Of a stretch of DNA of 64,000 nucleotides, positions 1 through 64,000 are shown one piece after another. The notes beneath the pieces are model-generated. The model was given only the letters and a program-made list of their open reading frames with translations, did no database searches and was not told the origin of the DNA. This DNA comes from an uncultured Bacteroidales bacterium. Its GTDB lineage: Bacteria; Bacteroidota; Bacteroidia; Bacteroidales; UBA4417. The stretch lies in the NCBI GenBank assembly GCA_903879715.1, contig CAIRMR010000016.1, positions 3,115-67,114 on the forward strand. Reading direction: 5' to 3'. Both the position numbers and the translations under genes were made by a program. The stretch's first letter is position 1, and each line of letters starts with the position of its first letter.

Positions 1-1
1 C

Positions 2-38
2 TTTTAGTTGTATAACTATGTTTTTAGTTGTATATTTG
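2..38 (+). promoter_or_regulatory. Putative BlaI-family operator overlapping the promoter
   Basis: Direct repeat ttttagttgtata at 2-14 and 22-34; inverted AACTA-N6-TAGTT at 14-29; Bacteroidota -7 element TAnnTTTG (TATATTTG) at 31-38 just upstream of the regulator. Confidence 0.6.
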
Positions 39-56
39 TACTGTAATTTGAAAACC

Positions 57-440
57 ATGAAAAAACTAACCAAAGCCGAGGAACAGATCATGCAGGTGCT
101 GTGGGAACTGGAGAAAGGATTTGTAAACGATATTGTAAGTCAGTTACCCGAACCAAAACCTGCTTACAATACCGTTTCGACGATTGTACGTATCCTGGAA
201 CAGAAAGGATTTATAGCCCACAAAGCGTATGGTCGTACCCATGAGTATTATCCGCTTGTTCAGAAAGAGGATTACTCACGCGAATACCTGAACAATTTCA
301 CTCAGAATTATTTCAGTAATTCCTACAAAGCGCTGGCTTCATTTTTTGCGCAAAGCGAAACCCTGAGCATTAAGGAACTGGAAGAAATAAAGTTGTTGGT
401 TGAAAAACAAATCAGTAACCATCAGGAGGCAAAACAATGA
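57..440 (+). CDS. BlaI/MecI/CopY family transcriptional repressor
   Basis: LTKAEEQIMQVLW...AYNTVSTIVRILEQKGF...YYPLV winged-helix signature; ATG at 57 preferred to 18 because the promoter lies between them. Confidence 0.93.
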   Translation: MKKLTKAEEQIMQVLWELEKGFVNDIVSQLPEPKPAYNTVSTIVRILEQKGFIAHKAYGRTHEYYPLVQKEDYSREYLNNFTQNYFSNSYKALASFFAQSETLSIKELEEIKLLVEKQISNHQEAKQ

Positions 441-1855
441 ATACTTTAATTATTTATATAGTAGCTTCAATTATTTCGCTGGGATTTTTTTACACCGCGT
501 TTATAGTTTTCCTCCGTGGGGAACCATTGTTCCGGTTTAACAGGATATATCTTCTTTCAGCCTTGCTACTCTCCTACCTTATTCCTCTTATCACATTGTT
601 ACCTGATTCCTTTTCAATTCTCAACGAGTATGCTCCCGGAACCGGTTTTATAAATGCCATCACACTTTCACCTGTGGTAATCAGCGCAACTGCAAATAAA
701 CTACCATCTTTTACAGGCTTCCTTGGATATATCTATCTTTTAGGAATGATCTATTTTGCTTTCAGGTTGATTATCCGGCTTTTAAACATTTACAAACTCC
801 GAAGAAACGGAAAAATTTCAGACGAAAGCTCCATTCTTTGGAGTCAAGCGAATATTCCTCCGTTTTCATTCTTCCGTACCATGTATCTACCTGCCAGCCT
901 TAAAGATACTGTTCATTTAAACGAAGTGATCAGGCACGAACAGATCCATATCAATTCATTTCATAGTTTCGATATTGTATTCACACAGGTTATGCAGATC
1001 GTATGCTGGGTGAATCCGTTTATTCCGTTAATAGAAAAATCCTTGCGTGAAATCCATGAATTTGAGGCAGATAAAGCCGTAATTCATGCCGGCACTGATC
1101 CGGTAACCTATACCAAAATTTTATTTGCACAGGATAAAACAGCCCTGGCAGTAGTGCTGGGAAATAATTTCAATTACTCACTTGTAAAAAGGAGGTTAAC
1201 CATGTTTTACAAAAAAAATACACGATTTGCCCGGCTGAAAGCTATCGTTGTATTGCCATTAGCTATTTGCATAGTTATGATTTATGCAATAGGCTGTAAA
1301 CAATCAGCAAATAAATCTTCCGAGACAACAGTTGCCTCCGAGGCTCCGGCCCAGACTGCTACTGCTGTTCAACCGGATGGCTCAGTGCCACCACCGCCTC
1401 CGCCGCCTCCGCCAACAACCAAAGCTTCGGGTGAAATAGCACCTCCTCCGCCGCCGCCACCTCCTCCTCCGCCACCACCATCAAAATCAAACTCTAAATC
1501 AACCAAAGAAGAAGCAGTTTACACTACTGTAGAAAATTTTCCTCAGTTTCCTGGCGGTGATGAAGCCCGCGTTAAGTATTTGGTTGAGAATGTCAAGTAT
1601 CCTGAAATAGCAATGAAACAAGAGATGCAAGGGACAGTATATGTATCGTTTGTTGTTGAAAAAGATGGAAGTATCACTAATACAAAAGTTGTAAAACGTA
1701 TTACTAATACAAAAGAAATAGGAGCAGCTGCAAACTCGTTAGACGCAGAAGCATTCCGGGTAGTGAGTTCAATGCCTAAATGGAAACCCGGCACTGATAA
1801 AGGAAAACCTGTCAGAGTTCAGTTTAATATGCCAATACAGTTTAAACTAAAATAA
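437..1855 (+). CDS. BlaR1-like M56 metallopeptidase fused to Pro-rich linker and TonB C-terminal domain
   Basis: N-terminal TM helices, PFSFF, HEQIH zinc motif, HEFEAD, KRRL; poly-Pro; C-terminal FPGG...YPEIA...GTVYVSFVVEKDGSI...WKPG...VRVQFNMPIQF; overlaps the repressor stop. Confidence 0.9.
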   Translation: MNTLIIYIVASIISLGFFYTAFIVFLRGEPLFRFNRIYLLSALLLSYLIPLITLLPDSFSILNEYAPGTGFINAITLSPVVISATANKLPSFTGFLGYIYLLGMIYFAFRLIIRLLNIYKLRRNGKISDESSILWSQANIPPFSFFRTMYLPASLKDTVHLNEVIRHEQIHINSFHSFDIVFTQVMQIVCWVNPFIPLIEKSLREIHEFEADKAVIHAGTDPVTYTKILFAQDKTALAVVLGNNFNYSLVKRRLTMFYKKNTRFARLKAIVVLPLAICIVMIYAIGCKQSANKSSETTVASEAPAQTATAVQPDGSVPPPPPPPPPTTKASGEIAPPPPPPPPPPPPPSKSNSKSTKEEAVYTTVENFPQFPGGDEARVKYLVENVKYPEIAMKQEMQGTVYVSFVVEKDGSITNTKVVKRITNTKEIGAAANSLDAEAFRVVSSMPKWKPGTDKGKPVRVQFNMPIQFKLK

Positions 1856-1856
1856 A

Positions 1857-2297
1857 ATGCCAGCAATAATTCGGACTTCCTTACTTGTATTGCTTATGAC
1901 TGTTTCTGTGGATATTTATCCACAATTCAGCCTGCACAAAAAGAACCAGTTTGACTCTGACAGAAAAAAACACGGCTATTGGGTAGAAACATCAAAATTA
2001 AATCCTGAGAAACGGACATTTAAAGGCTGGTACGATCACGGGAAGGAAACTAAAAAGTGCGTATATTACAATGATGGAGTCAAGTGCTCAAAGTTCCGGT
2101 ATATAAACGATAGCGTGATGCGCATCCGACGTTACGATTCGATAGGAAATCTTGAGTATAAAGGATCTGCCCTATTGCTAAAGAAAAAGGATGAATTGCG
2201 TTTCTGCTGGGATGGAGAGTTTGTATTTTATGATTCCCATCGGCATATCACCAGGAAAGTGGAATATATACGTGGTGAGGAACAGGATCTTGAATAA
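1857..2297 (+). CDS. Hypothetical exported protein with MORN-variant-like repeats
   Basis: Signal-like N-terminus; KKHGYW, KGWY, WDGEFVFYD, VEYIRG motifs; starts 1 nt after the upstream stop. Confidence 0.6.
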   Translation: MPAIIRTSLLVLLMTVSVDIYPQFSLHKKNQFDSDRKKHGYWVETSKLNPEKRTFKGWYDHGKETKKCVYYNDGVKCSKFRYINDSVMRIRRYDSIGNLEYKGSALLLKKKDELRFCWDGEFVFYDSHRHITRKVEYIRGEEQDLE

Positions 2298-2520
2298 ACT
2301 CAAAATCGCATTCAGTAAATATAAGCTGGATAAGTCATTTCATGGAAGGAATGAAAAACATATAACAAAAAACACTAAATTAAAAAGTAGCTAAAAAGAG
2401 ATATTCAACCAGCTAACCAACCTGGAGAAAAGAACTTAATCATTTTTTATTACATGTTTAGTGTTAAACATTAAGTCATTTCCCGGATCAATTCCGAAAT
2501 ATGCTATATTCGATTATATG

Positions 2521-2561
2521 TATAATTCAAAAGGCAGCCAATGGCTGCCTTTTGAATTATA
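2521..2561. terminator. Bidirectional intrinsic terminator
   Basis: Perfect 20-1-20 inverted repeat tataattcaaaaggcagcca-a-tggctgccttttgaattata between convergent genes. Confidence 0.85.
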
Positions 2562-2575
2562 CAATACGAAAAATA

Positions 2576-3775
2576 TTAAGCTGTTACAATTTCAAATGTA
2601 TCCTGAGCAATAACAAGTTCCTCGTTGGTTGGAACCACCATTACGGTAACTTTTGAATTTGGTTTGCTTATGATCGCTTCTTTCCCACGGAGTTTGGTGT
2701 TTTTCTCCACATCAAATTCAATACCCATAAATTCGAGGCCACCGGCAACTTCCTGGCGGGTTTCCCAGCCATTTTCGCCAACGCCACCGGTAAATATCAC
2801 TACATCAACGCCACCCATTGCGGCGGCATACGATCCAAGGTATTTTTTAATCCTGTAGTGATAGATATCCAGCGAAACCTGAGCCCTGTGATTGCCTTCT
2901 CCGGCAGCGGTTTCTATATCGCGCATATCGCTCGAAACACCTGATAACCCAAGCATCCCGCTATGTTTGTTGATTAAAGTGCTGGTGTATGGAATGCTGA
3001 TTTCTTCCTTATCAGCAATGTACAATAATGCGCCTGCATCGATATCCCCGCTGCGGGTTCCCATAACAAGTCCTTCAACCGGTGTCATTCCCATCGAAGT
3101 ATCGAATGATTTACCGTTTTGTATGGCACACATCGAAGCGCCGTTTCCAAGATGGCAGCTGATAATTTTAATATCCTCAAGTTTTTTACCGAGGATTTCG
3201 GCGGCACGTTGGGCAACAAACCGATGGCTCGATCCATGAAAACCATAGCGACGGACTTTATACTTTTCGTACAACGAATAAGGAATGCCGTAAAGGTATG
3301 CCTGCTCGGACATGGTTTGATGGTAGGCTGTATCAAAAACGGCTACCTGCGGAACTTCAGGCAATAATTTGTTGATAGCATAAATGCCTTCGAGGTTTGG
3401 CGGATTGTGCAAGGGAGCCAGGTCGATACATTCAACAAGTGCCGCAATAACTTCTTTAGTAATTGCTACACTGCTGTTATACATTTCACCGGCATGAACT
3501 ACACGATGCCCTACAGCACTGATTTCGTTCAGGTTTTTAACACAGCCGTACTCTTTATGTGTCAGGATTCCCAGAACAAACTCTATACCAGCCTGGTGAT
3601 CAAGTATTTCGCCTTCAAGTTTAAGCACATCTCCATTAGCCATATTATGCTTAATGGATGCGCCTTTCAGCCCGATTTTATCAACCAGGCCCTTTGCAAC
3701 TACTTCTGCTGAAGGCATTTCGAAGAGTTGATATTTAATGGATGAACTTCCGCAGTTCAGAACTATAATCTTCAT
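2576..3775 (-). CDS. ackA: Acetate kinase
   Basis: VLNCGSSSIKYQL, GHRVVH, APLHNP, VFDTAYH, RRYGFHG, HLGNGAS, FTGGVGEN, PTNEEL. Confidence 0.97.
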   Translation of the reverse strand: MKIIVLNCGSSSIKYQLFEMPSAEVVAKGLVDKIGLKGASIKHNMANGDVLKLEGEILDHQAGIEFVLGILTHKEYGCVKNLNEISAVGHRVVHAGEMYNSSVAITKEVIAALVECIDLAPLHNPPNLEGIYAINKLLPEVPQVAVFDTAYHQTMSEQAYLYGIPYSLYEKYKVRRYGFHGSSHRFVAQRAAEILGKKLEDIKIISCHLGNGASMCAIQNGKSFDTSMGMTPVEGLVMGTRSGDIDAGALLYIADKEEISIPYTSTLINKHSGMLGLSGVSSDMRDIETAAGEGNHRAQVSLDIYHYRIKKYLGSYAAAMGGVDVVIFTGGVGENGWETRQEVAGGLEFMGIEFDVEKNTKLRGKEAIISKPNSKVTVMVVPTNEELVIAQDTFEIVTA

Positions 3776-3805
3776 TGGATAATCTTTTTTAACAGAATTG
3801 AATTA

Positions 3806-4780
3806 TTACCGATATTCAGGACATGTGATCGTACTTTCGACGATTTTACCATGTGAATCATATTTATAGAAACCTTGTCCGGAAGCTTTTCCCAGATAAT
3901 TAGCACGAACGAGACGCTTTAAGACAGGTGAAGTTTTATAGCCATGTTCTCCGAATTCGTTATAAAGGTTATCCATCCATTTCTGTAATTTATCCAATCC
4001 GACTTTGTCGGCACGTTCAAAAGGACCAAACTGATGGCCAAGGCTGGTTCGCATTATTTCGTCGATATCCTGGGCCGAAGCAATTCCTTCCATCAGCATT
4101 TCACATGCCTGGTTGATAATAACACATAACATGCGGGTTGTAATGTTGCCGGGAGATTCCATTAGGGTAATCGGCTTCTTTTCGAGCATACGAACAAATC
4201 GAGTGACAATTTCGAAAGCTTCATCCGATGTACGGGAACTCCTTACTACCTCAAGCACTTTTACATCATCCGTTGGTGACATAAAATGAAGTCCTACCGC
4301 GCGATCAGGATATTCGAGCCCGGAGGCAAGGTCGGAAACCATTAGAGTGGCCGTATTCGATGCCAGGATTGCATTGCGGCGCACAAATTTTTCAGCCTTC
4401 TGAAGTATTTCTTTCCTTATTTCAAGACTTGTGCCTGGTTTGCGTGAATTAATGACTTCGAAAACGATATCACAGTCAGCCAGATCGTTGTATTCAATAG
4501 TCCCTTTTATGCGCGACATAATAAGACGTTTCTCACTGTTGGTCATTCCCCAGCGAAGAATTTCTTTATCAATCATGCGTGTAATCCCTTCGAGGCCAGC
4601 CGAAACACGCTTTTCATCCAGATCAAGACATACCACATCAAAGCCATGCTGACTGATCGTTTTTGCAATTTCCTGGCCCATGGATCCACAGCCGATAATT
4701 CCTATCTTGTGAATAGAGCCATGTTGTTTTGGACTTTTGGTTAGACTGAAATCTTCCAGTTTTCCGATAATTTCTGACAT
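3806..4780 (-). CDS. 3-hydroxyacyl-CoA dehydrogenase family protein (divergent active site)
   Basis: GCGSMG Rossmann motif, ASNT, GLHF, GPFERADKVGLD, LGKASGQGFYKY. Confidence 0.85.
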   Translation of the reverse strand: MSEIIGKLEDFSLTKSPKQHGSIHKIGIIGCGSMGQEIAKTISQHGFDVVCLDLDEKRVSAGLEGITRMIDKEILRWGMTNSEKRLIMSRIKGTIEYNDLADCDIVFEVINSRKPGTSLEIRKEILQKAEKFVRRNAILASNTATLMVSDLASGLEYPDRAVGLHFMSPTDDVKVLEVVRSSRTSDEAFEIVTRFVRMLEKKPITLMESPGNITTRMLCVIINQACEMLMEGIASAQDIDEIMRTSLGHQFGPFERADKVGLDKLQKWMDNLYNEFGEHGYKTSPVLKRLVRANYLGKASGQGFYKYDSHGKIVESTITCPEYR

Positions 4781-4874
4781 CTTTTTATGAAATATTTATT
4801 AGTTAATTTCAATCAAATAAGGCGCATTAATCAATAAATCAATATTTTACAAATAATGATCCCTAATTCCGGTG

Positions 4875-4882
4875 CAAAGGTA
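4875..4882 (-). promoter_or_regulatory. -7 promoter element for the dehydrogenase-ackA operon
   Basis: TACCTTTG on the minus strand about 95 nt upstream of the start. Confidence 0.6.
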
Positions 4883-4972
4883 AAATTTATTTGACGGTTA
4901 TGGAATGGAAACTGTTAATATTTTCACAGAAGATCTTGAAATTGTTGGTTACGGGATTTAAGGGTTCATAGA

Positions 4973-5278
4973 TTCAAGGTTCAAGGGTTCCTGCTTCGTT
5001 CCTCGCAGTGACAGGTTCAAGGGTTTCAGCGGGACCATTTTCTATTTTCCATTTTCTATTCACTTCTTTTCAAGGTTCAAGGGTTTCAGCTTCGTTCTTC
5101 GCAGTGACAGGCTCAAGGGTTTCAGCGGGACCATTTTCTATTTTCCATTTTCTATTTACTTCTTTTCAAGGTTCAAGGGTTCCTGCTTCGTTCCTCGCAG
5201 TGACAAGTTCAAGGGTTTCAGCGGGACCATTTTCTATTTTCCATTTTCTATTCACATCTTTTCAAGGTTCAAGGGTTC
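4973..5278. repeat. Tandem repeat, 96-bp unit x3 plus a partial unit
   Basis: ttcaaggttcaaggg starts at 4973, 5069, 5165 and 5261; units near-identical. Confidence 0.95.
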
Positions 5279-5516
5279 AAATACCTAAACCCTTGTTGTA
5301 GGCTCCGGCTCAAAAATCACAAAGTTTAATTCACAAATCACGATTCACAAATCACAAATTTATCCTGAGCAAAGTCAAAGCGCACAAATCCATTCCCTAA
5401 CCCCCAACACCCAAATCTTAAACCCTAAACCCTTAATTGTTAATAATTTTAAATTCAAGCCTCAAAAAAATGAATCATCAGCCCATTCTATTTATGTAAT
5501 TTTGCATTTCCTTACT

Positions 5517-6404
5517 ATGAACGACTCTATCATTCGATATCAGTATAATCCGATGCTTACCGATACGGTAGGATTTTTTGATTATTGCATTCCCCTGACG
5601 AATGAAAACTTTTTTACGAAAGCTGATTCGCTGCAGAAATATTACGATTTCAGCATTTACAATTTTATTACCCCACTTCCGCCTCAGAAGCAATTTCTCC
5701 CTACGACTTCAGTTTTCAAGCCGCATAACCTGGAGCCAAAGCACTCAGGACCAATGGCCATTGACCAACAGGCGACCAACTGGATCACCATTGTATTCCT
5801 TGCCTGCCTATTTATCTTCGCATGGATTCAAGCTACTTATTCGAAACGGCTTAGCCAGATTTTTCGTGCTGTTGCTCAGCCTCATCATGTAAATCAACTG
5901 GAGCGTGAAGGCAATATATTTAAGGAACGAATTGCGCTGGGTCTGGGATTGAATTATTACCTGATAATGTCAATTTTCATTTTTCAGATTATCAGTGCTT
6001 TTGGAGGCCTTCCGACTGATCTAAATAATCTGACCCTCACCGGAATTATTTTCACAGGTCTATTTGCTTATCAGTTACTAAAATCACTGGTAATTCATGG
6101 CACCGGGATTATATTCAACACCAGCGAATACGCCAGGCAATATCAACTTATCTTACTGATTTTCAATTATATGATCGGAATAGTTTTGTTTCCGGTTGTA
6201 GTAATAGCATTTTATTGGAACAATTCGGCTTTCTTAATTGCTGGCATTATAATAATCTCATTATTAATTCTTTATCGGATAATTAGAAGTTTTTTAACTG
6301 GTCAGGACAATAAGAGCTACAATTTGTTTTATTTATTTTTATACCTTTGCACCCTCGAAATTTTACCCTTGTTGCTCATTTATAAAGCCATAAGCAAAAT
6401 GTAG
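5517..6404 (+). CDS. DUF4271 family membrane protein
   Basis: Multiple TM helices, C-terminal FYLFLYLCTLEILP, position upstream of hemD; ATG 5517 follows TAATTTTG at 5497-5504. Confidence 0.85.
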   Translation: MNDSIIRYQYNPMLTDTVGFFDYCIPLTNENFFTKADSLQKYYDFSIYNFITPLPPQKQFLPTTSVFKPHNLEPKHSGPMAIDQQATNWITIVFLACLFIFAWIQATYSKRLSQIFRAVAQPHHVNQLEREGNIFKERIALGLGLNYYLIMSIFIFQIISAFGGLPTDLNNLTLTGIIFTGLFAYQLLKSLVIHGTGIIFNTSEYARQYQLILLIFNYMIGIVLFPVVVIAFYWNNSAFLIAGIIIISLLILYRIIRSFLTGQDNKSYNLFYLFLYLCTLEILPLLLIYKAISKM

Positions 6405-6450
6405 AGTTAGATCTTTTTTCTCTAAATTGTAATACATAAATATCGTTAAC

Positions 6451-7209
6451 GTGTCGAAAATCAAGAGCATACTGGTGTCCCAACCTGTTCCGGCAGATTT
6501 GGAAAAATCTCCTTATGGTGAGATTATTAGGAAACACGGAGTGAACATTGAGTTTATTAAATTCTTTAAGATCGAAGGCGTTTCTGTGCGTGAGTTTCGT
6601 GATGAGAAAGTTTATATAAACGAACACACTGCTATCATTTTCAACAGCAAACATGCTGTGGATCATTTTTTCAGTATCGCCAAAGATGTTAGGGTTGAGA
6701 TTCCTGAAACAATGAAATACTTCTGTATGTCAGAATCAGTGGCTTTTTACCTGCAGAAATATGTTCAGTTCCGCAAACGTAAAATCTTCTTTTCCGAGAA
6801 TGATGTTTCGCAATTAATGGACTTAATCAGGAAGCACAAAACCGAACGTTTTTTACTTCCCTGTTCCGACAACCACAGCAAAGAATTACCTGATTTGCTG
6901 GAAGCCGCTAAAATTAATTTCAGCGAAGCAATTCTGTACCGCACTGTTCCCAACGAAATGAAAGAGTTGATCGATATTTCCAAATTCGATATGCTTGTTT
7001 TTTTCAGTCCGCAAGGTATACGGTCACTTTTTCACAACTGGCCTGATTTTATCCAAGGCGAAACAGCCATTGGTACATTCGGGACTACAACCAACCTAGC
7101 GGCTAACGAAGCCGGACTTACAGTAAATATATCAGCTCCCAGCCCGGCTACACCTTCAATGACAATGGCCATTGACGCTTACCTTTCAAAGTACCAGAAA
7201 AAGTCGTAA
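6451..7209 (+). CDS. hemD: Uroporphyrinogen-III synthase (HemD-like)
   Basis: KIKSILVSQP, AVDHFF, MKYFC...A.YLQKY..RKRKIFF, FFSPQGI, PSMTMA typical of the Bacteroidota HemD family; GTG start. Confidence 0.88.
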   Translation: MSKIKSILVSQPVPADLEKSPYGEIIRKHGVNIEFIKFFKIEGVSVREFRDEKVYINEHTAIIFNSKHAVDHFFSIAKDVRVEIPETMKYFCMSESVAFYLQKYVQFRKRKIFFSENDVSQLMDLIRKHKTERFLLPCSDNHSKELPDLLEAAKINFSEAILYRTVPNEMKELIDISKFDMLVFFSPQGIRSLFHNWPDFIQGETAIGTFGTTTNLAANEAGLTVNISAPSPATPSMTMAIDAYLSKYQKKS

Positions 7210-7230
7210 AGATTTCATCAAAATATTTTA

Positions 7231-7264
7231 AAGACCCCGTTTATACAAATAGACGGGGTTTTTT
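7231..7264 (+). terminator. Intrinsic terminator after hemD
   Basis: accccgttt...agacggggt stem followed by a T tract. Confidence 0.8.
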
Positions 7265-7344
7265 AATGATATTTAACTATTATGAACCTTGAGTTCTAAC
7301 AGCTACCACCGGAAATCATTAATTTTGTAGTGTTAAAACATCCG

Positions 7345-7752
7345 ATGCTTAGTTCAGCTAAAAGTAACACCTTCCGCAAACCTGAAAAAATCTGTAATCA
7401 AAACCAGATAGATAGTCTGTTCAAAGATGGCAAATCAATTAAATCAGGACTATTCCGGTTGCTTTTTGTGAAAACTGAAACACCTGGAAAATCACCGGTG
7501 CAGGTGCTGATCGCTGTTCCAAAAAAAAACCTGCGACACGCGGTAGACCGTAACCGGATGAAACGCCTGATTCGTGAAGCGTACAGATTGAGTAAACATA
7601 AACTTCTGGATGAATACTCAGTTGCCGGAAAACATCTTGATATTGCCATCATTTTTATGGGCAAACAATGTGTTTCCCAATCAGATACACTAACCGCAAT
7701 AAATATATTACTGGATCGTTTAATACAGGTACATGAAAAAAATCCTGAGTAA
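7345..7752 (+). CDS. rnpA: Ribonuclease P protein component
   Basis: [25 protein letters not shown] (RNR motif). Confidence 0.95.
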
Positions 7753-7954
7753 AATAATGATTGGTGGCATACGGTTTTACCAGTATACCATTTCTCCGTA
7801 TTTGCCTCCTTCGTGTCGCTATACACCTTCCTGCTCAGCATATGGAATTGAGGCGCTCAGGAAACATGGCCCGTTTAAAGGCGGATGGCTGACGATTAAA
7901 AGAATCGCTTCCTGCAATCCATGGGGAGGTAGCGGATATGATCCGGTGCCGTGA
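7733..7954 (+). CDS. yidD: Membrane protein insertion efficiency factor
   Basis: YQYTISP...[19 protein letters not shown]...[13 protein letters not shown]. Confidence 0.96.
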
Positions 7955-8126
7955 GTGAGTGAAAAATTAATAGAAATAAGTTAACAGAAAATAGTTCTTT
8001 CAAATACACTCAGTGTAAAAAGGGTTAATGATTGCGGAAACAAACGTGCTTGATTGTTTGTTTTATACTTTACCTTAAACCCTGAGAGTAAAAAAGGTCT
8101 AATCACAACAATAAAAATCACAATCA

Positions 8127-9842
8127 ATGAAACATAGAATCATCCTCACCCTGAATGCAATAGTTTTAATGTCGGTTTTCCTGGTGTTTGCGCCAACTTC
8201 ATCACTTAAAGCGCAAACTTCACCCGATTTTGAGATTTCGAAAAATATGGAAATCCTGTCGTCACTTTATAAAGAATTGAATACCAATTATGTAGATGGC
8301 GTAAACCCTTCGGATCTGATGAAAACCGGAATTGATGCTATGCTTGATAAACTCGATCCTTACACCGTATTTATACCGGAATCAGAAATTGAAGATTTCC
8401 GGTTTATGACTACCGGCGAGTATGGAGGAATTGGTTCACTGATTCACAAACAGGGCGATTATGTAATTATTTCGGAACCTTACGAAAATTCCCCTGCTCA
8501 AAAAGCAGGATTAAAAGCCGGGGATAAAATACTGAAAATCAATGACAAAAATGCTTCAGGCAAATCTGTTGAAGATGTAAGCGCAGTACTTAAAGGCCAA
8601 CCCGGAACCAGCTTTAAGCTTTTGATTGAGCGTGCCAGCGAATCTGAACCCATAACCATCGAGGTTGTACGCGAAAAAATTACTATTGACCCGGTGCCTT
8701 ATTATGGCATGCTTGAAGGCGGGATTGGATACATTAAACTGAACAGTTTCACACAAACTGCTTCGGCAGAAGTAAAAAAGGCTTTGCTTGATCTGAAAGC
8801 TAAAAATGCTTTAGACGGACTTGTGCTTGACCTGCGTGATAATGGCGGAGGATTGCTGAATGAGGCTGTAAATATTGTTAACCTTTTTGTAAAGAAAAAT
8901 GAACAGGTAGTTTCGACTAAGGGAAAACAAAGAGATAAAAACCGCAGTTATCAAACCAGCAATGAGCCTGTTGATGTGAACCTGCCTTTAATTGTGCTTG
9001 TTAATGGCAATAGTGCGTCTGCTTCTGAAATTGTTGCAGGGGCACTTCAGGATCTCGATCGTGCTGTGATTGTTGGCAGCCGGACTTATGGAAAAGGATT
9101 AGTTCAGAATGTGTTCCCGTTAAGCTATAATACCCAGGTAAAAATAACCGTTGCCAAGTATTATATTCCCAGCGGCCGTTGTATCCAGGAAATTGATTAC
9201 GCGCATAAAAATTCTGCAGGCAGTAATGATAATATCCCCGACTCTCTGATAACTGCTTACAAAACCATGCATGGACGTACCGTTTTTGACGGCAAGGGAA
9301 TAACGCCTGATGTTGCGACAGATTCTTCAAGACTTAGTACCATTTCATACAACTTGTTGACCAAATATATTCTGTTTGATTATGCCACTCAATACGCAGC
9401 CACACACGCGGCTATAGAACCTGCAAGCAAATTCAAACTGAGTGATTCGGATTACAACGATTTTGTTGCCTTCACCGAAAAAAAGGGGTTTGAATTTAAA
9501 ACTGTGGCCGAAAAAGAACTGGAAACGGTCAAGAAAGCCGCAATCTACGAGAAATCATGGGATGATGTGAAATCGCTATATGACACTATGCTGCAAGCCA
9601 TTGAACTGCACAAGAAAAAAGATCTTATTGAGAACAAACCGGAAATATCGGTGATTTTACAGGAGGAAATCGTTAGCAGGTATTATTATCAGAAAGGAAG
9701 GATTGAATCAACATTGAGTGACGATACAGGGCTGAAAACTGCCCTTAACGTATTGAATGATGCTACCAGGTATGTTTCAATCCTGGAAGGAACTATCACA
9801 AAAGCTGACAAACAATCCAAACCAGCCAAGTCGCAGAATTAA
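8127..9842 (+). CDS. S41 family C-terminal processing protease (PDZ)
   Basis: LDPYT, GEYGGIG, DLRDNGGGLL, SASASEIVAGALQD, GKGLVQ. Confidence 0.95.
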   Translation: MKHRIILTLNAIVLMSVFLVFAPTSSLKAQTSPDFEISKNMEILSSLYKELNTNYVDGVNPSDLMKTGIDAMLDKLDPYTVFIPESEIEDFRFMTTGEYGGIGSLIHKQGDYVIISEPYENSPAQKAGLKAGDKILKINDKNASGKSVEDVSAVLKGQPGTSFKLLIERASESEPITIEVVREKITIDPVPYYGMLEGGIGYIKLNSFTQTASAEVKKALLDLKAKNALDGLVLDLRDNGGGLLNEAVNIVNLFVKKNEQVVSTKGKQRDKNRSYQTSNEPVDVNLPLIVLVNGNSASASEIVAGALQDLDRAVIVGSRTYGKGLVQNVFPLSYNTQVKITVAKYYIPSGRCIQEIDYAHKNSAGSNDNIPDSLITAYKTMHGRTVFDGKGITPDVATDSSRLSTISYNLLTKYILFDYATQYAATHAAIEPASKFKLSDSDYNDFVAFTEKKGFEFKTVAEKELETVKKAAIYEKSWDDVKSLYDTMLQAIELHKKKDLIENKPEISVILQEEIVSRYYYQKGRIESTLSDDTGLKTALNVLNDATRYVSILEGTITKADKQSKPAKSQN

Positions 9843-9854
9843 CCCCATCCTAAA

Positions 9855-11543
9855 ATGCAGTTCAAAACAGGGGAATGGCCTCCGCGATATACAACCTTGT
9901 ACTTTGTATCGCTGGCGCTGCTTATAGCGTCATTACCCTTGTCAAGGTTTACGATGAGTCTGTTTCAGTTCAGCACTTTGCTTTTCTGGCTCTGGCATGG
10001 TGTAAATACAGAATTTCTTAAGAAATATTCCTCCCTTAACCTTTTCAATCCTGCCAACCTGATCAGGTTTCTGAATGATGTTTTCAAAAACATATTCAAT
10101 GCCCTGGTTCAAAAATTTCTTGAATTTTTCAGGAATAAACCTGCAATCACTATCGCTTCCCTTTTCTTTTTACATGTAATAGGCCTTATTTATACAAGCG
10201 ATTATGAATATGCCTGGAATGACCTTCGAACAAAACTTCCGCTTTTCACACTTCCGCTTTTTATTGCCACAGGACCACGAATAAGCACTCGTTTGTTTTA
10301 CAGGATGCTAGCCATTTTTGTACTGGCTGTGATTGCCGGCAGCATTTACAGGCTCATACTTTTCCTGAATCTTCCTGTGGCCGACAGCCGTGATTTATCA
10401 GCTCACATTTCGCATATCCGCTATAGCCTGAATGCTGTATTTGCTATCTTCATACTGCTTTACTTCGTCTATAAAAAAAAATCATCGGATTCAGGCATCA
10501 CTGTCGTATTGCTGATAGGAGCTATCTGGCTTATTTATTTCATAACTTACATGAATTATACTACCGGCATGCTGATATTTATCATAACTGGTGTGTTGCT
10601 GCTCCCGGTTCTTACATTCAGAAGCAAAGGTTTTTGGCCCAAAACTGCCATGCTCCTAAGTATGGGAATTTTAATCATCCTGCCAATCTTATATGTTCTT
10701 TCGGTTGGTTACAAATATGTAAATATACCGGCAGTTGATTTTTCACAACTGGATAGATATACACCGCATGGCAATTCGTATTACCATGATACTGTAAATT
10801 TTAAATCAAGAAATGGGAAATGGACCGGGCTCTATATATGTGATAAAGAGTTAAGGCAGGAATGGGCCAAACGAAGCAGGCTTTCGCTGGAGGATTACAA
10901 TGAAAAGCGCCAGATAAACAGATATACTTTAATAAAATACCTGGCCTCGAAAGAGTTGAGAAAAGATGCAGACGGGATGGACCAGTTGGGAGATTCCGAT
11001 ATCAGGAATATAGAAAAAGGGATTGACAGGTACAATTACACCAGGTTACCCGGTTTCAGAAGCCAGGTGGAAGACTTTATCAACAGCTATCAGCGATATG
11101 TTGAGCACCAGGATCCTAATTCAGGTTCAATGGTTCAACGCTTTGAATACTGGCGAACTTCGCTGCTGCTGATAAGACAAAATCCGGTTTTTGGAGTCGG
11201 GACAGGGGATGTGCCACATGCCTTTACAGAGCAATATCAAAAAATGAATACCAACCTGGCAGAGCAATACCGTGGGCGATCTCATAATCAATATCTTTCA
11301 GTTACTGTAGCCTTTGGAATACTTGGGCTTATTTGGTTTATGGCAGTTATGTTTTATCCCGGAATCAGGACCAGAAATTTCAACAACTATTTTTATGTCA
11401 TATTTTGGCTTATACTAATGTTATCAATGCTGACTGAGAATACCATAGAAAAACAGGAAGGTGTTACTTTTTACATTGTATTCACCTCACTTATGATTTT
11501 GGGCAGGGAGAACAAAGAATCCTCTGAATCCCTATTCGCCTGA
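9855..11543 (+). CDS. O-antigen ligase (Wzy_C) family membrane protein
   Basis: Many TMs; RFEYW...NPVFGVGTGD...HNQYL...GILGL. Confidence 0.85.
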   Translation: MQFKTGEWPPRYTTLYFVSLALLIASLPLSRFTMSLFQFSTLLFWLWHGVNTEFLKKYSSLNLFNPANLIRFLNDVFKNIFNALVQKFLEFFRNKPAITIASLFFLHVIGLIYTSDYEYAWNDLRTKLPLFTLPLFIATGPRISTRLFYRMLAIFVLAVIAGSIYRLILFLNLPVADSRDLSAHISHIRYSLNAVFAIFILLYFVYKKKSSDSGITVVLLIGAIWLIYFITYMNYTTGMLIFIITGVLLLPVLTFRSKGFWPKTAMLLSMGILIILPILYVLSVGYKYVNIPAVDFSQLDRYTPHGNSYYHDTVNFKSRNGKWTGLYICDKELRQEWAKRSRLSLEDYNEKRQINRYTLIKYLASKELRKDADGMDQLGDSDIRNIEKGIDRYNYTRLPGFRSQVEDFINSYQRYVEHQDPNSGSMVQRFEYWRTSLLLIRQNPVFGVGTGDVPHAFTEQYQKMNTNLAEQYRGRSHNQYLSVTVAFGILGLIWFMAVMFYPGIRTRNFNNYFYVIFWLILMLSMLTENTIEKQEGVTFYIVFTSLMILGRENKESSESLFA

Positions 11544-11681
11544 TTTACAAAGTCTTAAATTTTATGGCTCAGTATTTCCAGATAAATCCTTATTTTGAAA
11601 TACTAATTCAAGACATTTTAAACGGAATTCCACAAAAAACTTATAATTTTAAAGTACATTTATACCCTATTTTATCATCCT

Positions 11682-12170
11682 ATGACTAAACATACTTTAA
11701 CTGTTGCATACACCGAAGTTTCTCAGCAGTCACAACTTGAAGATCAGGACAGTAATCTACTGAAAGAAGCCTGGGTTGCCTGCGATTCAGCGTATGCACC
11801 TTATTCACAATTCCATGTTGGTGCCGCTGTTCGATTGGCCAATGATTTAATTTTCAAAGGAAACAACCAGGAAAATGCCGCGTATCCTTCGGGAATATGC
11901 GCCGAAAGGGTTGCCGTTTTTTCTGCTTCAGCCACATATCCGGGTGTTGGGATCACAACCATTGCCGTAGTTGCTAAAACTAAAATATTCAACCTTTCAA
12001 ATCCGGTAACCCCTTGCGGCGCTTGCAGGCAGGTGATGGCAGAATATGAAATGTTAGCAGGAAAGCCGATCAGGATCATTCTCCAGGGAAATTCGGAAAA
12101 AATATGGATCATTGACGGAATTGCAAACTTATTGCCGTTGATGTTTCATGGCGGGGATCTGAAGAAGTAG
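11682..12170 (+). CDS. cdd: Cytidine deaminase
   Basis: AYAPYSQFHVGAA, NQENAAYPSGICAER, PCGACRQ. Confidence 0.95.
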   Translation: MTKHTLTVAYTEVSQQSQLEDQDSNLLKEAWVACDSAYAPYSQFHVGAAVRLANDLIFKGNNQENAAYPSGICAERVAVFSASATYPGVGITTIAVVAKTKIFNLSNPVTPCGACRQVMAEYEMLAGKPIRIILQGNSEKIWIIDGIANLLPLMFHGGDLKK

Positions 12171-12293
12171 ATGGTTATTGGTTATTGATTAAAAGTTAAT
12201 AGTTAAATGGGGAAATGGTCCTTTGGTATCGTTATTCACTACTTGTCCGTAAATGGATAGAACCTGGAACCGAGACCCAAATCAAATATTTTA

Positions 12294-12337
12294 CCCTGAG
12301 CGACGGCGGCTGAGCGAAGCCGAAGCCAGCCGAAGGG
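12294..12337 (+). repeat. Nested REP-like palindrome
   Basis: ccctgagcga[cggcggctgagcgaagccgaagcca]gccgaaggg; related copy on the opposite strand at 54724-54770. Confidence 0.7.
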
Positions 12338-12396
12338 CAAGGGCACAAATCCCAGATCATATTCTTAAATCAGATCAAACAGAATCGCAAAATCCT

Positions 12397-13263
12397 ATGA
12401 AAAATTACCTACTTCTCAGTATTGCAATAATATCTTTACTCTCAATGAAAACTGACAAACCAGCTTACCGGCTGTTTGATCAGAACGGTAAAAATGCTTC
12501 CTACAAAGATTTGCTAAAAGAAGCATCAGAAGCTGATATTGTATTCTTTGGTGAATTACACGATAACCCGGTTTGCCATTGGCTTGAATATGAACTTACA
12601 GCAGATTTATTTGCCGCAAGAGGTAAAAACCTGGTTTTAGGAGCCGAAATGTTCGAATCCGACAACCAACTTATTGTTAATGAATACCTTGACGGTCTTA
12701 TAAAAGAGAAAGATTTTGAATCGCAGGCCCGTCTTTGGCCAAATTACAAAACCGATTACAAACGACTCCTTAATTTTGCCCGCGACAGCAGCCTGGCCTT
12801 TATTGCCACCAATATTCCGCGTCGTTATGCTGCTATGGTAAATAAGGGTGGATTTGACGCATTGAACACTCTTGATCAAAATGCGTACCCGTTTATAGCG
12901 CCTTTGCCTCTTAAGTATGATTCAACACTTTCCTGTTATGCCGATATGTATAAAATGATGGGCGATGCGCCAACTCATGCCACCCGGAATATTGCCTGTG
13001 CCCAGAATAGTAAGGACGCAACCATGGCATATTTCATTTTAAGGAATTTTGTTAAAGGCAATACTTTTCTTCATTTTAACGGTAGTTACCACAGCGACAA
13101 ATTCCAAAGTATTTTATGGCATCTGAAGCAGGCTGATCCTACACTTAAAATCGTAACAATTTCATCTGTTGAACAGGCGGATTTGGATGACCTAAAAAAA
13201 GAATCGGAAGGATTGGCGAATTTCATTATTGCAATCCCGGAAACGATGTCGAAAAGCCAGTAG
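12397..13263 (+). CDS. ChaN family (TIKI/EreA-like fold) exported protein
   Basis: DIVFFGELHDNP..HWLE, LGAEMFE, WPNYKTDY, ATNIPRRYA, KDATMA, HFNGSYHS; ATG 12397 starts a signal peptide. Confidence 0.88.
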   Translation: MKNYLLLSIAIISLLSMKTDKPAYRLFDQNGKNASYKDLLKEASEADIVFFGELHDNPVCHWLEYELTADLFAARGKNLVLGAEMFESDNQLIVNEYLDGLIKEKDFESQARLWPNYKTDYKRLLNFARDSSLAFIATNIPRRYAAMVNKGGFDALNTLDQNAYPFIAPLPLKYDSTLSCYADMYKMMGDAPTHATRNIACAQNSKDATMAYFILRNFVKGNTFLHFNGSYHSDKFQSILWHLKQADPTLKIVTISSVEQADLDDLKKESEGLANFIIAIPETMSKSQ

Positions 13264-13269
13264 CCAGAA

Positions 13270-13665
13270 CTATACAAATGTATACAAAAGGTTAATAAAG
13301 AAATTCCATACGGTAACTATTCCAATAGCAAACAATTTGGACATATAAAAATTCCGGTTGTGCCTGCTTACCAGGAACCAGATTACCATTGTATTCATTC
13401 CCAGGCCAATAACAGAGAAAAAGAGAAACCTGGAATATTCGATTGCCAGTTCCGGGTTGTTGCTGTGAAAGGTCCACCACCGATTTAAAAAATAGTTGCT
13501 TGTCGCGGCAAAAGTGAATCCTACTGCATTGGCTACATATTTTTGAATTTTGAGTTTTTCCTTACTCAGCCATGTAAATCCAAAATCAACCACCACGCCC
13601 GTAGCTCCAACCGCTCCGAACTTCATGAATTTAATTAAGATATCCTGGGTAAAATACTGCAACAT
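13270..13665 (-). CDS. GtrA family protein
   Basis: FMKFGAVGATGVVVDFG, ANAVGF, NYFLNRWWTF, WNFFINLLYTF; start uncertain. Confidence 0.9.
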   Translation of the reverse strand: MLQYFTQDILIKFMKFGAVGATGVVVDFGFTWLSKEKLKIQKYVANAVGFTFAATSNYFLNRWWTFHSNNPELAIEYSRFLFFSVIGLGMNTMVIWFLVSRHNRNFYMSKLFAIGIVTVWNFFINLLYTFV

Positions 13666-13793
13666 AGGCTGCGAAGATACATAAAAATACTCTCGGGATA
13701 AATTTAGCGACAAATTCCAATTATCCCACAGTTTGAGGTTTCTAATCTCAAAATCTAGCTCTAAGTCAAGGTTAAGAAAACAGATCAGAGAAA

Positions 13794-15578
13794 TCAGAAC
13801 TGAACAATCAATATCTGCTTTACTTCGTTCCTGATAATTTCGACACTTGCCACCTGTCCGGGTTTCAGTTTGCCGAGCCTGGCCATATAATCGTAAATAT
13901 TTGTAACAGGTTGACCTTCGATAGAAATAACCCGATCTCCTTTAATGATACCAGCTTTATCGGCCGGGCCGCCTTTACGCACGCCGTCAACTCTGAGCCC
14001 GTTATTATCATTGGATACCATATCAGGCACAATACCAAGCGTAACTTTCATATTCCTTCCGTAACGTGTGGCTTGTTTAGCGCCGGCTTCACGAAATGTC
14101 AACCTGTTTCCAGCTGAGACTTTTAATGCCAGGTCGTAAACCATATCCAAAACAGCAACTTCACCGGTATAATTGATTTTGTCGGCATCGTCGGCAGGTG
14201 TATGATAATCTTCGTGAGCGCCTGTGGTAAAATAAAATACAGGAATATTTTCACTGTAAAATGATGCATGATCGGAAGGACCATACCCATCAGCAGAATG
14301 AGTGATCTTATAAGGCCGGTTAACTTCCAGAATTTTAAGTAGTGAATCGGTTTCGACAGAAGTTCCTGTTCCGCCAATGCTGATGGTATTGCTTTCGGGA
14401 TTAAGCCTGCCTATCATATCCATATTGATCATGGCATTTACTCTTTTCAGATCAACAGGAGGTTTGTTAACAAATTCCTTTGATCCGAGTAATCCCATTT
14501 CTTCTCCTGTAAATGTAACAAAAATAAAACTACGCTTCAGTTTTGAATGGTTGGCCGAGAGTTTCTGAGCCAGCTCAATAACACCTGCAGTACCCGAAGC
14601 ATTATCATCTGCGCCATTATGCACAGCAAGTGTTTCAGGAGCACGTGAGCCGCTTCCTTCACCACCCATCCCAAGGTGATCGAAGTGAGCGCCTACGATA
14701 ACATATTCATTTTTAAGTACAGGATCAGTCCCTTCGAGAAAGCCTACAACATTCTGTGCTGTAACCCTTGTTTTTACAACATCAGCAGTGGCAGTTACCG
14801 TTGGTTCGAGGTAAATTGAAACCGGTTTATGATTTCCTTTTATTTCAGTTTCGAGTGAAGCAACAGAATAATTCATCGAAGAAAGCAGCTTATCGGCTAA
14901 TGCCCTTGTGATGCTGAACACAGGAATCCCTGCGTCGGAAGGTGATTTATCATACTGCATGTGCATAATGATATCAGATTTATCGATATCGGAGGGTGAA
15001 ATTAGCAATACTCCGGCGGCTCCTTTATCTTTAGCGGTGAGCACTTTGCTCCTTTCCTGTTCATAAGGGAGGAAAGCGCTGTTCGCTTTATCAGGTTCAG
15101 GGTCTCCACGGAGGATAACTGCCCATTTCCCTTTTACATCGATGCCTTTATAATCGCTCCATTTGAGAGAATCGAGATCCAGGTCAAATCCATATCCGGC
15201 AAAAACAACCGCAGCGGTATGAGTTGCCGATGATGAAAAGGATAGCGGTGTAAAATCAAGCCCTTGTTGCGCAGTGAAACCATCAAATGAAATTGAATTA
15301 TTGCTTCCAGCCTTTACATCTGCAACTATTTCGAACTTTTGAAACCCATTATCGAACATCAGCCTGAGACCAGCTTTTTTGAAACAATCACGTATATAAT
15401 CAGCTGTAACAGCATCTTCAGGAGTACCCGGTTTACGCCCTTTCAACGAGTCGGAAGCAAGGAAACCAATCTGTTTTTGCAGATCAGCAGTGGTTATTTC
15501 AGGGTTATACTGCGCAAATAATGCCTTTGAAGAAAATAGGATTACTAAAAGAAGTAATGAGCTGAGAATTCTTTTCAT
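13794..15578 (-). CDS. M28 family aminopeptidase with PA and PDZ domains
   Basis: LASDSLKGR, GAHFDHLG, NGADDNASG, GEEMGLLGS, NMDMIGRL, SDHASF, DYHTP; C-terminal PDZ. Confidence 0.93.
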   Translation of the reverse strand: MKRILSSLLLLVILFSSKALFAQYNPEITTADLQKQIGFLASDSLKGRKPGTPEDAVTADYIRDCFKKAGLRLMFDNGFQKFEIVADVKAGSNNSISFDGFTAQQGLDFTPLSFSSSATHTAAVVFAGYGFDLDLDSLKWSDYKGIDVKGKWAVILRGDPEPDKANSAFLPYEQERSKVLTAKDKGAAGVLLISPSDIDKSDIIMHMQYDKSPSDAGIPVFSITRALADKLLSSMNYSVASLETEIKGNHKPVSIYLEPTVTATADVVKTRVTAQNVVGFLEGTDPVLKNEYVIVGAHFDHLGMGGEGSGSRAPETLAVHNGADDNASGTAGVIELAQKLSANHSKLKRSFIFVTFTGEEMGLLGSKEFVNKPPVDLKRVNAMINMDMIGRLNPESNTISIGGTGTSVETDSLLKILEVNRPYKITHSADGYGPSDHASFYSENIPVFYFTTGAHEDYHTPADDADKINYTGEVAVLDMVYDLALKVSAGNRLTFREAGAKQATRYGRNMKVTLGIVPDMVSNDNNGLRVDGVRKGGPADKAGIIKGDRVISIEGQPVTNIYDYMARLGKLKPGQVASVEIIRNEVKQILIVQF

Positions 15579-15770
15579 TGTTGTTGTTTATGTTTTAAAA
15601 AAAGCAAACTTATTCAATTTTTATCAATTACAAAACTGATTTAAATTGCTTTAACTGGATTCTGGTTCAATTAATGTTTTAGCTCATTTAAGTTCAGATT
15701 CAAGTAAATCCTTTTTTGTTGCAGACTCGGTAATTGATCCTGAACAAACTAAATATTTACGTATTCTTTG

Positions 15771-16784
15771 CTATAACTTCTGATATTCAAAAGAAGGATA
15801 ACCCTTTTTAAGCCTGTTGTTCAGCAATTTATAAAAATCCTTAAAACGCAGCTTGTAAAGAAACCCTTTGGTATCGCGGATTACATAAATGATCTTTGAA
15901 TTTACTTTATACGTGCCATTATCAAAATTGTATATTTTCCAATCATAACCAATCTTATCAGCCTGTTTAGAGAAATTCATGGATTGTGCCTTTTCGAAGG
16001 TAATATCATCGTAGGCCGATAAAGAATCTACAGCGACTTCAACAGAAAATGGATTCAATAATACTCCCGTAACAAGGTAGGGATAAGGATCGCCGGCATC
16101 CGTATATAGTAATGTGGTATATTGGCTGAATAATAAATCCCAACTGTAATTTACAGGTTCTGAAAAGATTGTTGAAGGATTACTGATTGAGAAAAGCACA
16201 TGATTTACATCACTCAGTTTTACAATTGAGAAAGACTGTTGATTTGAGCCGTCATAGGCAGCCATCCGGAAATAATAAATGCCATGGCTGAGGCTATCTA
16301 CAACCAACTGCTTGAATCCCCGTGGATTGCCTTTCGTATCAACCCCGCGATCAATCAGTAAAACCCGGTTTATGCCAAGAGTGTCAGTACCATTAGCGGT
16401 ATACCATTTGCCAATCGCCACTGAATCGGAACTACCGTCGGAAGGATTAAACAACCATTTAGCTCCTGTGGTATCCGAAGGCATACCAAAAACCTGTCCG
16501 CTCAGGTAAGCAGATTTCATAAAACAACTGGTATTCAATATTACCCGCCATCCTTCAGGTGAGCTTTCAAAACCCAGGTCCCAGGTGCTCCTGATATTTG
16601 AAGCTGACACGCTACTATCGTGCAGGTTATAATAAATCTGGTACTGGTAGGAATCAGTTAAAGCAACTGTATCAGTAATATAATTGCCAGGTACATGGGG
16701 AATAATCAATTCGTCCTCTTTAAAACAGGAAGAAATCAGCACTGTCATTGACACTATCAGTAAGCTGAGAAGTAGTCGTATCAT
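15771..16784 (-). CDS. HmuY family lipoprotein (heme-binding-like)
   Basis: Lipobox ISSC; WDLGF and WDLLF repeats, IGYDWK, YVIRDTKG.LYKLRFKDFY, GYPSFEYQ; overlaps the receptor stop. Confidence 0.8.
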   Translation of the reverse strand: MIRLLLSLLIVSMTVLISSCFKEDELIIPHVPGNYITDTVALTDSYQYQIYYNLHDSSVSASNIRSTWDLGFESSPEGWRVILNTSCFMKSAYLSGQVFGMPSDTTGAKWLFNPSDGSSDSVAIGKWYTANGTDTLGINRVLLIDRGVDTKGNPRGFKQLVVDSLSHGIYYFRMAAYDGSNQQSFSIVKLSDVNHVLFSISNPSTIFSEPVNYSWDLLFSQYTTLLYTDAGDPYPYLVTGVLLNPFSVEVAVDSLSAYDDITFEKAQSMNFSKQADKIGYDWKIYNFDNGTYKVNSKIIYVIRDTKGFLYKLRFKDFYKLLNNRLKKGYPSFEYQKL

Positions 16785-19030
16785 TATAATTTCTTAAAAT
16801 TATAGGTAAGTTTAACAAAAGCTGTACGTCCCCAGGCTACTCTTGAGGCTCCGTCACCACCTCCGCTATGAGCACCACTGTTAACTATTGAAGCACTAAC
16901 ATCTCTGACATCCAGGAGATTTTTACCTCCGGCAGTTACTGAAAACATATTTTGCATAAAGCTTTTCATTACACTGATGTCGAGGTTGGAATAACCGTCA
17001 ACATATTGATTGTCGAAAGTGCCATCGGGAGTTAATAACGGGAAACGACCGGTGTATTTATAATTTGCAGTTACCGAAGCATTTAACTTTTCAAGGCTAT
17101 AGGTAAGCATTGCGTTTAAATCAGTACTGTAGTGGAATTGTTTATCGGTTTGAGCTGCGGTATTATCCGGGAATTTACGGCCAACATGTGAAATACCGGC
17201 CTTTAAAGTCAGCTTCGGATAATAACTGACAGTAGCATTTGCCTGGATACCCTGCGAAATAAACTTTGAAATATTCCCATAGGTGTATGTTGTAATATCA
17301 TTGCCGACCTGGAACAACCATATCATATTGTCAACATAATTATAAAACAATCCAAGGTCTGTACTCAGGTAAGCCTTTTTCGTTTCCCGGTTATAACTGA
17401 AGTTCAGGTTAACATTATGCGATGATTCAGCCTTCAGGTCTGGATTGCCGTGCAGATTATGATTGATATCCACAAAATCGAGGTAAAGCTCCTTAATGGA
17501 TGGTGACCTGAATCCACGTGCATAGGTTGCTCTTACAGAAGTGTTTTCAGTAGCTCCATACTTTACATTTAAAGAATAAACTAAAGGAGCTCTGTATTTG
17601 GTGTTATAAGTATAACGTGCACCGGGTTGTATGGTGATTTTCTTTATCGGATCGTATTTCATACTTACAAAACCGGCATAATCGCCAATTTGCTGTGAGC
17701 TACCATAAATGCGCTGCCCTGAACTTGTTTCCAGGTTACCATCAAAACCAGCCTGGTAGTTTAATTTCTGTTCCGGATAATTACGGTTGTACCAGGCCCT
17801 TAGCAGATAACTTCCCACAAAAGTTGTATCACCACCCGCCAGTTGTTTTTCAGGAATGGTTAGATCATTATAATATACCTCCCGGTTACGGTTGTAGGAG
17901 GAATAAGCTCCTACCAGGCTGATCTGCCTTTTCGTGGAGATTGTATATGAAGATTCAACTTTTGAAGTCTGGCGTATAGTATGGTATGAGTTATCGATTG
18001 CCGTTTCGAAATATGGGGTGCGCAAATCGCCTTTATCCTGGATGGTTTCGTCGAAATACTGAATGGATAATTTTAACCTGGTTTTCGTTCCGGAATACAG
18101 GTAATAAGCATCTCCGTTATACTGCAACCGTGGTTTCCATTGCATCGATCGTAAGGTATCATTGGTAGTATAACCAGCAAAGAAATTCCGGGAAAGGTCG
18201 AGTGAAAAGTTGTGATTCTTTTTTCGTACCGCACTTCCTGCGTTAAAATTGTAGACTCCGACAGATTCCCAATATGCATTGGCAAATGCAGAAAGTGATG
18301 AACTTTTATTTTCCTTTGTGATAATATTAACCACACCTGCAATGGCATTGCTTCCATAAATAACTGACATCGGACCTTCAATGATTTCAACATGGTCAAC
18401 ATTATAAAGGTTCAACTGGTTAAGATCAATATTCCCGTTTATGCGGCCAACCACAGGTACTCCGTCGACAAGGAATTTAACATTTTCGCCGGAAAGTCCC
18501 TGGAGACTTAAACTTGTACCCAGAACTCCGCCTTGTGAAATCCGCATATTACTTTCAGAGCTCAGAAGGTCAGTGAGATTGGTAGCGGCTTTACGTTCAA
18601 TTTGCCGGCTATTAATAACGTTGATTTTATAGATTGATTTATCTGCTTTCTCGGGTTGAAACTGACCTGTTATTACGACCTCACTCATATTTAAAACAGC
18701 CGGTATCAGGAATAAAGTTGTTGTAATACCAGGTTGAATAGTATCAACCAAGGTCTCATAGCCAACAAACGAGATAGTTATTTTAGCCACTTCCTTTAAT
18801 TCATTGGGAACAGTACCCTTCATATCAGAAACATATTGTTTTTTAGCTGCCGTCTTTAACCCTTCGACGGTGACACTTGCGTAAGGCACTGGTTCTTTGG
18901 ATTTGGCATCAATAATTTTGACGGTGGCCTGCTGACCGAAGATCTGACCTCCGAGCAGCAGCAACACCATCAACCCTGATAATCTGGAAAACAAACTTTT
19001 CAACATTACTTTCATTCTATTATTACGCAT
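16784..19030 (-). CDS. TonB-dependent receptor (HmuR/CirA-like)
   Basis: N-terminal CarboxypepD-like domain, EVVITG, plug LVDGVPV...IEIIEGPMSVIYGSNAIAGVVNIIT, ARGFRSPSIKELY, GNPDLKAE, NLLD. Confidence 0.93.
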   Translation of the reverse strand: MRNNRMKVMLKSLFSRLSGLMVLLLLGGQIFGQQATVKIIDAKSKEPVPYASVTVEGLKTAAKKQYVSDMKGTVPNELKEVAKITISFVGYETLVDTIQPGITTTLFLIPAVLNMSEVVITGQFQPEKADKSIYKINVINSRQIERKAATNLTDLLSSESNMRISQGGVLGTSLSLQGLSGENVKFLVDGVPVVGRINGNIDLNQLNLYNVDHVEIIEGPMSVIYGSNAIAGVVNIITKENKSSSLSAFANAYWESVGVYNFNAGSAVRKKNHNFSLDLSRNFFAGYTTNDTLRSMQWKPRLQYNGDAYYLYSGTKTRLKLSIQYFDETIQDKGDLRTPYFETAIDNSYHTIRQTSKVESSYTISTKRQISLVGAYSSYNRNREVYYNDLTIPEKQLAGGDTTFVGSYLLRAWYNRNYPEQKLNYQAGFDGNLETSSGQRIYGSSQQIGDYAGFVSMKYDPIKKITIQPGARYTYNTKYRAPLVYSLNVKYGATENTSVRATYARGFRSPSIKELYLDFVDINHNLHGNPDLKAESSHNVNLNFSYNRETKKAYLSTDLGLFYNYVDNMIWLFQVGNDITTYTYGNISKFISQGIQANATVSYYPKLTLKAGISHVGRKFPDNTAAQTDKQFHYSTDLNAMLTYSLEKLNASVTANYKYTGRFPLLTPDGTFDNQYVDGYSNLDISVMKSFMQNMFSVTAGGKNLLDVRDVSASIVNSGAHSGGGDGASRVAWGRTAFVKLTYNFKKL

Positions 19031-19282
19031 TAGTAAACACCTATGTTGTTTGAGAAATTAATGCGGTAAACAGCCGGCCTTAGAAAATCTTTTGGCTGGC
19101 AGCTTTACCATTAGCCCTACTAATCTATTAAACAAAACATCCAACATTGAGTATTTACATATCTTGAGATGAGCGGATTTGCTATTGGGTATAAAGTTTT
19201 TAATGTCAAACCACCAACCGGAGATATTCATTCCGGCCGGCCGTATTTCCATCAATACTATACATAAACAAAACCCTCAACA

Positions 19283-20557
19283 TTAATTATTTACTACTAC
19301 TTTACGGGCAATAACATTCCCACCCGACTGAATTTTAACCATGTAGATTCCTGAAGGAAGTTCTGAAACAGGAAGCTGTAATGAAGCAAGTTCTTCCGAT
19401 TGCATATCGAACCGTTGACTTAAAACGATATGGCCTGAAATATTGATTACCGAAACCAATGCAAACGTTGCTTTCCCTGGATTGATCACAAGATTCATTA
19501 CATCCCTTACAGGATTAGGATAAACTGTAGCATTGAAACCTGATTTTACAACTTCGTTAACACCCGTGAATGAGTTCATTCCTGTTTCGAAAACAATGCG
19601 GCCTGTTGAACTTCCATCAAAATTGGTGAATACAAGTTTATAGATTTTACCTGCTCTGTCCTGAATAAAATAAGCCGTTGTATTGGTAACTGTGTATGTA
19701 AAAGTTTCATTGCTGAAAGGTTTCCAATCCCAGCCTATTGGTGAACGTGTCGAATCCATTACCTGTGCTTCGAGCATCAGGAAATCAGGTGCTACAAGCT
19801 CAAATTCCTTTACCTTAACTTTGTAATTACTGAGAACACCTGTTACCGGGTATTGCGTTCCATCGGGGTAAGTGTATACATATTTTGTAAAAAGGATATC
19901 CCAATTTGCGGCAGGAACTGGTTCAAAATCAATTATTACATTTGTAGCGAGTGAATAACCAACAAAGTTCTTGGTAGCATACGGATTACAATCAAGCTGA
20001 ATAGTATTCTCTCCGGTATTGTCAAGTTTTGCGAAACGAAATTCGAAAATGTTATCGGTAGAATATTTTTCCATAATCCACAGTTTACGCAGGCTTCCGT
20101 CACGTAATTTGATGACGAACAATGAATCACCTACAACATTGTGTGTGAAGCCATTATAAATACCCCATCCATAATCCGGATAAGCTTTTTGATTTTGGCA
20201 AAAAGCCCCTGTTTCCCAATCTGTTGTGGAATTAACCATTTTTTTCCAATTTTTAATTCCACTGGTATCAACTGTAGCCCATCCATTAGTATCAGATTTC
20301 GGATAGGTATACAATTCAACAGCGGAGCCATCATTGGTTAGAATGCTTGCGCTCCTTCTGTTTGCACGGAAGGCTACATCCCATAAAGAACGGTTAACAT
20401 TACCCATTTCCCCTGCAGACATGCTGTAGTAAACTTCATTAACGTAACCTTTACCCATTAAAACGGTGTTTGTTACAGTTGTTTGACCCTTTGCAGTAAA
20501 AATGCCTGCAAAAGTGATTGCTAGTAATGCAATAAGAGTGTAAAATTTAGTTTTCAT
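19283..20557 (-). CDS. T9SS type A sorting domain protein with HmuY-like domains
   Basis: Signal peptide from ATG 20557; WDVAF/WDILFTKY, YPVTGVL, IGWDWK, IYKLVF shared with the downstream HmuY; C-terminal VYPNPV...LPSGIYMVKI...RKVVV. Confidence 0.85.
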   Translation of the reverse strand: MKTKFYTLIALLAITFAGIFTAKGQTTVTNTVLMGKGYVNEVYYSMSAGEMGNVNRSLWDVAFRANRRSASILTNDGSAVELYTYPKSDTNGWATVDTSGIKNWKKMVNSTTDWETGAFCQNQKAYPDYGWGIYNGFTHNVVGDSLFVIKLRDGSLRKLWIMEKYSTDNIFEFRFAKLDNTGENTIQLDCNPYATKNFVGYSLATNVIIDFEPVPAANWDILFTKYVYTYPDGTQYPVTGVLSNYKVKVKEFELVAPDFLMLEAQVMDSTRSPIGWDWKPFSNETFTYTVTNTTAYFIQDRAGKIYKLVFTNFDGSSTGRIVFETGMNSFTGVNEVVKSGFNATVYPNPVRDVMNLVINPGKATFALVSVINISGHIVLSQRFDMQSEELASLQLPVSELPSGIYMVKIQSGGNVIARKVVVNN

Positions 20558-20808
20558 TTTATTTTTTTTTAAATTGGGGGAAGATGGCTGCCTTAACAGC
20601 GAACCGGGAAATTTCATGATTCAATAAAATATTTATTGAGAGAATAACCAATTATGACTTTCTTTAATATGAATTTGATTTTTGATTGAAATCAAGTTGA
20701 AAAATACTCATCATCTATGAGGGCATGTAATAACCTGAATAGAATTGAAAAACAGGTAGCTGACGCACAAAACCGGTTTATGCGCAGCAAAATACTGATG
20801 ATGAGAAA

Positions 20809-21180
20809 TTAAGCGGAAGGAGGACCTCTGAAAGAAAAGGCCTGGATTCCCTGCAGAAGAACAGGGGCATCTGATGGAAGGAGATAGAATGAAACTATCT
20901 CATAATAGGGAATATCTAAAATTTGTTGACCAGAAGTTGTAAAAACAAAATGCAACCCTGAATCGAAGGTCTTTGAATTACTGTCATTTTTAACAAATGA
21001 AGCAGTATCTTCTTCTTTGTAGCGTGTAGAGGAACATGCAACAGGAATGAGCTGTTTACCCCAGATATGATGCTGATGAAAATTAACCAGGTTACCCATG
21101 TAAATCCAAACCACTGCAACAGCCCATCCTAAAAGGATAGCTTTGCGAAGTACAGATTTGGTTGATTGAAGGTAACCCAT
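20809..21180 (-). CDS. Small membrane-targeted leader ORF ending in RGPP (candidate arrest peptide)
   Basis: Basic N-terminus, hydrophobic segment, FHQHH, single Cys, C-terminal FSFRGPPSA*; same strand and upstream of the uptake operon. Confidence 0.7.
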   Translation of the reverse strand: MGYLQSTKSVLRKAILLGWAVAVVWIYMGNLVNFHQHHIWGKQLIPVACSSTRYKEEDTASFVKNDSNSKTFDSGLHFVFTTSGQQILDIPYYEIVSFYLLPSDAPVLLQGIQAFSFRGPPSA

Positions 21181-21473
21181 AATATATTCCTGAATTTGAG
21201 TGCAAAGTTGTATATTTTTTGAAAGGAAAAAACATTCCCCAACTTTTTTTTTCGTTAAATATCAAAAAAAAACTCAATAAGTGACATATATCAATCTATT
21301 TGCATCTTAATACTTGTTTTGATATTGACCCAATACCCCCAGGTGAATAAATACTGATACAACTGAAGATGTGGTTTAGATAAGCGCATTAATTAATCAC
21401 CCTATTATTCAGATAGTTATAAAACAATTAACTAAATGCCTGACCCGTATCCCTGATTTTACAGTATTCGGAT

Positions 21474-21517
21474 AAAAAAAAAGCCATCAGTTGATTTTTA
21501 CTAATCAATTGATGGCT
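21474..21517 (-). terminator. Intrinsic terminator after flavodoxin
   Basis: agccatcagttgatt...aatcaattgatggct stem; plus-strand A tract gives a U tail on the minus strand. Confidence 0.8.
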
Positions 21518-21556
21518 AATATGCATTAAAATCTGACTAAATCAATTTAAGCAGGA

Positions 21557-22063
21557 CTAAATATTGGCTTCCGCCCTGATTTGTTTTACCCAATCGCTAA
21601 TTCGTTTGTCAGTAAACTCTTTCTGTGTATCATCATCAATGGCAAGACCGACAAATTTACCTTCTTTTTCGGCTGTTGAATAATAGAAATTATATCCCCG
21701 GGTTGATGTATAACCAATAACGTTTTCTTTATGCGGTAAACGGCAGAATATAGTCCCCATCCCATCAACAAAGCTTTCGGGATAAATTTTCTGATCCCCC
21801 AGGCCAAATAAAGCAACTTTCTTGTCGGCCAGGTCCGATTCAACCAATTTGTCGATAAACCGTTCCCAATCCGAATGCATCTCACCAATTCCCCAGGCCG
21901 CTGTTCCTAAAATCAGGAAATCATATTTCTCCACATCCTGTCTGGCGGCACTGGACACATTGTGCACCGTAGCCTGATCACCAAACAGCTCCTGAATTTT
22001 GCGGGCTACCTTTGCTGTGCTCCCGTTATCTTTACCACCAAAAAAAATTCCTATCTGCGACAT
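21557..22063 (-). CDS. Flavodoxin (long chain)
   Basis: IGIFFG...GSTAKVA, LILGTAAWGIGE, VALFGLGDQ..YPESFVDGM, FVGLAIDDD. Confidence 0.93.
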   Translation of the reverse strand: MSQIGIFFGGKDNGSTAKVARKIQELFGDQATVHNVSSAARQDVEKYDFLILGTAAWGIGEMHSDWERFIDKLVESDLADKKVALFGLGDQKIYPESFVDGMGTIFCRLPHKENVIGYTSTRGYNFYYSTAEKEGKFVGLAIDDDTQKEFTDKRISDWVKQIRAEANI

Positions 22064-22199
22064 ATTCTGTATTTATTTCTTAATTTTTTATACAATATGC
22101 AAATCTAACGAAAATCAAACTTACGTGATAATTTGCTGCTATATATTTTCTGACTAATTTTGAGGCTTCAGCTAAATGCCCTGAAATGAAATCCGATTT

Positions 22200-23162
22200 A
22201 TGAAACAGCTTTACTTCAATTTTGTTTTACCTCCTTTATTAATTTCCCTGTTACTCTGGAGTGTTATTGTTTGGGAAACGGGCGTAAGTATAAGCAGCGC
22301 TGTGGTGTTCGTGCTTGTAACAGCTCTTGTCTTACTAAATATGAGAACTGTAAATCAAATAAAAAATTTACGGAATAACCTTCTGAATATTGAAAACGGA
22401 TCATTAATTAAAATTGACACCAGAGGAAAAGGAGTTTTTGCTGAACTGAATCAAACTCTCAGCAATATTTTTCAGCGGATCAGGAAACAGGAAGATGAAT
22501 TGCAACGCGAAAAGCTTCGCAGGCTCCGTTCTGTAATTGATGGGCAGGACCAGGAACGCAACCGCCTGTCTCGTGAATTGCATGATGGTATTGGTCAATC
22601 GCTTATTGCCGTTAAGCTGCAGCTCGAAAATGCTGAAACGCAGAATTATTCGATGATGAGGGCCGGAATTGACTCCGCCAAAAACATGATTGACATCACG
22701 ATTGAAGAAGTGCGAAGAGTTTGCAATGCACTATTACCGGCAGCCCTGAACGAGTTCGGAATTGTTTCGACTTTGAGAGCGCTTAGCTCCGAACTGGGGT
22801 CTTTGGCTGGGTTTAAAGCTGTTTTTGAAAATGAAGGTTCACTGGACAGAATGTCTAAAAAGTCGCAGATCTATATTTACCGTATTGCACAGGAAGCACT
22901 GAACAACATCACAAAACACGCAAGAGCCACTCAGGTATTGCTAAAACTCAGCCGGATAAATAATATAGTTACTTTAGAAGTATCTGACAACGGAAAAGGT
23001 TTTATATTTGACCCGGTTTGTTTTGCCCAGCGAAATGGTTTGCAGAATATGCGCGAAAGAACGAATTTGCTGGACGGCGAATTCGTAGTGAACAGTCTGC
23101 CAAGTAATGGCACAACAATAAAGGTTTCAATACCTTACGACATTGAAAATGGAAAAGATTAA
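22200..23162 (+). CDS. Sensor histidine kinase, HisKA_3 (NarQ-like)
   Basis: Two N-terminal TMs; ERNRLSRELHDGIGQSL; YRIAQEALNNITKHA; DNGKGF; GLQNMRER. Confidence 0.93.
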   Translation: MKQLYFNFVLPPLLISLLLWSVIVWETGVSISSAVVFVLVTALVLLNMRTVNQIKNLRNNLLNIENGSLIKIDTRGKGVFAELNQTLSNIFQRIRKQEDELQREKLRRLRSVIDGQDQERNRLSRELHDGIGQSLIAVKLQLENAETQNYSMMRAGIDSAKNMIDITIEEVRRVCNALLPAALNEFGIVSTLRALSSELGSLAGFKAVFENEGSLDRMSKKSQIYIYRIAQEALNNITKHARATQVLLKLSRINNIVTLEVSDNGKGFIFDPVCFAQRNGLQNMRERTNLLDGEFVVNSLPSNGTTIKVSIPYDIENGKD

Positions 23163-23808
23163 ATTGATTTTGGTGGATGACCATCAACTGGTACGAACAG
23201 GAATTGCCAATTTACTGGCAGGAGAAACGGGTTTCGAAATAATAGGTGAAGCTGCCGATGCGAAGGATTTATTTGAATTACTCAGGAAATCGCAACCCGA
23301 CATTACCGTGCTTGACATTGCATTACCAGGAATGTCGGGCATAGAAATTACAAAGAAGCTTCACAACGATTATCCTGGGATCCGCATCCTGATTCTTTCG
23401 ATGCACACTTCCGAAGAATTTATTTTTAACGCAATTAATTCCGGGGCAAGAGGATATTTGCCTAAAAACACTTCACGGAAAGAGTTAATAGAAGCGATTT
23501 ATGCTATTCATCGGGGGGAAGAGTTTTTTGCCGAAAGCATTTCGAATGTAATTCTGAAGAGTTATATCAAAAAGGCAAAATCTGACTCACAGGAAGACGA
23601 AAACAATGAAAATCTGCTGTCAAAACGTGAGATAGAAGTCCTGAAGCTTTTTGCCGAAGGCATGACTAACCAGGAGATTGCCGATAAACTATTTATCAGT
23701 ATCCGTACGGTTGAGTCACATAAAAATCATATTATGGCCAGGCTTGAGCTTAAAACAACCGTTGACCTGGTAAAATTCGCCATCAGGAATAATATAGTTT
23801 TGCTATAA
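23149..23808 (+). CDS. NarL/LuxR family response regulator
   Basis: LVDDHQLVR, LDIALPGMSG, LSKREIEVLKL...IADKLFISIRTVESHK. Confidence 0.95.
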   Translation: MEKIKLILVDDHQLVRTGIANLLAGETGFEIIGEAADAKDLFELLRKSQPDITVLDIALPGMSGIEITKKLHNDYPGIRILILSMHTSEEFIFNAINSGARGYLPKNTSRKELIEAIYAIHRGEEFFAESISNVILKSYIKKAKSDSQEDENNENLLSKREIEVLKLFAEGMTNQEIADKLFISIRTVESHKNHIMARLELKTTVDLVKFAIRNNIVLL

Positions 23809-23840
23809 AGCCATCAGGAATAATATAGTTTTGCTATAAA
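23779..23840. repeat. Perfect 31-bp tandem duplication spanning the regulator stop codon
   Basis: gccatcaggaataatatagttttgctataaa at 23779-23809 and 23810-23840. Confidence 0.95.
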
Positions 23841-23922
23841 ACAGACATCTTGATAAATGAAAGAATGTCAGATGTGGAATCATAATGCACTAACCTTATT
23901 CGCGAATCTAACCTCAAACAAA

Positions 23923-24432
23923 ATGAAAAACCTGTTATTTCTTGCTCTTATACTCCTTCCGGCTATGACCTTCGCCCAAATGAATCAAAAGGCTCTGGAT
24001 GAGAAGAAAGGGAATGAAATGCTTATCGGGTATTGCAACCGCGATGGATTTGCAAGCGTGAACAGTAATTTTGATTCGGCCTTCAAGGCTGAATACCAGA
24101 TTTACAAAGCGGATGAAGTTACCATGAAACAGCTTACAGGAAAGTTGAATGACATTGAAGTGACTTTAGTAATGGCAAGCTGGTGCGGCGACAGCAAGGA
24201 ATGGGTTCCAAGGTTTTATAAAATTATGGATAACCTGGACTTCCCTTACAAAAACCTTACCCTGATCTGCGTTGACCGATCAAAAAAAGCGCCTGGAACC
24301 AATGTAGATGCTTTGAAAATAGAACTGGTACCAACCTTTATTTTTTATCGCAATAAAACTGAACTTGGTCGTATTGTTGAGGTGCCGGCGGATTTGATGG
24401 AGAAAGAAATTCTGAATGTTTTATCAAAATAG
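23923..24432 (+). CDS. Exported thioredoxin-fold protein (CxxS)
   Basis: Signal peptide; WCGDS, VPTFIF, ELGRIVE. Confidence 0.85.
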   Translation: MKNLLFLALILLPAMTFAQMNQKALDEKKGNEMLIGYCNRDGFASVNSNFDSAFKAEYQIYKADEVTMKQLTGKLNDIEVTLVMASWCGDSKEWVPRFYKIMDNLDFPYKNLTLICVDRSKKAPGTNVDALKIELVPTFIFYRNKTELGRIVEVPADLMEKEILNVLSK

Positions 24433-24506
24433 ACTTTATTGAAACAGAACTTTTATTAAATTTAAAGTTTATTTCGGACATTTTAAACACTTTAATACTA
24501 TGAAGT

Positions 24507-25859
24507 ATGAGACTTTTATATTTTTTCGTTTTAGTTTTTTTGATTTCTTCTTGTACAAAAGAGAAAACGCAGGATACCCCCAAAACGCCCAAACCCGAAT
24601 TTAAAGTAGAGATCGTATCAGGCAATCAACAAAATGGCTTTATAAATCAGGAACTGGCTAATCCAATAACAATTAAAGTTACCAGTCCGGAAGGTACTTT
24701 ATATAACAGGGCCAGCATAGCATTAATTACAACTGATGGAAATTTGATTTCCCGAAATGGGTTTTACCCTTCGGGCACTTACCTGGTTTATTGGATGTTA
24801 GGCTGCAAAGAAGGTATTCAGAATGCGGCTGTCATTGTATCTGATTCGGCTGAAAAACCGATTGATACGATTCAAATATCAGCACTTGTTGCCAGGGATA
24901 ATCCATGGAACAGGGTATGCGGATTGCCGGTAAAAGTGGAAGAGTTAAAGTTCAATCTCTCGCATGTCCTCAAATTTATTGAACATCCCGGTGGCATCTT
25001 TTATACCTTACTAATCTCATACTCTGACTATTTAATTTATTCGTCAGCAGATAATGGAGAAACATGGACTGAAACATCTAATTGCACTGCCTATATGCAC
25101 GTGCATGATCTTACGGTGGATGCAAATGGAAATTTCTTCCTGTCAACCGACAAAGGATTATTTAAATCTTCCGATTGTAAAAGCTGGAAAAAAGTAATAG
25201 ATGGCATGATGGACAAATGCTTTAGTATTGATAATCAAACACTTTTCGCATGTGAATTCTTATTCAAAACTATTTATCGTTCGGATGATAAAGGTGAGAC
25301 ATGGAACAAAACTTCCATTTCTCATATCAATGAATCCAATGCACGGTGGTATTCGGAAGGTATCCGCCAAATAAAAAGGATTGACAACAACAAAATACTT
25401 TTGCTCGACGACAACAAAGATTTATTACTTTCGAAAGATAATGGCACAACCTGGGAACTGTTTACCAATACCAACCAGTTTTTTCATAAAACAGGATTTA
25501 TTTTGAAGGACAACGCCCTGTACCTGGTTGATATAACAGGTGGTGAATCGATTCCGAAGGTATATAAATCGGACATTACAAATGTATCGTGGTCGTTGTT
25601 TTGCACACTGAACCACGCCCCCCATAATTTGGATGATTTAAATAAAATATCAAGTACTATTGACTACCTTTATTTCTTGACCTCCAGTGGTCTTTATAAG
25701 GTAAATCAAAATGGCGACACGTTAAATATTACAAATAATATCTGGAGTAAAATGGTTAATATCAACAACTTCCTTGTTTCAAAACAAGGGACTTTTCTTG
25801 TAGGATCCGACTATTCCGATGGCAAAAGCATATTCAGAAGCAAACTTAGCCAGCCTTGA
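24507..25859 (+). CDS. Lipoprotein with Ig-like domain and BNR/Asp-box beta-propeller
   Basis: Lipobox ISSC; IVSGNQQ..G...L.NPI.IKV; SADNGETW, SDDKGETW, SKDNGTTW. Confidence 0.75.
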   Translation: MRLLYFFVLVFLISSCTKEKTQDTPKTPKPEFKVEIVSGNQQNGFINQELANPITIKVTSPEGTLYNRASIALITTDGNLISRNGFYPSGTYLVYWMLGCKEGIQNAAVIVSDSAEKPIDTIQISALVARDNPWNRVCGLPVKVEELKFNLSHVLKFIEHPGGIFYTLLISYSDYLIYSSADNGETWTETSNCTAYMHVHDLTVDANGNFFLSTDKGLFKSSDCKSWKKVIDGMMDKCFSIDNQTLFACEFLFKTIYRSDDKGETWNKTSISHINESNARWYSEGIRQIKRIDNNKILLLDDNKDLLLSKDNGTTWELFTNTNQFFHKTGFILKDNALYLVDITGGESIPKVYKSDITNVSWSLFCTLNHAPHNLDDLNKISSTIDYLYFLTSSGLYKVNQNGDTLNITNNIWSKMVNINNFLVSKQGTFLVGSDYSDGKSIFRSKLSQP

Positions 25860-25976
25860 TATTCACTTATGCCCTTACTGATACCAATCAACAGCCTGCT
25901 TCCATGAAACCGACAACCGGAAAATACCAAACCGGAATCCAACAAATCTGAAACAATAACCTTCGAACGGAAATAA

Positions 25977-26822
25977 ATGATCAACCTTACCCATACCATT
26001 ACCGAAACACAGACTGCCATTCAAAAACAGATTTCCGAAGGCAAAACCATTGGCTTTGTCCCAACCATGGGCGCTCTTCACGAAGGACATCTTACACTGA
26101 TCAGGCGGGCCGCTCTTGAGAACGACTTTGTTGTAGTAAGCATTTTTGTGAACCCGATACAGTTCAATAATCCGGAAGATTTAGCAAAGTATCCGCGAAA
26201 CCTTAACGCGGACATTCAACAACTTGAAGGAACCGGCTGTAATCTTGTCTTTGCGCCAACAGCGGATGAAATGTATCCTGAACCGGATTTAACAGAATTT
26301 GATTTCGGGCAGCTCGACAAAGTAATGGAAGGCAAGTTCAGACCTGGCCATTTCAATGGAGTAGCGATAGCAGTAAAAAGACTTTTCGAAATTGTAACAC
26401 CTACAAAAGCATACTTTGGCGAAAAAGACTTTCAACAACTGGCTATTATTAATAAAATGGTTAGCTTGTTACAGATCCCTGTTGAGATAGTACCCTGCCC
26501 TATTGTTCGCGAAACTGACGGACTTGCTATGAGTTCTCGTAACGCAAGGTTAACTCCTGAGCAACGGGCCGAAGCACCGGTTATCTTCAAAGCTCTTTCG
26601 AGCGTAAAAGAAAACTATTCCTGGTTTATTCCCGACGGCGTTAAACAACTTGTGACTGGAGAAATACAGGAAAATCATTATTTCAGGGTTGAATATGTAA
26701 GTATAGTCGATACTGAAACACTTTTACCGTTCGAGGATTGGCAGGATGTGGAGCATGCCGTGGTTTGTGTGGCTGCTTTCATTGGCAAAGTCAGGCTTAT
26801 TGATAACATTGTATTGTATTAA
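25977..26822 (+). CDS. panC: Pantoate--beta-alanine ligase
   Basis: GFVPTMGALHEGH, SIFVNPIQF, RPGHFNGV, FGEKDFQQ, GLAMSSRN, RLIDN. Confidence 0.98.
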   Translation: MINLTHTITETQTAIQKQISEGKTIGFVPTMGALHEGHLTLIRRAALENDFVVVSIFVNPIQFNNPEDLAKYPRNLNADIQQLEGTGCNLVFAPTADEMYPEPDLTEFDFGQLDKVMEGKFRPGHFNGVAIAVKRLFEIVTPTKAYFGEKDFQQLAIINKMVSLLQIPVEIVPCPIVRETDGLAMSSRNARLTPEQRAEAPVIFKALSSVKENYSWFIPDGVKQLVTGEIQENHYFRVEYVSIVDTETLLPFEDWQDVEHAVVCVAAFIGKVRLIDNIVLY

Positions 26823-27331
26823 GAAAATTCTAATTCTCTTTTTTGAAATACAGAGAGGAAATTAACTAATTTTTTGAAATAAGTCATCAAATTGTTTCGA
26901 TCTGCCATTGTCAAATTAAAATATTTACTATTTTTACATATTGAATATGATGTGTGGAAGTATTATTTGCATTTGCTAAACAACTGATTATTTATTACTA
27001 AAATTAAACCGCTGGTTCCGGGAAAAGTTTTATCAATAATAATGCCTCCGCATAAGGAGTAATCGTTACCCATCAAAGCCGGTTTTCTCAATACTTCGAG
27101 TATTTGTTCTGATTTTGGGTCAGATGTGTCCCAAAATGGCCTGCTTACCCTATATGTCAATTGTTCAATACGCATAGCAAAAGTAATTTTTTTTGCACTG
27201 TAACAGACTGTATAATAACCACATATGATTTTATTTATAATTACAATTAACCTTGGCAAGGTTGTTGATTTTCGGTTTACTGCGTTTTCCTGACAAAGGA
27301 AAAAACTTGGATACTTCATATAGCTCAGATA

Positions 27332-29371
27332 ATGGACGAAAACTTTACAAGTAAATACAGATCATCAGTGTCGGAGATTTCGGTTTACCAATTGGTAAAC
27401 GCTTTATCTGATGCTGCTTTTGTTTGTGATCAAACAGGCCGTATAATTTACTGTTCTGATCATGTTATTCCTTTTTTCGGTATTTCAGATAAAGCAAGAG
27501 TAATTGGAAGCAGCTTTCAATCCTATATAGCCTATGAGTTTATTGATGAGGCATATTTTATGCTGTCAAATACAGTGAATGGAGGCAATAACCAGAAAAC
27601 AGGAAAATTCCCCGTAAAAAGAGGATTAACTGAAACATTTTATGCCTCCATAACTTTTGCCCCAATTGCCAATGATAGCATTTCCGGTAATTATATACTG
27701 GTAACTTTCCGCGAAGCTCCTGTTGCAGATCCTGAAATTGGACTTTTACACAAAAAAGATGTACGGCATTCGCGCTTAGTTGAAATTTTAAGCAATACCA
27801 CAGTTCAATCAGGTGACAGAACCAGTAAACTGGTGTCCCAGATCGGAGAAACCCTTGGCGCAATTACCTGTACTTACAGCTGCTTCGAAAAAGGAGAGTT
27901 GCATCCGTATGCGGCATGGGAATCTCCATTTAATAAAGGCATCACTCCTCAATTATTTGGCAAACAGATTTTTGATTACCTGAATGATCATAAAGAAACC
28001 CTTTCTGTAATCCGGAAACCATTGCTGACAGAGTTTCTGAAATCGGAACCCTCGTACAACGAAGAGTCGGGAGTTAAGGCTATATTGGGATTTACTATTA
28101 CTAAAAACAAAGTGGTTGACGGGATACTGACTGCAGTTTTTCCATTTAACTATACGCTTTCAAATTTCGATAAACTATTTATCCAGACTATATCAACTGT
28201 AATAGAGAATGAAAGTAATGCCGGAAATGATAATACCGTATCTGTTGAACCATCATTCCGTGATCTGATTGATCGTTTTGCTGACCCCATTTTTATTCTT
28301 TCAGAGGAAGGAATACTGCTGGAAGCAAATGAAAGTGCTCTGAAATATTATGGTTACGAACGGGAAGCTCTGATCGGGCAAAATCCGTTACTCTTATCGG
28401 CTGAAGGAAAAGATGATTCGGAATTGATCCGCCAGATGCTGGAAAAGACTCTTAACGGAGAACCACAAAAATATGAATGGATGGTAAAGAATAAAAAAGG
28501 TGAAATTCTTCCAACCGAAATCAGCCTGACTAGAAGCAATTATAAAGGACAGGAAACAGTAATAGCAGCAGTACGGGATTTAACTGAGACGAAAAAGGTT
28601 GTGAACGAATTACTTCGCCACAATCACGAACTGGTTGAATCCAATCTGAGTAAAGATAAGTTTTTCAGCATATTTGCGCATGATTTAAAGAATCCGTTCC
28701 AAGGATTACTCGGCTTTATTGATCTGTTGTACGAAGATCTAGATGAACTGAGCAATGAACAGGTTAAGGAATATTTATCGAATGTTCGTAATGCTTCCTA
28801 TCACACCTATGCTTTACTCGAGAATTTGCTTGAATGGTCGAGGATTCAAAGCGGGAAAATGCCATTTACACCTACAGTTTTTGATATCCATGACGAAATA
28901 AGCTCAGTAATAACGGTACTCGACAACAATGCTACCCAAAAGGATATTAAACTTATAAATGAAGTGGATTCGCATATTATGGTTGAAGCCGACCGCAATA
29001 TGATACGCTCTGTAATTCAGAATATCGTTACCAATTCCATTAAATTTTCTAATTCCAACGGACGAGTCGTAATCAGAGGCCGGGTGCCAATAAACTATAC
29101 TAAGGTTAAGAATACAACAGAACCTGGAGATCGCCAGTGGCTTGAAATAAGTATATCGGATAATGGAATCGGGATACCCGAAGAAATTTTGCCAAAACTT
29201 TTCAAACTCAACGGACAATATTCCTCTACTGGCACAGCCAATGAACCCGGTACAGGCCTTGGGTTGGTTTTATGCCACGAAATGGTTGAGAAAAACGGCG
29301 GCCGCATTTGGGCAGAAAGTATACCAGGACAGGGAACTACCTTTATTTTTACGATATTGCTGAGTAATTAA
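27332..29371 (+). CDS. Cytoplasmic PAS/GAF-like/PAS sensor histidine kinase
   Basis: Two PAS domains; SKDKFFSIFAHDLKNPF; NSIKF, DNGIG, GTGLGL. Confidence 0.92.
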   Translation: MDENFTSKYRSSVSEISVYQLVNALSDAAFVCDQTGRIIYCSDHVIPFFGISDKARVIGSSFQSYIAYEFIDEAYFMLSNTVNGGNNQKTGKFPVKRGLTETFYASITFAPIANDSISGNYILVTFREAPVADPEIGLLHKKDVRHSRLVEILSNTTVQSGDRTSKLVSQIGETLGAITCTYSCFEKGELHPYAAWESPFNKGITPQLFGKQIFDYLNDHKETLSVIRKPLLTEFLKSEPSYNEESGVKAILGFTITKNKVVDGILTAVFPFNYTLSNFDKLFIQTISTVIENESNAGNDNTVSVEPSFRDLIDRFADPIFILSEEGILLEANESALKYYGYEREALIGQNPLLLSAEGKDDSELIRQMLEKTLNGEPQKYEWMVKNKKGEILPTEISLTRSNYKGQETVIAAVRDLTETKKVVNELLRHNHELVESNLSKDKFFSIFAHDLKNPFQGLLGFIDLLYEDLDELSNEQVKEYLSNVRNASYHTYALLENLLEWSRIQSGKMPFTPTVFDIHDEISSVITVLDNNATQKDIKLINEVDSHIMVEADRNMIRSVIQNIVTNSIKFSNSNGRVVIRGRVPINYTKVKNTTEPGDRQWLEISISDNGIGIPEEILPKLFKLNGQYSSTGTANEPGTGLGLVLCHEMVEKNGGRIWAESIPGQGTTFIFTILLSN

Positions 29372-29837
29372 CTGATTTATTTTTACATTCCGTATATTCA
29401 GAAAGCAAATAGCTTTTTATATTAATTATACTATTCTAGCCTGAGCTATTCACAAACTTAGTGAACTCTATGAGCCATTGAGCCTTGCTGGATCACTAAG
29501 AATCACTAAGATAATTTAAGTCGGGCTTTTCCTGAACAGTTCAGGCTAGCATTAAGGCCGGTATCACTTAAGAATCTGCAGACTCCAATCACAAATTCCA
29601 GACCATAATCTCGCAAGTTATTATAGCGCAAAGCGTTTAGAATACTTTGAGTTAATTTTCAATTTCAATTCTAAAAAAAACTCTTTACTAAATTCAATTG
29701 ATTTTGAAAGCCGATTGAACATTATTTCAAATAATTAGTTTGAAAAATATAGTAATTTCAACTGTTTTTCGATCTTTGCGTTAGTTATCTCCTGGGTTTT
29801 AAAGCTTTAACGCGCATTTACCAATTAATATTCATAT

Positions 29838-31046
29838 ATGTTTGATCAGTCAGATGGCATGAAGCCTTTGGTACAAGACGACAGAATTGATAATTTTTTC
29901 TTGCAATTATCAAATCCTGAAAATAATGTCTGGGAACTTATATTTGATTCGATGCCCGATATGGTAGCATTGATTGATCTGAACAATATCGTAGTGAAGG
30001 CTAATAAAGCCATGCGGCAAAGGGTTAATATCGGTGATCAGAGTTTAATCGGTCATTCATGTAATAAACTCATGCACGATCATGGATGTACCATTTCCAA
30101 TTGTCCGCATTTGAATATGATCAACGACAGGAAACCACATTCGGTTGAGTTGTATGAGCCCAAATTTGAAATGTATTTAAATATTTCCACAACTCCTATA
30201 TTTGATGCTGATAAAAATTTATTAGGAAGTTTACATATTGCGCGGGATATCTCAATTCAAAAGGAATCCGAAGACAAGCTCACGAAATTAAATAATGAGC
30301 TGAATGAGCTGAATCAAAGTAAAGATAAATTCTTCAGCATTGTTGCGCATGATCTGCGAAGCCCCTTTCAGGGCATGTTAGGATTTACCGACCTGATTCT
30401 TGACGATATTGATACCCTGAGTAAAGCAGAGATAAATGAATACCTTCTAAAAGTCAGGGATTCGGCGTACAGCACATTTACTTTACTCGAAAACCTTCTG
30501 GACTGGTCGAGATTGCAAACCGGAAGACTGGAATACAAACCTTCGGAGTTCAGTTTATGCGAGGATGTTGAATCGGTTATTAGCTTATTGGACTCTAACG
30601 CGCAGAGCAAGAATATTAATTTAATCAACAATCTGACAGACAAATATATCGTGAATGCTGACCGGCGAATGGTGCATTCGATTTTGCTTAACCTGACCAC
30701 AAACGCGATAAAATTCACTTACCCTGGCGGATCTGTTTCCTTTGATGCGGGAATAAAAGCAATCTGTGAATACAATTCCAAAAACCAAACCAAAGGCTGT
30801 AATCATAAATCACTGGAAATAAGCATTTCGGATACCGGGGTAGGAATTTCACCTGAAGGAATAAAGAAGATTTTAAATATTGATGAGCATTTTACACTTT
30901 CGGGAACATCAAATGAACAAGGCGCCGGCCTTGGGCTCATATTAGTAAAAGAAATGACAGAAAAGCAAGGCGGCAAACTAACAATTAATAGCCAGGAAGG
31001 GAAAGGGTCAGTTTTCACATTTTCTTTGCCGATGGCTGAAAAGTAG
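29838..31046 (+). CDS. PAS sensor histidine kinase
   Basis: WELIFDSMPD PAS with C-x6-H..C..CP; AHDLRSPF; NAIKF, DTGVG, GAGLGL. Confidence 0.92.
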   Translation: MFDQSDGMKPLVQDDRIDNFFLQLSNPENNVWELIFDSMPDMVALIDLNNIVVKANKAMRQRVNIGDQSLIGHSCNKLMHDHGCTISNCPHLNMINDRKPHSVELYEPKFEMYLNISTTPIFDADKNLLGSLHIARDISIQKESEDKLTKLNNELNELNQSKDKFFSIVAHDLRSPFQGMLGFTDLILDDIDTLSKAEINEYLLKVRDSAYSTFTLLENLLDWSRLQTGRLEYKPSEFSLCEDVESVISLLDSNAQSKNINLINNLTDKYIVNADRRMVHSILLNLTTNAIKFTYPGGSVSFDAGIKAICEYNSKNQTKGCNHKSLEISISDTGVGISPEGIKKILNIDEHFTLSGTSNEQGAGLGLILVKEMTEKQGGKLTINSQEGKGSVFTFSLPMAEK

Positions 31047-31184
31047 CAGGTAAATATAGTTATAAGACTTTTGAATTACAGAATACTGATTGTGGATTAC
31101 GAACTGATTTGAGATGTTTTTTCTCACCTTTTCTGTTTCTTTTTCTCGCTCTCCCACAGTTCCTCAGTCACCTCTGTTCCACCC

Positions 31185-33935
31185 CTACAGATTATCCCTG
31201 AAATCTTTCTTTTTCGTAAGCTTCAGGTCCTGGAGCAAGGAGGATTTGGCGTTAATCTGGAAGTTCCAGCTTTTCTGTGTACCATAAGGAACCCAGCTGA
31301 AACGCATTTCCCAGCAGTGAAGGTTACGGTAAATAGTAAGTTGAGTAAACGCAAACGCCTTTTGTTTGAAGTCATACCCTGATCGTGCCGAAAATTTCCA
31401 TTTTTCAGTAACATTTACATCACCTGATACGCCTAAGGTTTGAATCACTTCGCGATTGATTAACCCTGTAGTTAATTCAGGCGTACTTGTCAACCTGAAA
31501 TTATAATCAAAATGCAACGACCAGGGATTATCCCAATCTATATACAAATCCGTATTATTTTTAACATCTTCAATTTCCTCTTTTGTAGCAGAACCGGGAG
31601 GAGCCTTTTTAGCAACCTTTGTTTTTGGTTTCAGGTCGTAGCCTAAACTCAGGCTCCATCCGGCGTTCACAAAGCGGAGCAACTTCTTGTTCATCGAATA
31701 CTGCGTCGTATTGATTTTAGGACCAAGTGTTGAATTATAAAATGGGTTTGTATATGAATCCCACATGGTATAGCCATAAAAAGGCTGTGAGTATAACCCA
31801 TACGGGCTGTATGAGCTATTATAAGTGATATGTATCTTTTTGAACAGGGTTGTGCTTGCTTGCAAAGAAATATCCGACCAGCGAAGCGAATCCTTTGCCA
31901 GATCATACCCCGTTGAAATTGAAAAATTCTCGATAAGCATTACCTTTTGAGTACCAGTAATGGTATCTTTATCCGAACGCACTTTCATTTCCAGGTTATT
32001 TCCCAGGGAAAAACCTACAGATCCTGATTTATATTGGGGAGCACCTCCGGATATACTGCCTTCAAAGATAGAATATTTTGCGAGGGTACCTTTTGCGTCA
32101 GTTTGTACTGAGCGCCAGTATCCAAGTTTTTCGGTACCAAATTCAGGCACATAATTAAAGCTGACCGAAGGCCTCATAACGTGCCTGATAGCACGCACAG
32201 GTCCTTTTGAGAATATTTTCATTCCATAGATAGTAGTGCTTACAGAGGAATTGAACGAATAGTCGCGTTCAGTGGCAAACCCGTTGAGTGTATCAATGTT
32301 AATAAAACCACCTAAATCAGATGTGTCATTTACCCAGTTTTTACGTATCGTTTTTGTGTACCACCGTTCATTATAGTTTACGCTGTTGTTCCACGAAAAG
32401 AATTTCAGGAATTTTATGGAAACGCTGACAGGAATATTCTGATTCATTCCATTCACAAACTTTTTGCCAATACCAGGTTTGAAAACCAGGGAATCGTAGG
32501 TGCTCAGGGTATTACTCATTGTCATACTGTAGCCAAGAGTAAGTGATTCGTACCATTTTGCAGCACCAACTGGTATTTTCTTTTTAAAAGGATAAAATCT
32601 GCTGGTACTGAAGGATATGTTAGGAAGCGACAAATTGATCGTCCTTGTTTGAGTCTGCTGGCTTTCTGACGCGGCAGCCGTAAGGTTGCCCCAGGTACCA
32701 AAGCGCATGGCATATGACACACTCGACTGCATGGTATTGTTAAGGAAATCGCTGACAGTAGAAGGATTATACGTATTGTATTTACTCGAACCCAGATTCA
32801 CACTTGCGCTGAAAACCGAGTTAGGGCGCGCCTTGGAATCCTGCTGATGAGACCATCTGAAATTAAAATCACTTCTGTTAGAATAATCAACGTCACCCAG
32901 AGTCCCGTATACGGTCTTGGCATATTTAAATTCTAAACTACCTGAATATCTGTATCGTTTTTTATACGTTAAAAACGGTTTTAATGCCCAACCTCCGCGT
33001 GAATAAATATCACCAACGAGTTTCAGATCAAAATAATCATTCAGTCCGAAATAATATCCGCCTCCTTCCAGGTAAAAGCCGCTTTTAGCTGATTCGCCAT
33101 ATGTTGGTATGATCAATCCGGAACTGCGCCCTTTTTTGTTTGGAAAGAGACCGAAAGGAAGCCCTAATGGTATTGGAACACCCTCAACGGATATCCAGGC
33201 CGGGCCTGTAATAATCATATTTCCGCTTAAAACCTTGGCTTTGGTGAATTTTAACGAAAAATGCGGGTTCTCTTCCAGATCGCATGTAGTATACTCGCCT
33301 CTACCCACATCAGTTACACTGTCGTTAATTTTTTTAATAACAGTTCCATGTATATAACCGTCACCTTCTTTGGTAATTACACTTTGAATCAGCCCTTTGC
33401 GTGTTGTGAAATTATACGCTATTTCTTTCGATTTAAAACTTAAATCACCTTGCTTAAATTCAGGAGTTCCTACAGGATTGCACAACGAGTCTTCGGTTGC
33501 ATAAGCATGAATGGTGTTATTATCGAAACTGATAGAAATTATAGATGCTTTTAATTTAATATCTTCATATTCAATACTAGCGTTGCCATACATCCAGACA
33601 AGCTTGTTTTTGATATCCATGCTCAATGAGTCGGCCGATGCATAATCGATTTTGGCACTGAGCATAAACATATTTGCTTTTTCTTCAGCGGCTGTTGAAT
33701 CCGTTGATACTATATGTACTTCAGGAACGTTAGAGTTTAATGAATCCTGTTTTGCCCTGTTAGTTGTATCAGGTACATCGGGCAAAAGAGTGTCAGGACT
33801 TCCGGCTTCAATCGGAAATACTTTATAGAGTGTTTTGCTCCCGGAAAAATAAATACCCGCCTGTACAGAAATTAATACTGACAGGAACAGGATTATGGTT
33901 ATTAACCGGTGCTTTGTTTGTAACTTCGGTACCAA
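31185..33935 (-). CDS. lptD: Putative LPS assembly protein LptD (Bacteroidota type)
   Basis: YTTCD...PHF, SGLIIPTYGE, GFYLEGGGYYF, WSHQQDSKA.P, RNLHCWEM.FSWVP; divergent from the amidase. Confidence 0.88.
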   Translation of the reverse strand: MVPKLQTKHRLITIILFLSVLISVQAGIYFSGSKTLYKVFPIEAGSPDTLLPDVPDTTNRAKQDSLNSNVPEVHIVSTDSTAAEEKANMFMLSAKIDYASADSLSMDIKNKLVWMYGNASIEYEDIKLKASIISISFDNNTIHAYATEDSLCNPVGTPEFKQGDLSFKSKEIAYNFTTRKGLIQSVITKEGDGYIHGTVIKKINDSVTDVGRGEYTTCDLEENPHFSLKFTKAKVLSGNMIITGPAWISVEGVPIPLGLPFGLFPNKKGRSSGLIIPTYGESAKSGFYLEGGGYYFGLNDYFDLKLVGDIYSRGGWALKPFLTYKKRYRYSGSLEFKYAKTVYGTLGDVDYSNRSDFNFRWSHQQDSKARPNSVFSASVNLGSSKYNTYNPSTVSDFLNNTMQSSVSYAMRFGTWGNLTAAASESQQTQTRTINLSLPNISFSTSRFYPFKKKIPVGAAKWYESLTLGYSMTMSNTLSTYDSLVFKPGIGKKFVNGMNQNIPVSVSIKFLKFFSWNNSVNYNERWYTKTIRKNWVNDTSDLGGFINIDTLNGFATERDYSFNSSVSTTIYGMKIFSKGPVRAIRHVMRPSVSFNYVPEFGTEKLGYWRSVQTDAKGTLAKYSIFEGSISGGAPQYKSGSVGFSLGNNLEMKVRSDKDTITGTQKVMLIENFSISTGYDLAKDSLRWSDISLQASTTLFKKIHITYNSSYSPYGLYSQPFYGYTMWDSYTNPFYNSTLGPKINTTQYSMNKKLLRFVNAGWSLSLGYDLKPKTKVAKKAPPGSATKEEIEDVKNNTDLYIDWDNPWSLHFDYNFRLTSTPELTTGLINREVIQTLGVSGDVNVTEKWKFSARSGYDFKQKAFAFTQLTIYRNLHCWEMRFSWVPYGTQKSWNFQINAKSSLLQDLKLTKKKDFRDNL

Positions 33936-34105
33936 TTATGCTGAAAAAGAGGTTAACATGCTAATTTTGTAGTAGATTGTAAAGAACAACTTAGAGCCTT
34001 TATTGAACAAAACATATGCCGAAACATGTCAAAATATTGATTGTCAATATATTGTTCAAATACCAGCGTTCTTTACAACGATGCAAAGCTAAACAAAATC
34101 AGGTG

Positions 34106-35299
34106 ATGTCGGAAAAACGAAACGATCAGAGATTTCTTATTCTTTGCCTTTTATATTTTTTTGTGAATTTTGCCAGCGCACAAAAAGTAAATACCGTCGT
34201 TCTCGATGCCGGTCACGGTGGTCACGATACAGGTGCTTTGGGTAAAAATTCGCGTGAAAAAGATATTACCCTGGCTATTGTTCTCAAGTTGCGCGATTAC
34301 ATCCGCGATAACATGAAAGATGTAAAAGTGATCCTGACCCGAGATGACGATACGTTTATCGAATTGTACCGCAGGGCTAAGATCGCCAATGAAAACAAAG
34401 CCGACCTTTTCATTTCAATACACTGTAACTCCACAAAATCGCCCTATGCCTTCGGTGTCGAAACTTTTGTGATGGGACTTCATAAAAGCCAGGCCAACCT
34501 GGCAGTAGCCAAAGCTGAAAATGCCGCTATTTTGCTTGAGGACGATTATGTTGAGAAATATGACGGATTTGACCCAAATTCAGCCGAAGGGAATATATTC
34601 TTCAGTATGATGCAAAACGCGTTCCTTGACAAGAGCCTAGCTTATGCCGGTAAAGTACAACATCAGCTTGTTGATAATCTTCATATGCTTAACCGCGGGG
34701 TAAAACAAGCCGGATTCCTGGTTTTATACAAAACCGCTATGCCTGGAGTACTTATTGAAACCGGTTTTATAAGTAATATGAAGGACGAAAAATTTCTTTT
34801 GTCGGAAAAAGGACAAGAGCAGATGGCACAAGCCATTTTTAAAGCACTGCGTGATTACAAAAACCAGGCTGAAAACCGGTCGCCTGAACAGGCAAATTCC
34901 GATACTTTGATTGCTTCAAGCCGAACAAAAGAAATACCTAAAAATAAAAACAGCCGGAATCCAAATCCGGAAGTTGTTGTGAAAACAGCCAGAAATGATT
35001 CGGTTACAACTAAAATTTCTGATCCGGATGCAATTACATTTCGTGTTCAGTTTGCGCTGTACACTGAATCCAAACCGGTTGATTCAAAGATTTTTAGTGG
35101 TGTCGGTGATGTAAAAATGTATTTTCACAGCGGAGCGTATAAGTATACTTCCGGAGATTTTACTACTATGGAAGCTGCTTTGCAGAGGCGGAAGGAATTA
35201 AGTTTAAAAGGATATAAGGATGCTTTTATTGTTGCTTTCAGAGGTAAAGAGCGAATTTCAAATGAAGAAGCAAAGCGACTAACAGAAAAAAAGTATTAA
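34106..35299 (+). CDS. N-acetylmuramoyl-L-alanine amidase (Amidase_3, C-terminal SPOR-like)
   Basis: VVLDAGHGGHDTG, EKDITL, ADLFISIHCN, VLIETGFISN, FRVQ...GYKDAFIVAF. Confidence 0.93.
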   Translation: MSEKRNDQRFLILCLLYFFVNFASAQKVNTVVLDAGHGGHDTGALGKNSREKDITLAIVLKLRDYIRDNMKDVKVILTRDDDTFIELYRRAKIANENKADLFISIHCNSTKSPYAFGVETFVMGLHKSQANLAVAKAENAAILLEDDYVEKYDGFDPNSAEGNIFFSMMQNAFLDKSLAYAGKVQHQLVDNLHMLNRGVKQAGFLVLYKTAMPGVLIETGFISNMKDEKFLLSEKGQEQMAQAIFKALRDYKNQAENRSPEQANSDTLIASSRTKEIPKNKNSRNPNPEVVVKTARNDSVTTKISDPDAITFRVQFALYTESKPVDSKIFSGVGDVKMYFHSGAYKYTSGDFTTMEAALQRRKELSLKGYKDAFIVAFRGKERISNEEAKRLTEKKY

Positions 35300-35324
35300 A
35301 TTTGCTGAAATTTCGAATATTAAA

Positions 35325-36314
35325 ATGAAGATAAGTCGTGAACTCAAGATAGGTGCCTTCGGTATTGTTACATTAGCGCTTTTCATTATTAGTGTAAACT
35401 TTATTAAGGGCAAGGATTTATTTAACAGGAATCGCACCTTCTATGCTGTGTATGATGCCACATCAGGTATTCAGGAAGCAGCTTCGGTAACTGTAAGCGG
35501 GCTTGAAGTGGGAAAGGTTACGGATATGAGGTTTCTGACTAAAAATTCAAAGAAGGTTTTAATAGAACTTACTATTTCCAATAAAGTATTTATTCCCTCA
35601 AAATCAGTTGCCCGCATTACCAGCCTCGACTTGTTGGGAACCAAAAATATTGAAATTATATTCAGCGATGCCAACACCGAAGCACTCGACGGCGATACAT
35701 TAGTTGGCGGATCACAACTGTCGCTGCAGGAAGAAGTTAACAAGCAGGTTGCTCCAATAAAACTCAAAGCCGAAAACCTGCTTTCGTCACTCGACACCAT
35801 GGTTACCGTACTTCAATCCGTTTTTAATGCCGATACACGTAAAAACATTACCGCTTCATTCTTGAGCATACGTTCAACGCTGAGCAATCTTGAAAGTACC
35901 ACTTACAACCTGGATACATTGGTATATGGTCAAAAGAAACGGCTTGAGCGAATTATGTTCAATGTTGAGTCGATCACAGAAAATTTTCGTAAAAACGACG
36001 AAAACATTTCAAATATCCTTACAAATTTCTCACTATTAAGCGATACGCTTGCAAAAGCTAACCTGGCAGGCACACTTAAGAATGTTAACATTGTACTTTC
36101 AAGAGTGGAAGCTATTACTACTAAAATCAATAATGGTGAAGGAACAATCGGCATGCTGGTGAACGACCAGAAATTGTATGACAACCTGAATAAATCGGCA
36201 TCCCAACTCAATGCTTTGATCGAAGATATGAAGCTCAATCCTTACCGGTATGTGAATATCTCAGTATTCCCGCCATCCAAAAAGAGAATGATATACACGG
36301 AGCCGGTTAAGTAA
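35325..36314 (+). CDS. MlaD/MCE family protein
   Basis: ELKIG TM, GLEVGKV, DLLGTKNIEI, coiled coil, GTIGMLVND..LY.NL...DMKLNPYRYV. Confidence 0.92.
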   Translation: MKISRELKIGAFGIVTLALFIISVNFIKGKDLFNRNRTFYAVYDATSGIQEAASVTVSGLEVGKVTDMRFLTKNSKKVLIELTISNKVFIPSKSVARITSLDLLGTKNIEIIFSDANTEALDGDTLVGGSQLSLQEEVNKQVAPIKLKAENLLSSLDTMVTVLQSVFNADTRKNITASFLSIRSTLSNLESTTYNLDTLVYGQKKRLERIMFNVESITENFRKNDENISNILTNFSLLSDTLAKANLAGTLKNVNIVLSRVEAITTKINNGEGTIGMLVNDQKLYDNLNKSASQLNALIEDMKLNPYRYVNISVFPPSKKRMIYTEPVK

Positions 36315-36332
36315 GCTGAGTCTATTGGAAGT

Positions 36333-36466
36333 ACAAGAGATAGAGCGAGAGGGGCGACAAAGCGAGGGGCGACAAGAGATATAGTGAGGGGGCGAGGGGT
36401 GACAAAGCGAGGGGCGACAAGAGATATAGTGAGGGGGCGAGGGGCGACAAAGCGAGGGGCGACAAG
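36333..36466. repeat. G-rich tandem repeat, 45-bp unit (~3 copies) with internal 15-bp subrepeat
   Basis: gagggg(c/t)gacaaagcgaggggcgacaag at 36349, 36394 and 36439. Confidence 0.92.
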
Positions 36467-36569
36467 AAGAGAGCAATTAAAAAACATTGAGGCTGAATTT
36501 CTGATATCTGTACGATAGGATTTTTGCTTATTTCCCAAAAAATTACATCAGAAAGCAATTACTTAAAAA

Positions 36570-38234
36570 TTATTTCACTTCCTGGTTTTTTATTGTTTTC
36601 AGAGATTTAACCGGCATCTTAGAAGGTGTCGCAATTGGCTCTTTGGTGGGTTCTTTGGTTGGTGGTTCCGTTACCTGTTCCCTGGATTGCAGCCTGGCTT
36701 TCGCGTATAATTCCTCATCTACGTTTCGAAAAACATCATCCTTTTCAAGCGGCCTGGATGTAAAGCGCCAGTTAAATCCTTTAAGCATGCGTTGGTCGGT
36801 GGGGACATCTTTATCGGGAAACATATTTCCAGCCGGTTTGTCAAAATATAAAATGCGCTCAATCTTACTATCTTTCACATCCAGCCTCATACGGCTACCG
36901 GAAGCCTTATTAACACCTATCAGTTTTAAGTCGGCTTCGCGCACATAATAAACTGTTTCAGCATTTCCGTTTACATCAATCGTCGACAATTCATTTTTCA
37001 CGAAATGCCCTACCATGTTCTTACCCCTGATCTGGTTATAGGCTTCGGTTGTATCCTTCGAAACAATAAAAGCAGTGCTGTTCATATATATTTCCCTGAT
37101 GCGGTTTTTGCCCGTCAGTATACGCATGGTATCAGCGGTAAGCTGGTTTTTACCCGACCATAAAACCGGCATACGGTACATGCTGATAAGTGAATCGGCA
37201 AAATTATAATGAAGCGAATCGCAGGCTCCCTGGATATCATTCCGGTAAAAACGGGTGTTGTGGTATGCAAATAATTCTTTAGTCTCGTTTCTGGTTGTAT
37301 CAAAAGTAGCTTTTAACGTATCTGCATGAAGATAAAGCGTGTCTGCTTTATCACCCATAATAGCAACCGCCTCATTTGTAAACAGGGTATAGCCTTTGAT
37401 ACGCCAGTATTCGGCAAAGTTTCCTTTAATAATTACATCCTGGATGGTATCAGTCATTACAACATGATTAACAGCCTTCCCATAATGAAGTTTCTCGTTA
37501 TAATACAGGCTGTCGCCGGTTAAGCGGCGGTTATCATCAACCAACAACGCATTTATGCTAAACCTCGATTTACTTGTTGCACGGTTGTATTCACCATCTT
37601 CACAATACAGGTAATTGTCCTTGCCTTTTAGTATGGTAGGGCCCAGGAAATAGGATATCCTCGAAACTGTATTGTATTTCAATGTATCGCAGTTGATTTT
37701 ATATTCCGGGTTTGTGAGTACCACATCATCGCGGAAATACATCAGTTTTTGGCTGGTATAATAAAAACATCGCTGGCTGGTAAGTATATTGTCGCCATTT
37801 ACCATTTTACCACCGGTAGTATAGCTTGCAATATTCGTGTTACGGTCAAAATTCATTATATTCGTAGTGAGGGTAGTTTGTTTATCAACCAGTTTCACAT
37901 CGTCGCGAACAACAGCCATTTTAGTATTGCCGTCATAATGAAGAAATTTCCCGAAAAGGTTTAAGGTATCACTCGATTTAATACGCACATGGCCATAGCA
38001 GTCCATTGTATTGGATATTTCGTATAACCAGGCACTATCGCAATACAGGTATGCTCCCTCATGTTCAAAAACAGGATTATTAAGTGCCCTCGTCATGTCG
38101 CCAAGATTGCTCGAATGCCTCAGTTCTCCTGCAGTCATGCGTATGCGGGTTTTTTGAGCGTGCACAGATTGATGCACTGACAAAAGTATCAGCGATGAAA
38201 TTACAAATACAAGGAAGATGGTTTTTTTTGACAT
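36570..38234 (-). CDS. OstA-like (LptA/OstA beta-jellyroll) protein
   Basis: LYCDSA, LHYDGNT, DTLKYNT, DTLYLHADTL, QGACDSL, PVLW...QLTADT, NQIRGK; TACCTTTG promoter at 38254-38261 (minus). Confidence 0.88.
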   Translation of the reverse strand: MSKKTIFLVFVISSLILLSVHQSVHAQKTRIRMTAGELRHSSNLGDMTRALNNPVFEHEGAYLYCDSAWLYEISNTMDCYGHVRIKSSDTLNLFGKFLHYDGNTKMAVVRDDVKLVDKQTTLTTNIMNFDRNTNIASYTTGGKMVNGDNILTSQRCFYYTSQKLMYFRDDVVLTNPEYKINCDTLKYNTVSRISYFLGPTILKGKDNYLYCEDGEYNRATSKSRFSINALLVDDNRRLTGDSLYYNEKLHYGKAVNHVVMTDTIQDVIIKGNFAEYWRIKGYTLFTNEAVAIMGDKADTLYLHADTLKATFDTTRNETKELFAYHNTRFYRNDIQGACDSLHYNFADSLISMYRMPVLWSGKNQLTADTMRILTGKNRIREIYMNSTAFIVSKDTTEAYNQIRGKNMVGHFVKNELSTIDVNGNAETVYYVREADLKLIGVNKASGSRMRLDVKDSKIERILYFDKPAGNMFPDKDVPTDQRMLKGFNWRFTSRPLEKDDVFRNVDEELYAKARLQSREQVTEPPTKEPTKEPIATPSKMPVKSLKTIKNQEVK

Positions 38235-38430
38235 AATCAGTTCAAATCGGCTGCAAAGGTAAGTAATGTAAGCTAATAGTAAGACAGGGCAAATTGATGT
38301 TTTGGATTAGTCAGCAGTAAATTAAGAGGTTTTAACTTTTGCTGAAAATCATTTAAAAACAATTCAAATATTTATCTTGCGTGATTAAAAGATATTTCTA
38401 CATTTGAGCCGGTTTAAACCTTTCTTTCAA

Positions 38431-40398
38431 ATGGCTCAGAATATAGATCCAAAGCGCAACTACGAAGAAACCAGGCACAAAACCGGTTATGTTACCCGCG
38501 GGGAATCCACACAGGAAACATACGATCGCCTTGGTTTTATGTCGGGACTCGAAGTACACCAGCAACTAAAAACATCTCAAAAACTTTTTTGCCGTTGCCC
38601 GGCCGGAATATACCAGAAACCAGGCGATTTCGATGCCGAAGTAATCAGGCATATGCGGCCAACCCTGAGCGAATTGGGCGAATACGACGGCACTGCTCTG
38701 ATGGAGTTCAAAACCCGTAAAAATATCATTTACAGGTTGAAAAGCAAAACAAGCTGTACGTATGAAGTTGATGATACGCCACCGTTTCCCCTCAACCGCG
38801 AAGCATTATCCATCGCCATCGAAATATCACTGGTATCGAAACTGAATATAGTTGGCGAAGTGCATATTACGCGAAAACAATACCTCGACGGGAGTATTCC
38901 TACAGGATTTCAGCGAACGGCAATAATCGGCGTTGAGGGTGAAATACCGCTCAGGAATAAAAAAATACGCCTTATCCAGCTCAGTCTCGAAGAAGATTCG
39001 TGCCGCGAAGTAAGCGATATCGGTCACACAAGGATTTACCGGACTGACCGCCTCGGAATGCCGCTCATCGAAACAGTTACCTATCCGGATATGACCAATC
39101 CTGATGAGGTAAAGGAGGCCTGTAATTATATCCGTTTCCTGGGGCGTAGCACAGGCAAGGTGCGCACAGGAATTGGTGCCGGCCGCCAGGATGTGAATGT
39201 GAGCTGCAAAGGCGGCACCAGGGTCGAAATAAAAGGTGTAGCTCATAGCCGCTGGATACCTGAACTTACTCATAACGAATGTTTCCGCCAATGGGCGTTG
39301 TTGTCAATCCGGGATTTGCTGAATGCCCGTTTCCCGGATTGTAAACTATGGAACCTGACTCATGTTTTGTTGGATTTACATGCGTTCAATTCGAAAAATG
39401 GATTTACGAAAGATGCCAAAGCCAATGGATTTAAACTTGTAGCCGTAAACCTGCCGGGATTTAAAGGAATTCTTTCGCATTTCACACAGCCGGGCAAAAT
39501 GTTTGCTAACGAACTTAGTGAAAGGCTAAAGGTAATTGCTTGCATTGAATTTCCCAATATGACTCATAGCGAGGAAATAGATCCATTATTTACACCAGTT
39601 GATTGGGAAAAAGCAAATATTCTTCTGAAACCATCTGAAAATGACGCTCAGCTAATTTTCCGCGGACCAGAAGAAGATATTAAAACAGCAATCGAAACCA
39701 TTGAGGAACGCTGCCGTATGGCATTTGCAGGTGTTCCGCCCGAAACCCGTAAATCATTCGAAAACGGAACTACTATTTTCGAGCGTGTATTACCTGGCGC
39801 CGACCGCATGTATCCGGATACCGATTCAGCGCCGATTCCATTGGAAAACGATTACATAGAATCATTAAGTAAAAACCAGCCGGAAGAAGTTATTTTACGC
39901 TATAAACGACTGAAAGACTGGAATATTCCGGAAGACTGCTACACCTATATTTTCAAAAAGAACCTGTTCCCGCTAATCGAAAGGATCATAACCGAATTGG
40001 ATTTGAATCCTGCTTTTGTTGGCAAATTCTTCGGGCACGCGGTAAAATGGGTCGAAGGACAATACAAACCAACTGCCGAATTTGATTATAAGATCATCTA
40101 CGCTTTACTACGGTTTATAAAGCAACGGAATCTAGACATAAGCATTGCCCGGCGTATGTTACCTCAAGTGTATCAGTATCCTAAAATGGAATTCGAATCT
40201 GCACTTACTAGTATGAATTATAAAGCCGTTGCTAAAGAACAGATTGTTTCGAAAATCCCTTTCCTCAGGAATAAATTTGCTGAAATAAGGCTTTCAAAAG
40301 GACCGGATGTAGAGCATAACTGGATTATGGGTCAATTGCGCCGGCAGGCTGAAGGAAATATGAGTCTGAGGGAGTTGCATGAAGCTGTAAGGGATTAG
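38431..40398 (+). CDS. gatE: Glu-tRNA(Gln) amidotransferase subunit E
   Basis: GLEVHQQL.T..KLFC, R..RPTLSELGE.D, DDTPP, DGS...GFQRTA, LEEDS, DRLGMPLIE, RQDVNVS..GG.RVEIKGV, central GAD-like insertion, PGADRMYPDTD. Confidence 0.92.
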   Translation: MAQNIDPKRNYEETRHKTGYVTRGESTQETYDRLGFMSGLEVHQQLKTSQKLFCRCPAGIYQKPGDFDAEVIRHMRPTLSELGEYDGTALMEFKTRKNIIYRLKSKTSCTYEVDDTPPFPLNREALSIAIEISLVSKLNIVGEVHITRKQYLDGSIPTGFQRTAIIGVEGEIPLRNKKIRLIQLSLEEDSCREVSDIGHTRIYRTDRLGMPLIETVTYPDMTNPDEVKEACNYIRFLGRSTGKVRTGIGAGRQDVNVSCKGGTRVEIKGVAHSRWIPELTHNECFRQWALLSIRDLLNARFPDCKLWNLTHVLLDLHAFNSKNGFTKDAKANGFKLVAVNLPGFKGILSHFTQPGKMFANELSERLKVIACIEFPNMTHSEEIDPLFTPVDWEKANILLKPSENDAQLIFRGPEEDIKTAIETIEERCRMAFAGVPPETRKSFENGTTIFERVLPGADRMYPDTDSAPIPLENDYIESLSKNQPEEVILRYKRLKDWNIPEDCYTYIFKKNLFPLIERIITELDLNPAFVGKFFGHAVKWVEGQYKPTAEFDYKIIYALLRFIKQRNLDISIARRMLPQVYQYPKMEFESALTSMNYKAVAKEQIVSKIPFLRNKFAEIRLSKGPDVEHNWIMGQLRRQAEGNMSLRELHEAVRD

Positions 40399-40660
40399 GA
40401 ATTTGGATTTAGGTTTTAGTATCTAATCTTTTAAGTTGATGTTTTTTCTGGCACAATATTTCAGGAAGAAATTAAAAACATTAAACACAAAACACAAAAT
40501 GCAAAAGTATCGCACGCTCCCTTACTTTAGTGTTTATTATTCTGTGTTTTATGTTTTTCATTACTTTTTAATTCTGGCTTGTCCAGGTTAGGTTATAGGG
40601 ATTGCAGGATAGGGATTAGAAATAGAATCGTAAATCGTACTTCAAAAATCGAAAATTAAA

Positions 40661-42046
40661 ATGACTGACGATATTTTTCAGGGATACAAAGGTTTAGCAC
40701 TCGAAGTACTAAAGAAATACAATGTTCGCGTTTGGGGACAGGCTGTTATTAAAACTACTCGTGGTGAATTTGTAGGAACAGTACTTCCACGGTCCGAAAA
40801 TGATGATGACAGGCATATTGTAATGAAAATTCCTACCGGATACAATATCGGCCTTGATATCGCCACCATTGCCGGAATGAAAGAAACCGGCTATAAAAAA
40901 GCAAATTATAAAATTCCTGAAAAAGAATTTCCATATACCGAAGGATTACCGAAAGTAAAATTGATTGGCACCGGCGGTACTATTGCTTCGCGTCTGGATT
41001 ACCGCACCGGAGCTGTTATTCCTGCATTTTCGCCTGGCGAATTGTATGGCGCGGTTCCCGAACTGGCATCCATCTGCAACCTGACGACAGAGAAAGTCTT
41101 CGCTGTTTTCAGCGAAAATATGTCGCCGGATCATTACAAAAAGTTAGCGATTGCCATTGGCAAAGAAATTGAAGCCGGGGTTGATGGAATTGTAATCGGA
41201 CATGGAACAGATACACTGCATCACACTGCTGCCGCACTTACTTTTATGGTACAGAATTCACCGGTACCCATCGTGCTTGTAGGCTCTCAGCGTTCGAGCG
41301 ACCGCCCCAGTTCCGATGCAGCACTCAACCTGATGCACGCCTGTACGGCCGCCGGGCATGGCGACATAGCCGAAGTTATGGTTTGCATGTTTGGCCCTAC
41401 CAGTGATGAATATGGGTTTCTTCACAGGGGTACGCGTGTGCGAAAAATGCATTCGTCGTACCGATCGACTTTCCGTACAATAGGAGATACGCCATTAGCT
41501 ACCATCACGCGTAAAGGGCTGAAACCAATTAAGGAAACTTACAACCACAGGCGAAAAGACCGAAAAGTAACCATTTTACCCTATTTTGAAGAGAAAGTAT
41601 CAATCGTATATTATTACCCAAATATGCAGCCTGATATTATTGATTCACTGGTGGAGCATGGATATAAAGGAATAGTGATTGCCGGCACCGGTCTGGGACA
41701 TGTAAACAAGCCACTTTATCCGGCAATTGAGAGAGCCGCCAAAGCCGGCGTTGCCGTTTATATGACCGTTCAAACGCTTTGGGGATATGTGCATATGTTT
41801 GTTTATGATACAGGTCGCGACCTGATGGCGCTAGGCGTTGTGCCGTCCGAAAATATGCTGCCCGAGGTTGCTTATATAAAGTTAGGGTGGGCGTTGGGAC
41901 AAACCAGCGACCTGGAAGAAGTAAAACGGATAATGCTTGCGCCAATTAACGACGAAACTACTCCCCGCGAACCCTACAATGGGTACCTGATATACCAGGG
42001 CGGAGTAACAGAAGTAGAGGATTTTATAAGGAAGGTGCATAAATAA
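40661..42046 (+). CDS. gatD: Glu-tRNA(Gln) amidotransferase subunit D
   Basis: N-terminal GatD_N-like domain (G..LP...IVMKIPTGYNIG), TGGTIASRLDYRTGAV, HGTDT, GSQRSSDRPSSDA, RGTRVRKMHSS, MLPEVAYIKLGW.LG. Confidence 0.93.
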   Translation: MTDDIFQGYKGLALEVLKKYNVRVWGQAVIKTTRGEFVGTVLPRSENDDDRHIVMKIPTGYNIGLDIATIAGMKETGYKKANYKIPEKEFPYTEGLPKVKLIGTGGTIASRLDYRTGAVIPAFSPGELYGAVPELASICNLTTEKVFAVFSENMSPDHYKKLAIAIGKEIEAGVDGIVIGHGTDTLHHTAAALTFMVQNSPVPIVLVGSQRSSDRPSSDAALNLMHACTAAGHGDIAEVMVCMFGPTSDEYGFLHRGTRVRKMHSSYRSTFRTIGDTPLATITRKGLKPIKETYNHRRKDRKVTILPYFEEKVSIVYYYPNMQPDIIDSLVEHGYKGIVIAGTGLGHVNKPLYPAIERAAKAGVAVYMTVQTLWGYVHMFVYDTGRDLMALGVVPSENMLPEVAYIKLGWALGQTSDLEEVKRIMLAPINDETTPREPYNGYLIYQGGVTEVEDFIRKVHK

Positions 42047-42097
42047 TTCTTATCCGGAGTACGACCCGGTTTCACACCCTGAATAAGAATTGCTGTC

Positions 42098-45000
42098 TCA
42101 ATACATAGCGGGATAAAGCAATTTATCAATTGTTCCAAGCAATTTACTTTTACTTATCGGTTTTATTATATAATCATTACAACCGGCTAACCTTGCGGCA
42201 GCTTCATCGTCGGAAGAAATTAAACCTGAGAGAGCAATAATTGGCAAATCCGGCCGTATTTTCCTGATCTCTCTGGCTGATTCGAAGCCATCCATCCCAG
42301 GCATTTTCATATCGGTAAGTATGATACTTATTTCCGGAAAGTTCCGGCAGATTTCAATTGTTTCAAATCCATTGTAGGATCTAAAAACTTTAAAAGAAGC
42401 CTTTTTAAGAACAATTTCCAGGTATTTATAGTTGGAGTCATCATCTTCAGCAACAAGCACTATAAGGTTTTCGGGTTGAGCGGCCACTTCAACATCAGTT
42501 ATTTCTGCCGGAATTGATTTTTTTTCAGGCAGAGTGAAGCAGAATGTAGATCCTTCACTATTTGAGGATTCCACCCAAATTTCGCCGCCTAACAGTTTTA
42601 CAAATCCTTTTGCAATGGATAAGCCCAAGCCACTTCCTTCATATTCGCGGGAGGCTGATATATCGGCCTGCCTGAAAATCTCAAATATTACAGGCAGGGT
42701 TTCATCTGATATTCCCCGGCCTGTATCGCGAACAGAGAAAAGATGATTCCCGTCTTTGAAATCATAAGCTAAGGTTATGGACCCTTCTTTTGTAAACTTT
42801 ATCGCATTATCAATAAGGTGCGAAATTATTTTAGTCAGAAGAATCTCATCTGTCAGAATCCGGACCTCATTTTCAGGAGTTTTTAATATAATCTCCAGGT
42901 TCAGATTCCGTGAGGTAAAAGTATCAAAAGTCTGGTCTGTTATTTTTTCCAGAAGAGGTTTAAGGTTTATGGGGTATTTGTTGATTTCGGTAATTCCCGA
43001 CACAATCATCGAAATATCCATATAATTGGTAATGGTATTGATGAGCCTGGCACTACTTTTTTTAATCATTTTGTTGAACTCAATCCGATCCTCCTCTGAA
43101 CTGTCCATTTGCGTAATCATCTCACTGAATCCAATAATGCCATTCAGCGGGGTACGCAACTCATGAGTAATATTCTGGAGGAAAGCAGATTTAAGCTTAT
43201 CATTGGATTCTGCATATTCCTTGGCTTTCAAAAGCTCTTCACGGGCTTGTTTGCGTTCAGCAATATTACGGAATACACCTTGCAGAATCTGCCTTCCGTT
43301 AAGTTTCATTGTATTGGAAAGGACTTCAACCGGGATTTCGGTGCCGTCCGAACGAAGAATAACAGTTTCAATCGCAAACAGATCGCTAATGTTACGGACT
43401 TCATCAACATGTTTCCGGAATGATTTTTTCGAATGTTCAAAATACCTGGATGGATGAATCATGGTTTGGTGTAATGTCCTGATTTCATCCAGGGTGCGAC
43501 CAAGCATATTGCAAGCTGCAGTATTGGCATCTACAAGCATTCCGGTTTCAATATCGGCGAGAATTATAGCATCAGGTGATGCTTCAAAAAGCTCCCTGTA
43601 CCTTTCCTCACTTTCTTTTAATGCAGTTTCCGACTGAAGCCGTTTCGAGATATCTTCTTTAATTCCAAGGTAATGTGTTATTTTACCCTCAGCATCTTTA
43701 ATAGGCAATATTGAAGCGCTTTCGCAGAAATTTTCGCCATTTTTCTTTTTGTTATAAAAAATGCCGTTCCATTCTTTTCCTGCTTTTAAAGCTCGCCATA
43801 ACGATTTATATACATCCTGGGTTGTTTCACCAGATTTAAATATGGCTGGACTTTTCCCGATTAATTCATTAAAACTATAGCCCGAAATATTGCAGCCTGC
43901 CGGGTTCACATATTCCATTTTCCCATCAAGATCTGTTATAATAATTGTGTTCGGGCTTTGCTGAACTACTGCGGAAAGTTTACGTAATTCTTTTTCCGCC
44001 AGATAGCGTTTGCTGATATCCCGGCTCACACCCCTGTAACCTGAAATTTTTCCGGACTGATCATAAACCGGGACACCACTGGTTTCAACATGTACCAGAT
44101 GCCCGTCGCGGTGTTTATATTTATTAACCAAAAGGTAAAAAGGAAGCGTATTTTCTTCTGTCGACTCAATCCTGGCGTTTATCTCCGATAAAAATTCATC
44201 AGAGATAAAGTCGTAAGGTGATTTCCCTATGGTTTCCTCTGGTTTATAATCCAGGATAATCTCAAACTGTGGGCTAACATATCGGTACAAGCCATCAGCA
44301 TCGGTTTCCCATATTATATCAGAAGTAGATTCTACCAATGATTTATACTTTTCTTCGCTTTGCCTGAGTGTTTCTTCCGACTTTTTACGTTCAGTAATAT
44401 CGCGTATGATAGATTGGTAAGTCCCATCTGGCATCATTTTAGTATGCATTTCGATAGGGACAATATTGCCGTCACGCCGAAGTATGTCCCGCTCACTGAT
44501 TACCGTTTTGTCTTTTTTCAACAAATCGTATCTCAATGGCTTGTTTTTCAATACTTTTTGATCGAATAATTCAATTATATTAATCCCGATCAGGTTTTTC
44601 AGCGTTCGGCCGGTTAGCTTTTGCATGTAGGTATTTGCCTGGATGATAACGCCTTCCGGCGAACCGATTAAAATACCGTCGACGGCAAGTTCAATAAGTT
44701 CCCTGAAACGCCTTTCGCTGGTTTGCAAAGCTACATCAGCTTGTTTGCGTTCGGTGATATCCTGTGCCATAGCAATATTTACTTTTTTCCCAAAGTACGT
44801 GCCGTTGACAACACGCACTTCTTTTGGAAAAATTTCGCCATTTGACCTCAGACCCCAGAATTCAAATTGCTGTGGTTCGCCGGCAAAGGCCTTCTCAATC
44901 ATAGCCGCAATTGTCTCCATGTCATTTTTGCCAGGAGCAGCTACAAAAGAAGGATTTTTACCAACCAATACTTCATACGGATATCCGTACAGTTTTACGG

Positions 45001-45607
45001 CACCTTCATTTACATCCAGGAAGGTACCATTCTCATCCTGAATGTAGATAGCATCATTAACATTGTTGAATAATTCACGGTAACTGGTTTCACTGGCGGA
45101 TTGAATTTTATTGACATGTTTACTTACTGAAATATCAGCAAATGAAGCAAGCATAGCAACCGGCTCACCGGCAAGGTTTTTCACCAGACTTGCTGAAACC
45201 AGAATATCAAAAACAGATCCGTCTTTTTTTTGAGCTTCCAATTCACCTGTCCAACTTCCGTTCAGCCTGATGGCGTCTATTATTTCACTTGCTGTTTTAC
45301 CGGAATGCCAGAATTCAGCAACTGGTTTCCCAATAATCTCACTGCCGGAACTATACCCCAGCATTTTAAAAAATGCAGGATTTACATTAGTAAGATTACC
45401 CTGAAGGTCAGAAACAGCAATTGGATTTATTGATGATTCAATTACCAGGTCTTTAATATGTTTTGCTTCTTCAGTTTGCCTGAGCCGGATTACAGATGAG
45501 TCGTTTTCATACTTTTTTTTCAGTGATTCAAATGCATGCTTAACATCCCGCAACTCTTTTTTGAGTTGGCCGATAGTATGATTTTCATTATCAATATACT
45601 GGCTCAT
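42098..45607 (-). CDS. Hybrid multi-PAS histidine kinase with receiver domain
   Basis: About six PAS/PAC repeats (DITERK), HELRTPLNG, NAIKF, GSGLGL, C-terminal AEDD...DMKMPGMDG...KP. Confidence 0.93.
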   Translation of the reverse strand: MSQYIDNENHTIGQLKKELRDVKHAFESLKKKYENDSSVIRLRQTEEAKHIKDLVIESSINPIAVSDLQGNLTNVNPAFFKMLGYSSGSEIIGKPVAEFWHSGKTASEIIDAIRLNGSWTGELEAQKKDGSVFDILVSASLVKNLAGEPVAMLASFADISVSKHVNKIQSASETSYRELFNNVNDAIYIQDENGTFLDVNEGAVKLYGYPYEVLVGKNPSFVAAPGKNDMETIAAMIEKAFAGEPQQFEFWGLRSNGEIFPKEVRVVNGTYFGKKVNIAMAQDITERKQADVALQTSERRFRELIELAVDGILIGSPEGVIIQANTYMQKLTGRTLKNLIGINIIELFDQKVLKNKPLRYDLLKKDKTVISERDILRRDGNIVPIEMHTKMMPDGTYQSIIRDITERKKSEETLRQSEEKYKSLVESTSDIIWETDADGLYRYVSPQFEIILDYKPEETIGKSPYDFISDEFLSEINARIESTEENTLPFYLLVNKYKHRDGHLVHVETSGVPVYDQSGKISGYRGVSRDISKRYLAEKELRKLSAVVQQSPNTIIITDLDGKMEYVNPAGCNISGYSFNELIGKSPAIFKSGETTQDVYKSLWRALKAGKEWNGIFYNKKKNGENFCESASILPIKDAEGKITHYLGIKEDISKRLQSETALKESEERYRELFEASPDAIILADIETGMLVDANTAACNMLGRTLDEIRTLHQTMIHPSRYFEHSKKSFRKHVDEVRNISDLFAIETVILRSDGTEIPVEVLSNTMKLNGRQILQGVFRNIAERKQAREELLKAKEYAESNDKLKSAFLQNITHELRTPLNGIIGFSEMITQMDSSEEDRIEFNKMIKKSSARLINTITNYMDISMIVSGITEINKYPINLKPLLEKITDQTFDTFTSRNLNLEIILKTPENEVRILTDEILLTKIISHLIDNAIKFTKEGSITLAYDFKDGNHLFSVRDTGRGISDETLPVIFEIFRQADISASREYEGSGLGLSIAKGFVKLLGGEIWVESSNSEGSTFCFTLPEKKSIPAEITDVEVAAQPENLIVLVAEDDDSNYKYLEIVLKKASFKVFRSYNGFETIEICRNFPEISIILTDMKMPGMDGFESAREIRKIRPDLPIIALSGLISSDDEAAARLAGCNDYIIKPISKSKLLGTIDKLLYPAMY

Positions 45608-45617
45608 TAAAATATAT

Positions 45618-48600
45618 TTAGACTTTACTACCGCCTATTGTAAAACAGAAAGTACTTCCATTGTTTTCTACGCTTTCAACCCATATTTTGCCACCGTGTT
45701 TTTCAACAAATTCTTTACAAAGTATAAGTCCCAGCCCGGTTGAGAGTTCCCCATTAGTGCCTTTTGTTTTATTATTGACATCAAAATGGAATATTCGTTG
45801 CAGCTGTTCAGTATTCATACCTATTCCGGTATCTTTAACAGCTATGGTTACAAAATGTTCTTCCCTGGTAAATGCAGAAATCTGAACAGAACCATCACCC
45901 GGGGTAAATTTTACAGCATTCGACAATAAGTTTCGGATAATGGTCTGAAGCATATGAATATCAGCTTCAACTTTCAGCTCTTCAGGAATTTCAATCTTCA
46001 AATTAATACCTTTTAACTTCGCCGTATCAGCTATAGTATTGGTACAATTTTTTACTAATGGAAGGAGTAGTACTTTTTCAGGCTTAAACCTGGTAATTTC
46101 GCGATGTAAGAGTGACCATTCGAGCAGGTTTTCCAAAAGCTGATACAAATTATTTGCTGAATTCCGCATATATGTAACAATGGTCTTCAGCTCATCTTTA
46201 GGAAGAGTATCAATTTCTTCGTCCAGCACTTCAGTGAATCCAAGGAAAGTAGTAAAGGGGCTCCGTAAATCATGGGCTATAATAGAGAATAACTTATCTT
46301 TACTGTTATTAAGTGCCTGGAGATCTTCGGCATTTTTTTGTATTTTATCTTCAAATCTCTTTTGCTCTGTCAGGTCAATGATCACGCCTCTTGTTCCAAT
46401 GCACCTGTTATCAGATAGTATCGGAACGGTATGAATTGAAAAGGGGAAAGTGTCGCCATTTTTTGTGATGCCGGTCATAATGGCTCTGTCCGATTTCTTA
46501 TATTTAAAAACGGCTTCCATATGCAAATGTATATCCTCATAGTTATCGGAGGCAACAAGCTGATCAATAAGAATATACGAATCAACATCCTTATGTTGAT
46601 AGCCAAAAAGCCTTAATCCTGTATCATTCAGATAAACCAATTTACCACTAAAATCGGCTTCATAAATAGTTTCGGGAAGCAATTCAACAAGATCCTGGAA
46701 TTTTTGCCTGCTTTCGGTAAGTTCTTGCTCAATACGTTTTCGCTCAACTATTTCCTTTTCTAACTTCGAATTATGTATTCTCTGGACATTAATTCTGATA
46801 AATCCGTATATAATCGCAGCAATTACGATGAGTGCCAGAAGCAGGAACCACCATGTAAGGTAAACCGGCGGAGTAATCCGTATCGGATAGGATCGTTCAA
46901 CTTCGGTCCAGGCTCCCGATATATTTTTAGCTTTTACACAGAACACATATTTACCTGGTTTTAATCCTATATATCTTACTTTACCAAGTAAGGGCTGGTT
47001 TATATCCTGCCATTCCTCGTCGAATCCTTCGAGTTTGTATTTGTATTCTATTAAATCTTCGTTATAAAAGGAAATTGCCCTGAATTGAAACTGCACACTA
47101 TTATCAGTATAATTAATTGAAATTTTCCTTGATAATGAATGTTGAATGCCTCTGCTGTCTTCGGCATATAGGAGATGTATTACAGGTGTCGGAACAACAT
47201 TCTGATCAAAACCCGTTTCAAAGCAGGAAAGTCCGCGATCAGTACCGATCCATATCCGGCCTTTGGAATCGGATATTCCTGCAGACCGGTTGGTCTCCCA
47301 TCCTGCCAGCCCGTTATTTGAATTATAAATATCCAGTTTGCTTCCCCCGTCCCACCTGTAAACGCCATTATCGGAACCAATCCAAAAAAAGCCTTTGTGA
47401 TCCTGGAAAATAAAGAAAACCGGGCTGCTAATTTCAATTCCGTTTTTCTTAAACTTTGTTATCCTTCCATTTTCAATCACATAAAGTCCATGAATAGTAC
47501 CAACAAACTCAGTTTGCTTGCTGTCCTTAAAATAGGAATAAACATTATCCGCTTTCTTGTCGGCTGGTGAAGGAATTTTTCTGATTACATCATCATGCAC
47601 ATACCAAAGCCCACCGGAGCCTGCAAGAAAAATCCCCCCATCATCAGCCCGGAATATTTTTCGCAAAGTGCTTTTAATCTGATCATTATGCTGATATTCA
47701 ACAAGCTGGTCATTTAGCAGAAAAAAAAGTTTTCCGTCGATACCAACCCAAATTTTACCTGCTTTATCCTGCAAAACTGCCGATGTAATAGTATTCGTAT
47801 TAAAGTTATACCATTTAATAGCTCCGTTTGTTTGTAACTTCCCCAGGCCAGGACCAACGGAAGCGAACCATATATTTCCTGATTTGTCCTTCATCATATC
47901 AAGAACTCTCATGTTTTTCTGTTCTGATTCGGGGAAACCAATGGTTTTAAACGTATTATTATCGAAAACGGATAAACCTTTGTTATGGCCCAAAACGATC
48001 TTTCCGTCATTCATTTCGCAGATTGCCGATACTTCATTCTCACGCATTCCGTTTTTTTCGAGGTAACTTTTAATCTTGAAGTTATTAAACCTGCTTATAC
48101 CTCTTGTATCCGGGAACCAAATATTCTGTTCACGGTCAATAAATACCGAATTTGCCCCATCCGAAGTGAATCCATTCGAAATCATTAAGGGTACAGGAAT
48201 ATCACTTGAATCAGTAATCAGATATTTAGACCAATTGTTACCAAAGAAAACGTTGCCTTTTTTATCGGCTTCCATAAAAGTATTGTAATAAACTGAAGGG
48301 TGCTGCAATTGAAATTTATTGCTAACCAGTGTAAATCTGTTGCGCTGAATATACCCTATCCATTTTTCATTCAATACCCATAATTTTTCATCCGCCAGAT
48401 GCTTGTTTTCAAAACTAATTGCAACAACTTCGGGCCCATAAGGCTTTATCAGGGCATTCAGGCTCCAGTCGGTTTTACCGTTTTCGAAAAGGCAAATTCC
48501 GATTTTTGTGGAAAGATAAAAACCTTGTTTTTGGGAGATAACAGAATAAACATTGTTCAGCCGTTTATCATCCGATATTTTGAAATGGGTCCAGGCCTTG

Positions 48601-49085
48601 TTTTCGTAAATATAAAATCCGTCATAATTTCCCATGCAGAGTACTGCCCCATCATTTTTATATAGTATATCAAACGAGTTCATCCGGTGATTCTGCACAA
48701 TTGTGGCAGGAGGGAGTATTTTCTCCCACTTGTTGTTTATAAAAAAAGCAATGGTATCAACCGGATTTTCGGGCAATACCCAAATCACACCTTTTTCATC
48801 AATTTTAATTTTTTTATAATGCTGTTCAGGCAAGCCACTGCTATTGCCGTAGTTTGTGAAACTAAAACCGTCATATTTTGATACCCCGAAATTTGTGGCA
48901 AACCACATGATACCATTTTTATCCTGGCAGGCATCGTTAACATTCCTGGTAGGTAAGCCATCCTTGATGGAGTATGTTTTTATGAAATACTGCTGCGAAA
49001 AACCAGTCTGAAACACAAAAACAAAGAAAATAAGAACAAGAAAATTCCAGTAATTTATTTTTATATGTGATTTCAGATAAACCAT
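45618..49085 (-). CDS. Sensor kinase with Reg_prop beta-propeller, Y_Y_Y, TM, PAS and HK domains
   Basis: QDKNGIMWFAT-type repeats, YKYKLEGFD..W...PGKY.F.VKA, WWF TM, AHDLRSPF, NAVKF, GLGL. Confidence 0.92.
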   Translation of the reverse strand: MVYLKSHIKINYWNFLVLIFFVFVFQTGFSQQYFIKTYSIKDGLPTRNVNDACQDKNGIMWFATNFGVSKYDGFSFTNYGNSSGLPEQHYKKIKIDEKGVIWVLPENPVDTIAFFINNKWEKILPPATIVQNHRMNSFDILYKNDGAVLCMGNYDGFYIYENKAWTHFKISDDKRLNNVYSVISQKQGFYLSTKIGICLFENGKTDWSLNALIKPYGPEVVAISFENKHLADEKLWVLNEKWIGYIQRNRFTLVSNKFQLQHPSVYYNTFMEADKKGNVFFGNNWSKYLITDSSDIPVPLMISNGFTSDGANSVFIDREQNIWFPDTRGISRFNNFKIKSYLEKNGMRENEVSAICEMNDGKIVLGHNKGLSVFDNNTFKTIGFPESEQKNMRVLDMMKDKSGNIWFASVGPGLGKLQTNGAIKWYNFNTNTITSAVLQDKAGKIWVGIDGKLFFLLNDQLVEYQHNDQIKSTLRKIFRADDGGIFLAGSGGLWYVHDDVIRKIPSPADKKADNVYSYFKDSKQTEFVGTIHGLYVIENGRITKFKKNGIEISSPVFFIFQDHKGFFWIGSDNGVYRWDGGSKLDIYNSNNGLAGWETNRSAGISDSKGRIWIGTDRGLSCFETGFDQNVVPTPVIHLLYAEDSRGIQHSLSRKISINYTDNSVQFQFRAISFYNEDLIEYKYKLEGFDEEWQDINQPLLGKVRYIGLKPGKYVFCVKAKNISGAWTEVERSYPIRITPPVYLTWWFLLLALIVIAAIIYGFIRINVQRIHNSKLEKEIVERKRIEQELTESRQKFQDLVELLPETIYEADFSGKLVYLNDTGLRLFGYQHKDVDSYILIDQLVASDNYEDIHLHMEAVFKYKKSDRAIMTGITKNGDTFPFSIHTVPILSDNRCIGTRGVIIDLTEQKRFEDKIQKNAEDLQALNNSKDKLFSIIAHDLRSPFTTFLGFTEVLDEEIDTLPKDELKTIVTYMRNSANNLYQLLENLLEWSLLHREITRFKPEKVLLLPLVKNCTNTIADTAKLKGINLKIEIPEELKVEADIHMLQTIIRNLLSNAVKFTPGDGSVQISAFTREEHFVTIAVKDTGIGMNTEQLQRIFHFDVNNKTKGTNGELSTGLGLILCKEFVEKHGGKIWVESVENNGSTFCFTIGGSKV

Positions 49086-49687
49086 ATGTAAACAAAGACA
49101 ATAGTATTAATTGAACGATTTTAAATTTATTGGAATTGAACCTTTTTTCATAGGGATCCTATTTATTCATTGTTTAAGATGAAACGAGCGATTGTTGAAA
49201 TTCTTTCCCACAATATATTAATGCTCGTTGGCAAGTTCCAAGTAAAAATTCATAAAAACTTATTATGAACACATGAAACATATCTTTACTAACAGGTATC
49301 TGAAATCAATTTTACCTGGTAAGGAATTAGCGCAAATCCAGTAAATGGGTTAGAAATAATAGTCAGTCAATCAGGTTTGTACAGTTTAAAAGTACTGCAG
49401 AACATCAAACATTTTACAAATATAAATAAATCCAAAATGAAAATAAAATATATGTGTCATTTTAATGGTTTATGTTTACGTATGCAACAGCCGGAAATCA
49501 GATTTGGGAAGACAATTTTTTGCGTTAAAAATGGCGGGATAAACATTCCGATTCATAATATGTTAAATTTACATTGCATTACCTCTTGCCATCAACTAAA
49601 TCATTTTTTACTAAAGGAATATTCCTAACTATACATAACTAATTTCGCTTTTTATCACAATACCGAACAATTTCTGCTCTCTGCTCT

Positions 49688-51712
49688 ATGAACCATACCA
49701 ATCAACTGATACACGAAACCAGTCCGTACCTTCTTCAACACGCGCACAATCCGGTAAACTGGCTTCCCTTTGGAGCTGAAGCATTTGACGAAGCGGGCAG
49801 GAGAAATAAGCCTTTATTGATCAGCATCGGGTATTCATCATGCCATTGGTGTCATGTGATGGAACATGAGTCGTTTGAGAATGAAGAGATAGCCACCCTG
49901 ATGAACGCGAATTTTGTTTGTGTGAAAGTGGATCGTGAGGAACGACCTGATGTAGATCATGTTTATATGGATGCGGTGCAACAGATACATAACAGCGGTG
50001 GCTGGCCTTTGAATTGCTTCGCATTGCCCGATGGAAAGCCTTTCTGGGGTGGGACCTATTTCAGGCCTGAACAATGGATACAACTACTGACAAATATTGG
50101 CGAATTGTATAAAAACCGGTTTCCGGACCTCGAACAACAGGCAAATAAACTTGCAGAAGGAGTGGCAAGGCAGAATTACCTTTTGAACACTGAGTCAGTA
50201 GCCTCAAACACAACCATCGATTTTTCTTCCGTATTTGATCTCTTGTATAACTCCTTTGATTCTGAAAAAGGAGGATTAAGCGGATCTCCCAAATTTCCTA
50301 TGCCGGTAGTTTTGAATTTTATGTTGCAATACAGTACTCTTCAGAAAGATGAACCTGCACTCACCATGGTAGATTTAACACTGAAGAAGATGGCTTGCGG
50401 AGGCATTTACGACCAGGCAGGAGGTGGTTTTGCGCGGTATTCAACTGACAGCGACTGGAAAGTTCCGCACTTTGAAAAAATGCTTTACGACAACGCACAA
50501 CTTGTAAGCTTATATTCATTAGCTTATAAGCAAACAAAGAACCGGCTATACAAAGAAGTAATTGAGCAAACGATAGCGTTTGTAAACAGGGAACTTACCT
50601 CGACTGAAGGAGTTTTCTATTCCGCACTTGACGCGGATAGTGAAGGAGAAGAAGGACTTTTCTACACCTGGTCAGCCGAAGAATTTAATGAAGCTTTAGG
50701 CCATTATTCAGCCTTAGCCGGGGAGTATTATGGTATTGACGCGAAGGGTTTATGGGAGAATGGCCGGAATATTCTGCTTCGTCCCGTTAGTGATGATTTA
50801 TTTGCCCAACAGCATTTCCTGTCGGCAGAAGAGTTATCGTCATTAAGCGGTTTCTGCCGGGCTCAGCTGCTCAAAGCACGTTCGGAGCGTATTCGCCCCG
50901 GATTGGATGATAAAATGCTGGTAGCATGGAATTCACTCATGATCAGCGCACTGGTGGATGCCTATTTTGCCCTTGACAGGCTCGAATACCTGGAGTCGGC
51001 TATCCATGCCGCCAATTTCATTCTTATTAACCTGAAACGGCCGGATAACGGGCTTTTTCATACATGGAAAAACGAAAAATCTCAGATCAATGCCTTTCTC
51101 GACGATTATGCCTTTACCTGTGAAGCGCTTATAAAACTTTATTCGGCAACAACCGATGAACGTTGGCTGAACGAAGCCGGGTCGCTGGCATCGTATGTTG
51201 TTCAACATTTATACGAACCGGAATCAGGCTTTTTCTGGTATTCCGAAAATAAGGATAAACAAGTTTTTACCCGTAAGATTGAGATATATGATGGAGTAAT
51301 AGCATCGGGCAATTCGTTGATGGCTCACGTGTTAAATACCCTGGGAATTTTCCATCACAACGCTGATTATATTGAAAAAGTCCACCAGATGCTTTTATCA
51401 ATGGAAAGCCGGTTTACCCGATATCCTTCAGCATACGCAAACTGGGCTTCGCTTGCTTTTTCAGGTGCCGGTGATCAATATGTGATAGCTGTGGTTGGAA
51501 ACGAAGCAGTTTCAATTATTAAAAAACTGAAGGAGCAAAACCTTTTCAACGCTATGGTTTTTGGAAGCAAGGTTGAGAGCAACTTACCCTATTTCGAAAA
51601 CCGGTTTGTTGAAGGAAAAACGCTGATTTATGTTTGTTCGGGAACCTATTGCATGGCAGCTGTGGAAAGTGTGGAGGAAACAATCAAACTATTATCCGGT
51701 TATGGCGCATAA
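49688..51712 (+). CDS. Thioredoxin-domain protein, YyaL/SSP411 (DUF255) family
   Basis: [58 protein letters not shown]. Confidence 0.95.
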
Positions 51713-51739
51713 TATTTCTGCGACTCGGATTGAAGAAAA

Positions 51740-51771
51740 TTTGGAGAATTGTAACTTTAAAGTTACCTTTG
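51740..51771 (+). promoter_or_regulatory. TA promoter with overlapping operator palindrome
   Basis: TTTG (51740-43), 20-nt spacer, TACCTTTG (51764-71); perfect palindrome GTAACTTTAAAGTTAC at 51751-51766. Confidence 0.75.
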
Positions 51772-51789
51772 TATATTATTGAATGACTC

Positions 51790-52131
51790 ATGGAGAAAAT
51801 CCGCAAAATAATTGCATACAAAAACTATTTTGAAGACTTCTTAAAAGAGCAACCTATTAAGGTTCAGAATAAGATCTTCAAAATTTTAGAAGCAATTGAG
51901 ACTTTAGAGAGAATTCCAACAAACTACCTCAGACTCATCGTCGGAACAAGCGGACTGTATGAAGCAAGAATTCAATTAGGTTCAGATATTTGGCGTGTTT
52001 TTTGCTTTTTCGACAAAGGGAAGTTAGTTATCCTACTAAATGGATTTCAGAAAAAGACACATAAAACGCCTAAAAACGAAATTGAGAAAGCAATCATTTT
52101 AATGAAAGAGTATTATGAAAACAGAAAATAA
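51790..52131 (+). CDS. Type II TA toxin, RelE/HigB-like (Gp49/DUF891-like)
   Basis: GLYEARI...IWRVFCFF...ILLNGFQKKTHKTPKNEIEKA. Confidence 0.9.
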   Translation: MEKIRKIIAYKNYFEDFLKEQPIKVQNKIFKILEAIETLERIPTNYLRLIVGTSGLYEARIQLGSDIWRVFCFFDKGKLVILLNGFQKKTHKTPKNEIEKAIILMKEYYENRK

Positions 52132-52426
52132 GAACAAAGATATTTCCACCTGGTCAGAAATCAAAGACAGGGTTTATGGAAAAGAAGGAACTGAAAGACG
52201 TAACAATCTTGACAGAGAGGTTGAATCATTTAGAATAGGCCTTTTATTAAAGAAAGCACGTGAATCCCGTAATATGACCCAAGAAGAATTAGGCCAATTG
52301 GTTGACAAGAAAAGAACTTACATTTCCCGGGTTGAAAACAATGGCAGTAATATTACGCTTAGCACTCTTTTTGACATTGTTGAAAAAGGATTGGGCGGGA
52401 AAGTGAATATTTCTATAGAAGTTTAA
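52115..52426 (+). CDS. XRE-family HTH antitoxin (HigA-like)
   Basis: LKKARESRNMTQEELG...RTYISRVEN...ITLSTL; overlaps the toxin, toxin-first order. Confidence 0.9.
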   Translation: MKTENKNKDISTWSEIKDRVYGKEGTERRNNLDREVESFRIGLLLKKARESRNMTQEELGQLVDKKRTYISRVENNGSNITLSTLFDIVEKGLGGKVNISIEV

Positions 52427-52439
52427 TATTGAATGAATT

Positions 52440-52570
52440 ACGCGCCATATTAAAGGTTTTACAAAATGGCGGGTCTGGAAACATAATTGAAGCTTCATCG
52501 TCCGCAAAATCATTCGTGCAGACTAACCGCTAAGCAACTCGTAATCAGCCACTTGTTATAGCTTCAACCG
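52440..52570. mobile_element. Degenerate attC-like cassette repeat
   Basis: aaaatggcggg...aattgaag...atcattcgtgc...actcgtaatcagccactt; imperfect outer inverted arms; immediately after the TA stop; recognised from memory of Bacteroidota cassette repeats. Confidence 0.45.
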
Positions 52571-52769
52571 AAAGAAATATTTTATTTGATTCTATTCTCA
52601 ATCCGGCTCGTTGGTATCCAGCTACTAAGACCCAGGCCGCAAATCCCAAATCCCAAGTCACAAATCCCAAAATCTAATGTGCCCTATTGTGCCTATTGTG
52701 GTTTAAAATCAAAAAAGAAAGTAATGATTCCCCAACCCCTAAATCCTAACTCCTGACTCCTATAAAGGA

Positions 52770-54548
52770 TTAATCGTTCGAAAAATCTTTCACCAGCTTG
52801 CGGTAAGCCGAAAAAACATTGGCACGGGATACAAAACCGATATATTTTCCATCCTTCAATACCGGCAGATTATAATGTGAGGTTTCAGCAAACTTCTGGG
52901 CAACATCTTCCATTGTTGCTTTCTGATCAACAATAGTATCAGGCATATACATCAGGTTGCGGATATACACCGTATCGTACTGGTCATGCTCAAAAATTAT
53001 ATGCCTGATCTCGTTGATGAAAATAACGCCAAGAAAATTATTTTCTTCATCGATAACCGGGAAAACATTTCGCTGCGATTTGGCAACCAGCTTTACAAAT
53101 TCACCCAGCGTTATATCCGGACCTGTAGTGATAAAGTTTTTTTCGATCAGTCGTTCTATCGAAAGTCGTGACAATACGGCTTTATCTTTATCATGCGTTA
53201 TAAGTTCGCCGGTTTCGGCAAGCCGTTTTGCGTAAATTGAATGAGGTTCGAACGGAATAATGGTTAGATAAGCGACTACAGAAGTTATCATTAATGGCAC
53301 AAAAAACTGGTAACCACCCGTAATTTCAGCAATAAGGAAAATGGCGGTAAGAGGCGCGTGCATTACCGCAGCCATTACACCGGCCATACCGGCAAGCGCG
53401 AAGTTGCTTTCGGGTAAACGACCGTTCATAAAGAAATTTACCGCTTTACTCAGGAAAAAACCTGTAACCCCACCCATGAAAAGTGATGGCGCAAACACCC
53501 CTCCTACTCCACCTCCACCAGTAGTTGCCGACATAGCTACTACTTTAAATATTAAGATCAGGACAAGGAAAAACAGTAACAGGAAATAGTTATTTCCCAT
53601 AGCGGAAAATATACTCCCGTCAAGTACTCGCATTCCATTTCCATCCAGCAGGTTGTTGAGCGTTTCGTAGCCTTCGCCAAATAAAGGAGGGAAAAGAAAT
53701 ACCAGCAAACTTGTAATAATACCACCGGTTACCATGCGCAGAAAGCCTGTTGGAATACGCTGAAACTGCTTCTCGATCGACATGTTAGCCTTTGTAAAAT
53801 AGATAGATACCAATCCACAAAGCAAACCTAACAACGCATAAAACGGCAGATTACGCATAGTGAAAGGGTGAGCGGTGACTTCAAATGAGAACAGCACATC
53901 ACTTCCCATAAAGAAATACGCTAAAATGGCGCCCGAGGCTGATGAGATCAGAAGCGGGATAAGGCTCGCCATAGTAAGGTCAAGCATCAGGACTTCCAAT
54001 GAAAAGATGACCGCGGCAACCGGTGCCTTAAAAATACCGGCAAGCGCGCCGGCAGCGCCGCAACCTACCAGCAGGGTAATGGTTTTGTAATCCAGGCGCA
54101 GGTAGCGGCCCAGGTTTGAACCTATTGCTGAACCGGTAAGTATTATCGGTGCTTCCAGTCCCACGCTGCCGCCGAAACTCACGGTAATGGTACTCGCGAT
54201 CAGCGAGCTGAACATATTGTGCGCTTTAATGATGCTGTTGCTTTTCGAAATGGATTGAAGTACACGGCTGATGCCATGCCCTATATTATCTTTTACAATA
54301 TACTTAACAAAAAGGTAGGTGATGAGTATACCCAGAAAAGGCAAAACCAGGTAGAGCAGGTTGAAGCTCTTAATTGAAATCACAGTCAGTAAAAGCGAAT
54401 GGCCCAGATGAACGGCATTTTTCAGGGCAATGGCTGCCAGGCCACCCAGAATACCCGCAATAAGACTGAGTATTAATACGAAATTCCGTGCTGAGATATG
54501 TCGCAATCTCCACGAATGAATTCTCTGATAAAACCTGCTGCCTGGCAT
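52770..54548 (-). CDS. CLC chloride channel/transporter with CBS domains
   Basis: GHGIS, GGSVGLEAP, FKAPVAAVIFSLE, GGVFAPSLF, HAPLTAIFL.AE.TG, SIY; C-terminal CBS pair. Confidence 0.94.
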   Translation of the reverse strand: MPGSRFYQRIHSWRLRHISARNFVLILSLIAGILGGLAAIALKNAVHLGHSLLLTVISIKSFNLLYLVLPFLGILITYLFVKYIVKDNIGHGISRVLQSISKSNSIIKAHNMFSSLIASTITVSFGGSVGLEAPIILTGSAIGSNLGRYLRLDYKTITLLVGCGAAGALAGIFKAPVAAVIFSLEVLMLDLTMASLIPLLISSASGAILAYFFMGSDVLFSFEVTAHPFTMRNLPFYALLGLLCGLVSIYFTKANMSIEKQFQRIPTGFLRMVTGGIITSLLVFLFPPLFGEGYETLNNLLDGNGMRVLDGSIFSAMGNNYFLLLFFLVLILIFKVVAMSATTGGGGVGGVFAPSLFMGGVTGFFLSKAVNFFMNGRLPESNFALAGMAGVMAAVMHAPLTAIFLIAEITGGYQFFVPLMITSVVAYLTIIPFEPHSIYAKRLAETGELITHDKDKAVLSRLSIERLIEKNFITTGPDITLGEFVKLVAKSQRNVFPVIDEENNFLGVIFINEIRHIIFEHDQYDTVYIRNLMYMPDTIVDQKATMEDVAQKFAETSHYNLPVLKDGKYIGFVSRANVFSAYRKLVKDFSND

Positions 54549-54723
54549 AATAAAAGCAAAAATAAGAATATAAACCGAAAAGTCCGGATTTAAAGAATTT
54601 CGGCAGTCATATATTCACCAGGGTTGAAATTATCAGGTGAACTACCTTGCCGAAAACAGATGAGCGATCATCGTAAGATTTCTTCTAATTATCACTACAG
54701 GGGAGAGGAATAAGACCCTGGAT

Positions 54724-54770
54724 ATCCCTCGACTTGCTTCGGCAAAAGCTCAGCAACCATCGCTCGGGAT
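54724..54770 (-). repeat. Nested REP-like palindrome
   Basis: Reverse complement atcccgagcga[tggttgctgagcttttgccgaagcaa]gtcgagggat has the same architecture as 12294-12337. Confidence 0.65.
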
Positions 54771-54822
54771 CAGTTCGACCAGATAATTTCAGTTCACTCA
54801 CGTTCCTGAAATTATAGTCTCA

Positions 54823-57800
54823 CTAATTTAAAGCCAATGAATCTTCAATGATCTCAAGTAATTTTGCTTTACTCACCGGTTTTGTAACGTATTCGTTGCA
54901 GCCTGAAGAAATAGCGAGGCTTTCATCTTCCGCGGTAACATGGGCTGTAAGCGCAATAATAGGTATATTTGGCATAAACGTCCTGATTTGCCTTGTAGCT
55001 TCAAAACCATCCATAAGTGGCATTTTGATATCCATGAGTACCAAATTCACATCAGGGTTTTTTCGCAGGCAATCAACAGCTTCTATACCGTTTTCCGCCC
55101 TCATTACCCGGTATGAAGAGTACATCAATACAATTTCGATATATTTGTAATTGGAATCGTCATCTTCGGCAATCAGGATTAATGGTTTGGTTTCTGTTTC
55201 CGCAGGTTTGGGCGTGTCAACAGGTTTTTGAGGTGTAAGGATAGTATTCTCTGAAAAAGGAAGTGTAAAATAAAAAACAGATCCTTTTCCGCGTTCACTA
55301 TCAATCCTTAAATTGCCTCCCAGTAATTTTACCAGGCTGTTGGCAATGGTAAGACCTAGTCCGCTTCCTTCGTATCCTCGGGTTGAGGAAACATCGGCTT
55401 GCATAAAGGCATCGAAAATCACGTTCAGCAAATTGGTTTTGATTCCGGTTCCTGTATCACTTACGGAGAATTCAATTTCTGTATCTTTTATTTCATATCC
55501 GAAAAATATTGTTCCTTTCTGTGTAAACTTGAAGGCATTATCGATTAAATGGCTTAAAATTTTTCGTAGTTTTTCAATATCGGTATTCAATATCAGAGGA
55601 TCAGCCAAATCAGGTTTCACAACGTTAAGTTCAATACCTTTTGAAACAGCTATTTCAGAAAAATCAGCATTTATTTCTTTTATCAGTTTATCCAGATTTG
55701 AAGGCCGCCTGCTGATTTCCATAGTTCCGGAAACGAGCATCGAAATATCCATATAATTGGTAATAGTGTTCAGCAGCCGCTTGCTGCTTTTTTTAATTAC
55801 CGTAAAGAAAAGTTCATGATCTTCGGGAGTTGTATCGGGATTCAGGCTCATTTCGGTGAAACCAAGTATACCGTTGAGCGGTGTTCGTATTTCGTGTGAG
55901 ATATTGTTAATAAATGCTGTTTTCAATTTATCACTCGCTTCTGCTTTAACAAACGCTTCCTGCAGATCCAGGATCGATTTTTGTCGCTGTATTGACAAAC
56001 TCACCTGGCTGGCAATGAATTCAAGCATTTTAAGATCATTTTCGCTATACGCGTTGGGATCCTGATAATCCTGTACAACAATAGCTCCGTATGGCTTGCC
56101 ATTCACTGTTAGCGGAACTCCAAGCCAGATTTCGGAGTCAGCACCCATAAGTTCAACTTCGCCGGAATCCATAAGTTTCGTAAAGCCATCGCTTTTCAGT
56201 AAAACAGATTTATTATTCCGAACTACATAACCGGTTAAGGATTTTTCTGCCGGCCAGTCAGTAAAAGTATCCTGTTCGTCAACACGATAAGCCATTGAAA
56301 GCATATCAGTTTCTTCATTATAAAAAGCCACATAGAAGTTATTCGTGTTGATCAGTGTACTGAGTTCATTTTTAACGATTTCGAGCAAGTGATGTATATC
56401 GGTAGTTTCGAATATCTGCCGCGAGATATTAAACAAAACTGTCTGAAGACCTTCGCTATGTTTACGCTCAGTGATATCTTCCTTTACACTAAGAAAATGT
56501 GTTATTTCGCCATCCGGATTTTTTATTGGCGAAATAGAGGCTCTTTCCCAGTAAAGTTCCCCGTTTTTCTTCCGGTTATGAAACTCGCCCTTCCATTCAT
56601 TCCCTGACTTTATTGTGTCCCACAATACTTTATATCCTTCGGCTGTAGTTTCACCTGATTTAAGTACACGTGGATTTTCACCAATAAGTTCATCGCTCGT
56701 ATAGCCCGAAATCCGGCATGCGGCGGGGTTCGCGTACTCAATAATACCATTGGTATCGGTAACTACTATTGATTCGGGACTTTGCAGTACAACCTGAGAG
56801 AGTTTCTGGAGTTCCTGTTCGGCTGCTTTACGTTCAGTAATATCGCGCTCAACAACAACCATTCCTTTGGGCTGGCCGTTAGTATCAAAATTCGGTATTT
56901 TAATGCTGTCGAATATCATAAAAGTACCATCCGGGCGGGGAATGGTTTTATCTGTACGATTTGGGACGCGCTGTTCCCAGGCAATGTTGTCTGTAGCCTC
57001 ACACTGCAAAAAAACTTCCCTGTAGAAACTGTTGTATTCAGCAAGTTCCCTGTCGGTTTTTCCAAAATAATCAACACCCTGGAGGCCAAACAGGTTAATA
57101 GCATACTCATTTGCGACAAGCCACCGGCCTTTGCCGTCCTTAAAACAAACAAAATCGGGCATGGCATTAATCAGTATGCGCAATTGTTCTTCACTGTTTT
57201 TCAGGTTTTCTTCGGCTTCAGTTTTCTTTTTTTGTTGTTCAAGGTTATTAAGGGCCAGCCCAAGGTCATCTGAAATTTCAGTAAAAAGTTCTATTTCTTC
57301 TTTATCATTGACTAATTCCTTTGGCAGTGTAACAGCTATATATCCATGTAAACGGCTCTGGTATAGCACTTTTGAAATAATGGCGCCTCTGCTTAAATCC
57401 ATGTTGTACATCGGGCACTCAGAACAATCTCTGCAATCAGCTATAGGGTTGATGTTCCCCTCATTTTCTTTGAGATATTTCATGCATTCCGGGATGGTTC
57501 CTGCGCGAAATTGTGCGATGAAAGCATCAAAGTTTTCTGTTATTCCTGCCGAAGCAGCATCGAGGAATAATCCTTCAGGATCAAGGGTCAGAAACCATGA
57601 ACTCGAATAAGCCCTGGTCGAAATCAGCGTTTCGCAGGTCTTCTTTAATAAATCGGTCGAAGAATTTACCCGTACAATAAGCTGATTTACATCGCGTATA
57701 GCTTTCAGGATTGCATTCAGATGATTAATACGGAGTTCCATCCTGTTTTTATGCAGGGCCATTTCAATGTTCGAATGCAATTCACGCTCCTGGAATGGTT

Positions 57801-58113
57801 TCAGTATGTAGCCGAAGGGTTCGGTTATTTTTGCACGATCCAGAATATTGGTATCCGAGTAGGCTGTAAGGTAAATGACAGGCAGTTGGTACTTTTCCTT
57901 CACTTCGGTAGCCAGTTCGATGCCGTCTTTGTTACCTTTCAGGTAAATATCCATAAGCACAAGATCAGGCATAACAGCCTGCAGACTTTTATAAAAAGTG
58001 TCTGCAGAAGATGCCATACCTGTAACCTCGTACCCCATATTTTCCAGGGTATTTTTTAAATCCTCGGCAGTAATTCTTTCGTCCTCAACAATCAGGATTT
58101 TATTTTTTGTCAT
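54823..58113 (-). CDS. Hybrid kinase REC-GAF-PAS-PAS-GAF-HK-REC
   Basis: N-terminal ILIVEDE...DLVLMDI...YLTAY...KPF; SHEIRTPLNG; C-terminal AEDD...MDIKMP; ATG 58113 overlaps the upstream gene end. Confidence 0.93.
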   Translation of the reverse strand: MTKNKILIVEDERITAEDLKNTLENMGYEVTGMASSADTFYKSLQAVMPDLVLMDIYLKGNKDGIELATEVKEKYQLPVIYLTAYSDTNILDRAKITEPFGYILKPFQERELHSNIEMALHKNRMELRINHLNAILKAIRDVNQLIVRVNSSTDLLKKTCETLISTRAYSSSWFLTLDPEGLFLDAASAGITENFDAFIAQFRAGTIPECMKYLKENEGNINPIADCRDCSECPMYNMDLSRGAIISKVLYQSRLHGYIAVTLPKELVNDKEEIELFTEISDDLGLALNNLEQQKKKTEAEENLKNSEEQLRILINAMPDFVCFKDGKGRWLVANEYAINLFGLQGVDYFGKTDRELAEYNSFYREVFLQCEATDNIAWEQRVPNRTDKTIPRPDGTFMIFDSIKIPNFDTNGQPKGMVVVERDITERKAAEQELQKLSQVVLQSPESIVVTDTNGIIEYANPAACRISGYTSDELIGENPRVLKSGETTAEGYKVLWDTIKSGNEWKGEFHNRKKNGELYWERASISPIKNPDGEITHFLSVKEDITERKHSEGLQTVLFNISRQIFETTDIHHLLEIVKNELSTLINTNNFYVAFYNEETDMLSMAYRVDEQDTFTDWPAEKSLTGYVVRNNKSVLLKSDGFTKLMDSGEVELMGADSEIWLGVPLTVNGKPYGAIVVQDYQDPNAYSENDLKMLEFIASQVSLSIQRQKSILDLQEAFVKAEASDKLKTAFINNISHEIRTPLNGILGFTEMSLNPDTTPEDHELFFTVIKKSSKRLLNTITNYMDISMLVSGTMEISRRPSNLDKLIKEINADFSEIAVSKGIELNVVKPDLADPLILNTDIEKLRKILSHLIDNAFKFTQKGTIFFGYEIKDTEIEFSVSDTGTGIKTNLLNVIFDAFMQADVSSTRGYEGSGLGLTIANSLVKLLGGNLRIDSERGKGSVFYFTLPFSENTILTPQKPVDTPKPAETETKPLILIAEDDDSNYKYIEIVLMYSSYRVMRAENGIEAVDCLRKNPDVNLVLMDIKMPLMDGFEATRQIRTFMPNIPIIALTAHVTAEDESLAISSGCNEYVTKPVSKAKLLEIIEDSLALN

Positions 58114-61100
58114 ATACGGGATAGGGATTAAAAGCAATCGTAAAAATAGTACCTTTTTTATTATCAATTTCAATTTCTCCATCTAACTGTTCAGTGGCAA
58201 GTATCCGGATAAGGTAAAGACCCAGTGACAAGGAGTCCGTGATGGCATAATCTTCCGGTAATCCTATTCCATTATCCCCTATACTTATCTGCAAGTATTT
58301 GTCAGGCAAAGTCTTAAGTTTTATGAAAATTTCAGGTTTTTGCTTAGTAACCCGGTCTTTTGGAAAAGCATATTTCAGGCTGTTTGAAATAATCTCATTC
58401 AAGATTAAACCGTAAGGGATGGCGTAAACAAGCGGAATATTAATATCCACTATTTGGGTGCTTATATGAATTTTCTGAGGATCAGCAAGGTAAACCCTGA
58501 ATAACTCAGTAACCAGTGAACGGGTATATTCTTTGATGTTTATCTCGGCAAAATTACCTGTTTGATAGAGCTTCTCATGAACCAGAGCAATGGAACGGAT
58601 CCGGTTACGGGATTGCTCCAGGATTTCCTTAATTGACTTGTCGGTAATTTTATTAGCCTGCAGGTTTAGCAGGCTCGAAACCACCTGCAGGTTGTTTTTT
58701 ACCCTGTGATGAACTTCCCTGAGAAGGATTTCCTTTTCATGTAAGGCGGCCTTAATGGTATCGCCGGCTAATTTGCGGCTGGTGATATCAATGGAATAAC
58801 CCGCCAGGTACATGGGTTTACCCTCAATATAAATAGGAAATTTCGTGGTTGAATAATATCGGCCATTCATTTCTTCTTCCATATCAGTTTGTTTTCCATT
58901 ATTTAATATACTGATGTCATCCGCAATCATTTTCTTTGCAAGCGCGGAAGGAAAAATATCGTCCATAGTTTTGCCTAGTAATTCATCCAGAGGTCGGCCA
59001 AGCATTTGCTCAAAATTACGACTTAACCTGAGCGACCTGATCTGTTTATCCTTAAAAAACACATAGATCGGGCTGTTGAGCATAAACTGGTTAAAAATCT
59101 CCTGGCTTTCGAGCAATGATTCCTCCGCGCTTTTACGTTCGTTAATATTATTTATCATAACCAGCAGCGAAATGAATTCACCGGCTTTGTTATACATAAC
59201 GCTTACCTGGACCAGGCCCCATACTTTCTTTTTAAACTTTGTTATATATTTTTTCTCGGTGTGGTATAATGCTATTTCGTGATTAAGCAGGCGTTGAACC
59301 TGCTGAATGTCCTGTTCAATATATTCAGGATCAGAAATATCGGCAAAAGTCATATTTTTCAGTTCAGCTTCGGAGTATCCAAGTAATGCAACGAAGGCTT
59401 TGTTAACCTGAGTAAACCTGAAATCGGCATTTACAAGTGCCATTGCTATAGATCCATCTTCAAAAATAAGACGAAAATGTTCTTCTCTTTCCTGGAGTTT
59501 TCGCTCAGCTAATTTCTGTTCTGTAATATCTTTTGCTATTGCCAAAACGTTTACTTCTTCATTTTTGGTAAGAACAGGAACAAAGGATTCTTCATACACT
59601 CTCATTTCACCATTGTTTCCTAAAGCGGTATGTTCAAATTTAACAGGTCGCCAGCTGCTGATACTTTCATTGTATTTCAATCTAAAAAGATCCGTTGTTC
59701 CAGGAGCCAGGAATTCATAAATGGAATGTCCCACTATATCTTTTTCGGAGAATCCTTCGGCAAAATGATTCAAAAACAGATACTTACCATCTTTATCGTG
59801 TAGTGCTATGTAATCGGGTGAATTACTGACCAGCGAACGCCATTTCTCTTCGCTTTCACGTAATGATTCTTCGGCAAGTTTGCGTTCAGTAATATCGCGT
59901 ACTACTGCTATTATCTTTTGTGTTGTATCATATTCAAAAGTACTTGTGCTTATTTCAACAGGAAAAACTGTAGAATCCTTTTTTTTGTGATATTGATCCT
60001 GAAGGAATGGTTGTTCTAAGACTTCACTATTTTCAGGTGGGCTCTTCTGAAATTTTATATCCGGATTGGTCAGCCTGACAAATTCATCGTGAGTATAACC
60101 ATATTGTTCCAATGCTTTATGGTTTATCTCTTCAATTTTACCTGTTTTACTGTCGGAAACAAAAACAGCATCGGGTATAGCATTGTAAAGCGCAATATGT
60201 TTATCAAGATTTTCTTTAAGGTTGCGGGCAAGCAGTGTTGTTAACTCCAGGCGGGAACGGTTTTTAATCAAAAGTAAAGCAAGTATGAAAATGAGAAGAC
60301 TTATAGCTATTCCTCCAAACAAAACCAGGATAACTTCCTTGTAAAGATAAAAAGACGGTCGCTCCATATTCTTTGAGAAATACAAGGTCCAGTGTTTGCC
60401 TTTAAAGTCGACTGGTAATAGCAATTTCATTGCAGCTGAACCGGCAAATCTTATTTTTTGAACCGATTGACTGTCAAACAATAATGCCTGCTGAATTACA
60501 CTGTCGTTATCATAAATCTGCATGCGTATTCGCCCTTTTAGTTTATCCTGGTAGTTCCCAAGTACACCGGACATAAAGTCATTCATTCGGTAAGGGCTGT
60601 AGGACCATCCTTTTATAGCGCGGCGGCGTTCCGCCACTGTACTGATGGGCATGCCCTGCCGGTAAACAGGTACATACATCAGAGTACCCGCCTGAATATC
60701 AGTATTGGATTCCTGAACAAGCTTAACTTTACCCGACAAGGATGCAATATTTAAATCACGGGCCTTTTCCATAGCCTCGCGGCGAACAGGTTCCGAGAAC
60801 ATATCATATCCAAAAGCCTGGAGGTTACGACCTGTGAAGGGCTCTATGTATATTATTGACGTGTATATTTCGCGTTTCCCTTCCGGCTTAATCTTATAGT
60901 CAGGGAAACCTGAATTACGAATATGTAGTTCGTGTTCTATCAATTTCTTGCCAGATACAATAATAGCATATCCTAAACCCTGAACGCCGGGCAAATTCTT
61001 TTCAGTTTTCTGGTTGGAAATAAATATTTCCCACTCTTTTCGTGACACCGTATCGCGCGATTCAATAAATGCTGCTCCTGTACGGAGTAGCGCTGCATGC

Positions 61101-61309
61101 GCATGCAGCCGGGCATGCACACTTCCCATTATTTCGTTGCATTCGAACGAAAAATCCTTCCTGGCATTTTCTTCAACCGATTGTTTGGTACTATATGAAT
61201 ACACTGCGGTTACGGTCAGCGCAACTAAAAGTATAGCCCATGCCATTCCAACGCTAATCAGTGTACTATCAGGTTTTAAACTCTCAATACCGGTTAGCTT
61301 TTCTTTCAT
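58100..61309 (-). CDS. CHASE-domain, multi-PAS histidine kinase (HisKA_2 type)
   Basis: TM-CHASE (PGVQGLGY, YIEP...N..AFGYDMFSEPVRR.AM..ARD)-TM, four PAS, LLREVHHRVKNNLQ, NSLKYAF, DNGIGLP, SLGL. Confidence 0.92.
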   Translation of the reverse strand: MKEKLTGIESLKPDSTLISVGMAWAILLVALTVTAVYSYSTKQSVEENARKDFSFECNEIMGSVHARLHAHAALLRTGAAFIESRDTVSRKEWEIFISNQKTEKNLPGVQGLGYAIIVSGKKLIEHELHIRNSGFPDYKIKPEGKREIYTSIIYIEPFTGRNLQAFGYDMFSEPVRREAMEKARDLNIASLSGKVKLVQESNTDIQAGTLMYVPVYRQGMPISTVAERRRAIKGWSYSPYRMNDFMSGVLGNYQDKLKGRIRMQIYDNDSVIQQALLFDSQSVQKIRFAGSAAMKLLLPVDFKGKHWTLYFSKNMERPSFYLYKEVILVLFGGIAISLLIFILALLLIKNRSRLELTTLLARNLKENLDKHIALYNAIPDAVFVSDSKTGKIEEINHKALEQYGYTHDEFVRLTNPDIKFQKSPPENSEVLEQPFLQDQYHKKKDSTVFPVEISTSTFEYDTTQKIIAVVRDITERKLAEESLRESEEKWRSLVSNSPDYIALHDKDGKYLFLNHFAEGFSEKDIVGHSIYEFLAPGTTDLFRLKYNESISSWRPVKFEHTALGNNGEMRVYEESFVPVLTKNEEVNVLAIAKDITEQKLAERKLQEREEHFRLIFEDGSIAMALVNADFRFTQVNKAFVALLGYSEAELKNMTFADISDPEYIEQDIQQVQRLLNHEIALYHTEKKYITKFKKKVWGLVQVSVMYNKAGEFISLLVMINNINERKSAEESLLESQEIFNQFMLNSPIYVFFKDKQIRSLRLSRNFEQMLGRPLDELLGKTMDDIFPSALAKKMIADDISILNNGKQTDMEEEMNGRYYSTTKFPIYIEGKPMYLAGYSIDITSRKLAGDTIKAALHEKEILLREVHHRVKNNLQVVSSLLNLQANKITDKSIKEILEQSRNRIRSIALVHEKLYQTGNFAEINIKEYTRSLVTELFRVYLADPQKIHISTQIVDINIPLVYAIPYGLILNEIISNSLKYAFPKDRVTKQKPEIFIKLKTLPDKYLQISIGDNGIGLPEDYAITDSLSLGLYLIRILATEQLDGEIEIDNKKGTIFTIAFNPYPVYDKK

Positions 61310-62034
61310 ACAGACGATAATTAGTTGTCGGGTGATCAAAGATATTAAACTAATTCAGAAACAGGATGAATTTTAATTCCGAAACAAAAAATTAACCTGA
61401 TGACCGAAAAAAGTTACGAAATATCCCTATCGCATGAGTAAATCAAACACGAAAGTCAAACATCTACTATTGAAAAAAGAGATTATTCTTAACCTATTGT
61501 GAATTCTTCTGTTACCGGTAAAAAAACATAATCAATTGATATTTAATCAACATACTTTTTCCTTATTCCAGCCAACAGTAAAAAAAATCATATCTTCAAC
61601 TGATTATAAAGCGACATTTCGAAATAATGCTGGTTTTGATTTTTAACTTTGCTATTAATGTAAACTTATTTTACATTCGGTACGACCTAATATTAAAATA
61701 TATTTTCATTCTTTGTGTTATTATTTTAAAAGTAAGTTATTGCATATTTATTGCACACAACGAGCCGCAATTAAGCGCATAATTCAGTTCCCTTTATTGC
61801 TTTGCCCTTATTTCCTCATTCCTACAACATATAATTCAAATTCCGGATTTCCGGATTACGAAGCCGCCGATTGAATCTGGCGATATAATAGCTTCAATTT
61901 GTGTATCCCGGAATATTTCCAGGCTGAAATAAGTTAATGGGAAGTCGGACCGAAGAGGAAATAATGAGAATAACGTGTACTTTTAGTACTGCAAGCTTTA
62001 AATAATTTTACAATTGCACTTTACAGAAAGAGTC

Positions 62035-64000
62035 ATGAATACTACTGCCCATATCAATAATACTACTAAAAACACAGTCGGAGAAATCAAGTTTAGTAAT
62101 TTATTCGAAATCGAAGAAATTCAGCGTTTGCAGGATTTGTTTTCGGATGCTACCGGTGTAGCTTCTCTGATAACCTATCCTGATGGCAGCGCTATTACCA
62201 GGCCAAGTAACTTTTGCCGTTTATGCGAAAACATCATCCGAAAGACCGAAAAGGGGAGCGCAAACTGCATCAAGTCGGATTTGTATATTGGAAGCAAAAG
62301 CGCTTCCGGCGTAGCCATGCAGCCTTGTTTAAGTTCAGGTTTATGGGACGCGGGTGTTCAAATTACTGTTGATGGCAATCATCTTGCGAACTGGTACATC
62401 GGGCAGGTTCGGAACGGAGAAACGGATGAAAAGCAAATGCTGCGGTATGCTGACGAAATTGGTGCCGACCGGGAAGATTTCATGGCAGCCTTGAACGAAG
62501 TTCCTGTGATGTCAGTTAAACAGTTTGAAAAAGTGGCAGAAATGCTGTACGCTTATGCAAACGAGCTCTCCGAAAAGGCGTATTATAACCTGCTTCTTAA
62601 AATTCAGATTACGGAACGTGAAAAAGTAACTCTGCAAATGCAGGAAAGCACTGAAAATCTTTCAATTACACTGAATTCCATTGGCGAAGCTGTATTAACT
62701 ACTGATAAACACGGATTAATAAATACACTGAATCCTGTTGCCGAAAAGCTTTGCGGGTGGACAAAAGATGAAGCCGCAGGCAAGCCCTTAACTGACATTT
62801 TTAAAGTTATCGATCCCCAAACCAGGAAAATTCTTGATAACCCGGTTATCAAAGTACTTGAAAGTGCCCAGGCATGTGAGTTAACCAATCATACAATACT
62901 GATCTCCCGAAATGGCACCGAATATCATGTTTCCGATAGCGCTGCTCCGATTATTGATAAAAACGGACATATCAGCGGGGTAGTTTTGGTTTTTTCGGAT
63001 ATCACTCACCAGTATATCGCGCAAACACGGATAAGGGAAAGTGAAGAAAAATTCCACTCCCTTTACCTGAATATGAATGAAGGAGCTGCACTTCATAAAA
63101 TGCTGTTTGACGAAGAGGGTTTGCCCTATGATTATACCGTTATTGAAACCAATCGCGCATTCGATATTCAGCTGGGTATTGTCGGTGATTCAATAAAGGG
63201 CAAAGCCAGCAGGGAAGCATACAGAACTGAGGAGCCACCTTACTTCGAAATATATTCAAAGGTAGCTCTTACCGGCGAACCAACCGTGTTTGAGTCCTTT
63301 TCCCCTCCCCTAAACAAGTTTTTTTCAATCTCTGTTTATTGTCCTGCCAAAGGAAGTTTTGCCACAATTTTTGAGGATATCACTCAACGAAAAAAAGCAG
63401 AAACTACCCTTATGGAAAGTGAGAAAAAATATCGCAACCTGGTATCCGACATGCAGGTTGGTATACTTATACAGGGACCACAGGCTGAAATAATAATGAG
63501 TAATGCCAAAGCTTTAGAATTCCTTGGATTAAGTGAGGATCAGTTATTGGGTAAAACCTCATTCGATCCGGACTGGAACGTGATTCACGAAGATGGAACC
63601 CCGTTTCCTGGGCCTGCCCACCCGGTGCCGCAAGCCATAGCATCGCGGAGTGCGGTACGCGATGTAATAATGGGTGTTTACCGCCCCGGAAAAGAAGACC
63701 GCATATGGCTTTTGGTATGTGCCGAGCCCCAGATGAATCAGGATGGAAGCGTACAACAGGTGATTTGTACTTTTATAGATATCAGCAAACGTAAAAATGC
63801 GGAAAGCGCGCTTCAGAAAGAACGCCATTTATTTCGCAATCTGATCGACAATATCCCTGATTTAATTTACGTAAAAGATCTGCAAGGCCGAAAAACGCTT
63901 GCCAATATAAATGAAGTCCGTTTTACAGGAGCAACTTCTGAGGCAGAGGTTTTAGGCAAAGATGATTTCTCGTTTTACCCTAACGAAATCGCTAAAATGT
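62035..64000 (+). CDS. PocR-domain multi-PAS sensor protein (truncated by window end)
   Basis: Not in the ORF track because it has no stop in the window; ATG 62035 gives MNTTAH...EEIQRLQDLFSDATGVASLITYPDG..ITRPSNFCRLC..IIR.TEKG..NC..SD...GLWDAG...HLANWYIGQV, then PAS repeats. Confidence 0.88.
   Translation, partial: MNTTAHINNTTKNTVGEIKFSNLFEIEEIQRLQDLFSDATGVASLITYPDGSAITRPSNFCRLCENIIRKTEKGSANCIKSDLYIGSKSASGVAMQPCLSSGLWDAGVQITVDGNHLANWYIGQVRNGETDEKQMLRYADEIGADREDFMAALNEVPVMSVKQFEKVAEMLYAYANELSEKAYYNLLLKIQITEREKVTLQMQESTENLSITLNSIGEAVLTTDKHGLINTLNPVAEKLCGWTKDEAAGKPLTDIFKVIDPQTRKILDNPVIKVLESAQACELTNHTILISRNGTEYHVSDSAAPIIDKNGHISGVVLVFSDITHQYIAQTRIRESEEKFHSLYLNMNEGAALHKMLFDEEGLPYDYTVIETNRAFDIQLGIVGDSIKGKASREAYRTEEPPYFEIYSKVALTGEPTVFESFSPPLNKFFSISVYCPAKGSFATIFEDITQRKKAETTLMESEKKYRNLVSDMQVGILIQGPQAEIIMSNAKALEFLGLSEDQLLGKTSFDPDWNVIHEDGTPFPGPAHPVPQAIASRSAVRDVIMGVYRPGKEDRIWLLVCAEPQMNQDGSVQQVICTFIDISKRKNAESALQKERHLFRNLIDNIPDLIYVKDLQGRKTLANINEVRFTGATSEAEVLGKDDFSFYPNEIAKM

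What the first reader, a model, noticed from the sequence alone, without database searches (positions are those of the whole stretch)
20700..21180. RGPP-ending leader ORF upstream of a HmuY/TonB uptake operon: candidate metal- or heme-sensing ribosome-arrest regulator
Seen: a 123-aa ORF with a basic N-terminus, one hydrophobic segment, a His cluster (NFHQHH), one Cys, a long linker and a C-terminal RGPP two codons before the stop. It lies on the same strand, about 250 nt upstream of the first operon gene. Established: RAPP/RGPP/RAGP are arrest motifs (SecM, ApcA, ApdA, ApdP), and the DUF2946 uORF CruR (CxxC plus RAPP) controls a TonB-dependent transporter in response to copper in Bordetella. 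Inference: this is an analogous sensor that uses His rather than CxxC ligands, coupling export-pulled or ligand-dependent stalling to expression of a heme/iron uptake system. I know of no characterised example controlling HmuY systems.
Basis: partly seen in the sequence, partly recalled or inferred. Interest (0 to 1): 0.85.

Follow-up and report, generated by a model that had tools for sequence, protein, structure and literature searches.

The report
Likely ribosome-arrest leader of heme operon
A small, conserved membrane-peptide gene that ends in the known ribosome-stalling motif Arg-Gly-Pro-Pro heads a heme/porphyrin uptake operon in a patchy set of Bacteroidales, and it probably acts as a built-in translational switch for that operon, a kind of control already shown for copper uptake in other bacteria.

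Summary
Window 20809-21180 (-) encodes a 123-aa protein with a basic N-terminus, one TM helix, NFHQHH, a linker that is variable in sequence and predicted unstructured, and RGPP two codons before the stop. It lies 251 nt upstream of an HmuY(T9SS)-TonB receptor-HmuY2 operon.

It is a real gene family with no Pfam, NCBIfam or PDB match. I found 153 close homologs and 168 clusters at 50% identity. Of the 150 best cluster representatives, 141 end in RAPP or RGPP plus 2-7 residues (exactly 2 in 116). Arg and Pro use all their synonymous codons. Only one His (H35) of the "cluster" is invariant, and the Cys is not conserved. The H35-to-Arg spacing is 74-86 residues in 117 of 121.

In 59 of 62 fetched loci the gene heads a TonB-receptor operon: an HmuY type, or TBDR-MFS-HemN-protoporphyrinogen oxidase. 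No ORF of at least 200 aa in this genome contains RGPP or RAPP.

Best reading (about 0.68): a RAPP-class arrest-peptide uORF that cis-regulates a tetrapyrrole uptake operon, working like CruR or CutF but not homologous to them. Stalling, the ligand and the sign of regulation are untested.

The class (RAPP/RGPP uORFs upstream of TonB receptors) is already published. This is a new family within it.

The parts
20809..21180 (-). uORF coding sequence, 123 aa: a new family of small membrane peptides ending in R[GA]PP plus 2 residues
21085..21141 (-). Codons 14-32: the single hydrophobic (signal-anchor) segment, preceded by 3 K/R. The N-in/C-out orientation is inferred.
   Evidence: Hydropathy. AlphaFold2 predicts a helix over residues 3-36 with block pLDDT 86-91.
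21040..21084 (-). Codons 33-47: conserved juxtamembrane block N-F-H-Q-x-x-I-W-G-K-x-L-I-P. The H35 codon is at 21076-21078 and is the only invariant His.
20818..20829 (-). R118-G119-P120-P121 codons, the predicted arrest site. Peptidyl-RGP-tRNA would sit on the P120 codon (20821-20823) in the P site, with Pro-tRNA on 20818-20820 in the A site.
   Evidence: Sequence. Conservation and synonymous codon variation. The arrest geometry is by analogy with ApdA/ApdP (PMC10951233, passages read).
20809..20817 (-). Two sense codons (Ser, Ala) and the TAA stop. A fixed short tail follows the PP.
   Evidence: Exactly 2 codons in 46 of 47 copies and in 116 of 141 motif-bearing family representatives.
20753..20798 (-). 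Conserved RNA hairpin that starts 10-16 nt after the stop. The inner stem is 20759-20788. The outer stem is 20794-20798 paired with 20753-20758.
   Evidence: Folds (hairpin predicted in 31 of 31 sequences). Pair counts: 81.3% of cells paired against 29-64% for slid controls; covariation score 0.303 against at most 0.162.
20558..20808 (-). 251-nt spacer between the uORF stop and the conserved HmuY start. It has no Rfam match and no conserved promoter box.
21203..21210 (-). Conserved CAACTTTG box 30 nt upstream of the uORF ATG, a likely Bacteroidota -7 promoter element. The consensus TAnnTTTG is recalled, not taken from a call.
   Evidence: Present at -27 to -31 in 31 of 31 loci.
21281..21294 (-). 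Conserved 14-bp palindrome (TTGAyATATrTCAm) upstream of the promoter, a candidate operator for an unknown regulator
   Evidence: Alignment by eye. Position.
19283..20557 (-). First operon gene: HmuY-domain protein with a T9SS C-terminal sorting domain
16784..19030 (-). TonB-dependent receptor. The best sub-threshold NCBIfam matches are BtuB-like and hemin receptor models.
15771..16784 (-). Second HmuY-domain protein (337 aa)
   Evidence: Pfam PF14064 at 54.1 bits. Syntenic.
13794..15578 (-). M28 peptidase with PA and PDZ domains. It is often, but not always, the fourth operon gene.
21557..22063 (-). Flavodoxin gene directly upstream on the same strand. It is separated from the uORF by the conserved promoter region.
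   Evidence: Present upstream in 27 loci.

Best explanation
The ORF encodes a RAPP-class ribosome arrest peptide that acts in cis as the leader of the HmuY-TonB receptor-HmuY2 operon.

Proposed course (steps 1-3 rest on sequence and on published mechanism; steps 4-5 are inferred):
1. Transcription starts at a conserved promoter about 30 nt upstream of the uORF.
2. The nascent chain's N-terminal signal anchor (residues 14-32) takes the ribosome to the membrane. The conserved block around H35 is then exposed at the outer face.
3. [quoted passage not shown] H35 is then about 85 residues from the peptidyl-transferase centre.
4. The stalled ribosome covers the last codons and the stop. It sits just 5' of a conserved hairpin and 3' of a C-rich, G-poor stretch. 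As in CruR, it keeps Rho, or another terminating or decay activity, off the transcript, so the operon is expressed.
5. A signal sensed by the exported H35 block changes the pulling force on the chain, and so changes how long the arrest lasts. The operon contents point to heme or a porphyrin as the most likely signal. Release lets the ribosome terminate two codons later and lowers operon expression. The opposite sign, as in CutF, is not excluded.
For: 1. The motif is what selection holds.
- 46 of 47 copies end R[GA]PP-x-x-stop (42 Gly, 4 Ala). Arg uses all 6 codons, each Pro position uses all 4, and all 3 stop codons occur.
- Family-wide, 141 of 150 cluster representatives end in RAPP (88) or RGPP (53) plus 2-7 residues, exactly 2 in 116.
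- Across 70 diverse members only H35, R118, P120 and P121 are invariant.
- RAPP and RGPP are the two strongest published arrest cores, and such motifs cluster at the C-termini of small exported proteins upstream of TonB receptors (PMC12992588, abstract and section 13).

2. The architecture fits an arrest peptide.
- There is a TM or export signal.
- The linker varies in sequence, and AlphaFold2 predicts only helix 3-36 (mean pLDDT 58.2, pTM 0.26).
- The H35-to-Arg distance is 74-86 residues in 117 of 121, despite the variable sequence. CruR also has a conserved sensor-to-RAPP spacing (PMC9426467, section 9).

3. The genomic link is strong.
- 33 of 46 genome loci have HmuY then TBDR downstream on the same strand.
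- 10 of 46 have a TBDR; 9 of these continue with MFS and PPO, 8 of them also with HemN, and L036 stops at a contig end.
- All 16 further loci, from divergent families of the order (one a duplicate of L037), have a TBDR operon downstream.
- The only two HmuY-domain genes in this genome are in this operon.

4. The motif is avoided elsewhere in this genome.
- The 3,324 ORFs of at least 200 aa (1.58 million residues) contain no RGPP and no RAPP.
- About 6 of each are expected from composition, or 3.8 and 2.6 given the counts of APP and GPP.
- The only other credible R[AG]PP-ending ORF also precedes a TonB receptor.

5. There is no independent promoter box in the spacer (1 of 31), against a conserved box upstream of the uORF (31 of 31). 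No riboswitch was found.

6. The spacer is long and structured, with a covarying hairpin. A C>G stretch covers the last 150 nt or so of the uORF. Rho is present (636 bits). These are the ingredients of the CruR model (PMC9426467, section 11).
Against: - No experiment bears on this: no toeprint and no transcript data. No RNA run was listed.
[quoted passage not shown] I found no test on a Bacteroidota ribosome.
- The hairpin starts 10-16 nt after the stop. That is beyond the reach of a ribosome stalled on P120, so no simple 'stalled ribosome melts a hairpin' switch is visible.
- The consensus scan found no terminator-like site in 20400-22300.
- The C>G bias is modest in an AT-rich region.
- xGPP tetrapeptides are depleted in general (KGPP 0 observed against 11.3 expected; AGPP 2 against 11.7). 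The absence of RGPP alone is therefore not specific.
- The N-terminal block is conserved far more than a plain export signal needs. That would also fit a protein with a function of its own.
- One invariant His is a weak ligand site.
- One homolog (L046) precedes a beta-carbonic anhydrase, not a receptor.
- Two representatives carry RGSP instead.
Confidence: 0.68

Rival explanations
1. The product is a stable small inner-membrane protein that works in trans in heme uptake or signalling, for example as an accessory or anchor for the transport system or as a partner of the neighbouring two-component system. The C-terminal R[GA]PP-x-x would then be a recognition or degradation tag, for example for the PDZ domain of the operon's M28 peptidase, and not an arrest site.
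For: - The TM-proximal block is strongly conserved: G29, N33, F34, H35, I39, W40, G41, K42, L44 and P46 are invariant across three clades.
- An M28-PDZ gene is common in the operon.
- PDZ domains bind C-termini (recalled).
Against: - About 85 residues of the protein vary in sequence and are predicted unstructured.
- The last two residues, which a PDZ domain would read, vary: VA, LA, AV, TA, LS, QA and others.
- M28-PDZ is missing from several HmuY-type loci (L007, L011, L013) and from the TBDR-MFS-HemN-PPO operons.
- The exact Gly/Ala alternation within R-x-P-P, and the absence of the motif from all larger ORFs, are what the arrest motif predicts.
Confidence: 0.12
2. The motif does pause or arrest translation, but only for the peptide's own biogenesis, giving time for co-translational targeting and insertion. 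Alternatively it acts as a general monitor of Sec/YidC capacity. In either case there is no ligand sensing and no specific control of the heme operon.
For: - Known RAPP peptides (ApcA, ApdA, ApdP) and SecM, VemP and MifM monitor export machinery (PMC7897499 and PMC10987492, abstracts seen in the listing).
- The peptide has a signal anchor.
Against: - No sec or yidC gene follows it in any of the 62 loci. The downstream genes are TonB-receptor operons of two different architectures, both tied to tetrapyrroles.
- Specific residues, not just hydrophobicity, are conserved at the membrane boundary.
Confidence: 0.08
3. It is an arrest-peptide leader, but the signal is iron or another metal bound by His residues, not heme or porphyrin.
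For: - A flavodoxin gene, typical of iron-limitation regulons (recalled), lies directly upstream in 27 loci.
- CutF-like families with His-only motifs have been linked to Ni/Co genes (PMC9973294, section 11).
- The window copy has HQHH.
Against: - Only one His is conserved and no Cys is. One residue cannot chelate a free metal ion on its own.
- Both operon types point to tetrapyrroles: HmuY domains, and HemN at 480.9 bits and protoporphyrinogen oxidase at 256.6 bits, both over their cut-offs.
Confidence: 0.1

Closest known systems
CruR (Bp2923, DUF2946) of Bordetella pertussis, the uORF that controls the TonB-dependent transporter BfrG (PMC9426467; abstract, sections 9 and 11 read)
   Same: - A small first gene of the operon, with an N-in/C-out export signal.
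- A poorly structured body.
- A sensor element at a conserved distance from a C-terminal RAPP, which lies 3 residues before the end (here 2).
- A long structured intergenic region.
- A TonB receptor downstream.
- A C>G stretch inside the uORF, with Rho available.
   Different: - There is no sequence homology. No Pfam DUF2946 hit was found for 70 members.
- There is no CXXC. The conserved element is a TM-proximal block with one His.
- The spacing is about 85 residues, not 45.
- The phylum is Bacteroidota.
- The cargo is probably a tetrapyrrole, not copper.
- An HmuY gene usually sits between the uORF and the receptor.
- In CruR the signal peptide was dispensable. Here the conserved part is the membrane segment itself.
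CutF of Rhodobacter capsulatus and the 'CutF-like' proteins (PMC9973294; abstract, sections 10-12 read)
   Same: - It passes that paper's rule filters: under 150 aa, PP within the last 15 residues, an N-terminal export signal, and a same-strand downstream gene within 1,000 nt.
- The sensor motif would be exposed outside the membrane during co-translational export.
- That paper reports that 19% of CutF-like proteins come from Bacteroidota, and that TonB-like genes are the second most common neighbour.
   Different: - There is no Cys-rich or His-rich motif.
- The hairpin here does not cover the next gene's start, which lies 135-259 nt away. The CutF 'unfold the RBS stem-loop' mechanism therefore does not transfer.
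- I could not check whether this family is in their list D, because supplements are closed.
[quoted passage not shown] 2025, PMC12992588; abstract, section 13 and passages read)
   Same: - The same class by definition: under 300 aa, RGPP or RAPP near the C-terminus, a localisation signal, and a position upstream of TonB-dependent receptor genes.
- The paper says the class is found generally in Gram-negative bacteria.
- Motif avoidance in proteomes is reproduced in this genome.
   Different: - That survey classed uORFs by the annotation of the next gene. The TBDR-first clade here would fall in it. The HmuY-first majority might be filed elsewhere.
- In the text I read there is no description of this family's NFHQxxIWGKxLIP block, of HmuY, or of heme.
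- Only Streptomyces peptides and CruR were tested there.
Pfam DUF6769 (PF20558), uncharacterised
   Same: - It was the nearest named cluster by language-model features (score 0.95, rank 19).
- A member I fetched (L071 1483-1917, 144 aa) has an N-terminal TM and ends in L-R-A-P-P plus 2 residues. It sits upstream of a same-strand gene.
   Different: - The HMM does not match: 0 of 70 family members at E up to 0.01, and nothing over the cut-off in this genome.
- The DUF6769 member is very rich in His and Cys.
- The ORF after it has a His-rich N-terminus. I did not scan it against any library, so reading it as a metal-efflux adaptor is a guess. It is not a TonB receptor.
ApdA, ApdP and ApcA (RAPP arrest peptides) and SecM (PMC10951233, passages read; PMC7897499, abstract only)
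   Same: - The C-terminal R-A/G-P-P core.
- An export signal.
[quoted passage not shown]
   Different: - Those peptides precede sec or yidC genes and monitor export.
- This one precedes a nutrient-uptake operon and has a conserved, specific sensor block.

Membership tests
RAPP-class translation arrest peptides (functional class) | R-A/G-P-P core close to the C-terminus | tested here: met
   RGPP at residues 118-121 of 123. The motif is kept in 46 of 47 copies and in 141 of 150 family representatives, with Gly and Ala interchanging.
RAPP-class translation arrest peptides (functional class) | N-terminal signal peptide or TM segment | tested here: met
   Hydropathy maximum 1.95 over residues 14-32, with 3 K/R before it. 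AlphaFold2 predicts a helix over residues 3-36. No dedicated topology predictor was available.
RAPP-class translation arrest peptides (functional class) | Encoded upstream of, and on the same strand as, the gene(s) it controls | tested here: met
   59 of 62 fetched loci have a TonB-receptor operon downstream on the same strand.
RAPP-class translation arrest peptides (functional class) | Ribosome actually stalls at the motif (toeprint, peptidyl-tRNA) | not testable with these tools
   This needs in vitro translation or ribosome profiling.
RAPP-class translation arrest peptides (functional class) | Downstream expression depends on the motif in cis | not testable with these tools
   This needs reporter genetics. 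No RNA run was listed for the locus.
CruR / DUF2946 | Match to the DUF2946 profile | tested here: not met
   No Pfam family at E up to 1 for the window protein. 0 of 70 family members matched any Pfam family at E up to 0.01.
CruR / DUF2946 | Invariant CXXC about 45 residues before RAPP | tested here: not met
   There is one Cys (C49), and it is not conserved. No CXXC is present.
CutF-like proteins (rule-based, PMC9973294) | Under 150 aa, PP in the last 15 residues, an export signal, and a same-strand neighbour within 1,000 nt | tested here: met
   123 aa, PP at residues 120-121, one TM, and a 251-nt spacer.
CutF-like proteins (rule-based, PMC9973294) | Cys- and/or His-rich metal-binding motif | tested here: not met
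   Only H35 is conserved.
Pfam DUF6769 (PF20558) | Profile match over the 27-bit cut-off | tested here: not met
   The best match in this genome is 16.9 bits, at a different place.
Sec/YidC monitoring substrates (SecM, MifM, VemP, ApcA, ApdA, ApdP) | A downstream sec or yidC gene | tested here: not met
   The downstream genes are HmuY, a TonB receptor, MFS, HemN and PPO.
HmuY/HmuR-type heme uptake operon (the regulated genes) | An HmuY-domain protein next to a TonB-dependent receptor | tested here: met
   PF14064 at 33.6 bits (19283-20617) and 54.1 bits (15771-16784). PF07715 and PF00593 on 16784-19030.
HmuY/HmuR-type heme uptake operon (the regulated genes) | Heme binding by the HmuY homologs, and heme as the cargo | not tested
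   The receptor's best NCBIfam hits (BtuB-type 116 bits, hemin-type 95 bits) are far below their cut-offs. The cargo is inferred from the domain names and from the HemN/PPO operons of the sister clade.

The most novel reading that the evidence does not exclude
The peptide would be the first tetrapyrrole-sensing arrest peptide. While the ribosome is held on RGPP, the invariant His35, with the aromatic residues around it at the outer membrane boundary, would ligate heme or a porphyrin that has reached the periplasm. This would change the pulling force on the nascent chain and set the duration of arrest, so that expression of heme capture (HmuY/TBDR) or porphyrin salvage (TBDR-MFS-HemN-PPO) tracks tetrapyrrole supply. 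It would be a protein-based, co-translational counterpart of a riboswitch, in a phylum whose mRNAs largely lack Shine-Dalgarno control.
Probability: 0.25. Interest if true: 0.8.

Novelty: new member of a known kind. Interest (0 to 1): 0.55.

Why it matters
- Heme acquisition by HmuY/HmuR-type systems is central to the biology of Bacteroidota, many of which cannot make heme. Its regulation is described mainly at the level of transcription.
- If this leader works as proposed, it extends RAPP-type arrest control from export machinery and copper to tetrapyrrole uptake, and into Bacteroidota.
- It gives a compact test case of 123 codons with two invariant elements about 85 residues apart. The case addresses how a nascent chain outside the ribosome tells the peptidyl-transferase centre to resume.
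- It defines an unannotated family (168 clusters at 50% identity) that annotation pipelines now call 'hypothetical protein'.
- It shows a simple rule for finding more such leaders. In this genome the only two credible ORFs ending in R[AG]PP both sit in front of TonB receptors.

Tried and rejected
- Family and structure libraries. There was no match for the window protein or for 16 or 70 relatives in Pfam, NCBIfam or the PDB sequence profile.
- ESM Atlas. It gave only unnamed clusters plus a lead to DUF6769. The DUF6769 HMM does not match this family, so I keep it as a look-alike, not a relative.
- Riboswitch or known RNA. The Rfam E-value search of 12000-24000 gave one chance-level hit (C0719, E 0.25) inside the receptor gene.
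- Intrinsic terminator. The consensus scan found 0 sites in 20400-22300. U-richness after the hairpin is not consistent across homologs, so I do not call the hairpin a terminator.
- RNAalifold on the plain MAFFT alignment recovered only the inner stem weakly (-4.87 kcal/mol). The outer stem is 67% paired on that alignment. It is seen mainly in single-sequence folds, where its sequence differs between loci.
- A long-range stem at about 20797-20805 with 20706-20714 appears only in the window and its closest relatives with the long spacer. I do not treat it as conserved.
- The palindrome upstream of the promoter is not a genome-wide operator. It has 12 sites at up to 1 mismatch, against 16 for the reversed control.
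- The second RAPP-ending ORF (contig C56) is not homologous to this family. hhalign aligned only the last 8 residues, with probability 4.6%.
- Lipoprotein or signal-peptidase reading of 'VAC/S'. I rejected it because the Cys is not conserved and lies 17 residues beyond the hydrophobic core.
- Expression data. No RNA holder was listed.
- Earlier notes of this scan.
- Supplementary tables of PMC12992588, PMC9973294 and PMC9426467 could show whether members of this family are already listed. I could not see them.
- Literature searches for a described case found no paper linking an arrest peptide or uORF to HmuY or heme uptake. These searches cover only the held library.
Full report
**Observation**

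Window 20809..21180 on the minus strand encodes 123 aa. It has three K/R in the first 13 residues and one hydrophobic stretch at residues 14-32. NFHQHH is at residues 33-38 and the only Cys is residue 49. The protein ends R118-G119-P120-P121-S-A-stop, with the two Pro codons at 20818-20823.

Downstream on the same strand lie four genes:
- an HmuY-domain protein with a T9SS sorting tail;
- a TonB-dependent receptor;
- a second HmuY-domain protein of 337 aa;
- an M28-PA-PDZ peptidase.

A flavodoxin gene lies upstream on the same strand. A histidine kinase and a LuxR-type response regulator are divergent. The HmuY start shared with homologs is the ATG at 20557, so the spacer is 251 nt.

**It is a real, conserved, unannotated gene family**

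A word-indexed search found 153 proteins at E up to 0.01. Most are exactly 123 aa, and every one that carries a source name is called hypothetical. A profile of 16 members from three clades found 168 clusters at 50% identity in 1.84 billion representatives. No member matches Pfam, NCBIfam or a PDB sequence.

Conservation is bipartite:
- The first element is a TM helix followed by a block N-F-H-Q-x-x-I-W-G-K-x-L-I-P.
- The second is the last residues, L/F-R-G/A-P-P-x-x.
- The 70 or so residues between them vary freely.
- Across 70 diverse members only H35, R118, P120 and P121 are invariant.

AlphaFold2, given a 31-sequence alignment, predicts only helix 3-36 with confidence. From residue 41 on the 10-residue block means of pLDDT are 40-58 (residues 31-40 average 64), and no secondary structure is predicted after residue 36 (mean pLDDT 58.2, pTM 0.26).

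**The C-terminal motif behaves as the published arrest motif should**

- In the window plus 46 genome loci, 46 of 47 copies end R[GA]PP, two codons, stop. The exception, L044, is truncated.
- Gly occurs 42 times and Ala 4 times. Arg is written with all six codons and each Pro position with all four, and all three stop codons occur. Selection is therefore on the amino acids, not on the RNA sequence.
- Among the 150 best cluster representatives, 141 end in RAPP (88) or RGPP (53) followed by 2 residues (116), 3 (21), 4 (3) or 7 (1).
- The other nine look truncated or frameshifted, carry a long tail after RGPP, or have RGSP.
- The residue before Arg is Leu in 105 of 121.

RAPP and RGPP are the two cores reported to give the most robust, EF-P-resistant arrest. 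They are reported as excluded from proteomes, except near the C-termini of small exported proteins that sit upstream of, among others, TonB-dependent receptor genes (PMC12992588, abstract and section 13). [quoted passage not shown]

This genome reproduces the exclusion. Its 3,324 ORFs of at least 200 aa contain no RGPP and no RAPP. Composition predicts 6.2 and 6.1. The observed numbers of GPP and APP predict 2.6 and 3.8. I note that xGPP is depleted in general.

Only three ORFs of at least 40 aa end in R[AG]PP plus at most six residues. They are this one, a 109-aa TM peptide directly upstream of another TonB receptor, and one ORF that looks spurious.

**The link to the operon is old and holds across different operon designs**

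Of the 46 genome loci:
- 33 have HmuY then TBDR downstream on the same strand, usually followed by the second HmuY gene and M28-PDZ or a GtrA-like gene.
- 10 form a distant clade at 31-38% identity. In these the uORF directly precedes a TBDR. In nine of the ten the operon continues with an MFS transporter and a protoporphyrinogen oxidase, and eight of these nine also carry HemN between them. L041 lacks HemN, and L036 reaches only the TBDR at a contig end. HemN scores 480.9 bits and the oxidase 256.6 bits, both over their cut-offs.
- One ends at a contig edge, one is truncated, and one precedes a beta-carbonic anhydrase.

Sixteen more loci were taken from divergent families of the same order. 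L064 among them duplicates L037. All have the uORF ending in R[AG]PP plus 2-3 residues, followed by HmuY-TBDR-HmuY2 (13), TBDR-HmuY2 (1), a TBDR (1), or the TBDR-MFS-HemN-PPO operon (1).

The family is patchy. It occurs in 22 of 301 genomes sampled across the order (16 of 208 genera). In 401 genomes sampled across the phylum it occurs in one, the window's own. In this genome the only two HmuY-domain genes are the two in this operon.

Both operon types concern tetrapyrroles. That is the main reason to favour heme or a porphyrin as the signal.

**Transcription and the spacer**

Thirty nt upstream of the uORF start, a CA[AC][CT]TTTG box is present in 31 of 31 main-clade loci. It resembles the Bacteroidota -7 element (consensus recalled). 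A 14-bp palindrome further upstream is also conserved. TAnnTTTG occurs in only 1 of 31 spacers, and there is no Rfam match. The operon therefore most likely depends on the promoter in front of the uORF.

The spacer is 135-155 nt in 26 of these 31 copies (30 main-clade loci and the window) and 223-259 nt in five, the window among them. A hairpin starts 10-16 nt after the stop in 31 of 31 single-sequence folds. On the sequence-only alignment:
- 81.3% of cells pair, against 29-64% when partners are slid.
- The covariation score is 0.303, against at most 0.162.
- 0 of 500 shuffles reach the observed values.
- The inner helix is 91.5% paired.

The distant clade has two hairpins of unrelated sequence in its spacer.

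The last 150 nt or so of the uORF are C-rich and G-poor (C 0.27-0.34, G 0.10-0.15), and Rho is encoded. These are the ingredients of the CruR model. In that model a ribosome arrested on RAPP keeps Rho away, and ligand-triggered release causes termination before the receptor gene (PMC9426467, abstract and section 11).

The hairpin is too far from the arrest site to be melted by the stalled ribosome, and no canonical terminator was found. The CutF stem-loop mechanism (PMC9973294, abstract) therefore does not obviously apply. The step from arrest to operon expression remains an inference.

**Sensing**

The second to fourth residues of HQHH vary, and Cys49 is replaced by Tyr, Trp or Ala. What is conserved is a single His at the end of the TM helix, in an aromatic-rich block. 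It sits 74-86 residues from the Arg in 117 of 121 representatives, although the sequence between is free.

At arrest this block is well outside the ribosome. With an N-in/C-out anchor it would be at the outer face of the inner membrane (inference). A single His fits an axial heme ligand better than a metal chelate, but nothing here tests binding. The sign of regulation is open. Release on ligand, as in CruR, would repress uptake when the cargo is plentiful. Prolonged stalling on ligand, as in CutF, would give substrate induction.

**Comparison with known systems, and novelty**

The peptide works like CruR and meets the rule-based definition of 'CutF-like'. It is not a member of DUF2946, because there is no profile match and no CXXC. 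It is not a member of DUF6769, because there is no profile match. It is not a Sec/YidC monitor, because no sec or yidC gene lies downstream.

A DUF6769 member that I fetched also ends L-R-A-P-P plus 2 residues. It precedes an ORF with a His-rich N-terminus that I did not scan against any library, so Bacteroidota hold several unrelated families with this C-terminal module.

The class, small exported RAPP/RGPP peptides upstream of TonB receptors, was published in 2025 from a survey of 52,895 genomes (PMC12992588, section 13). CutF-like proteins were reported as common in Bacteroidota in 2023 (PMC9973294, section 10). My three literature searches found no paper that ties such a peptide to HmuY or heme uptake. 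I could not see the supplements of those papers.

I therefore rate the finding as a new family, a new member of a known kind. The candidate is well supported and directly testable, and nothing about stalling, ligand or regulation has been shown. Interest is 0.55.

**Limits**

- All evidence is comparative.
- Related genomes are not independent samples.
- The shuffle control ignores phylogeny.
- ORFs of at least 200 aa stand in for the proteome.
- The promoter consensus, the reach of a stalled ribosome on mRNA and the pulling-force distances are recalled knowledge, not tool results.

Noticed in passing
G000 contig C56:42205-42534 (-), which is L048 8706-9035 (-). It is outside the window.: This is a second, unrelated small ORF in the same genome. 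It is 109 aa, has an N-terminal TM, an HxH and a conserved Cys-Pro, and ends L-L-R-A-P-P plus 2 residues. It lies directly upstream of an 809-aa TonB-dependent receptor, with ferritin and NifX-like genes nearby. Seven proteins were found, one identical to the query, and T-S-C-L-L-R-A-P-P is invariant across the seven aligned sequences. It is probably another arrest-peptide leader.
   Followed up: partly
window 21281-21294: A 14-bp palindrome (TTGAyATATrTCAm) about 100 nt upstream of the uORF start is conserved in all 31 main-clade loci. It is not enriched genome-wide, with 12 sites against 16 for the control. It is a candidate operator, and its regulator is unknown.
   Followed up: partly
window 22200-23808 (+): A divergent histidine kinase and a LuxR-type response regulator keep their position next to the flavodoxin-uORF-HmuY cluster. 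The regulator is unusually conserved, at 87-100% identity in main-clade loci whose HmuY is only 50-84% identical (71-74% in the two more distant loci L031 and L032). It could be the transcriptional layer of the same system.
   Followed up: no
L071 1483-1917 (+) (genome G031): A Pfam DUF6769 member of 144 aa has a TM and is very rich in His and Cys. It ends G-L-R-A-P-P plus 2 residues and precedes an ORF with a His-rich N-terminus, which I did not scan against any library. DUF6769 may be a metal-sensing arrest-peptide family of Bacteroidota.
   Followed up: partly
L033-L042, L064: This operon is uORF-TBDR-MFS-HemN-protoporphyrinogen oxidase, next to GluRS and a YbaK-like gene. It joins an outer-membrane receptor and an inner-membrane transporter to the two late heme-synthesis enzymes. 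It looks like a porphyrin(ogen) salvage operon.
   Followed up: partly
L046 5956-6291 (+): One family member, ending in RAPP plus 2 residues, is followed by a beta-carbonic anhydrase instead of a TonB-receptor operon. It is the only such exception among the 62 loci.
   Followed up: no
P0254, P0258 (family representatives): Two members end I-R-G-S-P plus 2 residues instead of R[AG]PP. They may be a natural variant of the arrest core, or decayed copies.
   Followed up: no
G000 contig C40:69011-71071 (-): The Rho gene lies in a 708-aa open frame, far longer than the 415-position model. This implies a large extension or insertion.
   Followed up: no
window 15771-16784 (-) and 19283-20617 (-): The operon carries two HmuY-domain proteins that flank the receptor gene. 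Only the first has a T9SS sorting domain. They are about 27% identical to each other in homologs.
   Followed up: no

Follow-up and report, generated by a model that had tools for sequence, protein, structure and literature searches.

A bacterial-type GatDE amidotransferase, predicted to act beside GlnRS, in an uncultured Bacteroidales genome

A stretch of 64,000 nt from an uncultured Bacteroidales bacterium (hereafter the window) carries neighbouring gatE and gatD genes that, by sequence comparison, are true orthologues of the two subunits of archaeal GatDE, not of GatB and the asparaginase AnsA. Reviews describe GatDE as archaea-only, and a literature search found no published description of it in bacteria. 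The reading we prefer, with modest confidence, is that the pair encodes a working Glu-tRNAGln amidotransferase that operates beside GlnRS with altered tRNA recognition, its activity, substrate and role all being predictions. The two genes are:

38431..40398, forward strand: gatE, kinase/transamidase subunit, 655 aa from ATG, likely true start at ATG 38431-38433
40661..42046, forward strand: gatD, asparaginase-type glutaminase subunit, 461 aa

The mechanically called gatE frame spans 38404-40398 on the forward strand (664 aa from the TTG at 38404), and the ATG at 38431 is the likely start because tblastn alignments with relatives open within the first 20 residues of the protein read from that TTG and the Atlas copy of the protein runs from residue 10. 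Neither reading frame contains stops in the window.

GatE passed the NCBIfam model NF003107 narrowly (458.8 bits, cut-off 456) and also TIGR00134 (390.8 bits, cut-off 319.55), whereas GatB models gave it just 50-119 bits, below their cut-offs of 315-680, so that the GatB equivalog score was not reached. GatD scored 498.9 bits against NF003217 (cut-off 310), 496.4 against TIGR02153 (cut-off 324) and 378 against TIGR00519; solved GatD chains gave 390 and 379 bits and asparaginases at most 130. Pfam placed GatD_N ahead of Asparaginase and Asparaginase_C in this protein. The type I L-asparaginase AnsA has the fold and catalytic residues in common with GatD but differs in that GatD has the additional GatD_N domain, higher GatD equivalog scores and a gatE partner. 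Of the 80 best related loci, 71 have this partner immediately upstream in the same orientation, and four of the other nine are too short upstream to judge. The preliminary description had called both genes full-length with intact catalytic motifs, and had raised the question of whether the proteins belong instead with GatB and AnsA; equivalog models and invariant residues bear out the former, and equivalog and solved-chain scores side with GatE and GatD.

The cradle (kinase/transamidase) domain of the window's GatE holds every one of the 36 residues that never vary among 106 GatE sequences, including E41, H43, K51, E187, E188, R252, D254, N256, S258 and K268, and it also carries bacterial-type signatures such as DDTPPF and DGSIPTG. 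In GatD, T104, T107, T183, D184 and K262 are each present in all 80 related loci; by the asparaginase motifs TGGT, HGTDT and RK, these presumably form the Thr/Thr-Asp/Lys triad. An AF2 model of GatE (pLDDT 94.2) matched the solved archaeal GatE chain 2d6f_D with a Z of 38.1, and full-length GatB chains aligned to model residues 32-655 with Z of 27-31. Residues 304-434 matched the AspRS insertion domain, which GatB is without (Z 10-11), with no sequence-level detection by Pfam GAD, and residues 598-655 matched a YqeY protein (Z 5.4). Pfam GatB_Yqey found no match in the window's GatE even at E<=1, compared with 76-88 bits in two archaeal GatE. In the predicted structure the four-domain architecture of cradle, AspRS-like insertion, helical domain and tail appears unchanged.

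The archaeal enzymes of Methanothermobacter thermautotrophicus (2D6F) and Pyrococcus abyssi (1ZQ1) have the same two subunits, apparently the same order of GatE domains, a short loop where GatB has a 3_10 turn, and a GatD with GatD_N, asparaginase fold and Thr/Thr-Asp/Lys residues. The window's pair differs in its host, a bacterium with GlnRS and a U1-A72 rather than A1-U72 tRNAGln, in the bacterial-type cradle signatures and low identity of its GatE, in GAD and tail domains that escape Pfam, and in two elements, described below, that are thought to read tRNA. GatB of the bacterial GatCAB enzyme has cradle, helical and tail folds homologous to those of GatE, but is without the AspRS-like insertion, carries an NMEE 3_10-turn insert, and has the amidase GatA and GatC as partners.

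Phylogenetic analysis placed the window's GatE in a Bacteroidales clade (support 100/100), itself inside a bacterial-type GatDE clade (100/100) that also includes metagenome-assembled genomes labelled Ignavibacteriae, Aminicenantes, KSB1, Krumholzibacteria, Planctomycetes and Deltaproteobacteria. Because of this nesting in a clade of many phyla, the window records no recent archaeal transfer, and the inter-domain transfer into this genome that had been proposed earlier is not upheld. A recent direct passage from an archaeon to this genome or genus would accord with reviews that treat GatDE as archaea-only and with a GC content slightly higher at 38-42 kb (0.43) than in the rest of the window (0.36-0.42), but it is contradicted by the tree and by an identity to archaeal-type rows of only 29-36%. 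GatDE identities, moreover, roughly track GlnRS identities across families, and the promoter box and LptD-like neighbour of the pair occur in other genera too, all of which makes such a transfer highly improbable. The deeper origin of the lineage may lie in Asgard-like archaea, or the bacterial-type clade may be sister to all archaeal GatE. An Asgard-labelled sister group had UFBoot 98 in the careful tree, but three GatE trees put the GatB root in different places and AU tests did not reject trees in which archaeal rows were held together (p 0.80, quick tree; p 0.54, careful tree), and we therefore name no donor. Should the clade turn out to be the sister group of archaeal GatE as a whole, this would bear on the question of whether GatDE is older than the divergence of bacteria and archaea.

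Upstream of gatE lies a putative promoter element:

38399..38406, forward strand: TACATTTG, a -7 box of the Bacteroidota type, 25 nt ahead of the gatE ATG, promoter role inferred

The sequence noted earlier as a -7 element does stand at this position. The word by itself is not above chance in the window (TANNTTTG, 82 observed against 77.3 +/- 10.3 expected), but it recurs in relatives: in 29 of the 63 related loci looked at, TAnnTTTG stands 29-50 nt before the inferred gatE start, and in the closest ones it keeps to -32 to -37 although the flanks have diverged. A Bacteroidota -7 promoter probably drives the pair. Its neighbours (Amidase_3, MlaD, an OstA/LptD-like protein and two hybrid sensor kinases) are the ordinary Bacteroidota genes that the preliminary description had reported, and this native context is reproduced in relatives. 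Long-standing domestication, also suggested there, agrees with the conserved promoter box and with dN/dS values of 0.058 for gatE (against the related locus L020) and 0.015 for gatD, at a dS of about 1. By these ratios purifying selection on both is strong.

The spacer between the genes is 262 nt long, which is unusual, as it is 75 nt or shorter in 58 of 71 related loci (median 42 nt). The length is explained by an insertion:

40416..40603, no strand assigned: MITE/REP-like palindromic repeat, present in many copies, in the gatE-gatD spacer

The repeat contains a 44-nt imperfect palindrome (40466-40509 with 40523-40566) and has 28 further blastn matches elsewhere in the genome, of which 10 extend over 160 nt or more with 89-96% identity. 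Rfam gave no match at E<=1 over 38200-42200. In contigs from four runs, depth jumps 5- to 8-fold at 40416-40601, with many differing loose ends. The public runs listed as carrying the locus include none of RNA. The assembly of the genome in 223 contigs, and the public short-read contigs that end inside the gatE-gatD spacer, could be taken to mean that the locus is an assembly chimera, a binning contaminant or a decaying relic. The breaks in the spacer, however, come from the multicopy repeat; contigs of runs from different studies bridge both outer junctions, and the same genes flank the pair in 10 and 4 independent assemblies. The pair is also present in isolate and single-contig genomes, and low dN/dS with no stops argues against decay. 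A coverage check across the junctions had been proposed in case of a chimera, and on this evidence neither such an artefact nor a relic is scarcely more than a remote chance.

The genome encodes GlnRS, as had been expected for Bacteroidales, as well as AsnRS (630.8 bits) and three AsnB-type asparagine synthetases above cut-off; AsnA was not found. Neither GatB nor GatA scored above cut-off anywhere in the genome, which thus has no GatCAB, and GatB was absent from all seven sampled genomes of the same order. GlnRS was found in each of the 14 GatE-positive genomes of a sample of the phylum and in all five named relatives, which makes the activity of GatDE look redundant. The genome's single GluRS has Arg at the position aligned to Thermus thermophilus Arg358, which we take to mark a discriminating enzyme, and the same residue was found in all 16 GluRS compared, nine of them from genomes with GatE and seven from genomes lacking it, so a second or non-discriminating GluRS was rejected. 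Both tRNAGln genes have U1-A72, as do all 16 tRNAGln(UUG) genes taken from relatives, in agreement with the difference from archaeal A1-U72 that had been anticipated; the genome's tRNAAsn is likewise U1-A72. No archaeal-type tRNAGln was found among the 38 tRNAs of the genome, no tRNAGln variant tracked GatE in a comparison of 11 GatE-positive with 5 GatE-negative genomes, and two extra loci held no tRNA genes; a dedicated tRNA for GatDE was accordingly rejected. The archaeal setting, an A1-U72 tRNAGln in a host without GlnRS, is therefore not that of this genome.

With GlnRS, AsnRS and three AsnB-type synthetases present, neither GatDE nor the tRNA-dependent Gln or Asn route proposed in the preliminary description is needed on paper. 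We consider it very unlikely that the pair is an Asp-tRNAAsn amidotransferase supplying Asn in place of the missing GatCAB. The lack of GatB in this genome and its sampled order, and the U1-A72 pair of tRNAAsn, are in keeping with that idea, but in other classes of the phylum GatB is also present in 12 of 13 GatE-positive genomes, and archaeal GatDE is specific for Glu-tRNAGln according to an excerpt of PMC2811023. The presence of AsnRS and the AsnB-type genes led us to reject the Asn route. Amidotransferases beside GlnRS and AsnRS are known from Deinococcus, Thermus and Bdellovibrio, although there the enzyme is GatCAB and here it is GatDE; the abstract of PMC4206432 describes the coexistence of tRNA-dependent amidotransferases with direct synthetases in such bacteria and mentions an earlier prediction of asparagine auxotrophy for B. 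bacteriovorus, unlike the present genome with its AsnB-type synthetases.

In our preferred reading as a Glu-tRNAGln amidotransferase, GatD, with its asparaginase fold, would free ammonia from Gln or Asn, by homology with the archaeal enzyme, and GatE would phosphorylate the side-chain carboxyl of Glu on tRNAGln and then amidate it to Gln. Since GlnRS is also present, GatDE would be an accessory second route or a means of Glu-tRNAGln clean-up, and not the sole source of Gln-tRNAGln. No source of Glu-tRNAGln is evident from the genome's one GluRS. The enzyme would also have to read a bacterial tRNAGln (U1-A72, A73), which fits a clade-wide rebuilding of two parts of GatE. Excerpts of PMC2811023 assign roles in tRNA reading to two parts of GatE, a basic loop beside pair 1-72 and the tail facing the D-loop, and describe bacterial GatCAB as reading U1-A72 tRNA. 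In the window's GatE the loop has the GatE-type length, without the two-residue insert of the GatB NMEE 3_10 turn, but at position 246, one of its basic residues, 25 of 27 clade rows have T where 39 of 42 archaeal-type rows have R. In the tail, archaeal GatE, GatB and the remaining bacterial GatE have the motif M..(R/K)-G-(K/R)..G in common; the Bacteroidales clade has R..A..G-N..L in its place, with G642 in 27 and N643 in 26 of the 27 rows. From these alignments, both tRNA-reading elements are remodelled across the clade, which makes altered tRNA recognition plausible. That part of the earlier proposal stands; its tie to an inter-domain transfer recorded in the window does not.

The same changes might instead mean that the enzyme kept its chemistry but took up another carboxylate substrate (a different aminoacyl-tRNA, an RNA resembling tRNA, or an acceptor of another kind) and has left Gln-tRNAGln synthesis, which we regard as possible if rather doubtful. 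The Bacteroidales stem branch of the GatE tree is long (0.41-0.54 changes per column), Arg246 (in 25 of 27 rows) and the tail motif are replaced, GatB_Yqey is silent, every sampled carrier has GlnRS, and each GluRS examined has the discriminating Arg. The intact set of invariant cradle residues and the unaltered predicted architecture speak against such a change, and the difference from archaea at tRNAGln pair 1-72 could alone account for the remodelling. Nor was a conserved third gene found with the pair when all ORFs of at least 100 aa in the 80 related loci were clustered: gatD (80/80) and gatE (71/80) were the only common clusters, the next real families reached at most 16 loci, and a conserved partner gene was rejected. 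Some of the larger ORF clusters consisted of antisense ORFs within gatE or gatD.

It is also conceivable, though unlikely, that this old bacterial-type GatDE of many phyla had its tRNA-reading parts rebuilt in Bacteroidales for a tRNA-dependent amidation that is not the everyday supply of Gln-tRNAGln, for example the conditional repair of mischarged tRNA or the amidation of a different acceptor. GatDE may accordingly not be an archaeal signature. A large bacterial lineage of the enzyme that is under selection and coexists with GlnRS, and often with GatCAB, contradicts the archaea-only statement, on which evolutionary accounts of how Gln-tRNAGln is formed and of why archaea lack GlnRS depend. 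It raises the question of what purpose a second Glu-to-Gln route on tRNA serves, and it provides naturally occurring variation in the two parts of GatE believed to recognise pair 1-72 and the D-loop of the tRNA.

The distribution of the pair is broad but patchy. GatE scored above cut-off in 21 of 24 genomes of the same genus; among 16 other families in the order, 4 had it too. GatDE was not found in one of the 24 (91% complete), in 12 of the 16, or in any of seven further genomes of the order; judged by gene content, it is dispensable in part of the lineage. Between genomes whose GlnRS are 68-73% identical, GatD is 80-89% identical. A relative of GatD is encoded in at least 562 stretches of species-representative genomes, and isolates with the pair include Marinifilum flexuosum, M. 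fragile, Ancylomarina longa and two Labilibaculum, cultured carriers in which experiments are feasible.

Family models identified the pair as gatE and gatD, the genes of a predicted GatDE amidotransferase, arranged as follows:

38399-38406, probable -7-type promoter box TACATTTG, 25 nt upstream of the gatE ATG (sequence and conservation)
38404-40398, same strand as gatD, gatE open reading frame (mechanical ORF; passed GatE equivalogs)
40416-40603, between gatE and gatD, palindromic multicopy repeat of ~190 nt, MITE/REP-like (depth, genome matches, palindrome)
40661-42046, same strand as gatE, gatD open reading frame (passed GatD equivalogs)

GatE scored 390.8 bits on the NCBIfam equivalog TIGR00134 (cut-off 319.55) and narrowly passed NF003107 (458.8 bits, cut-off 456), with GatB models giving just 50-119 bits; GatD scored 498.9 and 496.4 bits on two NCBIfam GatD equivalogs (cut-offs 310 and 324). 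Pfam domains were GatB_N in the gatE product, and GatD_N with two asparaginase domains in the gatD product. Among solved structures, GatE scored best against the GatE proteins of M. thermautotrophicus (289 bits) and of P. abyssi (273 bits), GatB reaching no more than 71 bits, and GatD scored best against two GatD chains (390 and 379 bits), asparaginases reaching no more than 130 bits; family models and structures thus agree that the proteins are GatE and GatD, and not GatB and AnsA. Translation of gatE most likely begins at the ATG at 38431. A native -7 element had been reported before gatE, and the word is present at 38399-38406. In the window TANNTTTG is not rarer than chance (82 occurrences vs 77.3 +/- 10.3 expected). 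We regard TACATTTG as a probable promoter box because 29 of 63 related loci have a TAnnTTTG 29-50 nt before the inferred start of gatE, and in the closest relatives it lies at -32 to -37 despite diverged flanks.

Both genes are full-length with intact motifs, as the preliminary description held. GatE retained 36 of 36 invariant columns across 106 aligned GatE sequences, and a confident AlphaFold model derived from this alignment (pLDDT 94.2, pTM 0.91) matched the solved structures 2d6f_D (Z 38.1 over 513 residues) and 1zq1_C (Z 34.6). Full-length GatB chains matched model residues 32-655 (Z 27-31), while residues 304-434 matched the AspRS insertion domain (Z 10-11), which distinguishes GatE from GatB. 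GatD residues T104, T107, T183, D184 and K262 were each conserved in 80/80 relatives. Both genes are under strong purifying selection, with dN/dS of 0.058 for gatE and 0.015 for gatD against L020, the closest related locus with unsaturated dS.

Scanning a single genome for each species returned at least 562 stretches encoding GatD relatives, the best 80 of which were 78-97% identical and labelled Lentimicrobiaceae, Prolixibacteraceae, Salinivirgaceae, Marinifilaceae and similar. Among these 80 were closed chromosomes and the isolates Marinifilum flexuosum, M. fragile, Ancylomarina longa and two Labilibaculum strains. In 71 of the 80 loci gatE immediately precedes gatD (4 of the remaining 9 were too short upstream to judge), with a median spacer of 42 nt that was 75 nt or less in 58/71. 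The OstA/LptD-like gene upstream in the window adjoins gatE in 10 loci too, and the downstream PAS hybrid kinase recurs full-length at 64-77% identity in four loci (L020-L023) and as partial matches (25-30%) in L042, L032 and L028. Coverage across the junctions was checked in public sequencing runs of different studies, whose contigs bridge the outer junctions (X1, 36000-40444 and 41020-44500; X3 and X6, 38043-38455; X7, 41950-44500). One contig of run X1 omits 45 nt between the MlaD-like and OstA-like genes (36355-36401), a strain length variant.

No one contig from the public runs traverses the gatE-gatD spacer. At 40416-40601 contig depth rises 5- to 8-fold, and numerous distinct loose ends begin; the sequence has 28 further matches in its own genome (10 of at least 160 nt at 89-96% identity), several standing at contig ends, and the spacer holds a 44-nt imperfect palindrome. 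The short-read contigs therefore break there at a multicopy repeat, and the odd 262-nt spacer is explained by the MITE/REP-like insert, which may split the operon or bear its own signals. A chimeric locus was rejected on the bridged outer junctions, the recurring neighbors, the conserved pair and the isolates, and it is unlikely that the locus is an artefact or relic.

GatE trees split into a bacterial-type and an archaeal-type group. In a careful GatB-rooted tree (73 rows, LG+G4, UFBoot/SH-aLRT support), the bacterial-type clade and a Bacteroidales clade within it were each supported at 100/100, and the representative P0046 was sister to the bacterial-type clade at 98/89. Archaeal rows were united in 0/200 bootstrap trees; the best tree with these rows constrained together had a log-likelihood 4.7 above that of the free search (AU p 0.54), and holding them together on the quick tree gave an AU p of 0.80. 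Given these p values and a GatE root that shifted between data sets, we retain two placements, in which the bacterial-type clade would either nest next to Asgard-like GatE or branch as the sister of archaeal GatE as a whole, and prefer neither. Under both, the window's gatDE genes have long resided in bacteria. The phylogeny called for at the outset gave firm bacterial clades and named no donor, and a recent archaeal transfer into this genome is unlikely, with its GatE inside the Bacteroidales clade. The branch leading to Bacteroidales is long, at 0.41-0.54 changes per column, and in five cross-family comparisons identities roughly track those of GlnRS in rank (GatD 87, 89, 82, 80, 83%; GatE 67, 72, 59, 58, 66%; GlnRS 73, 72, 69, 69, 68%). 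Bacterial-type rows also share many cradle-domain residues unlike the archaeal ones, among them M75, T88, T110, Y111, D115, F119, Y151, I156, P157, C191 and D463.

Of 24 other genomes in the genus, 21 have a GatE above the cut-off, two have one truncated by contig ends, and in one (2.3 Mb, 91% complete) it was not found. Four of 16 further families in the order had it above that cut-off. Among 301 high-quality genomes of the phylum, 14 were carriers, this one included and the other 13 outside its class; GatE was not found in the sample's 7 further same-order genomes (0/7) or 67 same-class genomes (0/67). A search of 1.84 billion representatives returned 604 proteins at E<=1e-30, which the trees divide between the bacterial-type and archaeal-type groups. 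The 14 organism-named matches among 120 listed for the bacterial-type representative P0011 were all bacterial (Deltaproteobacteria, three Aminicenantes, Desulfaltia, Bradymonadales, KSB1, Krumholzibacteria, Calditrichaeota, two Ignavibacteriae, Planctomycetes and two named "bacterium"). All 29 for P0046, the closest archaeal-type row, were archaeal, those above 60% identity being Heimdallarchaeota, "Asgard group", Thorarchaeota and one Bathyarchaeia, and the closest Atlas clusters of P0053, a deep archaeal-type row, were 100% archaeal. Passages in several papers call GatDE archaea-only or an archaeal signature protein (PMC2330236, 2008; PMC2811023, 2009; PMC8007984, 2021; PMC8762117, 2022; PMC9499178, 2022), and our literature search found no paper on bacterial GatDE. 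The claim of archaeal specificity holds as a statement of that literature, but not against the bacterial-type clade or cultured Marinifilum, Ancylomarina and Labilibaculum carrying GatD relatives. Bacterial GatE sequences are known to databases, since public annotation already labels such proteins GatE, but apparently not discussed in the literature.

The genome (99.56% complete) encodes GlnRS (745 bits), as expected of Bacteroidales, AsnRS (631 bits), one GluRS and three AsnB-type asparagine synthetases; searches of it found no AsnA, no GatB besides gatE itself and no GatA over the cut-off, so that GatCAB was not recovered. With AsnRS present, a role for GatDE as an Asn route is unlikely. GlnRS was found in 14/14 carriers of the phylum sample and GatB also in 12/13 outside the class; none of the genomes checked thus has GatDE as its only apparent way to Gln-tRNAGln. 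The only GatA-like sequence in this genome is an amidase-family gene (G000:C211:12708-13964, 563-aa frame; 193.8 bits on the GatA model vs a cut-off of 481), and a type-I-asparaginase-like frame with one in-frame TAA (G000:C55:12224-13261) scored 184 bits to the GatD model.

Both tRNAGln genes have the bacterial U1-A72 pair, rather than archaeal A1-U72, and A73. U1-A72 was also found in 16/16 tRNAGln(UUG) genes of relatives (11 GatE-positive, 5 GatE-negative), with G73 in one of each kind. The GluRS carries Arg at the site aligned to T. thermophilus Arg358, as do 16/16 GluRS compared (9 carriers, 7 non-carriers). We take this residue to mark discriminating enzymes, so a non-discriminating GluRS is not evident here. 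ARAGORN folds the sole tRNAGlu(UUC) found (G000:C5:15891-15963) with a G1-U72 wobble at its first position.

Parts of GatE predicted to face the tRNA are remodelled. Passages in PMC2811023 describe a short, basic and conserved GatE loop replacing the bacterial GatB 3_10 turn beside the first base pair, and a tail domain oriented toward the tRNA D-loop. The loop here is of GatE length. Unlike archaeal GatE, the window's protein has Thr246 for Arg (Thr in 25/27 Bacteroidales, Arg in 39/42 archaeal-type rows; Arg 18 and Thr 16 in 37 other bacterial-type rows), Arg235 for Gly (27/27 vs 42/42) and a replaced tail motif. That motif, M..(R/K)-G-(K/R)..G, is recognisable in GatB as KGKA and recurs in archaeal-type (M 40, R/K 38, K/R 36, G 36 of 42) and other bacterial-type rows (28, 25, 33 and 30 of 37); the Bacteroidales tail instead reads R..A..G-N..L, itself conserved (A640 25/27, G642 27/27, N643 26/27), with W631 in 27/27. 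Pfam GatB_Yqey scored 76-88 bits in two archaeal GatE and 19.9 in P0011, with no match in the window's GatE.

These data establish what the genes are and that they are intact, old and under selection; their activity and role we infer. The simplest reading, which we somewhat favor, is that GatDE keeps its known mechanism, fitted to bacterial tRNAGln, and would run alongside GlnRS, either as a second route or to clean up Glu-tRNAGln. The main rival, a GatDE with a changed substrate, draws on the missing source of Glu-tRNAGln and the rebuilt tail, and seems to us possible though doubtful.

One contig (G000:C117:21460-29690; L001, L100) carries glnS, tRNAGln(CUG) and gltX no more than 8 kb apart, the tRNA gene 81 nt downstream of glnS, and relatives (e.g., G023, G024 and G017) have a 74-nt tRNAGln-like match 80-800 nt from gltX. 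In a GatDE carrier from another class of the phylum (L141, G092:C45:505000-518000, at 2918-7961), glnS (+) and gatE-gatD (-) are convergent, their ends a few bases apart, and in genome G268 they are ~8 kb apart.
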